A stretch of 46,925 nucleotides of DNA from Promethearchaeota archaeon (lineage in GTDB: Archaea > Asgardarchaeota > Lokiarchaeia > Sigyniarchaeales > SOKP01). The notes under the pieces are model-generated. The model saw nothing but the letters and a program-made list of their open reading frames with translations, was not told where the DNA came from and did no database searches. The DNA is taken from assembly GCA_018238625.1 (NCBI GenBank), contig JABCSY010000020.1:1-46925 (forward strand), read 5' to 3'. How positions within the stretch are numbered: the stretch's first letter is position 1; every line of letters begins with the position of its first letter. The translations under genes were made by a program, and so were the position numbers. Below, piece by piece: positions 1 through 46,925 of this stretch.

Positions 1-1
1 A

Positions 2-142
2 TATTTTGAAATGACAATGAGAAACTTTACTATTGGGATGTGGTTAACTCCTAGCATAGAAATGGGAATTACATTGATGGTGGTCTTTATAATAGCGTAC
101 TTTGTAATAGCAGCGCTTTTATTTAAGAGAAGACAATTATGA
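2..142 (+). CDS. 3' end of a membrane protein, probably an ABC-2 type permease (partial, runs off window)
   Basis: Open frame from base 2: YFEMTMRNFTIGMWLTPSIEMGITLMVVFIIAYFVIAALLFKRRQL*. A TM helix followed by FKRRQL is typical of ABC permease C-termini. Not in the ORF track. Confidence 0.55.
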   Translation, partial: YFEMTMRNFTIGMWLTPSIEMGITLMVVFIIAYFVIAALLFKRRQL

Positions 143-154
143 GGTGATAAAAAA

Positions 155-1126
155 ATGTTAAAAAATAGGAAATTGAGTAGTAGAAGTTTACTAAGTGTTT
201 TACTCTTAGGTATAATTTTGATGGGATTGATATCAACTTCAGTATCGGCAAATCCAACGTATGAAATAGCTTTAACAAAAGGAACTGAAATTTTCGAAAT
301 AACAAAATACGATAACGACGGATGGGAAAATACGGTAGGTAACACTACTATGCCTGACGATTGGTTCGAAGGAGATTCTAATAAAACTGGAGCGCAGGGT
401 AAGTATACAGTTAAGGGTTGGAACTATTTAAAATTAAAAACCTATGAAATAATTCGTCAAGTAATGTTCTCTACTGAACAATTTATGGCATTTATGACTC
501 TCTCTGGCCTAGGTTATAATGAGACTGAGATTAACAATAATTACACTAATAGCTATTGGTTATGGTCTGGGGAAGGTGCAGAGTGGGACTTTACAGATTC
601 AGAATTTAACGAAACGGCTGACGATCCTATTAGTAAAATTGTAGTACTTAAGAATCCCGAGGATTATAACAAGATTTTAGACGATTATAACGATCTCGTA
701 GATACAATTCTTAACGATTCTAAAGTAGAAACATATATTCAATCGCAGTTTTCAAATATCACGGCAGATGAGTTGTTATGGAAATTAATCTTTGAAGGAT
801 TAGCAACAGCAAGCCCATTCAACGGTTATTTAAATGCTCTAATTAACGCACTCAACGTTGAAAATGCCACTGTTAACCAAAATACAATTATAATAGAAAG
901 ATACGGCGTTACAAATTATACTGTGGAAGTATCATATGGTAGTAAAGGAACTTTATCAACATTTATCGTAAAAGATGTAAGCGGTCAAATAATCTACCAA
1001 ATAACTAGCTCTAATACCGAATGGATCTTCTTTACGATACTACTGACAATTGGAATAAGTTTTGCGGGCATTGTTTCATACTTGCTGTTTAAAAAGTTTA
1101 AGCTCAACAAATCGAGAAAAATGTAA
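155..1126 (+). CDS. Exported or cell-surface protein with signal peptide and C-terminal membrane anchor
   Basis: GAGGTG RBS 8 nt before ATG; basic then hydrophobic N-terminus ending VSA; many N-x-S/T sequons; C-terminal TM and Lys-rich tail. Confidence 0.75.
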   Translation: MLKNRKLSSRSLLSVLLLGIILMGLISTSVSANPTYEIALTKGTEIFEITKYDNDGWENTVGNTTMPDDWFEGDSNKTGAQGKYTVKGWNYLKLKTYEIIRQVMFSTEQFMAFMTLSGLGYNETEINNNYTNSYWLWSGEGAEWDFTDSEFNETADDPISKIVVLKNPEDYNKILDDYNDLVDTILNDSKVETYIQSQFSNITADELLWKLIFEGLATASPFNGYLNALINALNVENATVNQNTIIIERYGVTNYTVEVSYGSKGTLSTFIVKDVSGQIIYQITSSNTEWIFFTILLTIGISFAGIVSYLLFKKFKLNKSRKM

Positions 1127-1252
1127 AATAAATTCTCTAATTTTTTTTATTTTATACTAATTTTAAGCTAAAAGATATCGTTCCTAACTGTTTTTTTAAA
1201 TTCAATTAAAAATAAAAAATGTTAAAAAAAAATTAGAATTAGTTTATTTTAG

Positions 1253-3856
1253 CTATTCAAGATCGTCGGAGATTGGTTTTTTTGGTTCAGAAAATCCTTC
1301 GGGATAAATGTTGGTTATATCTTTTGGTGTAGTATCGTATCCATTCTTTTCCATTAAAGAATATAATTTTTGCGTGTTGAAATCCATTGAAAACTCCATG
1401 ACTTCACCCGCTAATAGAACATATGAAAATGCGGTTAAAAAAGGAATTCCTGTGAATAAAACTACGATTATTAAAACTCCAAAAATCCAGCTAGTAACAT
1501 TATCTTCTTGAAAGAATCCCGAAAAGTCTACAGTTGTTAAGAATCCTATCAATGTTATTATTGCAGAAATTCCCGCCATTCCTTTTACCATTGATTGTGC
1601 CCATATACTGATTGGTTCGATGTCACCCGGTTGACGGTATTTTTTAGACTGACGAAAATACACAACTCCCGCGTCATCCAAGAGAAAGTTTCCTGAAATA
1701 AAGAACGAAAAGACAATAAAGGTTAAAATCATAGGAAATATACAACAAAGCATATAGCCATTCATGAACTGGAAAAATTCAGTAGATCCGAAAACCTCAA
1801 AATTTTGAGGATAGCCAAGAATTGGAGTTAACACACCATATGTGTAAAAACCAATTGCTATGGAGAGCATTAGGGGCAAAACTGTTCTTTTAAGTTGTAT
1901 TATTGTGCCAATTTCTTTTCGATCTTTCATATCAAGCACTACAATATCTGTGTTATAACTCTTAGATATCTTAAAAAATAAGGAGCGAAGTTTTACAAAT
2001 GTATAGGCAAATCTTGAAGCGAATCGATTGTACAACGCTGCGGTTAGTGGTAATGTTCCATACCATGTAATAATAACCACCAGGAAGCTAATAACTATCC
2101 CCGTCATATTTTCATTTGGAATCAGTGTATTGTTGAAAATGTTTATCTGTATTAAGAAAAATAAGAAAGTAACTGAAATCAGAGCAATCGCCGCTATGTT
2201 TACGGCAACTGTGAGTTTATGTTCCTTGATCTTTTTTCTGCTATAACTTACTTTTTTACTCTTCAATATTACCAAAAAGATCCCAATGCATAATAATGCT
2301 ACAAGAATGATAAAAAGAGGAAATCCTAGAGGAAAAAGAGGAGATAACCATAATGCTATTGGTTTTGAAGAAGCAAGAGCAGCTATCCTATCGTTACTCG
2401 CTAAAATAAAATCACCCTTACCATCCCCGTTTAAATCTTGAAAAGGAATGATCCGATCAGTTCCTTGGTTAGTATTTATTACGCTTAGTACCTCGTTTTC
2501 TGGAATACTAACAATACTAAATCGACTAACTTCACTAGTAGGGGAATACCAAGGTGCAAATCTTTCCCATAGAACAATTTCATCGATAGAATCTCCATTC
2601 AAATCCTCCCCTAAAACAAATATGTTCTGTAATTCATCGTTTTCGTCACATTGATCGTGATAAGGTCTAAAAATGTTTTCGGAAGTTTCTGTAACTACAT
2701 ATATTAAAATCTGGTTTTCTTTAGTGTGGTCAATATCGTCGTAAAAATCTCCCTTTATTATTAAGAATACCTCCTGATCAGTTGTGTTTGAACCGAGTGT
2801 CTCAATTCCGTAAATATGATATTCTATTTCTCGAGGTACATTGAATGTTCTAATAGTACTTCCGTCAATTCCACTAATTATTGAAACATTCCCTGTTTCT
2901 GTTGTTAAAAATATCTCCGGGATGGAATCGCCATTCAAATCCTCAGTAAATGTGTAATCACGAATATTTCCCATAAGTGTTTTATTAAAGATCGGATCTA
3001 AGAAGTTTGAGACGCTGGTATTCAGCAACATTATCTTATTACTATTTATAAAAAGCACATGCTCTTCAGAACCATAAGGAAATAGATCCATTGCCGGGAT
3101 CACATCTTGTTCGCTAATCCAAGAAAAATCAATATAAATTGAGTCAAATTTAGTACCGTTTACAAAATAGCTAGAAATGTTGTAAAAGTATTCGTAAGTT
3201 GCATTCGTTTTGGATTCACATTCTAGAAAAATGAGATCTGGTCTATTATCATCAAGTCCATCTAGATGAACTAAATCTTGTACAAAAAAGTTCGTAAAAC
3301 TACGATGATCTCCTGTTGCGATTGGAATGTCCGTACCGTTATTTCCATATATTAAAATGTTAGAATAATCGTTTAGTATGATTTCCGTCGTAGGGTTATC
3401 ACCCGGACTGATAGTCTTCCAATCTGACTCCACAGAGGCTATATTTGCAAAGTAGTCCTTATATCCGTCCCCGTTGACATCCATAACCTCGAAGACTTTT
3501 TTTACTGGGTTATTACAAATCTTCTCCCATATTTTACTTCCACTTAACCCATCTAACGCATAAATATTACCATAGTTAGGTATATCATTAAGGTCACCCT
3601 GATTATCACTATTCTGCCTAATTACATCACTATAAGCGATAGCATCCAAAAAGCCATCATTATTAAGGTCATCAGCTTCAAAAACGTTCATTTCCATTGA
3701 ATTTTTTCCACTAACCTCTTCCCATACCCATCCCGGTTGTAGTTCCATTTGGGTTACAAACGCTAACCCTAAACTTCCAAACACAATAAGGGACGCTGCT
3801 AAGAGAATGTAATTTATAGGGTGAGTTCTTTCTTCTTTACGTTTTTGTTCATTCAT
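1253..3856 (-). CDS. FG-GAP/VCBS (integrin-alpha-like Ca-blade) repeat protein fused to a polytopic membrane domain
   Basis: Motifs DLNNDGFLD, DVNGDGYKD, DLNGDSIPE, DLNGDSIDE, DLNGDGKGD; one N-terminal TM and about 7 C-terminal hydrophobic segments. Confidence 0.8.
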   Translation of the reverse strand: MNEQKRKEERTHPINYILLAASLIVFGSLGLAFVTQMELQPGWVWEEVSGKNSMEMNVFEADDLNNDGFLDAIAYSDVIRQNSDNQGDLNDIPNYGNIYALDGLSGSKIWEKICNNPVKKVFEVMDVNGDGYKDYFANIASVESDWKTISPGDNPTTEIILNDYSNILIYGNNGTDIPIATGDHRSFTNFFVQDLVHLDGLDDNRPDLIFLECESKTNATYEYFYNISSYFVNGTKFDSIYIDFSWISEQDVIPAMDLFPYGSEEHVLFINSNKIMLLNTSVSNFLDPIFNKTLMGNIRDYTFTEDLNGDSIPEIFLTTETGNVSIISGIDGSTIRTFNVPREIEYHIYGIETLGSNTTDQEVFLIIKGDFYDDIDHTKENQILIYVVTETSENIFRPYHDQCDENDELQNIFVLGEDLNGDSIDEIVLWERFAPWYSPTSEVSRFSIVSIPENEVLSVINTNQGTDRIIPFQDLNGDGKGDFILASNDRIAALASSKPIALWLSPLFPLGFPLFIILVALLCIGIFLVILKSKKVSYSRKKIKEHKLTVAVNIAAIALISVTFLFFLIQINIFNNTLIPNENMTGIVISFLVVIITWYGTLPLTAALYNRFASRFAYTFVKLRSLFFKISKSYNTDIVVLDMKDRKEIGTIIQLKRTVLPLMLSIAIGFYTYGVLTPILGYPQNFEVFGSTEFFQFMNGYMLCCIFPMILTFIVFSFFISGNFLLDDAGVVYFRQSKKYRQPGDIEPISIWAQSMVKGMAGISAIITLIGFLTTVDFSGFFQEDNVTSWIFGVLIIVVLFTGIPFLTAFSYVLLAGEVMEFSMDFNTQKLYSLMEKNGYDTTPKDITNIYPEGFSEPKKPISDDLE

Positions 3857-4134
3857 AATTTATTAGGTTAAATTAAATTTAATTACTAATACTTAAAATT
3901 ACAAAATTATAAACCTTAAGTAAAAATTAGCCAAAATTGTTATAAATCAAATTCATTGAGTACAGTAACACTAATTAAAGCTGAATTTGATTAATGGTTA
4001 TTAATCAAGATTAAAAAAGAAAAAAAATAATATTTATTGGGGTGTTTTAGAGTAAATTTTTACTTAAAAACTCTCGTGAAGTCGGCAAGTAAATAATTCT
4101 AAAGCGCTCCGCCTTATTTTTCGATAGATGGGTG

Positions 4135-4605
4135 TTAATTGTTTTGTTCTTCGTTAATATCTATCTTTTTTGCAAGTTTCTTTCCTATTGTAACCCTTAA
4201 AAGACCGTTAGTCAATTTAGAAGATATCGTATTTTCGTCTGCGTCAGCGGGAAGTGGAATGTCCATGTTTACGTCTGTGAACGTAAAGCCTCTAAATGCA
4301 AAAGGAAACCCTTGTTTTTCAGATTTCTCCTTGCTCTCTTCATGTTCTGATACTTTCGGCTTGCTTGCTGTTACATTTAGATTTTTATCGATAAGCGATA
4401 CTTTAACATCCTCTTTAGTACGTCCTGGCAATGGTACTGTAATTAAATATACGCTTCCTAAATCTTCTATGTTGTGGTGAATAGAACCGCCCATAAAATC
4501 TCTCATAAAATGATGGGCCATTCGCTTCATTTTAGCTATGTCTCTTGGATTAATAGGGATGCAACCTTGCATCATTCTTGGTCCAAAATTTCTGTCGTCA
4601 CACAT
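4135..4605 (-). CDS. Hsp20/alpha-crystallin family small heat-shock protein
   Basis: LPGRTKEDVKV...IPLPADADENTISSKLTNGLLRVTI and C-terminal IDI (IxI) motif. Confidence 0.9.
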   Translation of the reverse strand: MCDDRNFGPRMMQGCIPINPRDIAKMKRMAHHFMRDFMGGSIHHNIEDLGSVYLITVPLPGRTKEDVKVSLIDKNLNVTASKPKVSEHEESKEKSEKQGFPFAFRGFTFTDVNMDIPLPADADENTISSKLTNGLLRVTIGKKLAKKIDINEEQNN

Positions 4606-4653
4606 TCTATTTTTTACCTCTTTTCTTTAATTTTGTTTTGAAATTGATGAAAA

Positions 4654-5304
4654 TCAAAAGTTTTCGAAATCATCCTCATCGTCTACGATTTCAATAATTT
4701 TCACATTTTCTTCCCTTTTCTTCTTTAAATCATTGAGTAGAACCTTGTATTCAGAGATTGTTTTATCGATTTCTTTCAATCTTCTTGAAAGCCTATGCTT
4801 CGATAAGTCTAATTCTTTAATTACTTTGTTTACGCGTTCAATGTTGGTTAAAGAATAATCATCTTCATTTATTTTTCTAGATGAAGGTTCACAGTGATAA
4901 GGAAAGCAAGACATCATACCATGTATGCGTTCTTCGTTAGGAATCCATGTTTTAACAATTGTTCGAATGTACTCTCCAAGCGTGTTAATACTAGGCTCCA
5001 GATTATTTTTTAGTACTTCTTTTAATCCTTTTTTTCCCGATTCAGTTATTCTATATAATTTTAAATGACGATTGTTTCTGATTATTTCTTCAATATTGAT
5101 ATATCCTTTCGTAGTTAACCTGTTCAATAAAGGGTAAATTGTTCCCGGTGATGCTCGCCATAAACTTTTAAACTTTTCGTTGATTTTTCGAATAAGGGCG
5201 TATCCCGAGATACCGTCGAAATTTTCTATTATAGAAAGTACTAGGATATCTAATCCTGATAAGGACCCGCTCTGATGGCCGCTGAAACGTTTACCAAAAA
5301 ACAC
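4654..5304 (-). CDS. PadR-family transcriptional regulator
   Basis: SGYALIRKI...ASPGTIYPLLNRL...KLYRITESG wHTH followed by a coiled coil; GGTGA RBS before GTG. Confidence 0.9.
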   Translation of the reverse strand: MFFGKRFSGHQSGSLSGLDILVLSIIENFDGISGYALIRKINEKFKSLWRASPGTIYPLLNRLTTKGYINIEEIIRNNRHLKLYRITESGKKGLKEVLKNNLEPSINTLGEYIRTIVKTWIPNEERIHGMMSCFPYHCEPSSRKINEDDYSLTNIERVNKVIKELDLSKHRLSRRLKEIDKTISEYKVLLNDLKKKREENVKIIEIVDDEDDFENF

Positions 5305-5335
5305 TTATTTTCACCAATTTGTATAGTTTGATTTC

Positions 5336-5353
5336 GATATATTGTAATATATC
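5336..5353. promoter_or_regulatory. Inverted repeat GATATATT-gt-AATATATC, candidate operator for padR-hsp20
   Basis: Perfect 8-bp arms about 30 bp upstream of the padR start. Confidence 0.45.
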
Positions 5354-5429
5354 TAAAATCGAACATTAATAATTTAATGTAAAGACGCCTTAATAAATAT
5401 ATCGGAAATCGAATACACAAAAAATAGTA

Positions 5430-5996
5430 TTATAATTCTTTAATTTTTTGATGTATTTCCTTCCAATTATGAACCCTATAAACATTATTCTCACAAATAA
5501 TATCTTGATTCCAGGGTTGATTAAATAGCAACAATGTTCTGCTTTTTAACTTCTTAATTGGTTCTACTAAGTTCGGGTTATCGTCAACGTAGAGGTCATA
5601 ATGTTGTTTTAATTTAATATCGTAAGGCCGATGATGTAGTAAAATTAATTCAGAATATTGAATATTCTCCTTAATATTGTGAAAATCTAACGCTCTTTTT
5701 ATTGAGGAACGATATTTAGGTATCCTCGCCGAGACTATATCCACATCGTATGTCTCGTTTAATTTTTTCATAATTTCTGGAGCGTTCTCGTCAATAAAAG
5801 GAATTCTCATAGAATCAGCATATATTTCGTAGAAAATTTTAAAACCAGTATCTTCATCCACATTCCAATCTTTAAAGAAGTCCCATTTAGTAACGTCTTT
5901 TTTTTGATGGTTAGTGCCATATCTTTTGTTGAATATTATACAATATTCCACAATAATATCAAGTAAGACACCATCTATATCGATTGCGATTTTCAT
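5430..5996 (-). CDS. HAD-superfamily 5'(3')-deoxyribonucleotidase-like phosphatase
   Basis: IAIDIDGVL, IVSAR, YVDDNP, LFNQPWN motifs. Confidence 0.85.
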   Translation of the reverse strand: MKIAIDIDGVLLDIIVEYCIIFNKRYGTNHQKKDVTKWDFFKDWNVDEDTGFKIFYEIYADSMRIPFIDENAPEIMKKLNETYDVDIVSARIPKYRSSIKRALDFHNIKENIQYSELILLHHRPYDIKLKQHYDLYVDDNPNLVEPIKKLKSRTLLLFNQPWNQDIICENNVYRVHNWKEIHQKIKEL

Positions 5997-6421
5997 TATA
6001 AAACAATTGGCGATAATATTATAAATATCTTTATGTGATTATTATGTGATTTGTTCAAAGTAAATTTTGGTAATCACTACTTTGTTTAGAAATTTTCAAT
6101 TTGCTTGAAATTATTCGTTAAGTTTCGTTGAATTTTCGTTGAAACTAGGCGTTAAATTTATAAAGCCACATTAATATTACAGTAATGGGATTCGATTCCC
6201 ACAAATAATCATATAAACGAAGGTGATGATTTAAAAAAACCTGAATTGAATATAGAAAAATAAAAAAGTTTATCCTTTCCTCTACTAGGATTAACAAACA
6301 ACGACTCTTCTTTTTTTTCCCTTCTTCTTAATATTTTTTATTATAAATGTTAAATTAATTTTAATGTCTTTTAACGAATTAAATCGCAATTAAAATTAAA
6401 ATAAAAAGTTGTGAAGACTAA

Positions 6422-7198
6422 TTGAAGCAAATAAAGGGAATTTTGGCAGATATTGATGGAACGCTCTATTTTAAAGGTTCACCAATTTCTGGAGCCATCG
6501 AAGCCGTAGAAAAGCTACGAAAAAAAGGCATTAAAATGTTGTTTTTTACTAACACCGATAGTAAATCTCCTAGAACTGTGTTTAATAGGCTGATTGAATA
6601 CGGATTTTCTATTAAGGAGAGAGAGATATTTACGCCAATTATCGCTTTAAAGGAATTCTTAGCTGAATGTCCCGATAAAAAGATTTTCTTGGTTACTACT
6701 GAAGAGGTTAAAGAAGAATTTCAAAAATTTCGTCAAATTAAGAGTTCTGAAGTACCGGATTTTGTAATTATAGGAGATTTTCGCGATAATTGGGACGTTA
6801 GCAGACTTAATATAGCTTTTAAATATGTTTTAAAGCATAAAGCTAAATTACTTGGAACGCAAGGAAATAAATACTACCTTGATCGAAATGGAGAGCCAGT
6901 AATAGATACGGGGTCTTTTGTGTGGATGATTGCCAACGCAGCAAATGTAGCGCCAAAAATATTTGGAAAGCCTTCTAAAGAATATTTCTTACAAGCTTTA
7001 AAGAGGCTTGATTTGCTAGCTGAGAACACTGTTGTAATAGGAGACGACATCGAATCAGATATTGAAGGTGCTCTTAATGCCAACATTAGAGGAATTCTCG
7101 TAAAAACGGGAAAAGGGCAATATTATCAACCATCGAAAGCGAGGATTAAACCCGATTTGGTAATTGAATCTTTTACTTCTATTTTGGAATATCTTTAA
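6422..7198 (+). CDS. HAD-IIA hydrolase (LHPP/NagD-like)
   Basis: DIDGTL, FTNT, GKPS, IGDDIESDI, LVKTGK motifs. Confidence 0.9.
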   Translation: MKQIKGILADIDGTLYFKGSPISGAIEAVEKLRKKGIKMLFFTNTDSKSPRTVFNRLIEYGFSIKEREIFTPIIALKEFLAECPDKKIFLVTTEEVKEEFQKFRQIKSSEVPDFVIIGDFRDNWDVSRLNIAFKYVLKHKAKLLGTQGNKYYLDRNGEPVIDTGSFVWMIANAANVAPKIFGKPSKEYFLQALKRLDLLAENTVVIGDDIESDIEGALNANIRGILVKTGKGQYYQPSKARIKPDLVIESFTSILEYL

Positions 7199-7267
7199 TT
7201 AACATCCTTTTGATATAAGATAAAAAAAAAGAAAATTTATTTTGGTTTTATATTAATTATAAAGTAG

Positions 7268-7744
7268 TTATCTATCGAGAGTAATGAAAGAGTAAACTAA
7301 TAATACAAATACTAATGCATAAACACCTAAATGGAATGTAATATATATACTAAAATAACCTAAATCCAGCGATCTAACCAGGCCTCTTATTCCTAAAAAT
7401 ATACTAATTCCGGTAAAGATTCCGCTTGCAATAATTACACCTCTACTATCCCTTACAAGTGCGGTTAAAATCCCTAGAATGAAATATATAAAACATGCGA
7501 CTCCTATAAACAGGAAAGTTGCTATCAATAAAAAAAAACCTGCCGCTAATCCAACTCCCAAAGCAGCAAAAAACTCCCCTATATTTTCTGCCTGCAATTC
7601 TGGAAAAGCAAGATCATAGAATATGAAAACTCCTGTATCATCAACAAAAACCAATAAAATTCGTGTTCCAATTGTAATGAGCAATAAGATGCCCGCTGTC
7701 ATCATAAACCTTTCTCTGAGTTCCATTAACTTATAAACCTCCAA
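7268..7744 (-). CDS. Hypothetical integral membrane protein (4-5 TM)
   Basis: Hydrophobic ORF. The track's TTG start overlaps a GGAGG RBS, so the true start is probably the downstream ATG (MELRE). Confidence 0.7.
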   Translation of the reverse strand: MEVYKLMELRERFMMTAGILLLITIGTRILLVFVDDTGVFIFYDLAFPELQAENIGEFFAALGVGLAAGFFLLIATFLFIGVACFIYFILGILTALVRDSRGVIIASGIFTGISIFLGIRGLVRSLDLGYFSIYITFHLGVYALVFVLLVYSFITLDR

Positions 7745-7911
7745 TATTGGATTAATTTTAAACTCAAATAAACAATGATTACAAAAAATAAGGATAATGA
7801 ATAATATAAAATTTATGACAATTAAGTAAAATAATTATTTCTTTTTATTAGATATACTGCTAACAAAGAAAGAATAGCGTCTTTAATCGTTATGAATTAG
7901 ATATTTAGGTC

Positions 7912-8112
7912 TTATGCTGACATAGGTGAAGAATTAGCTAATCCATTATTTTTGAAAACTTTATATTCATCCTTTATTTCTTTAATATCTACGATAATAA
8001 GCGTGTGAAGATGATGTTTTCTTTCAAAAAGATCGATTTTACTTTGATTTAAGGGATTGTTTGGGTGAATTACTACATATTCCTTACATTTAATACATGC
8101 TCGAGCTCTCAT
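7912..8112 (-). CDS. Small hypothetical protein, possible CxxC...HxxH zinc binder
   Basis: CIKC and HHLH motifs; ATG start. Confidence 0.65.
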   Translation of the reverse strand: MRARACIKCKEYVVIHPNNPLNQSKIDLFERKHHLHTLIIVDIKEIKDEYKVFKNNGLANSSPMSA

Positions 8113-8315
8113 AATACGGCCTTAAAGATCATTCTTAAATCTATAATTATTAAAAATCAAATGAATAAGAAATCATTGCTTATTTTTTAAAAATGTTCGT
8201 GTTGATCGAACATAATAATAAAATAGGTAATTTCTAAACAATTGTCTAAACTCAATTTTGTTTTTTATTATTTCTTCCTTAATCTCTAAATTCTCTTTCA
8301 AGTAGATCGATCAAA

Positions 8316-10553
8316 CTAAATATCCATAAGGTTTGGTATCGTTGAGTCGTACAAATCCTTCATCTTTTCGATATTGAGTTTAATATCTTGAGATGCTAAA
8401 CCTTTTACATTGATTTCTGGTTTATTGATTAAAACACCTAACTTTTTAACAGTAACTTTAAATTTTTCAGCTAGAATCATAATTACCTCAAAATCTTTTG
8501 GCTCAGTTTCTATGATAAATCTCCCTACAGATTCGCTAAATAAAAGCTTATCGTCTCTTAAATTCGTGTCATTGTAATTATTTAGGTCTAAATCTGCTCC
8601 AAGTTTATTCTTAAAACACATTTCGGCAATTGAGATTAAAAACCCTCCCTTGTTTACGTCGTGATTGGCTTTAATCATTTTTTTTTCATACAATTTAAAA
8701 ATAAAATCCCACCTTGCCTTGATTTTTTTCTCATCTACTTTGGGTGGAAGCCCCCCTTCAATATCATACATAACTGAATGATATTCTGACCCGCCTAATT
8801 CATTTTCGGTTTCACCAATAATTAGAATGTCATCTCCTACATTTTTAAAAGGCAAAGTTATTATCTTTTCGACACCTTCAATTATACCAACAATCATAAT
8901 TACAGGTGCAGGTTTAATCGCCGTTTTGTTGACCTCGTCTTCGTTATAAAATGAAACATTTCCACCCACTACAGGGATTCTTAATTCTTTGCAAAAATCA
9001 GCCATACCTCTTACGGAATTTGCAAAATACCAGAAAGATTCGGGAATTTCTGGATTTCCGAAATTACAACAATTTACCATAGCTTTAGGTCTTGCACCAT
9101 TTGCTATTACATTCCCACAAACCTCTACAAGTCCTCCCTTGGCACCTTCGTAGGGATTTAGGAAACAGTGCTTTGAATTCGTTCCAACGCTCGATGCTAA
9201 AAATTTGTTAGTTCCGATTATTCTAAGCACTCCCGAGTCACCAGTTCCACATTTTACGACTGATCTAACTCCTACTTCGTGATCGTACTGTCTATAAACC
9301 CATTCCTTACTGCAAATATTTTCAGAAGCTATTAATTTGTAAATTATTTCTTCAAGATTAGAAGAAGGTTCGGGTGTTTTTTGGGATATTAGACCGTCAA
9401 GAATTTCAGGTCTTTTTTCTTCGCGATCTATTATTGGAGACTCTGAAAGAGCTATTGAAGGCAAATTAACTACTAATTTATCGCCATCATATATCTTCAA
9501 AACCTTAGAATCGTCTGTTCTACCTATTACTGCGTGAGCCATTTCAAACTTTCGAAAGATTTCTAAGATTTTTTCTAATCCTTCTGGTTTTACTATAAAT
9601 GCCATCCTTTCTTGGGATTCTGAAAGCATTATTTCGTAGGAATTCATGCCCGGTTCACGCGTAAATATTTTACGCATCTCTATCTTAGCTCCCGTCCCGC
9701 CGTCCCCTGTTAGCTCGCTTAGCGCACAGGATATCCCTCCACCGCCGAGATCTTTTAATCCCCTTACATAACCCGTTTTTATAGCTTCTATAGTTGCTTC
9801 AATTATCATTTTTTTCGTAAACGGGTCCCCTATTTGAACCGCCGGTCTATCTGCTTCAGACATGTCTGTTAATGTCCTTGAGGCAAATGTCACTCCATGA
9901 ATGCCATCTCTCCCAGTTGAGCCTCCCATAAGGATAATATAATCCTCTGGGTTATATGCTCTACTTGGTGCGTGTCTAAAATCATCAACGGTCCCTAATC
10001 CGATGCACGCAACATTTACTAAACAATTGCCTTCAAAACTTTTATCAAATTCTACCTCACCTCCAATGGTGGGGATCCCGGTACAATTCCCATAATCAGC
10101 AATACCTTTTACCACATATTTAAAAAGCCATTGAGAATGTGGATTATTTTTTAGAGTACCAAATCTAAGTGGGTCTAATAACGCAATTGGTCGTACGCCC
10201 ATACATAGAACATCCCTAATAATCCCACCTATACCCGTTGCAGCACCATGATAAGGCTCTATCGCTGAAGGGTGGTTATGAGATTCAATTCGAAATGCTA
10301 ATGCATAACCGTTTCCTATGTCAATAACCCCTGCATCTTCCCCAGGTCCAGCTAATACATAATCGTAATTTTTTTCAGCATCTTCAAAAAGCTTTAATTT
10401 AGGACGAGATGATTTATAGGAGCAATGTTCGCTCCACATGACATCAAACATGCCCAATTCCGTGATAGATGGGTCTCTTTCAAGCGTATCTTTTATCCAC
10501 TTAACTTCTGGCTCAGTTAAATCGACTTTTAATTCGCCTCCATTAACTTTCAC
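8316..10553 (-). CDS. purL: Phosphoribosylformylglycinamidine synthase subunit PurL
   Basis: WSEHCSYKSS, ESHNHPSA, GRDGIHG, SESQERM, GGNVSFYNE. Confidence 0.98.
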   Translation of the reverse strand: MKVNGGELKVDLTEPEVKWIKDTLERDPSITELGMFDVMWSEHCSYKSSRPKLKLFEDAEKNYDYVLAGPGEDAGVIDIGNGYALAFRIESHNHPSAIEPYHGAATGIGGIIRDVLCMGVRPIALLDPLRFGTLKNNPHSQWLFKYVVKGIADYGNCTGIPTIGGEVEFDKSFEGNCLVNVACIGLGTVDDFRHAPSRAYNPEDYIILMGGSTGRDGIHGVTFASRTLTDMSEADRPAVQIGDPFTKKMIIEATIEAIKTGYVRGLKDLGGGGISCALSELTGDGGTGAKIEMRKIFTREPGMNSYEIMLSESQERMAFIVKPEGLEKILEIFRKFEMAHAVIGRTDDSKVLKIYDGDKLVVNLPSIALSESPIIDREEKRPEILDGLISQKTPEPSSNLEEIIYKLIASENICSKEWVYRQYDHEVGVRSVVKCGTGDSGVLRIIGTNKFLASSVGTNSKHCFLNPYEGAKGGLVEVCGNVIANGARPKAMVNCCNFGNPEIPESFWYFANSVRGMADFCKELRIPVVGGNVSFYNEDEVNKTAIKPAPVIMIVGIIEGVEKIITLPFKNVGDDILIIGETENELGGSEYHSVMYDIEGGLPPKVDEKKIKARWDFIFKLYEKKMIKANHDVNKGGFLISIAEMCFKNKLGADLDLNNYNDTNLRDDKLLFSESVGRFIIETEPKDFEVIMILAEKFKVTVKKLGVLINKPEINVKGLASQDIKLNIEKMKDLYDSTIPNLMDI

Positions 10554-10564
10554 TTTAGGCAGTA

Positions 10565-11272
10565 TTACGACCTCCTTTTAATAAATTCTATCATCGAATC
10601 AAAAAACAACTTACCATGCGTCGTACCTTTAGGGGCTAATATTGCTTCTGATGCGCGTTCTGGATGCGGCATTAATCCCAAACAATTTCCTTCCAAATTC
10701 CTGATTCCTGCGATATTTTCCATAGATCCATTAGGATTTGCATTTTGAGTATATTTACCATTTTCATCTGAATATTTAAACACTATTTGCTCGTTTTCTT
10801 CCAATTCTTTTAAGTTGTCAGCAAAATATCTTCCTTCTCCATGAGCGACAGGGATAGCAAGCACATCACCGTTTTTCATTTTGTGTGTAAAGGGTGTTTT
10901 GTTATTTTCTACTCTTATATTTATCCATTTACAAACGAATTTCAAAGAGTCGTTTTGTAAGAGAGCGCCAGGAAGAAATTCAGCTTCAGTTAAGATTTGG
11001 AAACCGTTGCATATGCCAAGAATGGGTCTACCGTCCTTCAACATGATGCGGGCTTCATCTAACGCGGGACTATGGGCTGCAATTATGCCAGCTCTTAAAT
11101 AATCTCCAAATGAGAACCCTCCTGGAAGAATAACGCCATCAAACTCAGCTTCTTTAAAGTGATTATGCCAAACTAAGCTGGTTTCAATTCCAATAACATT
11201 ATTCAAAACATGCATTGCGTCTAAATCGCAATTTGCTCCTGGAAACTGAACAACAGCAATCTTAATAGTCAT
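10565..11272 (-). CDS. purQ: FGAM synthase glutaminase subunit PurQ
   Basis: PGGFSFGDYLRAG, GICNGFQ, AHGEG, MPHPER. Confidence 0.98.
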   Translation of the reverse strand: MTIKIAVVQFPGANCDLDAMHVLNNVIGIETSLVWHNHFKEAEFDGVILPGGFSFGDYLRAGIIAAHSPALDEARIMLKDGRPILGICNGFQILTEAEFLPGALLQNDSLKFVCKWINIRVENNKTPFTHKMKNGDVLAIPVAHGEGRYFADNLKELEENEQIVFKYSDENGKYTQNANPNGSMENIAGIRNLEGNCLGLMPHPERASEAILAPKGTTHGKLFFDSMIEFIKRRS

Positions 11273-11538
11273 AATTTCTTCACGTTTATGATATTTAAGT
11301 TCTGTGTGACTGGATTAAATATTCTTAAGTCGTTACACATGTTTGTAACAATTTCCTTGGCATCTTCTTCACTGCTTGCTAGCAAAACGATTCTTAAATA
11401 TTGACCCGAACGAACTTTGGATACTTGGTCATACCCCTTTTTTGCGAGCAAATCTCTTTTTATGGTCTCCGCTACGGGATCGCGAGCAGCAGGCTTGTTC
11501 TCCAACGAGATTTCTATTTCAAATTCTGATTGAGCCAT
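11269..11538 (-). CDS. purS: FGAM synthase subunit PurS
   Basis: DP and NPV motifs, size, 4-bp overlap with purQ. Confidence 0.93.
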   Translation of the reverse strand: MAQSEFEIEISLENKPAARDPVAETIKRDLLAKKGYDQVSKVRSGQYLRIVLLASSEEDAKEIVTNMCNDLRIFNPVTQNLNIINVKKL

Positions 11539-11671
11539 TTTTAAAAATAAGGTGTGTAATAATTTTAATAGTTCTTATTAATTTATAAATAATTTTTATC
11601 AATAAAATGCGACAAAAATGAATTATTTTTTAGCTATTAAAACTTAAAGCACCTAAATTAAATTTAATCTA

Positions 11672-11872
11672 TTATCCTTGCATAAAGCTAACAAAAACCA
11701 AGAGTAATAACGCAAAAAGATTGAATAGAAAACTGTATTTACCGAGTTTTGGCAGCTTTTTGTCCATAACTCTGTTTTCATTTCTTTTTGTAGAAGTTAG
11801 ATCGATAATCAGCGTAACAAAGGCAGCCATAAACAATGCAAATACACTAATCAATAAAATAAAAATAAACAT
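11672..11872 (-). CDS. Small two-TM membrane protein
   Basis: Two hydrophobic helices separated by a basic loop. Confidence 0.5.
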   Translation of the reverse strand: MFIFILLISVFALFMAAFVTLIIDLTSTKRNENRVMDKKLPKLGKYSFLFNLFALLLLVFVSFMQG

Positions 11873-12283
11873 GATAAAAAAATTACTATTAAATCTTATT
11901 TAAATCTTTTCCTAATTTAATGTAATCCAATAAAATAAGGGTTATTCTCTAATAAAAATCTATCTTTATTCAGAATAATTATTAATTCCTCTTGACTTAT
12001 TTTATTATTCGTTTAAAAAAAACTAAAAAAATGTGTTTAGATTGGTTTTTTTGTAGACTTTAACTCGAGGTTTGTATTGGTCGTGAAAGTAAATGGTTTG
12101 AGGGGCGTACTTCCTGCCCGCTAAGACTTTTACTGCCTCTTTCTTCCTATAGTTATAATACTGCTAAATGTTATTAAATCTATTAGTTTCGCAATACAAA
12201 TTATGAAATCTTTTACAATTTGAACTTTCTTTGTGATCAATTCATCTTTGTTTTAAATCTTCTTGTATTTTAGCGGGAATAAG

Positions 12284-13261
12284 TTATAAATAATTTGCTT
12301 TCTTCAAATTGTTAGCTATTCTCTCTACCACATCGACGACTTCAGCTTTAAATTCTAATCCTGTAATCTTTTGATAGCTTTTCATGTATCTTTTTGCTAG
12401 CTCAATTTTAATCTCTGAGGAGATTGGGGGTATATCTTGATCTGGCTTAATATTTGGGAATATATTGGGGTAAGTCTCCATCAACCAACCCCTAAACACC
12501 TCTTTATCTAATATTTCAGGTTCTTCATCGTTTTCAAATCTTTTCTCGTAACTCTCTAACATCCAAAATCTTGACGAATCTTGAGTGTGTATTTCGTCGA
12601 TTAATAGTAATTCTCCATCTTTCAAGCCAAATTCGTATTTCGTATCCACTAATATAAGTCCGTTTTTGTTGCAGTAATCTTGGCCAAATTTAAACAATTT
12701 AACAGAAGCTTCTTCCATTTGTAAAAATATGTCTTTATCAACTATCTTATCTTCTAAGATTGTATCTCTTGAGATATATATATCATGACCACTCTCCGCT
12801 TTAGTGGAAGGAGTTAAAATAACATCGTCTAGCTTTTGATTTTTTTTTAAACCGCTCGGTAAAACAATTCCTGAAGTCATCTCCCCTTTAGTATAACTGC
12901 GCCACGCGGTTCCAGTTATATATGCTCTTACAATCATTTCTACTGGAATCATTTCACACTGATGAACCACAGCAACATTAGGATCTGGAATCTCTATTAT
13001 ATGGTTTTTTACTAGGTTTTTAGTTTTTTCGAACCAGAAAGATGATACTTGATTTAGCATTTGACCTTTAAACGGAATTGTAGTAATCACGCGATCAAAA
13101 GCGGATAACCGATCTGTAGCAATAATAATTCTAGTATCGCCTTTTATGTAATTATCTCGCACTTTTCCCTTATACAATTCCCCTAAAGATGAAAAATTAG
13201 TTCCATCTAAGGTTTTATCGAATTGAATTTTAATTATATCATCTAATTTGTCATTTACCAT
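12284..13261 (-). CDS. purC: SAICAR synthetase (long form)
   Basis: GKVRD, TDRLSAFD, PSTKAE, DTKYEFG, DEIHTQDSSRFW. Confidence 0.97.
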   Translation of the reverse strand: MVNDKLDDIIKIQFDKTLDGTNFSSLGELYKGKVRDNYIKGDTRIIIATDRLSAFDRVITTIPFKGQMLNQVSSFWFEKTKNLVKNHIIEIPDPNVAVVHQCEMIPVEMIVRAYITGTAWRSYTKGEMTSGIVLPSGLKKNQKLDDVILTPSTKAESGHDIYISRDTILEDKIVDKDIFLQMEEASVKLFKFGQDYCNKNGLILVDTKYEFGLKDGELLLIDEIHTQDSSRFWMLESYEKRFENDEEPEILDKEVFRGWLMETYPNIFPNIKPDQDIPPISSEIKIELAKRYMKSYQKITGLEFKAEVVDVVERIANNLKKANYL

Positions 13262-13340
13262 GTTTATAATTAAGGTAAAAAAGCATAAAAATTTTATATT
13301 GAAATTATTAACGCAAAAATAATTAGAAATAATAAAACCT

Positions 13341-13709
13341 TCATAGTTTTCGGTAAGAACCGTTGTTAAATTCGTCTGTTGAGTATTTATTTCTATTTTT
13401 CTCCATTTTTTTGATAAAGATATCAGTTAGATCTACATCTACGCTATTTGCAAGGCTAATTAAATATATAAACACGTCTGCAATCTCATCAGAGAGCCTT
13501 TCTAATATTTCCTTATTCTTACGAATAGTTTCAAGCGAATAATCTTTAAACAAAAAAATTTCGGATAATTCTGCAACTTCAATATTAAGTGCTTGAATTA
13601 AATTTTTAGGAGTATGAAATTTGGCCCAGTTGCGTTCTCTAACAAATTCTCGCACTTCTTCTTTAAAAAAAGAAATTGTAGTATTATCATCTTTAACAAT
13701 TGGATTCAT
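13341..13709 (-). CDS. MazG-like nucleotide pyrophosphohydrolase (dCTP pyrophosphatase type)
   Basis: ERNWAKFHTPKNL, EVAEL, DEIADV, KMEKNRNKY. Confidence 0.9.
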   Translation of the reverse strand: MNPIVKDDNTTISFFKEEVREFVRERNWAKFHTPKNLIQALNIEVAELSEIFLFKDYSLETIRKNKEILERLSDEIADVFIYLISLANSVDVDLTDIFIKKMEKNRNKYSTDEFNNGSYRKL

Positions 13710-13755
13710 AATTATGTGAACACCAAGAAATTGGAATATAATTAAGATATTATTA

Positions 13756-14589
13756 TTAGAGTTTTTTAATAAATTCTTGTAAAATTTTATTAATTACATC
13801 TTTACGTTGAGCTGGGGCAAAATGCCCTGCTATATCAATAATTTCAAGTTGAGAATTTGGAATCATTTTATGGAGTTCTTCCGACATTTGTTCTGGAGCA
13901 AAATTATCTAATCTACCACCAATAATCAGCGTGGGGCATTTAATACCAGAAGGGTCGTATTCATTAATCTCATTTATCATACTAAAAATCTGATCTTCAA
14001 TTAGCATATATAATTCGTCTTTCGTCATTCTCGTTCCATTTAAAGAGTCAGCTAAGGAAGTTAAAATATATGGTATTATTTTATCTAAAATTTCCTCTAC
14101 AGAATTTGCAACCACCTCTAAAAAATTCATGCGGATAAAATATGGAAGTAGGTTGTAAAAAATATTTCTAACTACATTATCAATCATTATGTATCCTGAA
14201 TTTAACAAAACTAAGAACTCTACATCATCAGGATATTTCATACAAACTAATTGTCCGATCATACCTCCAACAAGAGAATGACCAATAATTCCATATTTTT
14301 CATCTACGCCTAAATTTTCCAATAAATCCTCAAGATCTCTTATGATAGCGTGCCTTAAATTCTTAGAAAGGTTTAATTCGACAGGATGATCGCTCCTCCC
14401 ATGCCCTAACGCATCAAAAGCTATGATACGGTAGTTATCTCTTAACATTTGTATTTGCCCTTTAAAAAATGAAGCTGAGGAGGCGAAACCATGGAGTAAA
14501 ATGATTGTACCTTCGTTTTTATCCTTAAATTCGCCGTTGATATCTTCGTAATACAAATTATAACCTTCTTGGTTTTTAAAGAAGGGCAT
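13756..14589 (-). CDS. Alpha/beta hydrolase
   Basis: LLHGF, DALGHGRS, GHSLVGG nucleophile elbow, C-terminal AGH. Confidence 0.9.
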   Translation of the reverse strand: MPFFKNQEGYNLYYEDINGEFKDKNEGTIILLHGFASSASFFKGQIQMLRDNYRIIAFDALGHGRSDHPVELNLSKNLRHAIIRDLEDLLENLGVDEKYGIIGHSLVGGMIGQLVCMKYPDDVEFLVLLNSGYIMIDNVVRNIFYNLLPYFIRMNFLEVVANSVEEILDKIIPYILTSLADSLNGTRMTKDELYMLIEDQIFSMINEINEYDPSGIKCPTLIIGGRLDNFAPEQMSEELHKMIPNSQLEIIDIAGHFAPAQRKDVINKILQEFIKKL

Positions 14590-14779
14590 GGTATCAAAAT
14601 TTTATTTATTGGGTTTAATTTTGTAAATTAAAGTACAAACAAATACTTTTCTAAAATGAAAATCATTTAAATTTAGAAGGTTCTTCTGAAAAATTTAAAG
14701 AACTACTAATCTGAAAAACGAAATTTAGTGAATTCTTTTCATATATATTAGCTTTACTTAAAAATAGAGAAGAAAAAAA

Positions 14780-16237
14780 TTATAAGTTTTTTGTTATTCG
14801 TTTTTTTTCATTAGTTTCAAGTAGAGCGGTCATGAATATTCTACTTAATTTTTTGTAAATTTTTGAATTTTCTTTGTTTGGGTTTTTAACGTCAGTAAAT
14901 CTTACCATTTTTTCAATTGCATCTTCGATACTGTTATATTTACCAAGTCCATAGAAACCTAGAATTGCAGCTCCTAAAGCAGCACCATCTTTAATTTCTG
15001 GAATCATTACCTTCTTGATCATAACATCTGCAACCATTTGTGCCCAAAAATCGCTATTCATACCGCCTCCATCTACTTTTAACTCATCTATTCTAACTTT
15101 TCCCATACCTTCTAATATATTTAGGTACATCTGAGCACTCAAAACAGCAGACTCCATTATGGCTCTAATCATATGACCTCTTGTGTGATTTAAACTTAAT
15201 CCATGAATTGTCCCTTTTCTGAATATATACAATGGAATAAATAGTAAACCTGCGCTTCCGGGACTAATCAGTTCCGCTTCTTTTGTTAAAATATCGTAAA
15301 TATTTCTATTTAATTCTTCAGATTCTTTAACTTGAAGTTGTGAGAAATTGTCTTTAAACCATTTGAAAGCCGTCCCAGTTCCCGGCATGGTGCCTTCAAT
15401 AATCCACTTTCCCTTAATAACATGTGGTAAGGCGAAAATTGGTATATCCCCAGCAGGTTTCATAGGGCCATCAACAATTAAATCCACAAATGTCCCCGTC
15501 CCAAAGGTCACTTTTGCTTGTCCTTTATTAATTACTCCCAAACTTAATGCAGCACATTGTTGATCTCCGCCTCCCATTATGATTGGTATATTTGGATTTA
15601 AACCTAGACTTTTTGCAGCTTCATCTGTTAACTTACCAATTGTTTCACCAGGAGTATGAAGTTCAGGCCATAAGTTTAGTGGTATATCGTATAGATCAGC
15701 AAGACCAGCGTCCCATTGCAGTGTATCCATATTTAAGATACCATATATTCCATTCGTGGGGTCAGTAACGCACGCATTACATAATTTCATGTAAATATAT
15801 GAATCTGTGGAAATAATTTTAAAAGTTTTATTATATAATTCAGATTCATTATTTTTCAGCCAGAGTATTTTTGGAATCGTTCTCCGTCCTTCTTCTGCGA
15901 TTCCTTCAAAATTAGTTTCTTCTCTTTCGTCCATCCATGTAAGTGCAGGATGCAATACTTCACCATTTATATCAATGATAGTCGTAGTTGCCCTTTGAAA
16001 GGTTGCTGAAATTCCAATTATGTCATTTGGGTTTATTACTCCACTTTTTATAATTTTATTACAAGTACTTTTGACTGCATTCCACCATATTATTGGGTCC
16101 TGCTCTGAGATTCCAATTGGTTGTTCTACAGCGGGATACTCTTCATAAGCCCGAGCTATTTCTTTCCCGTTTGTATCGAAAATCATTGTTCTTGTACCTG
16201 TTGTTCCAACATCAAAAACACATATTAAATCGCTCAT
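14780..16237 (-). CDS. FGGY-family carbohydrate kinase (xylulokinase-like)
   Basis: DVGTTGTR, EQDP, GGGDQQ, GTGT, DGGG motifs. Confidence 0.9.
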   Translation of the reverse strand: MSDLICVFDVGTTGTRTMIFDTNGKEIARAYEEYPAVEQPIGISEQDPIIWWNAVKSTCNKIIKSGVINPNDIIGISATFQRATTTIIDINGEVLHPALTWMDEREETNFEGIAEEGRRTIPKILWLKNNESELYNKTFKIISTDSYIYMKLCNACVTDPTNGIYGILNMDTLQWDAGLADLYDIPLNLWPELHTPGETIGKLTDEAAKSLGLNPNIPIIMGGGDQQCAALSLGVINKGQAKVTFGTGTFVDLIVDGPMKPAGDIPIFALPHVIKGKWIIEGTMPGTGTAFKWFKDNFSQLQVKESEELNRNIYDILTKEAELISPGSAGLLFIPLYIFRKGTIHGLSLNHTRGHMIRAIMESAVLSAQMYLNILEGMGKVRIDELKVDGGGMNSDFWAQMVADVMIKKVMIPEIKDGAALGAAILGFYGLGKYNSIEDAIEKMVRFTDVKNPNKENSKIYKKLSRIFMTALLETNEKKRITKNL

Positions 16238-16292
16238 TTAATCACTTTAAAAATATATTTTAAATAAATTAATTAAAAATAACTTTTTCATA

Positions 16293-16411
16293 CTAAAGTA
16301 CTTTATTTAATAATTCAGACACGTTTACTATTTTAATCTTTTCTTTTTCATCTTCTTTAACTCCATAAGCCAAGCCTAATTCGCATATTGGACTTCGGAA
16401 ATAAAAAATTC
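16293..16411 (-). pseudogene. 3'-end remnant of a paralog of the Fe-S oxidoreductase at 18015..19289
   Basis: Translates ...PICELGLAYGVKEDEKEKIKIVNVSELLNKVL* versus ...PLCELGLAYGLKEDEKEKIKIMDVSELLFSVL* in the intact gene. Confidence 0.85.
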
Positions 16412-16434
16412 TAAAAAAATAAAAATGAAAAAAA

Positions 16435-18000
16435 TTAATAGTTTCGATAATTTAAAGACCGTTTAATAATATCATTCCAATAAGAAGCCTTGATTTTGCG
16501 TTCTTGCTCGTTAATTTGAGGTTTATATATGTTTTCTATCTTTCTGATAGACATTAATTCTTCTTTTGAATTCCAAAAACCTGTAACCAACCCTGCCATA
16601 AAGGTTACTCCCAATGCCGTTGTTTCAGGGTTTTGTGAATGTTCAACCTCAGTTCCTAATATGTCGCATAAGAATTGAAGAAAAAATTTATTTTTTGAAA
16701 CTCCGCCATCTACTTTTATTTTTTCGACTGAAATATTAATATCAGCTATAATGCCTTCAACAATATCTTTAATTCTATAACTAATTCCTTCTAACACCGC
16801 CCTAACAATATGCTCCTTTTTTGTATCAAGACTTATTCCAAAAATATTACCCTTTGCTGTGTGATCCCAATAAGGGTAAGATATTCCACTCGAGAAGGTT
16901 GGTAGAAAATAGACTCCGTTGGTGGAATTTACACTTAATGCCATCGATTCCGTTTCAGAAGGATCTTTATATAAACCTAATTCCTTCTGGATCCAATCAA
17001 TAATGTTCCCAGTATTGTGACTTACCCCCTCAAGTAAATAAGTAGTTTCTCCATTTAAACGCCATGCTATTAGTGGATATAATTTCCTTTTTGAGGCTTT
17101 AGGTTCATTTCCAGTATTAATGTCAATAAAGGATCCAGTACCATTTGTAATTTTCATATCTCCATATGAAAAACAACATTGACCAAATAGAGATGCTTGT
17201 TGGTCGGCTTGAACAGCAGTAATCTTAATTATACCACTACCAAAGAGAGTTGTGCTTCCAAAATCATCCCCTGTTTCTTTTATTTCAGGCAAAATGTGTT
17301 TTGGAATTTTAAATGCTTTTAAAACTATCGAATTCCATTTTAAAGTAAAAGGATCTAATAAACCTGTAGTGGAGATATTAGAATAATCCGTAGCGTGAAC
17401 TTCTCCTCCCGTCAAATTCCATAATATCCAAGAATCAATAGTACCCCAAATTATATTTGAACTTGGATCTTGCACTTCTTTATTAATTTCTGGGTTATTT
17501 TTTAAGTAAAAGCCCGTTCTTACCGAAGCATGATCTGTGTTGAATTTTAACATTGAACCAGTTAGCATTTTAGTCTTTCTTGTGAGAAAAAAACCTATTT
17601 TAGCTATAAATCTTACCATTTTCATCGAAAAAGAGTTTGTTATTTTCTCTGCATAAGATGCCGACCTAACGTCTTGCCATCCTATGATATTTGAATATGT
17701 TTTTCCAGTTTTTTTATCCCAAAATAGAAAAGAGGCTCTCTGAGTTGAAATTCCAATTGCTTCAATATTTTCAGCACTAAGATTATTATCATTTACAATC
17801 TTGTCCATAACTTGCCTACTAAACTCCCAAATTTCAGCAGGATCTTGTTCCACCTTTCCAGTCCCATCTAAAATATAAGATGGTTTTCTCTTTGCCTCAG
17901 CAAAAATTTCTCCCTCTTTATTAAAGAGGAACGCTTTTATATTGGTCGTTCCAATATCTAAGGTTAAAATATATTTCCCCATTATTTCAATATTCACCAA
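16435..18000 (-). CDS. Glycerol kinase, resembling the eukaryotic GK5 subfamily
   Basis: DIGTT, STQRASF..WDKKTG, WQDVR plus hydrophobic insert, GTIDSW, ATDYSNISTTGLLDP, ADQQASLFGQCCF, GTGSFIDINTG. True start is likely the ATG of MGKYIL. Confidence 0.88.
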   Translation of the reverse strand: MVNIEIMGKYILTLDIGTTNIKAFLFNKEGEIFAEAKRKPSYILDGTGKVEQDPAEIWEFSRQVMDKIVNDNNLSAENIEAIGISTQRASFLFWDKKTGKTYSNIIGWQDVRSASYAEKITNSFSMKMVRFIAKIGFFLTRKTKMLTGSMLKFNTDHASVRTGFYLKNNPEINKEVQDPSSNIIWGTIDSWILWNLTGGEVHATDYSNISTTGLLDPFTLKWNSIVLKAFKIPKHILPEIKETGDDFGSTTLFGSGIIKITAVQADQQASLFGQCCFSYGDMKITNGTGSFIDINTGNEPKASKRKLYPLIAWRLNGETTYLLEGVSHNTGNIIDWIQKELGLYKDPSETESMALSVNSTNGVYFLPTFSSGISYPYWDHTAKGNIFGISLDTKKEHIVRAVLEGISYRIKDIVEGIIADINISVEKIKVDGGVSKNKFFLQFLCDILGTEVEHSQNPETTALGVTFMAGLVTGFWNSKEELMSIRKIENIYKPQINEQERKIKASYWNDIIKRSLNYRNY

Positions 18001-18014
18001 TTTTTCTGATTAAT

Positions 18015-19289
18015 TCATAATACACTAAACAATAATTCAGATACATCCATAATTTTAATCTTTTCTTTTTCATCTTCTTTAAGGCCATAAGCCAAGCCTA
18101 ATTCACATAATGGACATGCAGAAACAAATATTTCCGCTCCTGTTTCCTTTAACTCATTAACTCTATTAGAAGCCTCTTTAATTGCTAAATCTTTATCGGC
18201 CCAATGAGCTGTACCACTCCAACCACAACAATGTACGTATTCTTTATTATATGTTGTTTCTACCAATTCCAAACCCGGAATCTTACCGAGAATGTCTCTA
18301 ATAGATGAAGTATCGTTCATATTTCTAGCAATAAGACAAGGATCGTGGATCGTTACTTTTTTCAAGTCGTCCGGTATATTTTTTACTGGCTCGATTTTAC
18401 CTTCGTCTAACAATTTTTTGATGTATTTTGCTATGTGAATTATTTTTTTATCGATTTTAATTCCCGCGCTTTCATATCTTTTGGTTAATGTTATAATACA
18501 ACCAGGACAATCTGATACAACAACTTTGGCTCCCGTGGATTCAATTAATTCCTTGTTTTTATTAGCAAATTCTTTGGCTGTTTCAAAATCCCTAATATTA
18601 AATGCTGGACCCCCACAACATACTTTTGTATCGAGATTGGTGGAAAATTTTACTCCTGCTTTTTTTAGAATTTCCATGTTTGCCTTTATTACTTCTGGGA
18701 ACTTCATTGACTCGCAACCAATATAATAATAAACCTCGTCATTACCGTCAGTTTCAATATTTTTAATCCCTTTTTCTTTATAGGTTTCGTAAATGTTGTA
18801 CCCTTCAATTGTGTTTGAGGTTTTTAATTTATCAATTTGTTCCTTACAATAATCAGGCATTAATCCTTTATCGTTTAGATCGTCTCTTACAGTTTCTAAC
18901 AAAGAAACAACTGAAAAATCAAAAGGGCACCAGATTTTACAACTCTCCTCGTTGGAACACATATACATAAGATCAATAAATGCTTTATTTTCTTCCTTTG
19001 TAGGATCTATTTTCCCTATTGACAGATAATATCCAATTCGTGCTTTATAGGCTGGGCTCATAGTTTCAGATTGTGCAGCTTCAAGCATACCACAACTGAA
19101 GCGACACATATTTGGGCAAAGCATACATTTAATTAAATTATCAACATCTGCTTTATATTCTCCTTTAGGGTAAAAGTTCTTCTTTTTTGAACGCATATTT
19201 TTCATTAGAATTGCTTTAATATCCCTATCTGCTTTGCTAAGGAGTGGAAGCATCCATTTATACTTCTTAAATGTTTCAAAAGCACCCAT
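18015..19289 (-). CDS. Fe-S oxidoreductase with two CCG domains (GlpC/GlcF/HdrD-like)
   Basis: CMLCPNMCRFSC, VCCGG, DCPGC, HDPC, HCCG, ACPLC; abuts the upstream gene (TGA-ATG) with an internal GGAGGTG RBS. Confidence 0.9.
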   Translation of the reverse strand: MGAFETFKKYKWMLPLLSKADRDIKAILMKNMRSKKKNFYPKGEYKADVDNLIKCMLCPNMCRFSCGMLEAAQSETMSPAYKARIGYYLSIGKIDPTKEENKAFIDLMYMCSNEESCKIWCPFDFSVVSLLETVRDDLNDKGLMPDYCKEQIDKLKTSNTIEGYNIYETYKEKGIKNIETDGNDEVYYYIGCESMKFPEVIKANMEILKKAGVKFSTNLDTKVCCGGPAFNIRDFETAKEFANKNKELIESTGAKVVVSDCPGCIITLTKRYESAGIKIDKKIIHIAKYIKKLLDEGKIEPVKNIPDDLKKVTIHDPCLIARNMNDTSSIRDILGKIPGLELVETTYNKEYVHCCGWSGTAHWADKDLAIKEASNRVNELKETGAEIFVSACPLCELGLAYGLKEDEKEKIKIMDVSELLFSVL

Positions 19290-20768
19290 TCACTTTTCAC
19301 CTCCCTTCCAAGTATCGATATAAATTTTACCTGGATTTAAAATATTATTAGGATCTAAGAGTTTTTTAATTTCTTTCATAGTTTTCATAGATTCCCCCCA
19401 TTCTTCAGCCATCCAATGAGACCTAGTAATACCTATTCCGTGATGGTGCCCAATGGAACCACCGGAGTCTAAAACTGCTTTTATTGTCGAATTCCAACAA
19501 TTTTGATAAAATTCAAGATCAGATGTACCTTTAGGTGGAACACCTCCAAATGTAAAATAGATGCCAATGCCATTTGGATAAAAGTGTGAAACATGAGCCG
19601 TTATTAATAGATTACCTCTTACCTTGCCCGTTGCTTCTAATACAGAATGATATAACTTTGCTGCGTTCTCCCATAAAGAAGCGACTTCAATAGTATCAAA
19701 GACTAATTTATAAGCAGGCATCGAAGATGTTTCGGTAACTTTAAATCTAGTTTCAAACCAATGTTCTACCGGAGCCTCTCCACAGTCTACACCAAAATTT
19801 TTCTCACATTTTTCTCTTGTGATTATCTCTTCTAAATCAACTAGTTTTTGGTTTCCTTCACAAACGAAAATAACCATTACTTTATCTTTCGCATTTTCAA
19901 CTTCGCCAAAATGCCTATTAGTTTCTGATTGGTCGTAAATTCTGATAACCGCCGGATAAATGTTCTCCCTTAAAATTTCTCTTACAGCTTTAAAAGAGGC
20001 TTCAATTGAAGCAAATGTGTATGATATTAAAGCCCTTTTTTCAGGAATCGGCCATATTTTCAATGTTGCTTGGGTAACTATCCCTAAGGTTCCTTCGCCG
20101 CCTATAAATAATTTATCAAGTCGAGGTCCTGTTGATGCTCCTGCCATAGTTTTGAACTTGATTAGTTCTCCTTGTGGTAAAACTAGTTCCATGCCTAATA
20201 CTATATCATCAATTTTTCCGTATTTGGTTGAAAATTGACCAGCTGCTCTATGAGCAATCCACCCTCCTAGTGAAGAAGTGTAAAGAGATTGTGGTATATG
20301 TCCCGTAGTATATCCTTTAGCCTCCAAAAACCTTTCTAAATTCATTCCATTAATTCCAGCTTGAGCGGTTACCGTTAAATTTTTCTCGTTTATATCCACG
20401 ATCTTGTTAAACTTTTTCATATCAAGAATTATTCCCCCATAAATAGGTATTGCGCCTCCAACAACTCCCGAACCTTCAGCGAATGGAATTACAGGTATCT
20501 TTTCTAGATTTGCTAGTTTTAGAATTTCTGAAATGTGGGTGACATTTTCTGGCCAAGTTATAAAATCAGGTAGACCAGCAATTATTCCTTGTAACGTCCA
20601 ATTATAAGCTATCATCGAAGTGTCTTTTGTATAAGCTAGTATATCCACGTCTTCAGTTGAAACATTTTGCTCTCCAATAATATCAATTAGTTTTAACTTA
20701 ACGTTCGACTTATTCTTAATTTCGGAGCGGTTTTCCTTATATATTAATTCAAAATCTTTAAAATCCAT
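19290..20768 (-). CDS. FAD-linked oxidase (VAO family), alkyl-DHAP synthase/YgcU-like
   Basis: GHIPQSLYTSSLGGW, AGQFSTKYGKIDD, GGEGTLGIVT, AHVSHFY, GHHHGIG, DPNNILNPGK. Confidence 0.88.
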   Translation of the reverse strand: MDFKDFELIYKENRSEIKNKSNVKLKLIDIIGEQNVSTEDVDILAYTKDTSMIAYNWTLQGIIAGLPDFITWPENVTHISEILKLANLEKIPVIPFAEGSGVVGGAIPIYGGIILDMKKFNKIVDINEKNLTVTAQAGINGMNLERFLEAKGYTTGHIPQSLYTSSLGGWIAHRAAGQFSTKYGKIDDIVLGMELVLPQGELIKFKTMAGASTGPRLDKLFIGGEGTLGIVTQATLKIWPIPEKRALISYTFASIEASFKAVREILRENIYPAVIRIYDQSETNRHFGEVENAKDKVMVIFVCEGNQKLVDLEEIITREKCEKNFGVDCGEAPVEHWFETRFKVTETSSMPAYKLVFDTIEVASLWENAAKLYHSVLEATGKVRGNLLITAHVSHFYPNGIGIYFTFGGVPPKGTSDLEFYQNCWNSTIKAVLDSGGSIGHHHGIGITRSHWMAEEWGESMKTMKEIKKLLDPNNILNPGKIYIDTWKGGEK

Positions 20769-20891
20769 ATAAAATCAGTATTAATTTTATGGTTAGTTAT
20801 CATAGTAAAATGATTAGAATTAATTAAAAATTTATACTTTTTAATATTCAAACATTATTTTTAACAAAAACTACGAGAAAAAGCGTGTAAA

Positions 20892-22376
20892 TTAATAAAA
20901 TGTTTCTCCTGTAATTCTATTAACCTTTAAATGTCTAAACCTAGCTTGAGTTTTAATCCGTTCCATATTTAAAGATACTTTCTCTACAACCTCGGGGGGA
21001 AATAAATATTTAGCCAGTTGAATAATCATTTGTCGAGTTTCAATGCAATTAAATAATTTAAGAATCTCTAACGCGTAAAACAGCTCGGAAATTAAATCAA
21101 AATTCATATCAGCTGAAAATTCAAGAAGTTCTAAATTTCTATAAATTCTAGATATTATACTTGATAGAAGGTCATGTTCTTGTACCTTTTCTAAACAGTT
21201 TCTCATATAATTGCAAAATAATACGTAATAAGTCGCTTCAGATGAAATAAAACCATCTCTATCTTGCTTTATTCCTTCTGGAGTTATTCTATGTTCTAAT
21301 TCTTCCAATATTGCATAAATATTTTCGTCTACGTTGCGAGCACGAATAAGATTATAAATTTTTAAAATTACAACTAATTGAGACGTTTCTAAATTCTTTA
21401 GATAAGATTGCTCGAAATATTTCGAATCAGCTTCTATTAATCTATTAAGTTGAGAATTTGTAAGCCATAGTTTCATAAAATGTGTAGCTTTTAATAAGTA
21501 ATATACTCCATCAGTAGCTTGCACTAAGGGCGCTTCAAACTCATCTATCCCTTCTTCATATAAATCCATTAAAAACTTCTTAATTTTATCTTTGTCTAAT
21601 TTTAGATTAAAAACTTTTGATAAATAAATCCCACAAAAATAGAGGTCAGGGTTTTTTAGAGTAACTAATGGAATGGTGATTAACCATTCATCCATATTAT
21701 TCAAAATGTATTCTTTAATATGAGAAAAATCAAATCTCATTTCTAAATGAAAAAAGCTAATGATTCGATCTATCAAATATAAAAGCTGTAATTTTTCTTT
21801 TGGGTCCTCTAAATCTTCTAAAATCTCGATTCCTTTTTTATTTTCAATTAATTTCTTTACAAATCGCTCTTGAATTTGAAGATATTTCTTCAAATTCTCT
21901 TTTTTTTCTGGATGTTTATTAATTAGATCTTTTAAGTTCCTCAATTCAACTATAAATTCTAAACTCAGGAAATCTTTTGATTTCAAATTTAGTATAATTG
22001 GATTAACATTAATATCAACTAAGTAATCTACAACTTTTTCTAAAAAAATCTCATACAAAATAGGTGCTATTTTTATATCATAAATTTCATGAATAGAAGA
22101 AATTTTACAATCACCATTAGGATTAATCTCAAAGAAAAGGTCTAAAAATTTATTTTCTATTTCTTCTAACTCAAATTCCATTTCTAGTAAATCTGCTTTG
22201 ATAAAATCCAAAATTTCAGCAAATCTTTTATCCAAATTATCTATTTCAATTTCCTTCATTTTAACAAAATTAGTAATTCTTTCGCGAAAAAATTGGTCTA
22301 ACCTATTATAAAAAGAATCCACATTGTCCAAAAATAAGGAAAAAATGTTGAATAATCCTTGAAAAATCATTGACAA
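20892..22376 (-). CDS. Hypothetical alpha-helical protein, possible degenerate prenyltransferase-like repeats
   Basis: Long ORF; DGFISSEATYYVL and TDGVYYLL weakly resemble PFTB/squalene-cyclase repeats. Confidence 0.6.
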   Translation of the reverse strand: MSMIFQGLFNIFSLFLDNVDSFYNRLDQFFRERITNFVKMKEIEIDNLDKRFAEILDFIKADLLEMEFELEEIENKFLDLFFEINPNGDCKISSIHEIYDIKIAPILYEIFLEKVVDYLVDINVNPIILNLKSKDFLSLEFIVELRNLKDLINKHPEKKENLKKYLQIQERFVKKLIENKKGIEILEDLEDPKEKLQLLYLIDRIISFFHLEMRFDFSHIKEYILNNMDEWLITIPLVTLKNPDLYFCGIYLSKVFNLKLDKDKIKKFLMDLYEEGIDEFEAPLVQATDGVYYLLKATHFMKLWLTNSQLNRLIEADSKYFEQSYLKNLETSQLVVILKIYNLIRARNVDENIYAILEELEHRITPEGIKQDRDGFISSEATYYVLFCNYMRNCLEKVQEHDLLSSIISRIYRNLELLEFSADMNFDLISELFYALEILKLFNCIETRQMIIQLAKYLFPPEVVEKVSLNMERIKTQARFRHLKVNRITGETFY

Positions 22377-22734
22377 CTAACCTAAATTTTAATACAAGTT
22401 TTAATTATCGTTATACTCGATATTTTTATAGATTATTAGGAAGTATAGAAATTAATATTTTATTCTTATTTAGTAAAGAAAAATGAAAATATCTACAGAT
22501 TATTATTTAATTGGGCGGTGAAAATTATCAAAAAATAATTTAAAATGATACCAGTTTCTTAATGTCTTTAAAATTTATAATTTTAGCTTATAATAAAAAT
22601 CCTTCTATAAAAATAAAGATTTAACCATTTGTATTTCAACCTTAATGGATACTTAAAATTTTAAAAAATTACTTCATAAAATTTAAAATTAAAAAAAAAT
22701 CTTTAAGATATATAAGAAAATTATTAAGGCAAAG

Positions 22735-24171
22735 ATGAAAAAAATGACATCAAATATATTTGGCACTTCAGGCATAAGAATGGTGTTCCAAAATTATAGC
22801 GAGACAGATCTCATGTTTACGCCGCAAATGGCTTTAGATGTGGGATTAGCGTTGGGCACATATTTAAAAGGTACAGGTATCGTAGTTATCGGGAAGGATA
22901 TTAGAACTTCTGCTTTACCAATAGAATATTCACTAATTTCTGGGATTATAAGTACGGGATGTAATGTGAAAACGTTAGGAATTGTAACCACACCCACATT
23001 AACATTATCTCAACAATTTTTAGATGCGAATGCTGGAGTTATGATTACTGCGTCTCATAATACCCCCGAATATATTGGATTAAAATTTTGGAATCCTTCA
23101 GGTATAGGATATTCTCACGAGCAAGAAGAAGAGATTTCGCGAATATATGACGAGAAGGATTTTCTTGATATCAGATGGGATCAAATTGGAAGAGTTACTC
23201 AAGTTAATGATATTAACGATATACACATTTCAGAAATAATGAATCGTATAAAATTTGATGGAAGTAATCTTAATGTTATAGTTGACCCCGGAAACGGAGC
23301 GGGATGTGAAATCGTTCCTAAACTATTAAGTGCTTACAATGTAAATATTATTACAATCAATGCACAAATGGATGGTAAATTCCCTGGAAGGAATTCAGAA
23401 CCTAGCGAAAAAAATTTAATTCAGATTTCCAAATTTTTGAAAATATCAACGCAAGAAGACATTGGAATTGCGCTAGATGGGGATGCTGATAGAGTTATTT
23501 TTTTAGACGAAACTGGTGAAATTGTCGATCCAATTAGGTTATTAACACTCCTGGCAAAATATTACATACAAAATAATAAAAATAACATTTCTATGAATGA
23601 TATGAAAGTATCTACTCCAGTAAATTCATCTAGTTTAGTTGAAGACGTGTTACAACCATTAGGTTGCGAAGTAATAAGAACTGAGGTCGGAGATATTCAA
23701 GTAGCTCAAGCTTTACATAAGAATGGGGGATTTTTGGGTGGAGAAACTTCAGGTACATATATTTGGCCCAACTTCCATTTAGGACCAGATTCAATAGTCA
23801 CAATTGGAATAGTCTTGCAAATGATAATCAAAACCGGAAAAAGTTTAATAGAACTATTAAAAGAAATTCCAAAATATCCCTATTACCGCAAACAATTCGA
23901 GCTCAAAAAAGATATTCCCTTTACTGATGAGATAAACCAAAAAATTATTACTGAGATGAAAGAGAGCTTCGATTCTATGGGAAAAGAATTAAAAACTATT
24001 AACAAAATGGACGGTTGTAGATTCGATTACGATAATGGATGGATTTTAATAAGACGTTCAGGAACAAGCCCATATTTAAGAATTTCTGGCGAATCTAGTG
24101 TCGATATAAATCAATCAATTGATATGAATAAAATAGCAGAAGAAAAAATGAAGAAATTAAATTTAATTTAA
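22735..24171 (+). CDS. glmM: Phosphoglucosamine mutase / phosphohexomutase
   Basis: FGTSGIR, TASHN, DGDADR, GGETSG, RRSGTSP; located beside glmS and glmU. Confidence 0.85.
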   Translation: MKKMTSNIFGTSGIRMVFQNYSETDLMFTPQMALDVGLALGTYLKGTGIVVIGKDIRTSALPIEYSLISGIISTGCNVKTLGIVTTPTLTLSQQFLDANAGVMITASHNTPEYIGLKFWNPSGIGYSHEQEEEISRIYDEKDFLDIRWDQIGRVTQVNDINDIHISEIMNRIKFDGSNLNVIVDPGNGAGCEIVPKLLSAYNVNIITINAQMDGKFPGRNSEPSEKNLIQISKFLKISTQEDIGIALDGDADRVIFLDETGEIVDPIRLLTLLAKYYIQNNKNNISMNDMKVSTPVNSSSLVEDVLQPLGCEVIRTEVGDIQVAQALHKNGGFLGGETSGTYIWPNFHLGPDSIVTIGIVLQMIIKTGKSLIELLKEIPKYPYYRKQFELKKDIPFTDEINQKIITEMKESFDSMGKELKTINKMDGCRFDYDNGWILIRRSGTSPYLRISGESSVDINQSIDMNKIAEEKMKKLNLI

Positions 24172-24205
24172 AACTTTTATTAAGCATTTATTTTTCTATT
24201 TGTAG

Positions 24206-25162
24206 TTAATTGTTTATAATTTCTATTCCTTTTTGTTCGAGCTTTTTTTTGTTAGCAAGAAGTTCTCTACCAGCAATTTTATCCAAAATATAAATTAAAT
24301 TGCCAGCTTTTTCCGAATATATCTGACCATAAGATATTGGAACGTCCGGAGTAGGTACATTTAGTAATGATTCAGTAACAGATTTAGTTTTTCGTTCTCC
24401 ATTAGCTAATAACAAAACTGTTTTCGCCTTATATACTAGCTCAGCACCCATAGTGATAGCATAACGAGGGCATTCATTTTCTGAGTTAAATTGCCCATCG
24501 ATTACGGCATTCGTTACTGTATTTTTATCAAGTTTTATTAACATAACTTTACTTCCTTCAAAGGGAATTCCTGATTCATGGAATGCAACATGGCCGCGCC
24601 CACCAACTCCTATAACTTGTAAATCAATACCGCCAGATTTTTCAATTTTTTGGGTGTATCCATCCAAAATTGTTTCACGAATCCAATTTAGATATTCTGA
24701 AGAAGCGTTATTTTTAATGACAATTGATTTTCCCGAATCAGTCCCTAATTCAATCCAATCTTCAGGATGGGATGATAGTTCTTGCATCAGTTGTTTTTGA
24801 TCGATTAAACAAGCGTAAGGTAAAGTTGTTTCGATAAATTTATTGTTAAGAAGCCCAAAGAATTCTTTAATCATAAAGTAGCAATAACTTTGCGGGTGTA
24901 TCGTGCGTTGTTGAGCATTCTCTCCCGGGAGACCAATATATTCGTCGAGATTAAAACTGCGAACCCTATTGCTGTCAAATTTTTTAACGTTTGCCATTTG
25001 GGCAAGTTCTTTATAAAGACCCGTTGGTGAATTTCCTGTTGCAAGCCCTAAAACATATTCATCCTTGTCTTGTAATCCTTGGATAATATGTTCTTTTACG
25101 ATTTCCGCTGCAACCTTGCTTAGCTTTTCAAAGTTATCTGTTACAAATACTTTAATTGCCAT
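24206..25162 (-). CDS. nagB: Glucosamine-6-phosphate deaminase (long form with insertion)
   Basis: LGLATGNSP, FNLDEYIGL, GGIDLQVIGVG..GHVAFHE, AITMG. Confidence 0.85.
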   Translation of the reverse strand: MAIKVFVTDNFEKLSKVAAEIVKEHIIQGLQDKDEYVLGLATGNSPTGLYKELAQMANVKKFDSNRVRSFNLDEYIGLPGENAQQRTIHPQSYCYFMIKEFFGLLNNKFIETTLPYACLIDQKQLMQELSSHPEDWIELGTDSGKSIVIKNNASSEYLNWIRETILDGYTQKIEKSGGIDLQVIGVGGRGHVAFHESGIPFEGSKVMLIKLDKNTVTNAVIDGQFNSENECPRYAITMGAELVYKAKTVLLLANGERKTKSVTESLLNVPTPDVPISYGQIYSEKAGNLIYILDKIAGRELLANKKKLEQKGIEIINN

Positions 25163-25214
25163 AAATAATTCCTTTAAATATATTTTAAACTAAAAAAAGT
25201 TCTTTTTAATAAAA

Positions 25215-27068
25215 ATGTGTGGTATTTTTGGATTAATTACAAATAATCAAGAAATCTCAGTAGGAAAAGTTGTCTTCGAAGGAATAAAGCGGTTAGAATA
25301 CCGTGGTTATGATTCGTGCGGTATTGTTTCACTTTATAATTCAAAACTATTTATTAAAAAAGAAGCTGGAAAAATTGATGAAATCCAAAAAAAAATAAAT
25401 TTAGCAGATATTCCAAATAACTCTAAACTTGCCCTTGCCCACACTCGGTGGGCTACCCATGGAAAGCCCTCTAGGATTAACAGCCATCCACATTTAGATT
25501 GTTTAAACAAAATTGCAGTTGTACATAATGGGATAATAGAGAATTTTATGGAATTGCGGAATGAACTTTCTTCAGCAGGACACACATTTAAATCTGATAC
25601 TGATACTGAAGTTATTCCCCATTTAATTGAAGATTTTATGAAAAAAGGTAATAATCTTAAGGTTGCTATTATAAACGCATTAAAGAAATGCGAAGGAGCA
25701 TACGCAATAGCAGTTTGTCAGGTTGATAATCCTGATATGATTATAGTTGCTCGAAAGGAATCTCCCTTGATAATTGGAATAGAAGAAGGAAAAACAACTT
25801 ATTGTTCTTCAGATATTCCTGCTTTTCTACCTCTTACTCGTAAATGTTATATAATGGAAGATAACGAACTTGCTGTTTTGAAAGCGGGAGAAGTAGAATT
25901 TTTTGATCTTAAAAACGATAATGAATTGATTAAAAAAAAAATACAAAATATTGAATGGAATATTGATGCTGCAGAAAAGGGAGGTTACCCGCATTTTATG
26001 CTTAAAGAAATTTACGAAGAGCCAAATGCATTAAGACTTACTATGAAAATTTCAGAACAACTTTTAAGTAAGTTTGCAAACGCTTTATTATCAGCAGATA
26101 ACATATATATCACAGCAGCGGGTACATCTTACCACGCAGCACTAGCAGGAAAATTTATAATTACTAGATTTCTTGGTAAACACATTCAAGATATAGAATG
26201 CTCTGAATTTGAGACTCAATTAACAGGTAATTTACAAAATAATTCCGTGATAATTGCAATCTCACAATCAGGTGAAACGATTGATACGATTGAAGCAATT
26301 AGATGGGCAAAAAAAGCAAAATCTGTTAAAATCTTAACGATTACTAATGTTGTAGGCTCATCAATCACTAGGCATTCCGATCATGTGATCGTAACAAATG
26401 CCGGACCTGAGATTGGTGTTGCAGCAACAAAAACTTATAGCACACAAGTTCTTGCTCTTGCTTTGATAGCAGTTTCAATCGCAAAGATTAGAAAAACAAT
26501 ATCTGATGAAGAAATAATAAAATACTACGATGCTTTAGCTGGAATTCCTAATATCATTGAAAAATTCCTTGAAAAAAACGTTGATTTAATTAAATATATC
26601 GTAAACAATTTAGAAAAAAATATGAATTATTTCTTTTTAGCAAGAGGTATTTCAATCGCAACTGCCAAAGAAGGAGGATTAAAATTGAAAGAAGTTGCTT
26701 GTCGGTTTATCGAAGGTTATTCAGCAGCTTCAGCTAAACATGGGCCAATCTCTTTAGTAAGAGAAGGATTTCCAATAATCTTTATTGCTCCACCTGACGA
26801 GACATATAATAGATTAGTTGGGAACGTAATGGAGTTTAAATCTAGAGGAGGAAGAATTATTTCCATTGTTGTGGAAAGCGATGAAAAAATAACAAAATTA
26901 AGTGACATAACAATTCGAATTCCTCAACCTGCTAACAAATATCATAACCTTTTCAGCCCAATTACTTTCATGCCAGCTTTACAGTTATTAGCTTATTACG
27001 CCGCTTTAGCTCATGATTTGGACCCTGATAAGCCATTAAATCTTAGTAAGACTGTGACCGTTCATTAA
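25215..27068 (+). CDS. glmS: Glutamine-fructose-6-phosphate transaminase
   Basis: MCGI, LEYRGYDS, HTRWATHG, SQSGET, KHGP, NLSKTVTV. Confidence 0.98.
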   Translation: MCGIFGLITNNQEISVGKVVFEGIKRLEYRGYDSCGIVSLYNSKLFIKKEAGKIDEIQKKINLADIPNNSKLALAHTRWATHGKPSRINSHPHLDCLNKIAVVHNGIIENFMELRNELSSAGHTFKSDTDTEVIPHLIEDFMKKGNNLKVAIINALKKCEGAYAIAVCQVDNPDMIIVARKESPLIIGIEEGKTTYCSSDIPAFLPLTRKCYIMEDNELAVLKAGEVEFFDLKNDNELIKKKIQNIEWNIDAAEKGGYPHFMLKEIYEEPNALRLTMKISEQLLSKFANALLSADNIYITAAGTSYHAALAGKFIITRFLGKHIQDIECSEFETQLTGNLQNNSVIIAISQSGETIDTIEAIRWAKKAKSVKILTITNVVGSSITRHSDHVIVTNAGPEIGVAATKTYSTQVLALALIAVSIAKIRKTISDEEIIKYYDALAGIPNIIEKFLEKNVDLIKYIVNNLEKNMNYFFLARGISIATAKEGGLKLKEVACRFIEGYSAASAKHGPISLVREGFPIIFIAPPDETYNRLVGNVMEFKSRGGRIISIVVESDEKITKLSDITIRIPQPANKYHNLFSPITFMPALQLLAYYAALAHDLDPDKPLNLSKTVTVH

Positions 27069-27177
27069 AGATATTCTTTACTCTTATCAACATTTAAAAT
27101 TCTTCCTATTATTGTTTTTAACAATAATAAAGAAATAAGAATAAGCAAAAAAGTAGTATTAAATGAAAAGACGATTT

Positions 27178-28419
27178 CTAAATAAAGGATGGAAGATACT
27201 TCAATATTGCATTTCTTGCGTTATCAACAATACTTAAAAGCCAAGAAGTTCCAACTTTTAAATTGTGCTCGTCTAAATTTTGTATTACATTAATATAATC
27301 CTTATTTGTTGTATCTATGTTATTTAAAAATTCATCCTTTATTTTCTCATTGCCAGAATATGATAGACATTCATTAAAGCATATTTCGATTTTTTGTATG
27401 TTTTCAAGTAATTCTCTTTTTTGATTTATTAACTCATTTGACGCTTCATTACCCTTAATTGATTTATACAATTCAATGGATTTTTCCATCTTACTAGCTA
27501 ATTGTCTGAATCTTTTAATTCTTTCATTGAAAATAATCTCAAGTTTTTCAAGTGCACCTTCATAAAGCAGTTTTTCCATATCGCTTCCTTGAAAAAACTT
27601 AGAACGTACAATAAGGTACCATTGCCTAAGAGCTATTATGTTTGCAATATATTCAATACAATTAGTAACCCTTCTTTTAACGCTCCAATATAGTCCCGGA
27701 TAGAAATCCATATCCCCCTTTTGAAGCTCTTTACCCATTAAAAGCTTATGACCTTGGGGACAATCTCCGCGGTAAATAACTCCAGCTGCAATCACTGTCT
27801 TATAACCTACTCGACTAGGTCCTACTATTCCACCTTGTCCCCCTAAAAAGATAGGCGGTTGATTGAGCATAACACCATATGCTACATCTCCAATTAAAGA
27901 TGCAGTTGCTTTATCTTGATTAGGTGTATAATTAAAATGAATGTATGAACTTCCCACTTCACTATGGTTTGATCTACTCGTCCCACCTGCCATTAAAATG
28001 TCACAAAAATTAACAATGCTCCCTAATGTCACAAATGGGAAAAGGACTGTTTGTTTAAGACCTACTGTGTGAGCCCCATTAGCCTCCTCCTCTAGAATGC
28101 ATCCCTCCCGGACTTCGGCACCATCACCCATATTCGCAGAATCCAGAAATGTTGATCCTTCAAAATATCCGCCTTTTAATTCAACTTTTTTCCCTAATTG
28201 ACAATTTTTAATGGTAACTGGAGACCTACTACCCAGCTTAACTCCCGGCATAATAAGAGTCTTTTTGCCAAATATTTTACATCCTGAGTGTATCGTAACA
28301 TCCTCAGATGATATCAGATTAATGTCGACTTCCTCACCTATTTCAACCGAAGAAGGATTTGGTATTTTGACTCCTTTTTCAATTAAAGCGGTAATTAATG
28401 AGTTTTTATTATATACCAT
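27178..28419 (-). CDS. GlmU-like left-handed beta-helix protein lacking a nucleotidyltransferase domain
   Basis: LIEKGVKIPNP start and hexapeptide-type repeats resemble the GlmU acetyltransferase half; helical C-terminal extension. Confidence 0.7.
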   Translation of the reverse strand: MVYNKNSLITALIEKGVKIPNPSSVEIGEEVDINLISSEDVTIHSGCKIFGKKTLIMPGVKLGSRSPVTIKNCQLGKKVELKGGYFEGSTFLDSANMGDGAEVREGCILEEEANGAHTVGLKQTVLFPFVTLGSIVNFCDILMAGGTSRSNHSEVGSSYIHFNYTPNQDKATASLIGDVAYGVMLNQPPIFLGGQGGIVGPSRVGYKTVIAAGVIYRGDCPQGHKLLMGKELQKGDMDFYPGLYWSVKRRVTNCIEYIANIIALRQWYLIVRSKFFQGSDMEKLLYEGALEKLEIIFNERIKRFRQLASKMEKSIELYKSIKGNEASNELINQKRELLENIQKIEICFNECLSYSGNEKIKDEFLNNIDTTNKDYINVIQNLDEHNLKVGTSWLLSIVDNARNAILKYLPSFI

Positions 28420-28471
28420 ATAATCATATCACTTTTCTGGTTCATATTTCTTATTTTTTTAATAAAAATAA

Positions 28472-29761
28472 TTATAATAAACTCTTCTTAATAATCCCTT
28501 TATTTGGATCATGGTAATAAAGAGTATTTGGAGGGATATCCTCATTTACTATAGTATGGGCTCCGATTCTTGAATTTTCACTAATGATTTTGCCTGTCAT
28601 TATGCTTACATTTATTCCGGTTTTCACATTTGGACCAATTATTGTACCCAATTTTCTTCTTCTTGAATCAACTAACTGACCTTTAATAGACACATTAACG
28701 CTCTTTTCATCAAGTCTTAAATTTGCAACTTTAGTTCCTGCTCCCAGATTTACATTTTCGCAAACAATTGAATCTCCAACGTAATTAAAGTGAGGAATTG
28801 TAGTATTTGATAAAATAATAGAATTCTTAATTTCACTCATGCCAATATAACAATCATTAGCAATGAATGTATATGGTCTTATAAACGAATTAGGCCCGAT
28901 TAAATTGTTATTTCCGATATAACAAGGACCTTGAATATAAGAGCCAGAACGAATGTTAGTTCCTTCGCCAATATGCACTTTCCCTGTGATTTGAACATTT
29001 TCTTCAATCTGGCCCATTATCTTCTTTTCTATTTTGTCTAAAATATAATTATTGGCATCTAAAAATTGCCAAGGTAATCCTATATCGCTCCAGAAGTAAT
29101 CTTTTATTGTATAACCGGCAATACTTCCTTTAAATTGTTTTATCAGAATTTCCATAGAATCTGTAAATTCATATTCCCCTCGAATAGATTTATCAGTCTT
29201 TTCAATTGCTTGAAAGATTTTAGATTCGAATATAAAAACTCCTGCATTTGCTAGATTTCCTAAATTCATCTCAGGTGTGGGTTTTTCAACAATTTTTTCA
29301 ACAAAACCATTAGGATCTAAAGAGATGATACCAAATTCTTCAGGATTTTTCACTTCCATTAATAAAATTATACCTTCTACTTTGTTTTCATTAAATTTTT
29401 GAACAATTTCTTGATAAACTTTAGGTTCTACCAATAAATCTCCATACATAAATAATACAGATTCATTGTTCGCAAATTTTTTAGCTAATCCAAAAGCATG
29501 AGCAGTTCCCAATTGCTCCTCTTGCGTGATATATTCAATGCTTAAATTAAAATTTTCTTTTCCGTTTCCAAAATAGGCTCTAATAATATCTTTTTTATAT
29601 CCAACTATTAATAAAATTTCAGTAATCCCTGCGGCTTTTAACCCTAAGATTGTGTGTTCCAATAATGGCTTACCTACCAGAGGGATCATAGGTTTTGGGC
29701 GAGAAGAAGTTATAGGCATCAATCTCTTTCCCTTTCCCGCAGTTATAATAACAGCTTTCAT
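28472..29761 (-). CDS. glmU: Archaeal bifunctional GlmU (sugar-1-P nucleotidyltransferase/acetyltransferase)
   Basis: AGKGKRLMPITSSRPKPM, EQLGTAHA, HFNYVGDS, NLGAGT. Start moved to the ATG following the AGGTGA RBS. Confidence 0.9.
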   Translation of the reverse strand: MKAVIITAGKGKRLMPITSSRPKPMIPLVGKPLLEHTILGLKAAGITEILLIVGYKKDIIRAYFGNGKENFNLSIEYITQEEQLGTAHAFGLAKKFANNESVLFMYGDLLVEPKVYQEIVQKFNENKVEGIILLMEVKNPEEFGIISLDPNGFVEKIVEKPTPEMNLGNLANAGVFIFESKIFQAIEKTDKSIRGEYEFTDSMEILIKQFKGSIAGYTIKDYFWSDIGLPWQFLDANNYILDKIEKKIMGQIEENVQITGKVHIGEGTNIRSGSYIQGPCYIGNNNLIGPNSFIRPYTFIANDCYIGMSEIKNSIILSNTTIPHFNYVGDSIVCENVNLGAGTKVANLRLDEKSVNVSIKGQLVDSRRRKLGTIIGPNVKTGINVSIMTGKIISENSRIGAHTIVNEDIPPNTLYYHDPNKGIIKKSLL

Positions 29762-29803
29762 ATACTCACCTAGCAAAAACAGATAACGTCTATTAAAGGC
29801 TTT

Positions 29804-31294
29804 TCACGCCTTTTCTACACGAAATATGTGGCTTTTCCAACCCTCTAATTCGATATATAATCCATTTTCACGAAGATATTTTCCTTTATGAATATACTCG
29901 TTCCTTGTAAGCAGATCTGTAAACTTCCAGCTAAAAAGTCCAAAATCTATATCTTCTATTATTATGTGCGCTTTGGAAGAAATTAAACTATAATTGACAA
30001 CAATTAATAGTCGATCCTTATCTGTCCACCACTGATACGAAATAATATTGTTGAAAGAGTTATCACTTGATGCGACAGGTTTATCTTTACATAAGGACCA
30101 ATTTCCACTATCAAACTCTCTTCCGGGAATAATTTTCAACAAATTGTCATAGAATTCCATAAGAGCTACGTCACCTTCTTCTGTCGCTGCCCTTCCTAAT
30201 TGAACAGGTAATTTTATTTCGTATCCTCGTGTTTGACCTTCAAAAATCAATCGAGCCCCAGGTAACGTTGATGTAATAACAACAGCAGCTTTTGAGGCTT
30301 CAGTTCCAAACACCGTTATAGCTCTTGGTTCATCGTGATTTTCAATAAAGCGAAGCAATTTACTTTGGTAATCCCAATCTGCTTTGAGATGTTCGTTGAC
30401 TCTCTGAGCACTATCATTAGCTAACCGTTCGTATAGTTTCTTATCATAACAATAATCAAATCCTTGCTTCATCAATTCGAATTCCATATCCCAATACACT
30501 TCAGCTATAAACTTAAAATCGGGGAATTTATTTTTTACAGCAACAATAATTTCTTCCCAAAATTCTTTTTCAAGAGCCTGACCTGCTTTTTCCTCCCATG
30601 TGCGGCTAAAAACGCTATTAGTCATTAACATTGCCATATCACATCTAACACCATCACATTGTTGGGCGATCGAAAGTAGCGTGTTAATAGCTTTTGAACG
30701 AGCTTCAGACGAAAACGCATTGATTTGCACGGTGTCGGTCCAGGGAGGAAAATTCGGATCGCGACCATGAGCATAAACAATATCACCTAAAGAGAAATAG
30801 TCGTAGGGTTTAGTTATCAAATCATCTAAAGTTCCTTTTATAAAAACATCTGATTTTTCAAGCGTCCAGAGATGATCAGTCGAAACATGATTAGGTACGT
30901 AATCTAAAATAAGTAGTAAATCGTGGTCCGCTAAATCAGCTCTAAATGATTTAAGCGCATCAGAACCTCCTAATTGAGAACTAACATGATAATAATATAC
31001 TGAATATGGCGAACCAATAACATCATCGGTATTAAAATAGTGTAACGCCTTGCGATATTCTTCTTGTAAACCTTCATGGTTTATCGCAATTTCCCTTCCT
31101 ATAGGACTACGTTCCCAAACACCCATCATCCACACGACATCAAAAGGAGTTAATTCTTGATCTATTAATTCTATGGGTATTGAATCAAGTTTAATATTAT
31201 GACCATAAATATCAGATAAATTCGCTAACCACGGCCACGTGTTAATTTCGTAAATTTTAGGGTGTTTAGGCCATACAATCTTTTTTATTGACAT
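29804..31294 (-). CDS. GH13 alpha-amylase family glycosidase
   Basis: DYVPNH, GVRCDMA, AEVYW, ENHDE catalytic regions. Confidence 0.92.
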   Translation of the reverse strand: MSIKKIVWPKHPKIYEINTWPWLANLSDIYGHNIKLDSIPIELIDQELTPFDVVWMMGVWERSPIGREIAINHEGLQEEYRKALHYFNTDDVIGSPYSVYYYHVSSQLGGSDALKSFRADLADHDLLLILDYVPNHVSTDHLWTLEKSDVFIKGTLDDLITKPYDYFSLGDIVYAHGRDPNFPPWTDTVQINAFSSEARSKAINTLLSIAQQCDGVRCDMAMLMTNSVFSRTWEEKAGQALEKEFWEEIIVAVKNKFPDFKFIAEVYWDMEFELMKQGFDYCYDKKLYERLANDSAQRVNEHLKADWDYQSKLLRFIENHDEPRAITVFGTEASKAAVVITSTLPGARLIFEGQTRGYEIKLPVQLGRAATEEGDVALMEFYDNLLKIIPGREFDSGNWSLCKDKPVASSDNSFNNIISYQWWTDKDRLLIVVNYSLISSKAHIIIEDIDFGLFSWKFTDLLTRNEYIHKGKYLRENGLYIELEGWKSHIFRVEKA

Positions 31295-31517
31295 GATTAA
31301 TTTTGGATCGATTCATTCTTAGTATTAGTGAATAATAAATATCCCTCTTAATATAAAAAATAAATCCTATTTTAGTTTCAAATTTCGAACAGAAGATAAC
31401 GAGAAATTTATTGCTAAGTAATTTTTTATCAACTTTTTTATAAATAAATATAAATTAATAGACAATCATATCTATAATATCTATAATAAAGAAAAATAAA
31501 AGAAGTAAGTCTTGAAA

Positions 31518-32084
31518 ATGAGTGAAGAGAAAGAGGCAATTCGAAAGCTTATAATGCTGATTTCGGATTTGCGCGCTAAAGATGAGGAGCGATACGAGGC
31601 TCACGTTAATTTTATGAACGAAACTATTAAAATGATTAGTGCAATTGAGTCTCAGATGAATAAACACTGGTCTACTGTGTTAGAGTCCCTCAAGGAATTA
31701 AACGAGGACATAAACAATAATTTAGACAGTTTACTTACTGGAATAAACCCAAAAGGGTTAAGAGAAACGTCTAAATCGCTTCAAGAAATCATGGATACAA
31801 TGAACAAGAGCGTTCAATCGATGAATTTGGAAAAAGTGTTAAGCGAACTTAAATTCTTAAAAGCCTCTACAATGCCAATCCTACCCGCAACAGCAATTCC
31901 GGGGACGGTTTCTGTAGGGCAACAACCAGAACTAATTTCAGCTAATATTAATCTAAAACCTCCCGTTGGTGCAGTAACTCCACAAGAACCTGAAATATAC
32001 GGATTTGTCCCGGGAAAAAAGAAGAAGAAGAAAGATGATGAGGAAGAACCTCATTTAATGAAACCATCAGATTTATTCAAATAA
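31518..32084 (+). CDS. Hypothetical coiled-coil protein with Pro-rich linker and poly-Lys/acidic tail
   Basis: Heptad-rich N-terminus, KKKKKKDDEEE tail; ATG two codons after the track's TTG. Confidence 0.7.
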   Translation: MSEEKEAIRKLIMLISDLRAKDEERYEAHVNFMNETIKMISAIESQMNKHWSTVLESLKELNEDINNNLDSLLTGINPKGLRETSKSLQEIMDTMNKSVQSMNLEKVLSELKFLKASTMPILPATAIPGTVSVGQQPELISANINLKPPVGAVTPQEPEIYGFVPGKKKKKKDDEEEPHLMKPSDLFK

Positions 32085-32142
32085 AAACGCTTGTACTCGT
32101 ATTAGAATTCATTTCCGCGTTTTTAAGATTTACGTATTCAAT

Positions 32143-33453
32143 CTAATACTTGTTTTTCAATCTTTCCATAAAAGGTTCTACGCTTTTTTTGACTTGTTCT
32201 ACGTTTTCGCCGATCTTTTTGAAATTAATAACTATTGATGGTATATTTAGCTCCGTTTTCATTTTATCCTTTAATGTATCGTACGTTTTTGATATTGAAG
32301 GGCACCCAAATACCTGGTTGAAGATTAAACCATCTATGTTCATTCTTTTTGCTGCTGCTAAGTACGAATTCGTCATATTTTCTTTGTTGCATCCAATTCC
32401 TTTTGTCGATGCGTTCATTAGAAAACGAGAGTAATCTTCAACGGGGTCGGAATTTTTTGATAAAGGGATTTCTTCCAATAAACCTAGTAAGTCCCAATCA
32501 GCATATATTATCCTTCCACCCAATTTATAAATAATTTCGTGTACTTCAGGTTCCCACCCTTGGTACATTGGGGCAAATAACACCCTTGGCATGTGAGAAA
32601 CGTCCATTCCTATACCTTTCTTGATCCTTTCTCTCATTTCTTTAACTAATTGACTCATATTATTTAAGTATCTTTGGGCGTTAGAATTATAATCTTGAAA
32701 TGTTATTGTTAGAAGCGCTAGAATTTCCGCAAAGGATGCAGGATTACAAGGATAGAAATTTGAAGAGCTGATCTCATAAAGAATTGTTTTATAAAATCGC
32801 TTTACCTGATTTCCTATTCGGAATTGTTTTTGTAAGCTATTATCTGTGACAAAGTTTCCTGTTATACCCTCTAGATCACTGATCGCCCTTTTTACGCTAT
32901 TTACCATTTGTTCTAGTGCTATATTCTCATTTTCTGGAGTTTTAGGAGGAACCTCAATCGTTATTTGATTAGGGACTGTTGTTTTTAACGATTCAGAAAA
33001 CTTATTCCATTCACCACAACGCATAGCGAAGTTAAGATTAGCGTCTAAGTTTTTCCCCTTTGATAAATGCATTCCATAAAGAGCGTTAATTCCATAGCAC
33101 AATTCAGAAGGAACGCCATCGTTAACGCCTAATTCGTACATTTCATTATATTTACTATGAATAGATGTAATAACATCTTCAAGAATTTTATCGACTATTT
33201 TTAATACGTCAAATTGACGAGCTAAATCTAGAAATTTTGAAGTTAAACTCCAACCTAACACGCTGGTGGCAGAATTTAACATCATTAAGTACTTATTAAC
33301 CTCAAATGATTCCATCCGAATTGGAAAAACTGGAATCCCCCCAACTGCAAAAGCTAAATCGGGGAATCCTAAAGCGACTGAAATTAATTTTTTCCTTTCT
33401 TTAAACTTTTTCTTCTTTAGATACTCTCTGCCTGTTAAAAAATTATAAGCCAT
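32143..33453 (-). CDS. 2-hydroxyacyl-CoA dehydratase subunit-like (HgdA/B, BcrB/C family)
   Basis: ELCYG, MRCGE, IDGLIFNQVFGC, ELNIPSIVI and terminal EPFMERL pattern. Confidence 0.75.
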   Translation of the reverse strand: MAYNFLTGREYLKKKKFKERKKLISVALGFPDLAFAVGGIPVFPIRMESFEVNKYLMMLNSATSVLGWSLTSKFLDLARQFDVLKIVDKILEDVITSIHSKYNEMYELGVNDGVPSELCYGINALYGMHLSKGKNLDANLNFAMRCGEWNKFSESLKTTVPNQITIEVPPKTPENENIALEQMVNSVKRAISDLEGITGNFVTDNSLQKQFRIGNQVKRFYKTILYEISSSNFYPCNPASFAEILALLTITFQDYNSNAQRYLNNMSQLVKEMRERIKKGIGMDVSHMPRVLFAPMYQGWEPEVHEIIYKLGGRIIYADWDLLGLLEEIPLSKNSDPVEDYSRFLMNASTKGIGCNKENMTNSYLAAAKRMNIDGLIFNQVFGCPSISKTYDTLKDKMKTELNIPSIVINFKKIGENVEQVKKSVEPFMERLKNKY

Positions 33454-33667
33454 TTTTAAAACTGAAGTAAAAGAAACGACATCGTCAGCGTATAGGCTCG
33501 TTTTAGGACCATCTCATGTTGCTGTTATAATTTATAATTTTTTAGGACTACAATTTAAAGTTAGTTATTTAAATATAATAAAATTTATGAGGTAATTAGA
33601 TAAACTATCAATATTTATTATTGGTTATGGAAATAAAATTTATTCTTCAAAGGATCAAAATATTTAA

Positions 33668-35194
33668 TTAAATCTCGTAAATGGATGTAATTCCGAGATT
33701 TACAATTGTTTCTTCAGTAGGATTGAATTTAGATTGAAAGATCCTCCAATAATAGAGTTCTTCCTTAGACCGTAAGATGATATTTTTTGATATTTCTTTC
33801 TCAGCGTAGAATTCATCATCAGATATTTGTTTTTCAATATAATCTCGAAGTAGAAATTGAGTTCCTGCGCCAAAAGAAAATTTGTCTTTTTTCCGCCAAA
33901 TGAATTCCTCAGGTATCTCGTCTTCAAAAGCTTTTCTCAAAATCCATTTCTTTGCAACATTTCCATCTTTCTTTAGGATTTTTAATTCTGGAGGTATTTT
34001 AAAAGATAATTCTACTAACCTAATATCAAATAGCGGAGCTCTTGCTTCGATTGAAAATTTATAGGGAATTCTGTCTACCCTTTGTAACCCCGTCTTATGT
34101 TCTACTTTAATTAAATCCAATAATTCATTATTGAACGACTTAGGCGTTTGGTATTTTGTTAAATATTCATAACCTCCAAATAGCTCATCCCCACCTTCTC
34201 CGGTTAATACAACGCCGAAATGATCGTGGGACTTTATCCTTTCAGATAAAATATACATGGGAACAGAACTTCGAATTAAAGCAGCATCGAATGTTTCTAA
34301 AGCATAGATAACTTCGGGTAAAATATCTAAAAGATCCTCTAAACTAACTTCAAACCAATCATGGTTCAAATCATACATTTTAGCATATTTTTTCGCATAA
34401 AACAAGTCTTTTGAACCTTCAGTCCCTACTGTAAACACATTCAGATCATCAATATATTGCTTTGCTACGTGGACGATTATGTTCGAATCAAGTCCTCCAC
34501 TTAAGAGTGCACAAGTGTTTTGATTTATATTTATGTTATCTTTTATTACCAATTTTACGAGGTTATTAATGTTGCTTAATAAATTTTTAATATATTTTTT
34601 ACTTAATTTGTATTTTACAACAAAATTAGGATAAGAATAGAGCTTTTTAATTTTACTTGATGAAGAGACTAAAAATCCGGGTAATACTGGATTTATTATT
34701 CCTTCAAGAGGTGCCAATGCTTTTAATTCGGAAGAAAACGCAAATATATCTTCTGTCTCACAAAAGTATAATGGTTTAGCGCCAACTGGGTCTTTAAAAC
34801 CAAATAATTCAGTACCATCAAAAAAAACTCCGCTATAAGAGCCGATTAATTGCGTGAATATTTCCGAACCTTTCTCCTTAAAGTTTTTAATTAGGAGATT
34901 AATATCTACATCTTGGAGTTCATAATTGTAACCTTCGGACTTTATTTGTAAAAATGTATCTAAATTATATATTTGACCATCTACGGCAAATAATTGGTTC
35001 CTTTCTTTATCATAACAAAATAATGTTGTATGATTTTTTTGGTGAAAGAATATTTCAATAGGATAACTTTCAATTCCAATGGTCCTAAGTGGTCCTCGAT
35101 GTTTTAATTTAAGGGCACACTCAGCAATTCTTTTCCTCTCTTCTTCATTCAATACTTTTTTCTTATATACAGCAAAAATGCCTGCCAATGTCAT
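33668..35194 (-). CDS. asnB: Asparagine synthetase B-like protein lacking the N-terminal catalytic Cys
   Basis: HRGP, GQIYN, KPLY, LLSGGLDS, TGEGGDELFGGY, EARAPL; N-terminus is MTLAGI rather than MCGI. Confidence 0.85.
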   Translation of the reverse strand: MTLAGIFAVYKKKVLNEEERKRIAECALKLKHRGPLRTIGIESYPIEIFFHQKNHTTLFCYDKERNQLFAVDGQIYNLDTFLQIKSEGYNYELQDVDINLLIKNFKEKGSEIFTQLIGSYSGVFFDGTELFGFKDPVGAKPLYFCETEDIFAFSSELKALAPLEGIINPVLPGFLVSSSSKIKKLYSYPNFVVKYKLSKKYIKNLLSNINNLVKLVIKDNININQNTCALLSGGLDSNIIVHVAKQYIDDLNVFTVGTEGSKDLFYAKKYAKMYDLNHDWFEVSLEDLLDILPEVIYALETFDAALIRSSVPMYILSERIKSHDHFGVVLTGEGGDELFGGYEYLTKYQTPKSFNNELLDLIKVEHKTGLQRVDRIPYKFSIEARAPLFDIRLVELSFKIPPELKILKKDGNVAKKWILRKAFEDEIPEEFIWRKKDKFSFGAGTQFLLRDYIEKQISDDEFYAEKEISKNIILRSKEELYYWRIFQSKFNPTEETIVNLGITSIYEI

Positions 35195-35286
35195 TCACAT
35201 CTCGTATAATTATTTCTTCTTGATTGTTCTTTTAATTTTCAACTCTGTACGAAAATGAGTTTAATACATTTTTTTTTAAAACGTTC

Positions 35287-35365
35287 AAGGATGACGTTCC
35301 CTTTTTCAGATTAATCTGAGAAGAAGGGATTTAATCTCCTTCACATTAATTTCGTGGGATTAAAT
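35287..35365. other. Nested inverted repeats / long hairpin at the composition boundary
   Basis: Perfect palindrome TCAGATTAATCTGA (35306-35319) inside TCCCTT/AAGGGA and AAGGA/TCCTT arms; second pair ATTTAATC/GATTAAAT. Confidence 0.55.
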
Positions 35366-35390
35366 GATTATAATAACAAGTCAACTATTT

Positions 35391-35633
35391 TCATAATTTC
35401 CTAACTAAAATGTTATTTGTGCTACTAAGAATCTCGATTTTAGGCCTTTTTTGTATCTCTACGATGAGATTAACTTGATTCTTTATGGTTCTCCAATTAG
35501 ATTTAGTTTCACGAGCTAAATTGCTAATTGTATGGAGTTTTCCATCTTCTAAGATATCAAAAATGCTATTTACTATTTCGATTAGTGTTTTCCGTTCTGT
35601 TTTAGATTTATTTATTTTGCTTATTCCTATCAC
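35391..35633 (-). CDS. Small winged-helix DNA-binding protein
   Basis: TISNLARETKSNWRTIKNQV HTH. The track's GTG lies within the AGGTGA RBS; possible ATA start at 35624. Confidence 0.7.
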   Translation of the reverse strand: MIGISKINKSKTERKTLIEIVNSIFDILEDGKLHTISNLARETKSNWRTIKNQVNLIVEIQKRPKIEILSSTNNILVRKL

Positions 35634-36275
35634 CTAATGAATAGAATATATTTCTAATTATTCATATTTACATAATAATGATATATCAATTGTATTAATT
35701 AAATAAACATTTAATTTAATATAAGCGTTATATATAATTAAATAAACATTATATTTAAATACATAGATTCATTATAAATATACATACCTGAGTCTTAAAA
35801 AGCTATGAATGTATTTTAAAATAAGAAATTCATCTATTTATAATATTAAAGTTGGATTGAACTAAAGAGGAAATACAAGGATCAGCTTCAATTAAGACTA
35901 TCTGAGAAAGAAAAAGAAGAATTACGGGAATAATTACAAGAGAGTTGAAGTAATTAAAGTTTTAAAACAAATTATAAATCTATTTATTGTTTTCTAAAAA
36001 ATTAATTATTTTAATTCTTTTTAATAAAATAGATATAAAAATGATTTGACATCCTTTAATCGCAATTGTTCCTTTAAATTAACCTGAATATCAAATGAGA
36101 TATTCAAACAGAAACAATATATTAAAACGTTGTAATATCCTAGAGTTTTTTAATTTGCTTACTCAAATTGGTTAATTTAATGAAATAGTTAATTGTAAAT
36201 TAAAAATAGTTAGCGATTAATATCATTAATTCGATTTAAGTTAAAATTAAAAAAGATTATTTCAATGGCGATGAA

Positions 36276-36542
36276 ATGAATAAGCAAGAAAATTTTACAA
36301 AAAGAGTGTATGAAATTGTATCTGAGTTAAAACTTCCCTTAGTAGATGATAAAGTTCAAGATAGCGCTAAATTTAAATCAAATAACGCGATTGTTATGGT
36401 AAAATTCGTTTTTGAAGAAGATGAAGCAGTAATACGTGGTTTTCTCAGTTTAGCTGAGTATTTTCACACTGTAATTATAAAAAAAAAAGATAAATTTTAC
36501 ATACCTCATGACTATAAATTGTTTACTTTGAAAAGTATTTAA
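36276..36542 (+). CDS. Hypothetical protein
   Basis: 88-aa ORF with ATG and protein-like composition. Confidence 0.65.
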   Translation: MNKQENFTKRVYEIVSELKLPLVDDKVQDSAKFKSNNAIVMVKFVFEEDEAVIRGFLSLAEYFHTVIIKKKDKFYIPHDYKLFTLKSI

Positions 36543-36644
36543 TAATCCTTTTGTCATTTTACTAAATCTTTTCGAGGTTAAACAAAATCGAAATTAAAAT
36601 TTCAAAAATTATGATAAATTTGTTAAAAATATGTAAAGAAAATC

Positions 36645-36914
36645 GTGATTAAAATGCATAAATATTATTGTAAAAAATGTAATAAATATCATTATCGAGG
36701 TAAAATCTATAAAGAACATTCGGATTATAAAAAAGAAGAATTTAATAAAGACAACTATCCCGATGTTGAAAATATAAAGATAAATCTCGACACACTTAGA
36801 CCAATTGCTAAACGACAGCTGCGCAGGTTGTTAAAAAAAATGGAATCATCTAGCAATCATGATCTTTATAAAAATGAAATTATTAAATTAATAAGAAATG
36901 AAAAGAGGCGGTAA
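36645..36914 (+). CDS. Small protein with N-terminal CxxCxxxH...H zinc-finger-like motif
   Basis: YYCKKCNKYHYRGKIYKEH; stop is 2 nt before the TBP start. Confidence 0.7.
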   Translation: MIKMHKYYCKKCNKYHYRGKIYKEHSDYKKEEFNKDNYPDVENIKINLDTLRPIAKRQLRRLLKKMESSSNHDLYKNEIIKLIRNEKRR

Positions 36915-36916
36915 TA

Positions 36917-37540
36917 ATGGCAGATGCAAATAATTTTCAAGAAGTAAATGAAATTAAATTAGATTTTAAAATAAATAATATTGTAGCAACAGCAAAACTA
37001 GATATTATTGAAAAATTAGATCTTGTTAAATTATCGCGAAAATTACATGATGCTGAATATCAACCAAAAAGATTTCCTGGAGTCATCTTTGGGCAAGATA
37101 ATCCTCGAGCTACATTTTTAATTTTTTCAACGGGTAATATGGTGGTCACCGGATTTAAAATTGCAGAAGATGCAGAGAAAGTAGTTAATAAATTATTAAA
37201 AAAGGTAAAAAAGATTGGGATTAAATCATCTAATCCCGAAATTATTATTCAAAATATTGTTGCAAATGGTGATTTACATGCACTTATAAATTTAAATAAA
37301 GCAATATTACTAATGAAATATCTTATGTACGAACCTGAAGTCTTTCCAGGGTTAATTTATTATATGAAAGATCCCCGCGCAGTATTTCTACTATTTTCTA
37401 CTGGTAAATTTGTTTGTACAGGGATAAAAGAGAAGAAAATTTTAAAAAAAGCTGTTTTAAAGTTAAAACGAGAGATTAATAATATGGATGTAACTAGTGA
37501 AAAAGTTATCGAAGATGAATTTGAGTTAACATTTCTATAA
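36917..37540 (+). CDS. tbp: TATA-box binding protein
   Basis: Two repeats: NIVA...YQPKRFPG...LIFSTGNMVVTG and NIVA...YEPEVFPG...LLFSTGKFVCTG. Confidence 0.97.
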   Translation: MADANNFQEVNEIKLDFKINNIVATAKLDIIEKLDLVKLSRKLHDAEYQPKRFPGVIFGQDNPRATFLIFSTGNMVVTGFKIAEDAEKVVNKLLKKVKKIGIKSSNPEIIIQNIVANGDLHALINLNKAILLMKYLMYEPEVFPGLIYYMKDPRAVFLLFSTGKFVCTGIKEKKILKKAVLKLKREINNMDVTSEKVIEDEFELTFL

Positions 37541-37579
37541 AAAATAAGTATCTATAAAAAATGTGAAAATTGAATAAAA

Positions 37580-37795
37580 ATGGTTAAATTCTGTGAAAAG
37601 TGTGGGGGAATGATGCGTCCATCTAAAGATAAGGATCAAAAAATTCTTGTATGTAATTCATGTGCTCAAATTAAACCCTTAAAAGAGGATTATATTGATT
37701 TTTATACAATTCATAAAGAAATATATCATCCCCCCGGAGAAGAATTCAAAAATTTAGAAAAAATGAAAGACTGGAAAAATTCTAAAGAAAAGTAA
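37580..37795 (+). CDS. RpoM/TFS-type N-terminal zinc ribbon protein, C-terminal ribbon absent
   Basis: MVKFCEKCGGMM...LVCNSC; no second ribbon and no RSADE motif. Confidence 0.8.
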   Translation: MVKFCEKCGGMMRPSKDKDQKILVCNSCAQIKPLKEDYIDFYTIHKEIYHPPGEEFKNLEKMKDWKNSKEK

Positions 37796-37820
37796 ATTCC
37801 CAGAAAATATCCCTTTTTTA

Positions 37821-38351
37821 ATGTATAAATTTCAGGTTTTAAAATATATGAGATTAATATCTTGGAAAAAAGTAAAATCATGGAAATGTATCGCATGTGG
37901 AGAATGTTGTAACTGTTTTAATGTCCCCTTGAAATCTATTGAATATGCTAGAATGATTAAAATCTTTGGGAATGAAATTTTTGATTTAAACATAAATCCA
38001 GTTAAGATTTTTCTTAAACGAAGAGAAAATGGGAGTTGTATTTTTCAATATTATTTATATGGAAAATGGATTTGTGTAATACAACAAATCAAACCTATAG
38101 TATGTAAAATTTTTCCATTTTCAATTTCTAAATCAAGTAATAAAAAAGCGCTCTATAAGTATAAAGGAAACCTATATAATATTTATTTAGAAAGGAGCTG
38201 TAAAGGAATAAAATTAGGAAAACCTTCTAATGAGTTTATCTATAAGATATTACCTAAAGCGATTGAGTTGAGTCTAAATCCAGAAAAGTCACACCATATA
38301 TTAACATCTCAGTTATTATTAGATCCTTTAAATCAAAATTTTTTAAATTAA
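37821..38351 (+). CDS. YkgJ-family (CxxCxxCC) cysteine-cluster protein
   Basis: CIACGECC, CIF, CVIQQIKPIVCKIFPF, CKGI. Confidence 0.85.
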   Translation: MYKFQVLKYMRLISWKKVKSWKCIACGECCNCFNVPLKSIEYARMIKIFGNEIFDLNINPVKIFLKRRENGSCIFQYYLYGKWICVIQQIKPIVCKIFPFSISKSSNKKALYKYKGNLYNIYLERSCKGIKLGKPSNEFIYKILPKAIELSLNPEKSHHILTSQLLLDPLNQNFLN

Positions 38352-38392
38352 ATCACTTTAAAGAGAATTTAATAATAACTATATACAATTAT

Positions 38393-38450
38393 AGAATTAA
38401 CAGAATTAACAGAATTAACAGAATTAACAGAATTAACAGAATTAACAGAA
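38393..38450. repeat. Perfect 9-bp tandem repeat (AGAATTAAC) x6 plus AGAA
   Basis: Read directly from the sequence. Confidence 0.97.
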
Positions 38451-38462
38451 AATAATAAGTAG

Positions 38463-38660
38463 ATGAAAAATTTGACAGACAGAAAAGAAATAAAGAGAAG
38501 AAGAGAAAAATTGAAGATTAAAATAGTCTCAAAAATAAAAAATCGTTCTAAAAAAAAGAATGTTTTAAATGAGATATCAAAAGATATAGAAAAAATCAAA
38601 CTTGAACCTGAAAATTTGATATTAATAGAATATATTGACAAAAAAATATCAAATCCATAG
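38463..38660 (+). CDS. Small basic hypothetical protein
   Basis: 65-aa Lys-rich ORF on the same strand as its neighbours. Confidence 0.4.
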   Translation: MKNLTDRKEIKRRREKLKIKIVSKIKNRSKKKNVLNEISKDIEKIKLEPENLILIEYIDKKISNP

Positions 38661-38713
38661 TTATTTTGATTAATATTTAATGAAAAATGAAAAAATAAAA
38701 GAGGTGAAATGAT

Positions 38714-39376
38714 ATTAATAACTTTAAAAATAAAAATTCCTTTCCATTAATAGGCGATAAATTTCCAGAGATGGAAGTAATAACAACCCACGGTAAAAAG
38801 AGATTACCAAGGGATTTTAAAAAACAGTGGTTTGTATTATTTAGTCATCCCGCAGATTTTACACCAGTTAGTACTACTGAATTTGTAGCTTTTGCAAAGC
38901 GATATGAAGAGTTCCAAAAAATTGATTGTAAATTAATAGGGCTCTCCATAGATCAAGTTTTTTCACATATAAAATGGGTAGAATGGATTAAGGAAAAATT
39001 AGATATAAAAATACCTTTTCCAATAATCGCAGATAACGGTGATGTAGCCACTAAACTGGGTATGACACATCCTAGTAAAGGACCTAATACTGTTAGAGCT
39101 GTCTTTATTGTTGATCCAAATGGAACAATTAGGTTGATTCTCTTATATCCACAAGAGCTTGGTCGAAACATAGATGAAATTATTAGAATTGTTAAAGCGC
39201 TGAAAATTGCGGATCAAGAGAATATAATAATTCCAGCAAATTGGCCAGATAATGAATTAATTGGACAGCAAGTTATAATACCACCACCAACCGATGAAGA
39301 AACAGCAGAACAAAGATCTAAGGAATTTAAATGTTATGATTGGTGGTTTTGTTATAAATCGTTAGAAGATGGTTAA
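38714..39376 (+). CDS. Archaeal Prx6-type peroxiredoxin with peroxidatic Cys replaced by Ser
   Basis: [32 protein letters not shown]. Conserved PLIGDKFPE lies upstream of the track's ATG at 38771; start inferred at ATT 38714. Confidence 0.9.
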
Positions 39377-39468
39377 AAACTAATTTTTTTTTAATTTACT
39401 TTTTTTCAGAAATTTATTTTGATGAATAATCTATTATTAAGATTAATTAAGAAAACTCTAATTATAAT

Positions 39469-40107
39469 TTAAATATTTAATGCTTTTTTCAAGATGTTTT
39501 TATTAGATTTTGGATAATATTGGGAATATTTTAATATCTTTTCCTCAAGAATTCCATCCAATACCAATAATTTAGAGAGCTTAATTAATATTATTTTTTC
39601 ATTTGTATGATTATATTCCCACAAATAAATTAAATCTAAAATTGTTTTTTCGAGATCTGAATATTTAACCTTTTTATTTATCGTTCCAAATTTAAAGAAA
39701 GCATTTTTAACCTTTAAAAACCTAAATTTTTTCCCCAAAATCTCTATTGGCTTGTTTATTAAAAATCTATCATTTATTATGTATAAATATTCATCTTGAT
39801 TTTCATAATCGATATTTAGTAATTCAAATGCAGTATATAGCCCATAATACCAATTTTTAACATGTTTCTGTTTTAACGCTTTTGCTACAAGTTCTAGAAT
39901 AGGATATTTTAGTGTATTCTTGCGAATTTCATCAATAGTTTTTACATAATAAATGTTATCTAAGACATTTACCAAATATCCTCGAGAAATTAAATAATTG
40001 CTAATAACCCTATGATTATAATATAACTCTTTAGAATACTTTTTTAATTCTTCATAAGATATAAATTCTTTATTATCTTGCCTTATCTTTTTTAGAACAC
40101 GAATCAT
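39469..40107 (-). CDS. AbiEi-like (type IV TA antitoxin-type) transcriptional regulator
   Basis: N-terminal wHTH (YLISRGYL...IYYV), WYYGLYTA, YSDLEKTILD. Confidence 0.7.
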   Translation of the reverse strand: MIRVLKKIRQDNKEFISYEELKKYSKELYYNHRVISNYLISRGYLVNVLDNIYYVKTIDEIRKNTLKYPILELVAKALKQKHVKNWYYGLYTAFELLNIDYENQDEYLYIINDRFLINKPIEILGKKFRFLKVKNAFFKFGTINKKVKYSDLEKTILDLIYLWEYNHTNEKIILIKLSKLLVLDGILEEKILKYSQYYPKSNKNILKKALNI

Positions 40108-40126
40108 ATATTAATCTCCCTCAAAA

Positions 40127-40756
40127 TTATACAAATTTTTTTCTTCTAACATAAAATATAAAGTGGATTGAACCTTTCTTATTTTTTATTGGAATTTTTT
40201 TTTCTAAGGCAGGTTTTATAGTCTCTAATATACTAAATTTATCCCCTTTAGAATTCTGTGTATAAATAATTATACTTAATATCCCATATTGTCGCAGATA
40301 ATGTATATATAAAAACCTGATAGAAAGGTATCTTTTTTTTTTTCTTGCTTGAGAATAAATTTTATTAGCAATAACTAAATCAAACTTACCATTATAGTAA
40401 GTAAAATCAAGAAGTGATACTCCTTTAAAAACATTAAGAGTGTGAGTAGAATAGTTTTGTTGCTTATTATAGTGTTCAATAAAGGACTTCAATATCTCCT
40501 TTGATTTATTAGTAATATAGAATTGCGCATCTGGATAAATTATATGTAATTCTGGATAAATTCGTAATAGATCTTTTCCAATTATCAAGATCTTTTTTCT
40601 TTTTCTTTTTTTGTTTAGAGATAATTTTTTAATTAGATCTGTTAAAACTTGATATTGTTCAAATTCATTTATAATGATCTTATTATTATTTAAATCTAAT
40701 ATTTCTCCATTTTTTTCGGTTAAATGTTGAATATTAACTTTTCCATTTGAATTCAA
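40127..40756 (-). CDS. Hypothetical protein, degenerate class I SAM methyltransferase-like
   Basis: KILIIG, YPDAQF, GKFDLVIA, LRQYGILSI fit the MTase motif order, but there is no GxGxG. Confidence 0.5.
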   Translation of the reverse strand: MNSNGKVNIQHLTEKNGEILDLNNNKIIINEFEQYQVLTDLIKKLSLNKKRKRKKILIIGKDLLRIYPELHIIYPDAQFYITNKSKEILKSFIEHYNKQQNYSTHTLNVFKGVSLLDFTYYNGKFDLVIANKIYSQARKKKRYLSIRFLYIHYLRQYGILSIIIYTQNSKGDKFSILETIKPALEKKIPIKNKKGSIHFIFYVRRKKFV

Positions 40757-41198
40757 AAATTTTAAACACCTCTTTTAAATTTAAAATAAACTGCTAAATA
40801 TTAATGAACTTAATCTGAAAATTTGAACCTACTTTTCTGAATCTACAAAATCGATAAAAGATATATGCTCATAAGTGCTTTAGAAAGGTAAGAACATTTT
40901 CCGCCTTTTAAATCCAAAGTTTTAAATTTGGAAAATGTAAAATCTCTAGCTTTTTGAGATTTTTATAGAATTTTCAAATAATAATAATACTACAATACTT
41001 AAAAATATTTATGTTTTTATATCCAGCTCTATTTTTTAATCAATTCACTAAACTGATTTCCATTCTTAATTTTTTATTCTTATTTCTGAAAAAAGTTTTC
41101 GAAATCTATATAACATTAAGAATAGAATCCAAACAAATTGAAAATACTTAAAGTTGTATATCTTTTTTATGATTTTAACTAGATTAACTTCCACATTA

Positions 41199-41528
41199 TT
41201 AGTCTTCAATTATGATATTTTCTTTGGGAAAACCCTCTTTTATAAGAAATTTCTTTAGTCTAAAGCGGTGATCTCCTTGTAGTTCAATACCATTATCTTT
41301 GAATGTCCCTCCAGATGCACATTTTTTTTTAGCTTTAGTGCTGAGTTCATCTAAATCGATATTGAAATTACCAATAAATTTAATAATTGTAACCTTTTTA
41401 CCCCACCTTCGTTTTTCATTATATATCTTTATTTGTTGATCTTCAGCTTCTAGATTTTCACATATACATAATTCCTTTGGAAAACTACAAACCTTACAAA
41501 TATTTTCATCTTTAATTTCTGTTTTCAC
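41199..41528 (-). CDS. sui1: Translation initiation factor aIF1 (SUI1)
   Basis: CKVCSFPKELCICE, RRWGKKVTII, CASGGT, IELQGDHR. The track's GTG lies within the GAGGTG RBS; possible ATT start at 41516. Confidence 0.95.
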   Translation of the reverse strand: MKTEIKDENICKVCSFPKELCICENLEAEDQQIKIYNEKRRWGKKVTIIKFIGNFNIDLDELSTKAKKKCASGGTFKDNGIELQGDHRFRLKKFLIKEGFPKENIIIED

Positions 41529-41548
41529 CTCTTTAAAATTTAATTCAA

Positions 41549-41662
41549 TTATAATTTAATAGAAAGGAAATCTTTTTCTTGAACGAGTGTAGGATTATTT
41601 ATATTCATATCTTTTAGTCCATTAATTATATTAATACTAATTCCTATTTCTTGGAAAGTCAT
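41549..41662 (-). pseudogene. Truncated DEAD-box helicase N-terminus (Q-motif only, 37 aa)
   Basis: AAGGTGA RBS then MTFQEIGISINIINGLKDMNINNPTLVQEKDFLSIKL*, matching F.ELG......L......PT..Q. Confidence 0.7.
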
Positions 41663-41712
41663 TAATAATCACCTTTAGTTTATACTTTTATCCTTGTTAA
41701 TAAATAATTATT

Positions 41713-43785
41713 TTAAACATAATTAACTTGAAATGAAGATAATTTTCCATTTTTGATTATTATCTCTCGATATGCTCCTACTTTCCTAAGTCTTTTGAAG
41801 GATTTTAATCCCAAGGCAGGAGTTTGAACTATGAAGGGACTATATTTTTGAATATTCTTTTTATTTTTACAAATCTCAGAATAATCATCATAAAATACTG
41901 CAATCGATGATTCTTTGTTTTCTTCATCGTTAGAGCTATTTTGTAAACATTTCTTCAATCTATATTCATTTAACATGTGTGTATGACCTGATATTGTAAG
42001 AGTACAATAATCATAACAAAAATTAATCAATTTCTCCCAATTAGTAGAAATCGTTCCATGTTTAATATTAAATTTATCGTCAATACGCGCTTTTTCTCTT
42101 TTTCTCTTTAAACTGTTAAATTTTGATTCTCTGAACTGATCTATTTCTATTCTTATCATTTTTTTAAATTTTTTTTTAATTCGACTTAAAATACCTCGTT
42201 TCTCTCTTGTATTTATAGGAGGTGCATGTAAACAAAGAAAAATTTGAAGTTTTTTATTAAACTTACTCTTAATAATATTATTTAAAAATTTTATTTGCTT
42301 CTGAGTAAGACCTGTTAGAGAGGGCCTTCCTGATATAAAATCTTTCATTTTTTTATAGGAATCCGCCCCTGTATTTAGAAAAATAAATAAAAAATTGCCT
42401 AATTTTAAATAGTAATCTAATGAAGCATTTATTTCTGATAAGTATCCTGTTAATGCTTTTTCACTCTTTAGAATTGCTCTAATTGGAGAAGCTGAATATT
42501 CATCTTTTAATGCTTGAGCTTCAATTTTTTTAAGCCCAATTTTTTTATAAATTCCTCCCCAATTTAAATCATATTGCCAAGGTCGATAATCATGATTCCC
42601 GGGAATGGTAAAGATAGGGCATAAGATTTCTTCCGATTTTTTTATACCTTTTTTATTAGTTTGCTCTATATTTAAGATAATATCTTTGAAAATTTTCCAA
42701 TTACTATTCTCATAAGGAAAAATAGTTTTTTGATTTGATGATATTTTACTAACATTGGTAAAATCTACAATATCTCCTGTAATAATTACAAAATCAATTT
42801 TATTATTGATAACTTTTGTATTTATTTTTTTAACAAATTTTCTAAATAAATTGTTTGGATTAATCAGTCTTTTTTTAAATGAGAGATCAATTTTAAAAAG
42901 AGATTTTCTAATATCATACTTATCATTTGATTTTGGCGGATTAGTTTTTATTTGATTTATTTTTTTGATATTTTTATTCCTAAGATTTCGATACATATTA
43001 TTAATTTTATTAAACATTTCATCATTTCTTTTTGCTATATGTAAATCAGTAGCTTGCACGATATTGATATTACTCCAATCATTTTTTGAAATGACAATCG
43101 CATGATAATTTATTTTTTTATCCAAATTAGAATTTGCAAATAAAATATCAAACATAATGAAATTTCTATTTGATAAAAAGTCTAAAATCTCATCAGTTAA
43201 ATTAAATTCTAAAGTAATTGTATAAAAATATTCTAAATTACCAAACACTTCTAATTTTCTTAAATAATTCTGTGGTTTACAATATTGATCATCAATATAT
43301 ATTGAGTCATTAATCTTTATTGGAGTCGATGATTTTAGGTTTACGATTTTAGTGATTATTGGAGTTCCCCTAAAAGCACGAGGTTTTATTTTCTTTGAAT
43401 CTTTCTTTCTTATTTTTTTAATTCTTACTTGTTTGTTCCCAAATTTATCTAATTCTTCAATTGAAATTTCAAATCCTTTTTCTTTTTTTTTAAATAAGAA
43501 AATAATTTTTAATTTTTTCCATAAACTTTTAATTTTTTCTATTAATCCTCTCTTTTCGAGAAGTTGCTCTAATTTCCACTTATATTCAAAAATAGGTATA
43601 ATTTTTATATTGTCAGTTAATAATTCTTTTACTTTTTTTGGATTCTTTATATGAGTTATGATTAATAAATCTGTTTTAAAGTTTTGCTTAGATAAATTTC
43701 TGCCTATATTCAATATTCTGGGATGTCCAATGTTTGGACTAACCAAAAATAAGCCTTTAGAATTCATAATAACAATCACAATCAC
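41713..43785 (-). CDS. Calcineurin-like metallophosphoesterase with long basic N-terminal region
   Basis: TDLH, TGDIVD, PGNHD, LHAPP, SGHTH. Confidence 0.88.
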   Translation of the reverse strand: MIVIVIMNSKGLFLVSPNIGHPRILNIGRNLSKQNFKTDLLIITHIKNPKKVKELLTDNIKIIPIFEYKWKLEQLLEKRGLIEKIKSLWKKLKIIFLFKKKEKGFEISIEELDKFGNKQVRIKKIRKKDSKKIKPRAFRGTPIITKIVNLKSSTPIKINDSIYIDDQYCKPQNYLRKLEVFGNLEYFYTITLEFNLTDEILDFLSNRNFIMFDILFANSNLDKKINYHAIVISKNDWSNINIVQATDLHIAKRNDEMFNKINNMYRNLRNKNIKKINQIKTNPPKSNDKYDIRKSLFKIDLSFKKRLINPNNLFRKFVKKINTKVINNKIDFVIITGDIVDFTNVSKISSNQKTIFPYENSNWKIFKDIILNIEQTNKKGIKKSEEILCPIFTIPGNHDYRPWQYDLNWGGIYKKIGLKKIEAQALKDEYSASPIRAILKSEKALTGYLSEINASLDYYLKLGNFLFIFLNTGADSYKKMKDFISGRPSLTGLTQKQIKFLNNIIKSKFNKKLQIFLCLHAPPINTREKRGILSRIKKKFKKMIRIEIDQFRESKFNSLKRKREKARIDDKFNIKHGTISTNWEKLINFCYDYCTLTISGHTHMLNEYRLKKCLQNSSNDEENKESSIAVFYDDYSEICKNKKNIQKYSPFIVQTPALGLKSFKRLRKVGAYREIIIKNGKLSSFQVNYV

Positions 43786-43795
43786 AATCTTAATT

Positions 43796-44704
43796 TTAAT
43801 TTAATGCTTTTTTAATATCCTTTACTCTAGTTCTTAAAGTCACTTCAGTAATTTTAGAAATATATGAAACTTCAGTTTGGGTCTTTCGGTGCTTAGTAGA
43901 TCTTGCTGCCATATAAATAGCAGAAGCAGCAAATCCTTTTGGATCTTTTCCATTTGTAGAAAGCCCTTTTTTAGAGGATGTTTTGAGTAACCTCAATGCT
44001 TCTTTTTGTATTTTAATAGGAATTTTTAACTTATTTCCAAATCTAAATACCAATTTTTCTGGTGTGATCGGGCGATATCTTAAACCTAATTCGGGTAAAA
44101 CTTCTTTAATTAATATTCCTAAAGAGCGAATAAGCGTTCTTCGAGAAATTATACATACCTCGTTTATTTCTTCCAATAGTATAGGAAGTTCATGAACTCG
44201 AATCGCAGCATATAAGGAAGCTGATACAAAACCATCTATTGATCTACCCATTGTTAATTTCTTTTTTGCAGCTGATATATAAATTCTCCAGGCTGTTTGA
44301 TAAATGTATTCAGGAATATTTAATTTAGAAACAAGTAGCTTCATTTTAGGTTTAGCTTCCCATAAATTTCTTTCTAATCCCGAAGTTAAAGATCTTTGTA
44401 TTTTTGATAAACGTTTGAATAATGGTCTTCTTTTAGTATTAATATTATAACCTTTAGAATCAAGATTATTATTTGAAAGTAGGGTTCTTGGACCAAAATT
44501 TCTCCATTTTACTTGCGTTCTTTTCCTTTTTCTTAATTCCTCAGGTGTGAAAGCTCTTCTCTCTTTTTGAAATAATTGAATACCAAATACCATTCCACAA
44601 TTTAAACATACTAAATTACCATTTCTTAAATCCACACATTGCTTTTCACAACATTGTTCCTTTTTATTTAATCTAGAAAGGCTTTTTTCTTTATAATTAC
44701 TCAT
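43796..44704 (-). CDS. tfb: Transcription initiation factor IIB (TFB)
   Basis: Zn ribbon (VCLNCG), ERRAF B-reader, ERNL, GRSI...ASLYAA, GKDP, TQTEVS...TEVTLRTR. Confidence 0.96.
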   Translation of the reverse strand: MSNYKEKSLSRLNKKEQCCEKQCVDLRNGNLVCLNCGMVFGIQLFQKERRAFTPEELRKRKRTQVKWRNFGPRTLLSNNNLDSKGYNINTKRRPLFKRLSKIQRSLTSGLERNLWEAKPKMKLLVSKLNIPEYIYQTAWRIYISAAKKKLTMGRSIDGFVSASLYAAIRVHELPILLEEINEVCIISRRTLIRSLGILIKEVLPELGLRYRPITPEKLVFRFGNKLKIPIKIQKEALRLLKTSSKKGLSTNGKDPKGFAASAIYMAARSTKHRKTQTEVSYISKITEVTLRTRVKDIKKALN

Positions 44705-44833
44705 TTTTAACTTTACTAATCTTTTAACTAAAAAATTCAGAGTGATTCGAATTATTTAAAATCACAGCTAACAAAATTTGATGAAAACTTTAGAAATTAG
44801 TTTTCAAAACTTTTTTTATATAGAATTTAAAGT

Positions 44834-45187
44834 TCAAAACATATCACTAAAATCTTTAATTGGTTCAAACTCATCTATCAAATTAAACTTTTCAAATTTT
44901 TCCTTTTCTAACTTAAAAATATATGATTGAATTAATGCTAATAGTTTATAAATATCATTATTTTTTGGTTTATAGTATTTAATTTTACCTTTTTTTTCAT
45001 ATTCTATGAGATCGGCATCATATAGTTTTTTTAATTGATGTGAAGCATAACTTTGACTAATGTTCAAAGATGTTTGAATTTTGATTGATGTACTTGGATT
45101 ATCTTTTAAAAATTCTAAAATATTTAATCTTGTAGGATCACTTAGTACTTTGAAGAAATTTGATATTCGTTTTTTCAAGTCTTCCAA
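44834..45187 (-). CDS. ArsR/SmtB-family transcriptional regulator
   Basis: FFKVLSDPTRLNIL, SQSYASHQLKKL, KKGKIKYY. Confidence 0.92.
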   Translation of the reverse strand: MEDLKKRISNFFKVLSDPTRLNILEFLKDNPSTSIKIQTSLNISQSYASHQLKKLYDADLIEYEKKGKIKYYKPKNNDIYKLLALIQSYIFKLEKEKFEKFNLIDEFEPIKDFSDMF

Positions 45188-45393
45188 ACTTTATAATCGC
45201 CTTATTATCTTATATTAATTCAATCATTCTAAATTTTTTAATAAAAAATTTCAATCTACACTTTAATAAAAGTAATAATATTATATAAATTTATTTATTA
45301 TAATAATTAAATATTGTAAAATCGAAATATTTAAATAAATAGGTACATTATTTATAATTAGAGTTAATTATAATAAAAATTAAAATTTTAGAG

Positions 45394-45936
45394 GTGAAAA
45401 AGATTTACGAGAAAATCTTAATTGCAATGGATAATTCAGATGATGCTTTCCGTGCGGCAAGAAGAGTTGTGGAGATTGTAAAAGATCAAAACTCCAAGAG
45501 AAAAATTGCTCAAAATAATAAGCAAGAAGTAAGTATGAAAGTTAAGAATTCACTTGAAGTTGTCGCTTTTCATTCAACAGAACATCGCAAATTGCCTGAG
45601 AAAATTGCTTTATGCGTACCTTCATCATTCGGGCCAAGTTATTCAATTCCATCAGTGGATTATAGAAAACTTCAAGAAGAATATGAACTACATGGTACCA
45701 AAATCTTAAAAAAGATAGAAGAGATCTTTGAAAAAAACCATATTGATATAGAAACACGTTTAATCTCAGATGAAGAACCTGAAGATTACATAGAAAAGGT
45801 AGTGGAAGAGGAAAACTTTGATCTTATAGTTTTAGGCAGTAAAGGCGAACATTCAAAATTAGAACAAATATTTTCAGGTACAATTGCTCAGAAAGTTGTA
45901 AATGATGTACCTTGTGATGTTCTTATTGTTCGATAA
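45394..45936 (+). CDS. Universal stress protein (UspA family)
   Basis: YEKILIAMDNS, DLIVLGSKG...GTIAQKVV...CDVLIVR; probable true start is ATT at 45403. Confidence 0.93.
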   Translation: MKKIYEKILIAMDNSDDAFRAARRVVEIVKDQNSKRKIAQNNKQEVSMKVKNSLEVVAFHSTEHRKLPEKIALCVPSSFGPSYSIPSVDYRKLQEEYELHGTKILKKIEEIFEKNHIDIETRLISDEEPEDYIEKVVEEENFDLIVLGSKGEHSKLEQIFSGTIAQKVVNDVPCDVLIVR

Positions 45937-46073
45937 TCATTATTTATATAAATCGTTCGTGCAATTAAAGGAGTTATCTACTATATTTACATTTTTAATT
46001 GAAAAGTCGATATTTTATTATTAGATTTTTCTTTTATTTATAATAAAAAGAATCAATAAGTAGGTGATCAAAT

Positions 46074-46322
46074 ATAATAAATCTTAAAATTATTAAGAAA
46101 GATGGTTCTGAAGAGGATTTTGATCCAAATAAGATTTTGGAAGTTTGTAAAAAAGCAGGAGCTTCTGAAAGTACATCTAAACAAGTGCTTGATCAGATTG
46201 TTAAAAGATTATTAAAAGTTAAAAGTTCTAAAATAAGGAGGATGGTGAATAAAAATTTAAGAAAGATAGATAAAGAAGCTTTTGATAATTACAGAAAACA
46301 TTATATTAAAGAACCATTTTAA
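46074..46322 (+). CDS. Stand-alone ATP-cone domain protein
   Basis: Frame extends upstream of the track's TTG as INLKIIKKDGSEEDFDPNKILEVCKKAG, the ATP-cone signature; AGGTGA RBS then ATA at 46074. Confidence 0.8.
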   Translation: MINLKIIKKDGSEEDFDPNKILEVCKKAGASESTSKQVLDQIVKRLLKVKSSKIRRMVNKNLRKIDKEAFDNYRKHYIKEPF

Positions 46323-46469
46323 GCGTTATGAAACTGATTAAAGGATAAAGGAAAAATTACATATTAGCAGTTTTCGGCAATCTATAGGAACTTCTCTGCC
46401 AATTTATACAAATCCTGAAATTTTAGATATCACTAAATAATAAAAATTTAGACAATTGGAGGTGAAAGA

Positions 46470-46730
46470 ATGAAAATGAAATCGATTTTAAAAAATCTGA
46501 AAACTAAAAAGGTTAGCATATTTGTAAGAAATTTAGGGGAATATAGTCAGTTTCGAGGTGTATTAAAAGAAGTTACTGAAGAAATTATTGTATTAATGGC
46601 AAGATATAATAAATTTATTTATATCCCTATATCAGAAATTGTGGTTGTTATAGAAAATGAAGTAAAATCAGAAACTCTAAAAGAAAAATTAGCAAATCCC
46701 ATCACAATAAGTTCTGTTGCTCAGAATTAA
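46470..46730 (+). CDS. Small Sm/Hfq-like fold protein
   Basis: GGAGGTG RBS; KKVSIFV...FRGVLKEVTEEIIVL...IYIPISEIVVV pattern. Confidence 0.6.
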   Translation: MKMKSILKNLKTKKVSIFVRNLGEYSQFRGVLKEVTEEIIVLMARYNKFIYIPISEIVVVIENEVKSETLKEKLANPITISSVAQN

Positions 46731-46925
46731 TTATTGAATAATTTCAGAAAGAAGGGTTAATAAGTGGAAAACACATTGATAAATTCATTAGTGAATATGC
46801 TCACATTTTTTATCATAAAAAAGAGCTAGAATTACTACAGGCAGCTTTAAACTTAAAAAGAAAAAAATTCTTCAACCACTTACTCCTATCTTTCAAGAGC
46901 TTTGATTAGTTTTCAAGTTACCTTT

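Follow-up and report, generated by a model that had tools for sequence, protein, structure and literature searches.

A stretch of 46,925 nt from a Promethearchaeota archaeon (assembly GCA_018238625.1, contig JABCSY010000020.1, forward strand), hereafter the window, raises the question of how some of its genes are translated. Five of them present ATT or ATA at the start position behind a GGTG Shine-Dalgarno (SD) core (Table 1), and a sequence-only reading had proposed that they form a regulon of non-AUG-initiated genes, clustered with its own aIF1 and tuned by start-codon stringency. Are these codons used as starts, and do they belong to a private set? Our genome-wide analysis (G000) indicates that ATT and ATA behind GGTG are, with good confidence, working near-cognate starts. 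Their use would be a property of the whole genome, common to relatives for individual genes, and not the mark of a private regulon.

Table 1. Positions of the features discussed, in window coordinates.
Feature	Position	Strand	Remarks
Low-GC island (0.24-0.26)	35200..46925		Extends to contig end; carries all five non-AUG candidate genes
wHTH-like small DNA-binding-like protein, CDS	35391..35624	-	77 aa counted from ATA
wHTH start	GGTG 35634-35631, ATA 35624-35622	-	Spacing 6 nt; read from the sequence
TBP, second copy	36917-37540		Island
RPB9-type Zn ribbon, second copy	37580-37795		Island
Prx start	38701..38716 (GGTG 38703-38706, ATT 38714-38716)	+	GAGGTGA; spacing 7 nt; TGA of GAGGTGA in frame
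Prx (1-Cys peroxiredoxin), CDS	38714..39376	+	Pfam AhpC-TSA residues 13-141, 1-cysPrx_C
Island aIF1 (SUI1) paralog, CDS	41199..41516	-	105 aa; N-terminal Cys-x2-Cys knuckle; Pfam SUI1 E = 6.8e-21
Island aIF1 start	41514..41531 (GAGGTG 41531-41526, GGTG 41529-41526, ATT 41516-41514)	-	Spacing 9 nt; GTG 41528-41526 in frame
TFB, second copy	43796-44704		Island
USP start	45391..45405 (GGTG 45393-45396, ATT 45403-45405)	+	GAGGTG; spacing 6 nt; GTG 45394 in frame
USP (universal stress protein), CDS	45403..45936	+	Pfam Usp residues 2-177, profile positions 2-141
ATP-cone start	46062..46076 (GGTG 46063-46066, ATA 46074-46076)	+	AGGTGATC; spacing 7 nt; TGA of AGGTGATC in frame
ATP-cone stand-alone protein, CDS	46074..46322	+	Pfam ATP-cone residues 5-78

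On rereading the sequence, the positions and spacings of all five sites agreed with the sequence-only reading, with GGTG 5-9 nt upstream of each ATT or ATA. The ATG genes had the same spacing profile, and those at 155, 41662 and 46470, for which 5-8 nt had been given, showed 8, 7 and 5 nt after GGTG. Pfam upheld the proposed identities of Prx, aIF1, USP and ATP-cone; for the wHTH gene it returned only a weak Myb_DNA-bind_5 match (17.8 bits, below the curated cut-off of 21.7). Two of the genes lack a canonical start. In Prx, no canonical start codon lies between the in-frame TGA of the ribosome-binding site and the conserved PLIGDKFPE, and an in-frame ATG first occurs at residue 20, inside the AhpC-TSA match. 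In ATP-cone, where a second ATA (46077) directly follows the first and the ribosome-binding site also places its TGA in frame, the first canonical start is a TTG (46137, residue 22), again within the domain match. Conserved sequence therefore does precede the first canonical start in both genes, as had been claimed, with the domains beginning at residues 13 and 5. No ATP-cone ortholog was found in 30 relatives searched with the window protein as query. The other three genes do have a canonical candidate, a point on which the earlier reading was silent, since the GTG within GGTG is in frame for wHTH, aIF1 and USP. For wHTH, where an in-frame TAG stands immediately 5' of this GTG (35633-35631), the start may be either ATA or GTG.

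The 3' end of the G000 16S rRNA is ...GGATCACCTCCT, and GGTG falls within its complement; the anti-SD, ...AUCACCUCCU, is of the usual archaeal type. We collected 432 sites in the genome with GGTG ahead of a long ORF start and counted the in-frame codons at spacings of 5-9 nt, a count that the sequence-only reading had suggested as a check and that spoke against chance. ATG was the most frequent codon (117), followed by ATT (67), ATA (55), TTG (40), ATC (17), GTG (16) and ACG (12). Relative to in-frame codons 30-90 nt downstream, ATT was enriched 2.0-fold and ATA 2.3-fold (p = 7e-7 and 1e-7). Outside ATG, TTG and GTG, only these two codons were significantly enriched at the 432 sites, ACG being marginal, and other AT-rich codons (AAA, AAT, TTA, TTT, TAT) were depleted (ratio 0.76). 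Compared with seven decoy 4-mers, ATT reached 21.8% vs. 8.6% and ATA 20.5% vs. 7.4% (2.5-2.7x). Out-of-frame ATT and ATA after GGTG were not enriched at the same sites, and the signal was specific to near-cognate codons, frame and spacing. The anti-SD match was of similar length at near-cognate (5.39 nt) and ATG sites (5.64 nt) and shorter at sites without a plausible start (4.78 nt, p = 1e-6). These counts suggest that approximately 70-110 genes of G000 start at near-cognate codons, or between a quarter and a third of all starts led by an SD. The candidate list itself holds 115 sites, about half of which are expected by chance.

Protein domains provided a second line of evidence. For 42 of the candidate events, at least 20 codons separated the site from the next canonical start; Pfam was run on 40 of them. 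Alignments starting ahead of that canonical codon were obtained in 17 of the 40, mostly from residues 2-22 and profile positions 1-2; 14 had domains further downstream, which is uninformative, and nine had no match. For three other genomes, sampled at 360-400 kb each, the outcome for ATT, ATA and ATC combined was mixed, with near-to-far ratios of 1.73 in G026 (p = 0.03), 0.78 in G007, which belongs to the same genus as G000, and 0.69 in G024.

The in-frame GTG at three of the five sites allows another explanation, in which wHTH, aIF1 and USP start at this GTG on leaderless or very short-leader mRNAs and ATT or ATA is an internal isoleucine codon. The TAG directly before the wHTH GTG would fit such a start, and the codon corresponding to the window ATA is ATT in the 96% identical wHTH ortholog of genome G008, a silent change for an internal codon. 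In addition, all four copies of the island-type aIF1 retain the in-frame GTG, and a TATA-like AT-rich sequence lies approximately 25 nt upstream at the aIF1 site. Against these points, the genome-wide enrichment of ATT and ATA was the same whether the GTG of the SD was out of frame (spacings 5, 7 and 8; 71 observed vs. ~39 expected) or in frame (spacings 6 and 9; 51 vs. ~26). In three USP paralogs (L054, L055 and L056) GGTG and ATT are separated by an in-frame stop, the ATT is conserved where the residues between GTG and ATT vary, and the housekeeping aIF1, with its GTG out of frame and a TGA in frame, still keeps the ATT column. We consider GTG initiation at these three genes unlikely.

Near-cognate starts at ATT and ATA were also recovered in orthologs. 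The Prx ortholog of G008 (89% identical) keeps GAGGTGA, the 7-nt spacing and ATT, and it has neither a nearby out-of-frame ATG nor a downstream in-frame ATG, leaving no alternative start. The codon preceding Y(K/E/N)KIL in the USP family is ATT in G000 and in eight further genomes of the genus, three of which have an in-frame stop after GGTG and before the ATT, and it is ATG, GTG, TTG or CTG elsewhere in the family. Genes outside the window behaved similarly, and canonical starts are likewise absent from the housekeeping aIF1, pheT and the V-ATPase subunit C gene. Within the genus, the pheT start column reads ATA in nine genomes, ATT in four and ATG in four, and it is ATG in 10 genomes of other genera; GGTG stands upstream of all 13 near-cognate alleles and of none of the four ATG alleles. 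The V-ATPase subunit C gene starts with ACG in 13 of the 17 genus genomes, with ATG in three and with TTG in one. Judged on the pheT, V-ATPase C, USP, Prx and aIF1 columns together, orthologs place ATG at the same column as the near-cognate codon.

Could the five codons instead reflect the decay of ATGs in genes that are being lost, or mistakes in the assembly or sequencing of a metagenome-derived genome? The island is strongly AT-rich, and the assembly is a bin of 201 contigs with an estimated contamination of 7.6%. The window Prx has a serine (AGT, 38870-38872) at the peroxidatic cysteine position and a dN/dS of 0.34 relative to G008, which is not low; from these two features, this copy may be losing function. 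Nevertheless, identical codons recur in independently assembled genomes, and near-identical island sequence was found in 20 sequencing rows from eight studies (19 DNA runs and one RNA row). The ORFs are intact with dN/dS below 1 (0.07 for wHTH relative to G008), and essential single-copy genes are affected (pheT, V-ATPase C, aIF1). Conservation of ATT or ATA under dN/dS below 1, proposed earlier as a check, was obtained for Prx (ATT kept) and wHTH (ATA to ATT). The AT-biased decay of ATGs that the sequence-only reading had offered as its alternative is contradicted by these dN/dS values and by the Prx, aIF1 and USP ortholog columns, and we regard decay or error as a most improbable origin of these codons.

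A conserved near-cognate start was also seen in aIF1. G000 carries a second, housekeeping copy on another contig (G000:C22:35776-36096), 63% identical to the island paralog and also starting with ATT. In all 13 genus copies of this gene, an in-frame TGA is followed by three codons and then by ATT, which excludes any other start; the island ATT aligns with this invariant column. A wider survey of 55 housekeeping aIF1 loci (49 distinct sequences) found 53 ATT, two ATC and no ATG, with an in-frame stop shortly upstream. In genus g5 and one Helarchaeota record the codon was ATA, without a canonical alternative, and in genus g2 it was TTG. The housekeeping leader has an interrupted SD, AGGUUGUGA, 10 nt from AUU. 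Island-type aIF1 was seen in four genomes only, and the G006 copy has an additional in-frame ATG 12 codons upstream. Among the other initiation-factor genes, ATG is the start for aIF2 alpha and beta and GTG for aIF1A. On the gene of the factor itself, the weak start is kept more strictly than elsewhere (ATG in 0 of 55 aIF1 loci, 4 of 17 pheT and 3 of 17 V-ATPase C), counts that overstate independence because the genomes are related. NCBI gene calls for these MAGs start aIF1 at ATT ("MKDDDIC...", named YciH), and Prodigal-type calls shorten it to 84, 74 or 70 aa, dropping the zinc knuckle.

Taken together, many genes of this Asgard archaeon appear to be initiated, downstream of a ribosome-binding site, at AUU, AUA, AUC or ACG; from the sequence comparisons we infer initiation at these codons with methionine as the first residue. 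Mechanistically, the SD core GGUG, part of GGAGGUGAUC, would base-pair with the 16S 3' end and set the P site 5-9 nt downstream, where the ordinary initiator Met-tRNA (CAU) would accept AUU, AUA and AUC through a third-base mismatch and ACG through a second-base mismatch. A different solution would be a second initiator tRNA devoted to such starts, or some other change in decoding by which AUU and AUA are read cognately there. The tRNA set is incompletely known, Aragorn having found only 28 tRNAs, which leaves some room for it. The single initiator-type anticodon arm matched, GGGCTCATAACCC, reads CAU, even though the regular expression allowed any base at the first anticodon position. Four near-cognate codons are in use, including ACG, and mismatch tolerance fits this better than one new anticodon; we give a special tRNA very little credence.

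Do the five genes of the island nevertheless form a regulon, with expression set by start-codon stringency through the island aIF1 paralog? Their clustering, as claimed by the sequence-only reading, is genuine: with five events within 10.5 kb where the genome averages 0.27, this is the densest ATT/ATA cluster of the genome (scan-corrected p ~0.004). Together with the five genes, the island carries second copies of information-processing genes (TBP, RPB9-type Zn ribbon, TFB, aIF1), the extra TBP and TFB accompanying an aIF1 with a strong SD. It is partly syntenic in relatives (Prx and wHTH in G008:C365, USP and aIF1 in G006:C23), and these homologs retain near-cognate starts. That the five are probable non-AUG-initiated genes is also borne out by the enrichment, the ortholog start columns and the domain coverage. 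Membership of a regulon would imply shared location or a shared regulator, with the feature restricted to the members; the co-location is real, but of the 115 candidate sites 110 fall elsewhere in the genome, on many contigs and in genes of unrelated functions. The housekeeping aIF1 shares the ATT, the five genes have no evident common pathway, and island-type aIF1 has the narrow distribution noted above. Moreover, near-cognate starts gain on ATG starts as local GC falls, from 18:36 above 0.34 to 7:4 at 0.28 or below. What stands of the original proposal is the clustering and, probably, the non-AUG starts; the private set, in a low-GC island of a genome with the trait throughout, is not supported, and we find a regulon decidedly improbable. 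Near-cognate tolerance and AT mutation pressure together explain the cluster without one: in a 25% GC accessory island with frequent SD-led genes, AT pressure would turn ATG into ATA or ATT cheaply.

Near-cognate starts annotated in bacteria (AUU, AUA, AUC, CUG) are generally isolated exceptions, whereas here the signal is genome-scale and conserved on housekeeping genes. Initiation in this genome otherwise resembles the canonical archaeal type, being SD-led with the usual anti-SD and a 5-9 nt spacing; it differs in that AUU, AUA, AUC and ACG make up something between a quarter and a third of the SD-led starts. The reviews consulted give archaeal starts as AUG, GUG and UUG only (PMC7531240, PMC4705826), and no prior description of such start usage was found in the literature searched.

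The conserved AUU of aIF1, by its conservation and by analogy, points to autoregulation like that of infC. aIF1 discriminates against AUU in the Sulfolobus solfataricus system (PMC4705826, PMC6237735), and bacterial IF3 is autoregulated through an AUU start (PMC4705826). The same discrimination is presumed for the window protein from the S. solfataricus work, Pfam giving SUI1. If aIF1 rejects non-AUG starts, its scarcity would lower stringency and allow more synthesis from its own AUU, a negative feedback that would be the most likely reason for the conserved codon. As in infC, the gene of a factor rejecting non-canonical starts itself begins with AUU, and the same feedback logic is proposed. 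aIF1 differs from IF3 in its unrelated SUI1 fold and in its leader, whose interrupted SD lies 10 nt away, and for aIF1 the feedback is a proposal. Eukaryotic eIF1, a homolog of aIF1, plays the same part in stringency, and both have a weak initiation site on their own mRNA. In the eukaryotic case, Ivanov et al. are said to have described in 2010 autoregulation through a poor AUG context; the weakness of the eIF1 site lies in the Kozak context of an AUG, that of aIF1 in the AUU codon and the SD, and aIF1 initiation is SD-guided, without scanning. A broader, tentative idea, which we hold with less than even confidence, is that stringency in Lokiarchaeia-type Asgard archaea may be set by this aIF1 loop (obligatory AUU and attenuated SD). 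Its relaxed set-point would allow AUU, AUA, AUC or ACG to serve as starts in a quarter to a third of the genes led by an SD, essential ones among them, and the second, strong-SD island aIF1 could re-tune all of these genes together.

If true, routine use of AUU, AUA, AUC and ACG in a lineage near the origin of eukaryotes would alter the picture of archaeal starts as AUG, GUG and UUG only. An unvarying AUU start in the gene of an eIF1 homolog would do the same. Since Prodigal-type calls truncate proteins with near-cognate starts, Asgard proteomes built on them would carry systematic errors in perhaps 2-3% of genes, and the shortened N-termini can mislead domain, localization and phylogenetic analyses. 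The aIF1 loop, if real, would represent convergence with bacterial IF3 and a parallel to eukaryotic eIF1, making aIF1 a third independent fidelity factor controlled by its own weak start site, and the evolution of eIF1-type autoregulation would become directly testable.

The window forms contig C60 of a 4.29-Mb genome (G000; 201 contigs, 32% GC), and a search of the window for tRNAs and RNA families found none. All five ATT and ATA codons proposed as starts by the sequence-only reading lie 6 to 9 nt after a GGTG, as described, and the three ATG genes it used for comparison, put at 5-8 nt, have measured spacings of 8, 7 and 5 nt. Pfam upheld the identities of four of the five genes (Prx, SUI1 for aIF1, Usp and ATP-cone); the gene called 'wHTH' gave a Myb-like match only, below threshold. 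As claimed, the TGA within GGTGA is in frame for Prx and ATP-cone, and in both genes conserved sequence precedes the first canonical start (ATG, GTG or TTG). The Prx domain begins at residue 13 and the first ATG is residue 20, while the ATP-cone domain begins at residue 5 and the first canonical codon, a TTG, is residue 22. The proposed USP start before YEKIL also agreed with the family, since the ATT directly precedes a conserved Y(K/N/E)KIL and the match to the Usp profile begins at residue 2. Three of the genes (wHTH, aIF1 and USP) have an in-frame GTG within their GGTG, a point absent from the earlier reading, and this GTG is a rival start codon for them.

Proposed near-cognate start sites in the window and individual candidates from elsewhere in the order
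Gene	GGTG	Spacer (nt)	Proposed start	Strand	Basis
wHTH	35634-35631	6	ATA 35624	-	sequence reading
Prx	38703-38706	7	ATT 38714	+	sequence reading
aIF1 (island)	41529-41526	9	ATT 41516	-	sequence reading
USP	45393-45396	6	ATT 45403	+	sequence reading
ATP-cone	46063-46066	7	ATA 46074	+	sequence reading
Thermosome-like and response-regulator-like			ATT, G024:C17:363460 and 381090		family names read from N-termini
UvrB-like N-terminus			ATT, G007:C34:37635		family name read from N-terminus
MazF-like			ATT, G026:C1:1349291		family name read from N-terminus

The 3' end of the organism's own 16S rRNA (...GGATCACCTCCT) makes GGTG the core of the Shine-Dalgarno (SD) complement GGAGGTGATCC. Among 3449 first ATGs, only some 150 have GGTG 5-10 nt upstream, so most genes are not SD-led. 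We defined an event as a GGTG followed by at least 100 open codons in some frame, with an in-frame stop at most 45 nt upstream. At spacings of 5-9 nt, the in-frame codons of the 432 events included ATG (117), ATT (67), ATA (55), TTG (40), ATC (17), GTG (16) and ACG (12). This genome-wide count, suggested earlier as a check, showed more ATT and ATA than chance would give: relative to in-frame codons 30-90 nt downstream, ATA was enriched 2.3-fold (p = 1e-7) and ATT 2.0-fold (p = 7e-7). By the same reference, the remaining significantly enriched codons were ATG, TTG and GTG, and the enrichment of ACG was marginal (2.3-fold, p = 0.013). The AT-rich codons TTT, TTA and TAT were depleted at these spacings, where out-of-frame ATT and ATA also dropped. 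Among events without a canonical start, ATT was found in 21.8% and ATA in 20.5%, compared with 8.6% and 7.4%, respectively, for seven decoy 4-mers. Concerning the rival GTG, the ATT/ATA enrichment is equal irrespective of its frame. Where the GTG is out of frame (spacings 5, 7 and 8), about 39 were expected and 71 observed; where it is in frame (spacings 6 and 9), the figures were about 26 and 51. A wider SD definition (3618 ORFs) gave an excess of about 268 ATG, 92 GTG/TTG and 111 ATT/ATA/ATC. From these enrichments and excess counts, we estimate that G000 has 70-110 genes apparently initiated at near-cognate codons (ATT, ATA, ATC or ACG), a quarter to a third of its SD-led starts; chance is expected to account for roughly half of the 115 listed candidate sites.

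Outside the window, 42 candidates have no canonical codon upstream and their next one at least 20 codons downstream. The Pfam scan covered 40 of them, the two with exactly 20 codons being dropped. In 17, the alignment begins ahead of that next canonical codon, in most cases at residues 2-22 and from profile position 1 or 2; these include the MGMT DNA-binding domain, IF-2B, PIN, Ras, GNAT, DsbH, Response_reg (ACG), AFOR_N (ATC), GCHY-1, FAD_binding_3 and rubrerythrin. Domains lay further downstream and were uninformative in 14 candidates, and the other nine had no Pfam match.

Orthologs were sought in 30 relatives, 18 from the same genus and 12 from eight other genera of the order. The essential, single-copy pheT starts with ATA (9), ATT (4) or ATG (4) within the genus and with ATG in 10 of 10 cases in other genera. 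A GGTG precedes all 13 near-cognate pheT alleles and none of the four ATG alleles, which suggests that it compensates for the near-cognate start. V-ATPase subunit C has ACG (13, each with GGTG 6-8 nt upstream), ATG (3) or TTG (1) within the genus, and ATG (7) or ATT (1; G022, L165) in other genera. The USP family has ATT in G000 and eight other same-genus genomes, while its paralogs and its members in other genera have ATG, GTG, TTG or CTG. Of the eight ATT alleles outside G000, three have a stop codon in frame after the GGTG and before the ATT. The sole close ortholog of Prx, 89% identical and found in G008, keeps GAGGTGA, the 7-nt spacing and the ATT, and the pair has a dN/dS of 0.34, below 1 but not low; both retention and a ratio below 1 had been named as checks. 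A start at 38709, an out-of-frame ATG, with a frameshift into the Prx frame is ruled out because G008 lacks this ATG and has ATT there. A downstream start is ruled out as well, since the in-frame ATG found at 38771 in the window is missing from G008. For wHTH, the codon is ATT in G008 and ATA in the window, a difference that is uninformative because the GTG is in frame. The window's ATP-cone query found no orthologs among the 30 relatives. The island Prx has a serine codon (AGT, 38870-38872) at the position of the peroxidatic cysteine, which is present (PVCTTEF) in the G008 ortholog, in a paralog of the same genome (C56:5139-5789) and in six homologs elsewhere. The island Prx may have lost its catalytic activity, or the Cys-to-Ser change may be a strain variant.

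Samples of 360-400 kb from other genomes gave mixed near-cognate enrichment ratios (1.73 in G026, 0.78 in G007, 0.69 in G024), and we therefore claim the trait at genome scale for G000 alone. Individual candidates in these genomes look convincing from their sequences (see table). Aragorn predicted 28 tRNAs in G000 with no tRNA-Met among them, so the inventory is incomplete. Its predictions include a single tRNA-Pyl (CTA) and two tRNAs of suppressor type (TTA); in a tRNA set rich in introns, these may be spurious.

The five genes had been proposed to form a regulon tuned by start-codon stringency. Their clustering stood: with five ATT/ATA events in 10.5 kb against a genome mean of 0.27, this is the densest such stretch (ORFs of at least 75 codons; scan-corrected p about 0.004). 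However, the cluster coincides with an island of 24-26% GC (35200-46925) that reaches the contig end, carries extra TBP, TFB, RPB9-type zinc ribbon and aIF1 genes, and recurs in part in G008 and G006. Local GC is slightly lower at near-cognate than at ATG events (0.319 vs 0.327, p = 0.01), and near-cognate events are outnumbered by ATG events above 34% GC (18 to 36) but outnumber them where GC is 28% or less (7 to 4). Because the cluster lies in this island and the ratio tracks local GC, we read it as the joint effect of start tolerance and AT pressure in an island rich in SDs, with a regulon as a minor rival. A viral origin of the island was rejected, as PHROGs gave no hallmark gene: TFB and SUI1 matched families without a name, and the other matches were weak ones to regulators and NrdD-like proteins. 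Further low-GC (0.24-0.26) islands with extra information-processing genes were seen at G000:C46:2500-10000 and G000:C77:12500-22500; the TFB of the C77 island starts with ATT, and a Cdc6 near the C46 island starts with ATA. Sequence of the island (37000-46925) was found in 20 runs from eight studies, described as cold-seep, marine-sediment or plain metagenomes. It was near-identical in the 19 DNA runs (62-95% of sampled words), and the single RNA run (10%) was uninformative.

Two copies of aIF1, the archaeal start-codon fidelity factor, are present in G000, one in the island and a housekeeping one on contig C22, with 63% identity. In all 13 copies from the genus, the housekeeping leader reads AAAGGTTGTGA, 10 nt, ATT, with a TGA in frame three codons ahead of the ATT and no ATG, GTG or TTG ahead of the conserved Cys-x2-Cys knuckle. 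Over 55 loci from species representatives (49 distinct sequences), the start was ATT in 53, ATC in two and ATG in none. Elsewhere in Promethearchaeota it was ATT (L215, L218) or TTG (genus g2, L222), and genus g5 and one Helarchaeota record had ATA without a canonical alternative. Records from DPANN, Thermoplasmata and Bathyarchaeia had ATG or GTG. Island-type aIF1 (the window and three records) shows GAGGTG, 9 nt, and ATT or ATA in the alignment column of the housekeeping start, with the GTG in frame. The other initiation factors of G000 start with ATG (aIF2 alpha and beta) or GTG (aIF1A). The complete absence of ATG from aIF1, as opposed to the free switching in pheT and V-ATPase subunit C, suggests that selection favours a weak start, although these genomes are related and the counts overstate independence.

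Two conserved blocks lie upstream of the housekeeping ATT (L045 and 48 other distinct leaders, e.g., L171-L214). The nearly invariant AGGTTGTGA, 10 nt before ATT, is an SD mismatched at two central positions, and TCTATTATTTTTTAG, about 45-60 nt before ATT, may be the promoter. RNAalifold found essentially no conserved structure in the leader (-0.22 kcal/mol), and no residue in the protein alignment tells the genus that uses AUU apart from genera that use ATG. Near the island copy, a 37-codon ORF (41549-41662, minus strand) has a perfect SD (GGTG, 7 nt, ATG) and then stops, its stop lying 19 nt (41548-41530) upstream of the aIF1 GGTG. Its product seems to resemble the Q-motif region at the N-terminus of DEAD-box helicases, and it may be what is left of a gene or else act as an upstream ORF.

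The NCBI pipeline starts these aIF1 proteins at ATT ('MKDDDIC...', named YciH). Non-NCBI calls (public gene calls cited: P0001, P0044, P0060, P0079, P0109) give 84, 74 or 69-70 aa from internal TTG or GTG starts and lose the zinc knuckle. P0001 ('MWKKSIKDDD') opens with 'MW' ahead of the ATT, suggesting that Trp had been assigned to the in-frame TGA. The literature searched gave no account of archaeal AUU/AUA starts or of an aIF1 AUU start, and the reviews cited here give AUG, GUG and UUG only for archaea (PMC7531240, PMC4705826). The ATT start is thus implicit in some annotations and apparently undiscussed. Sulfolobus solfataricus aIF1 has been reported to discriminate against AUU, and IF3 to be autoregulated through AUU (PMC4705826, PMC6237735). 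Given both, infC-like feedback would be the most economical reading of the AUU of aIF1. Alongside near-cognate initiation, infC- and eIF1-type self-control may be the known counterpart of aIF1 in these archaea.
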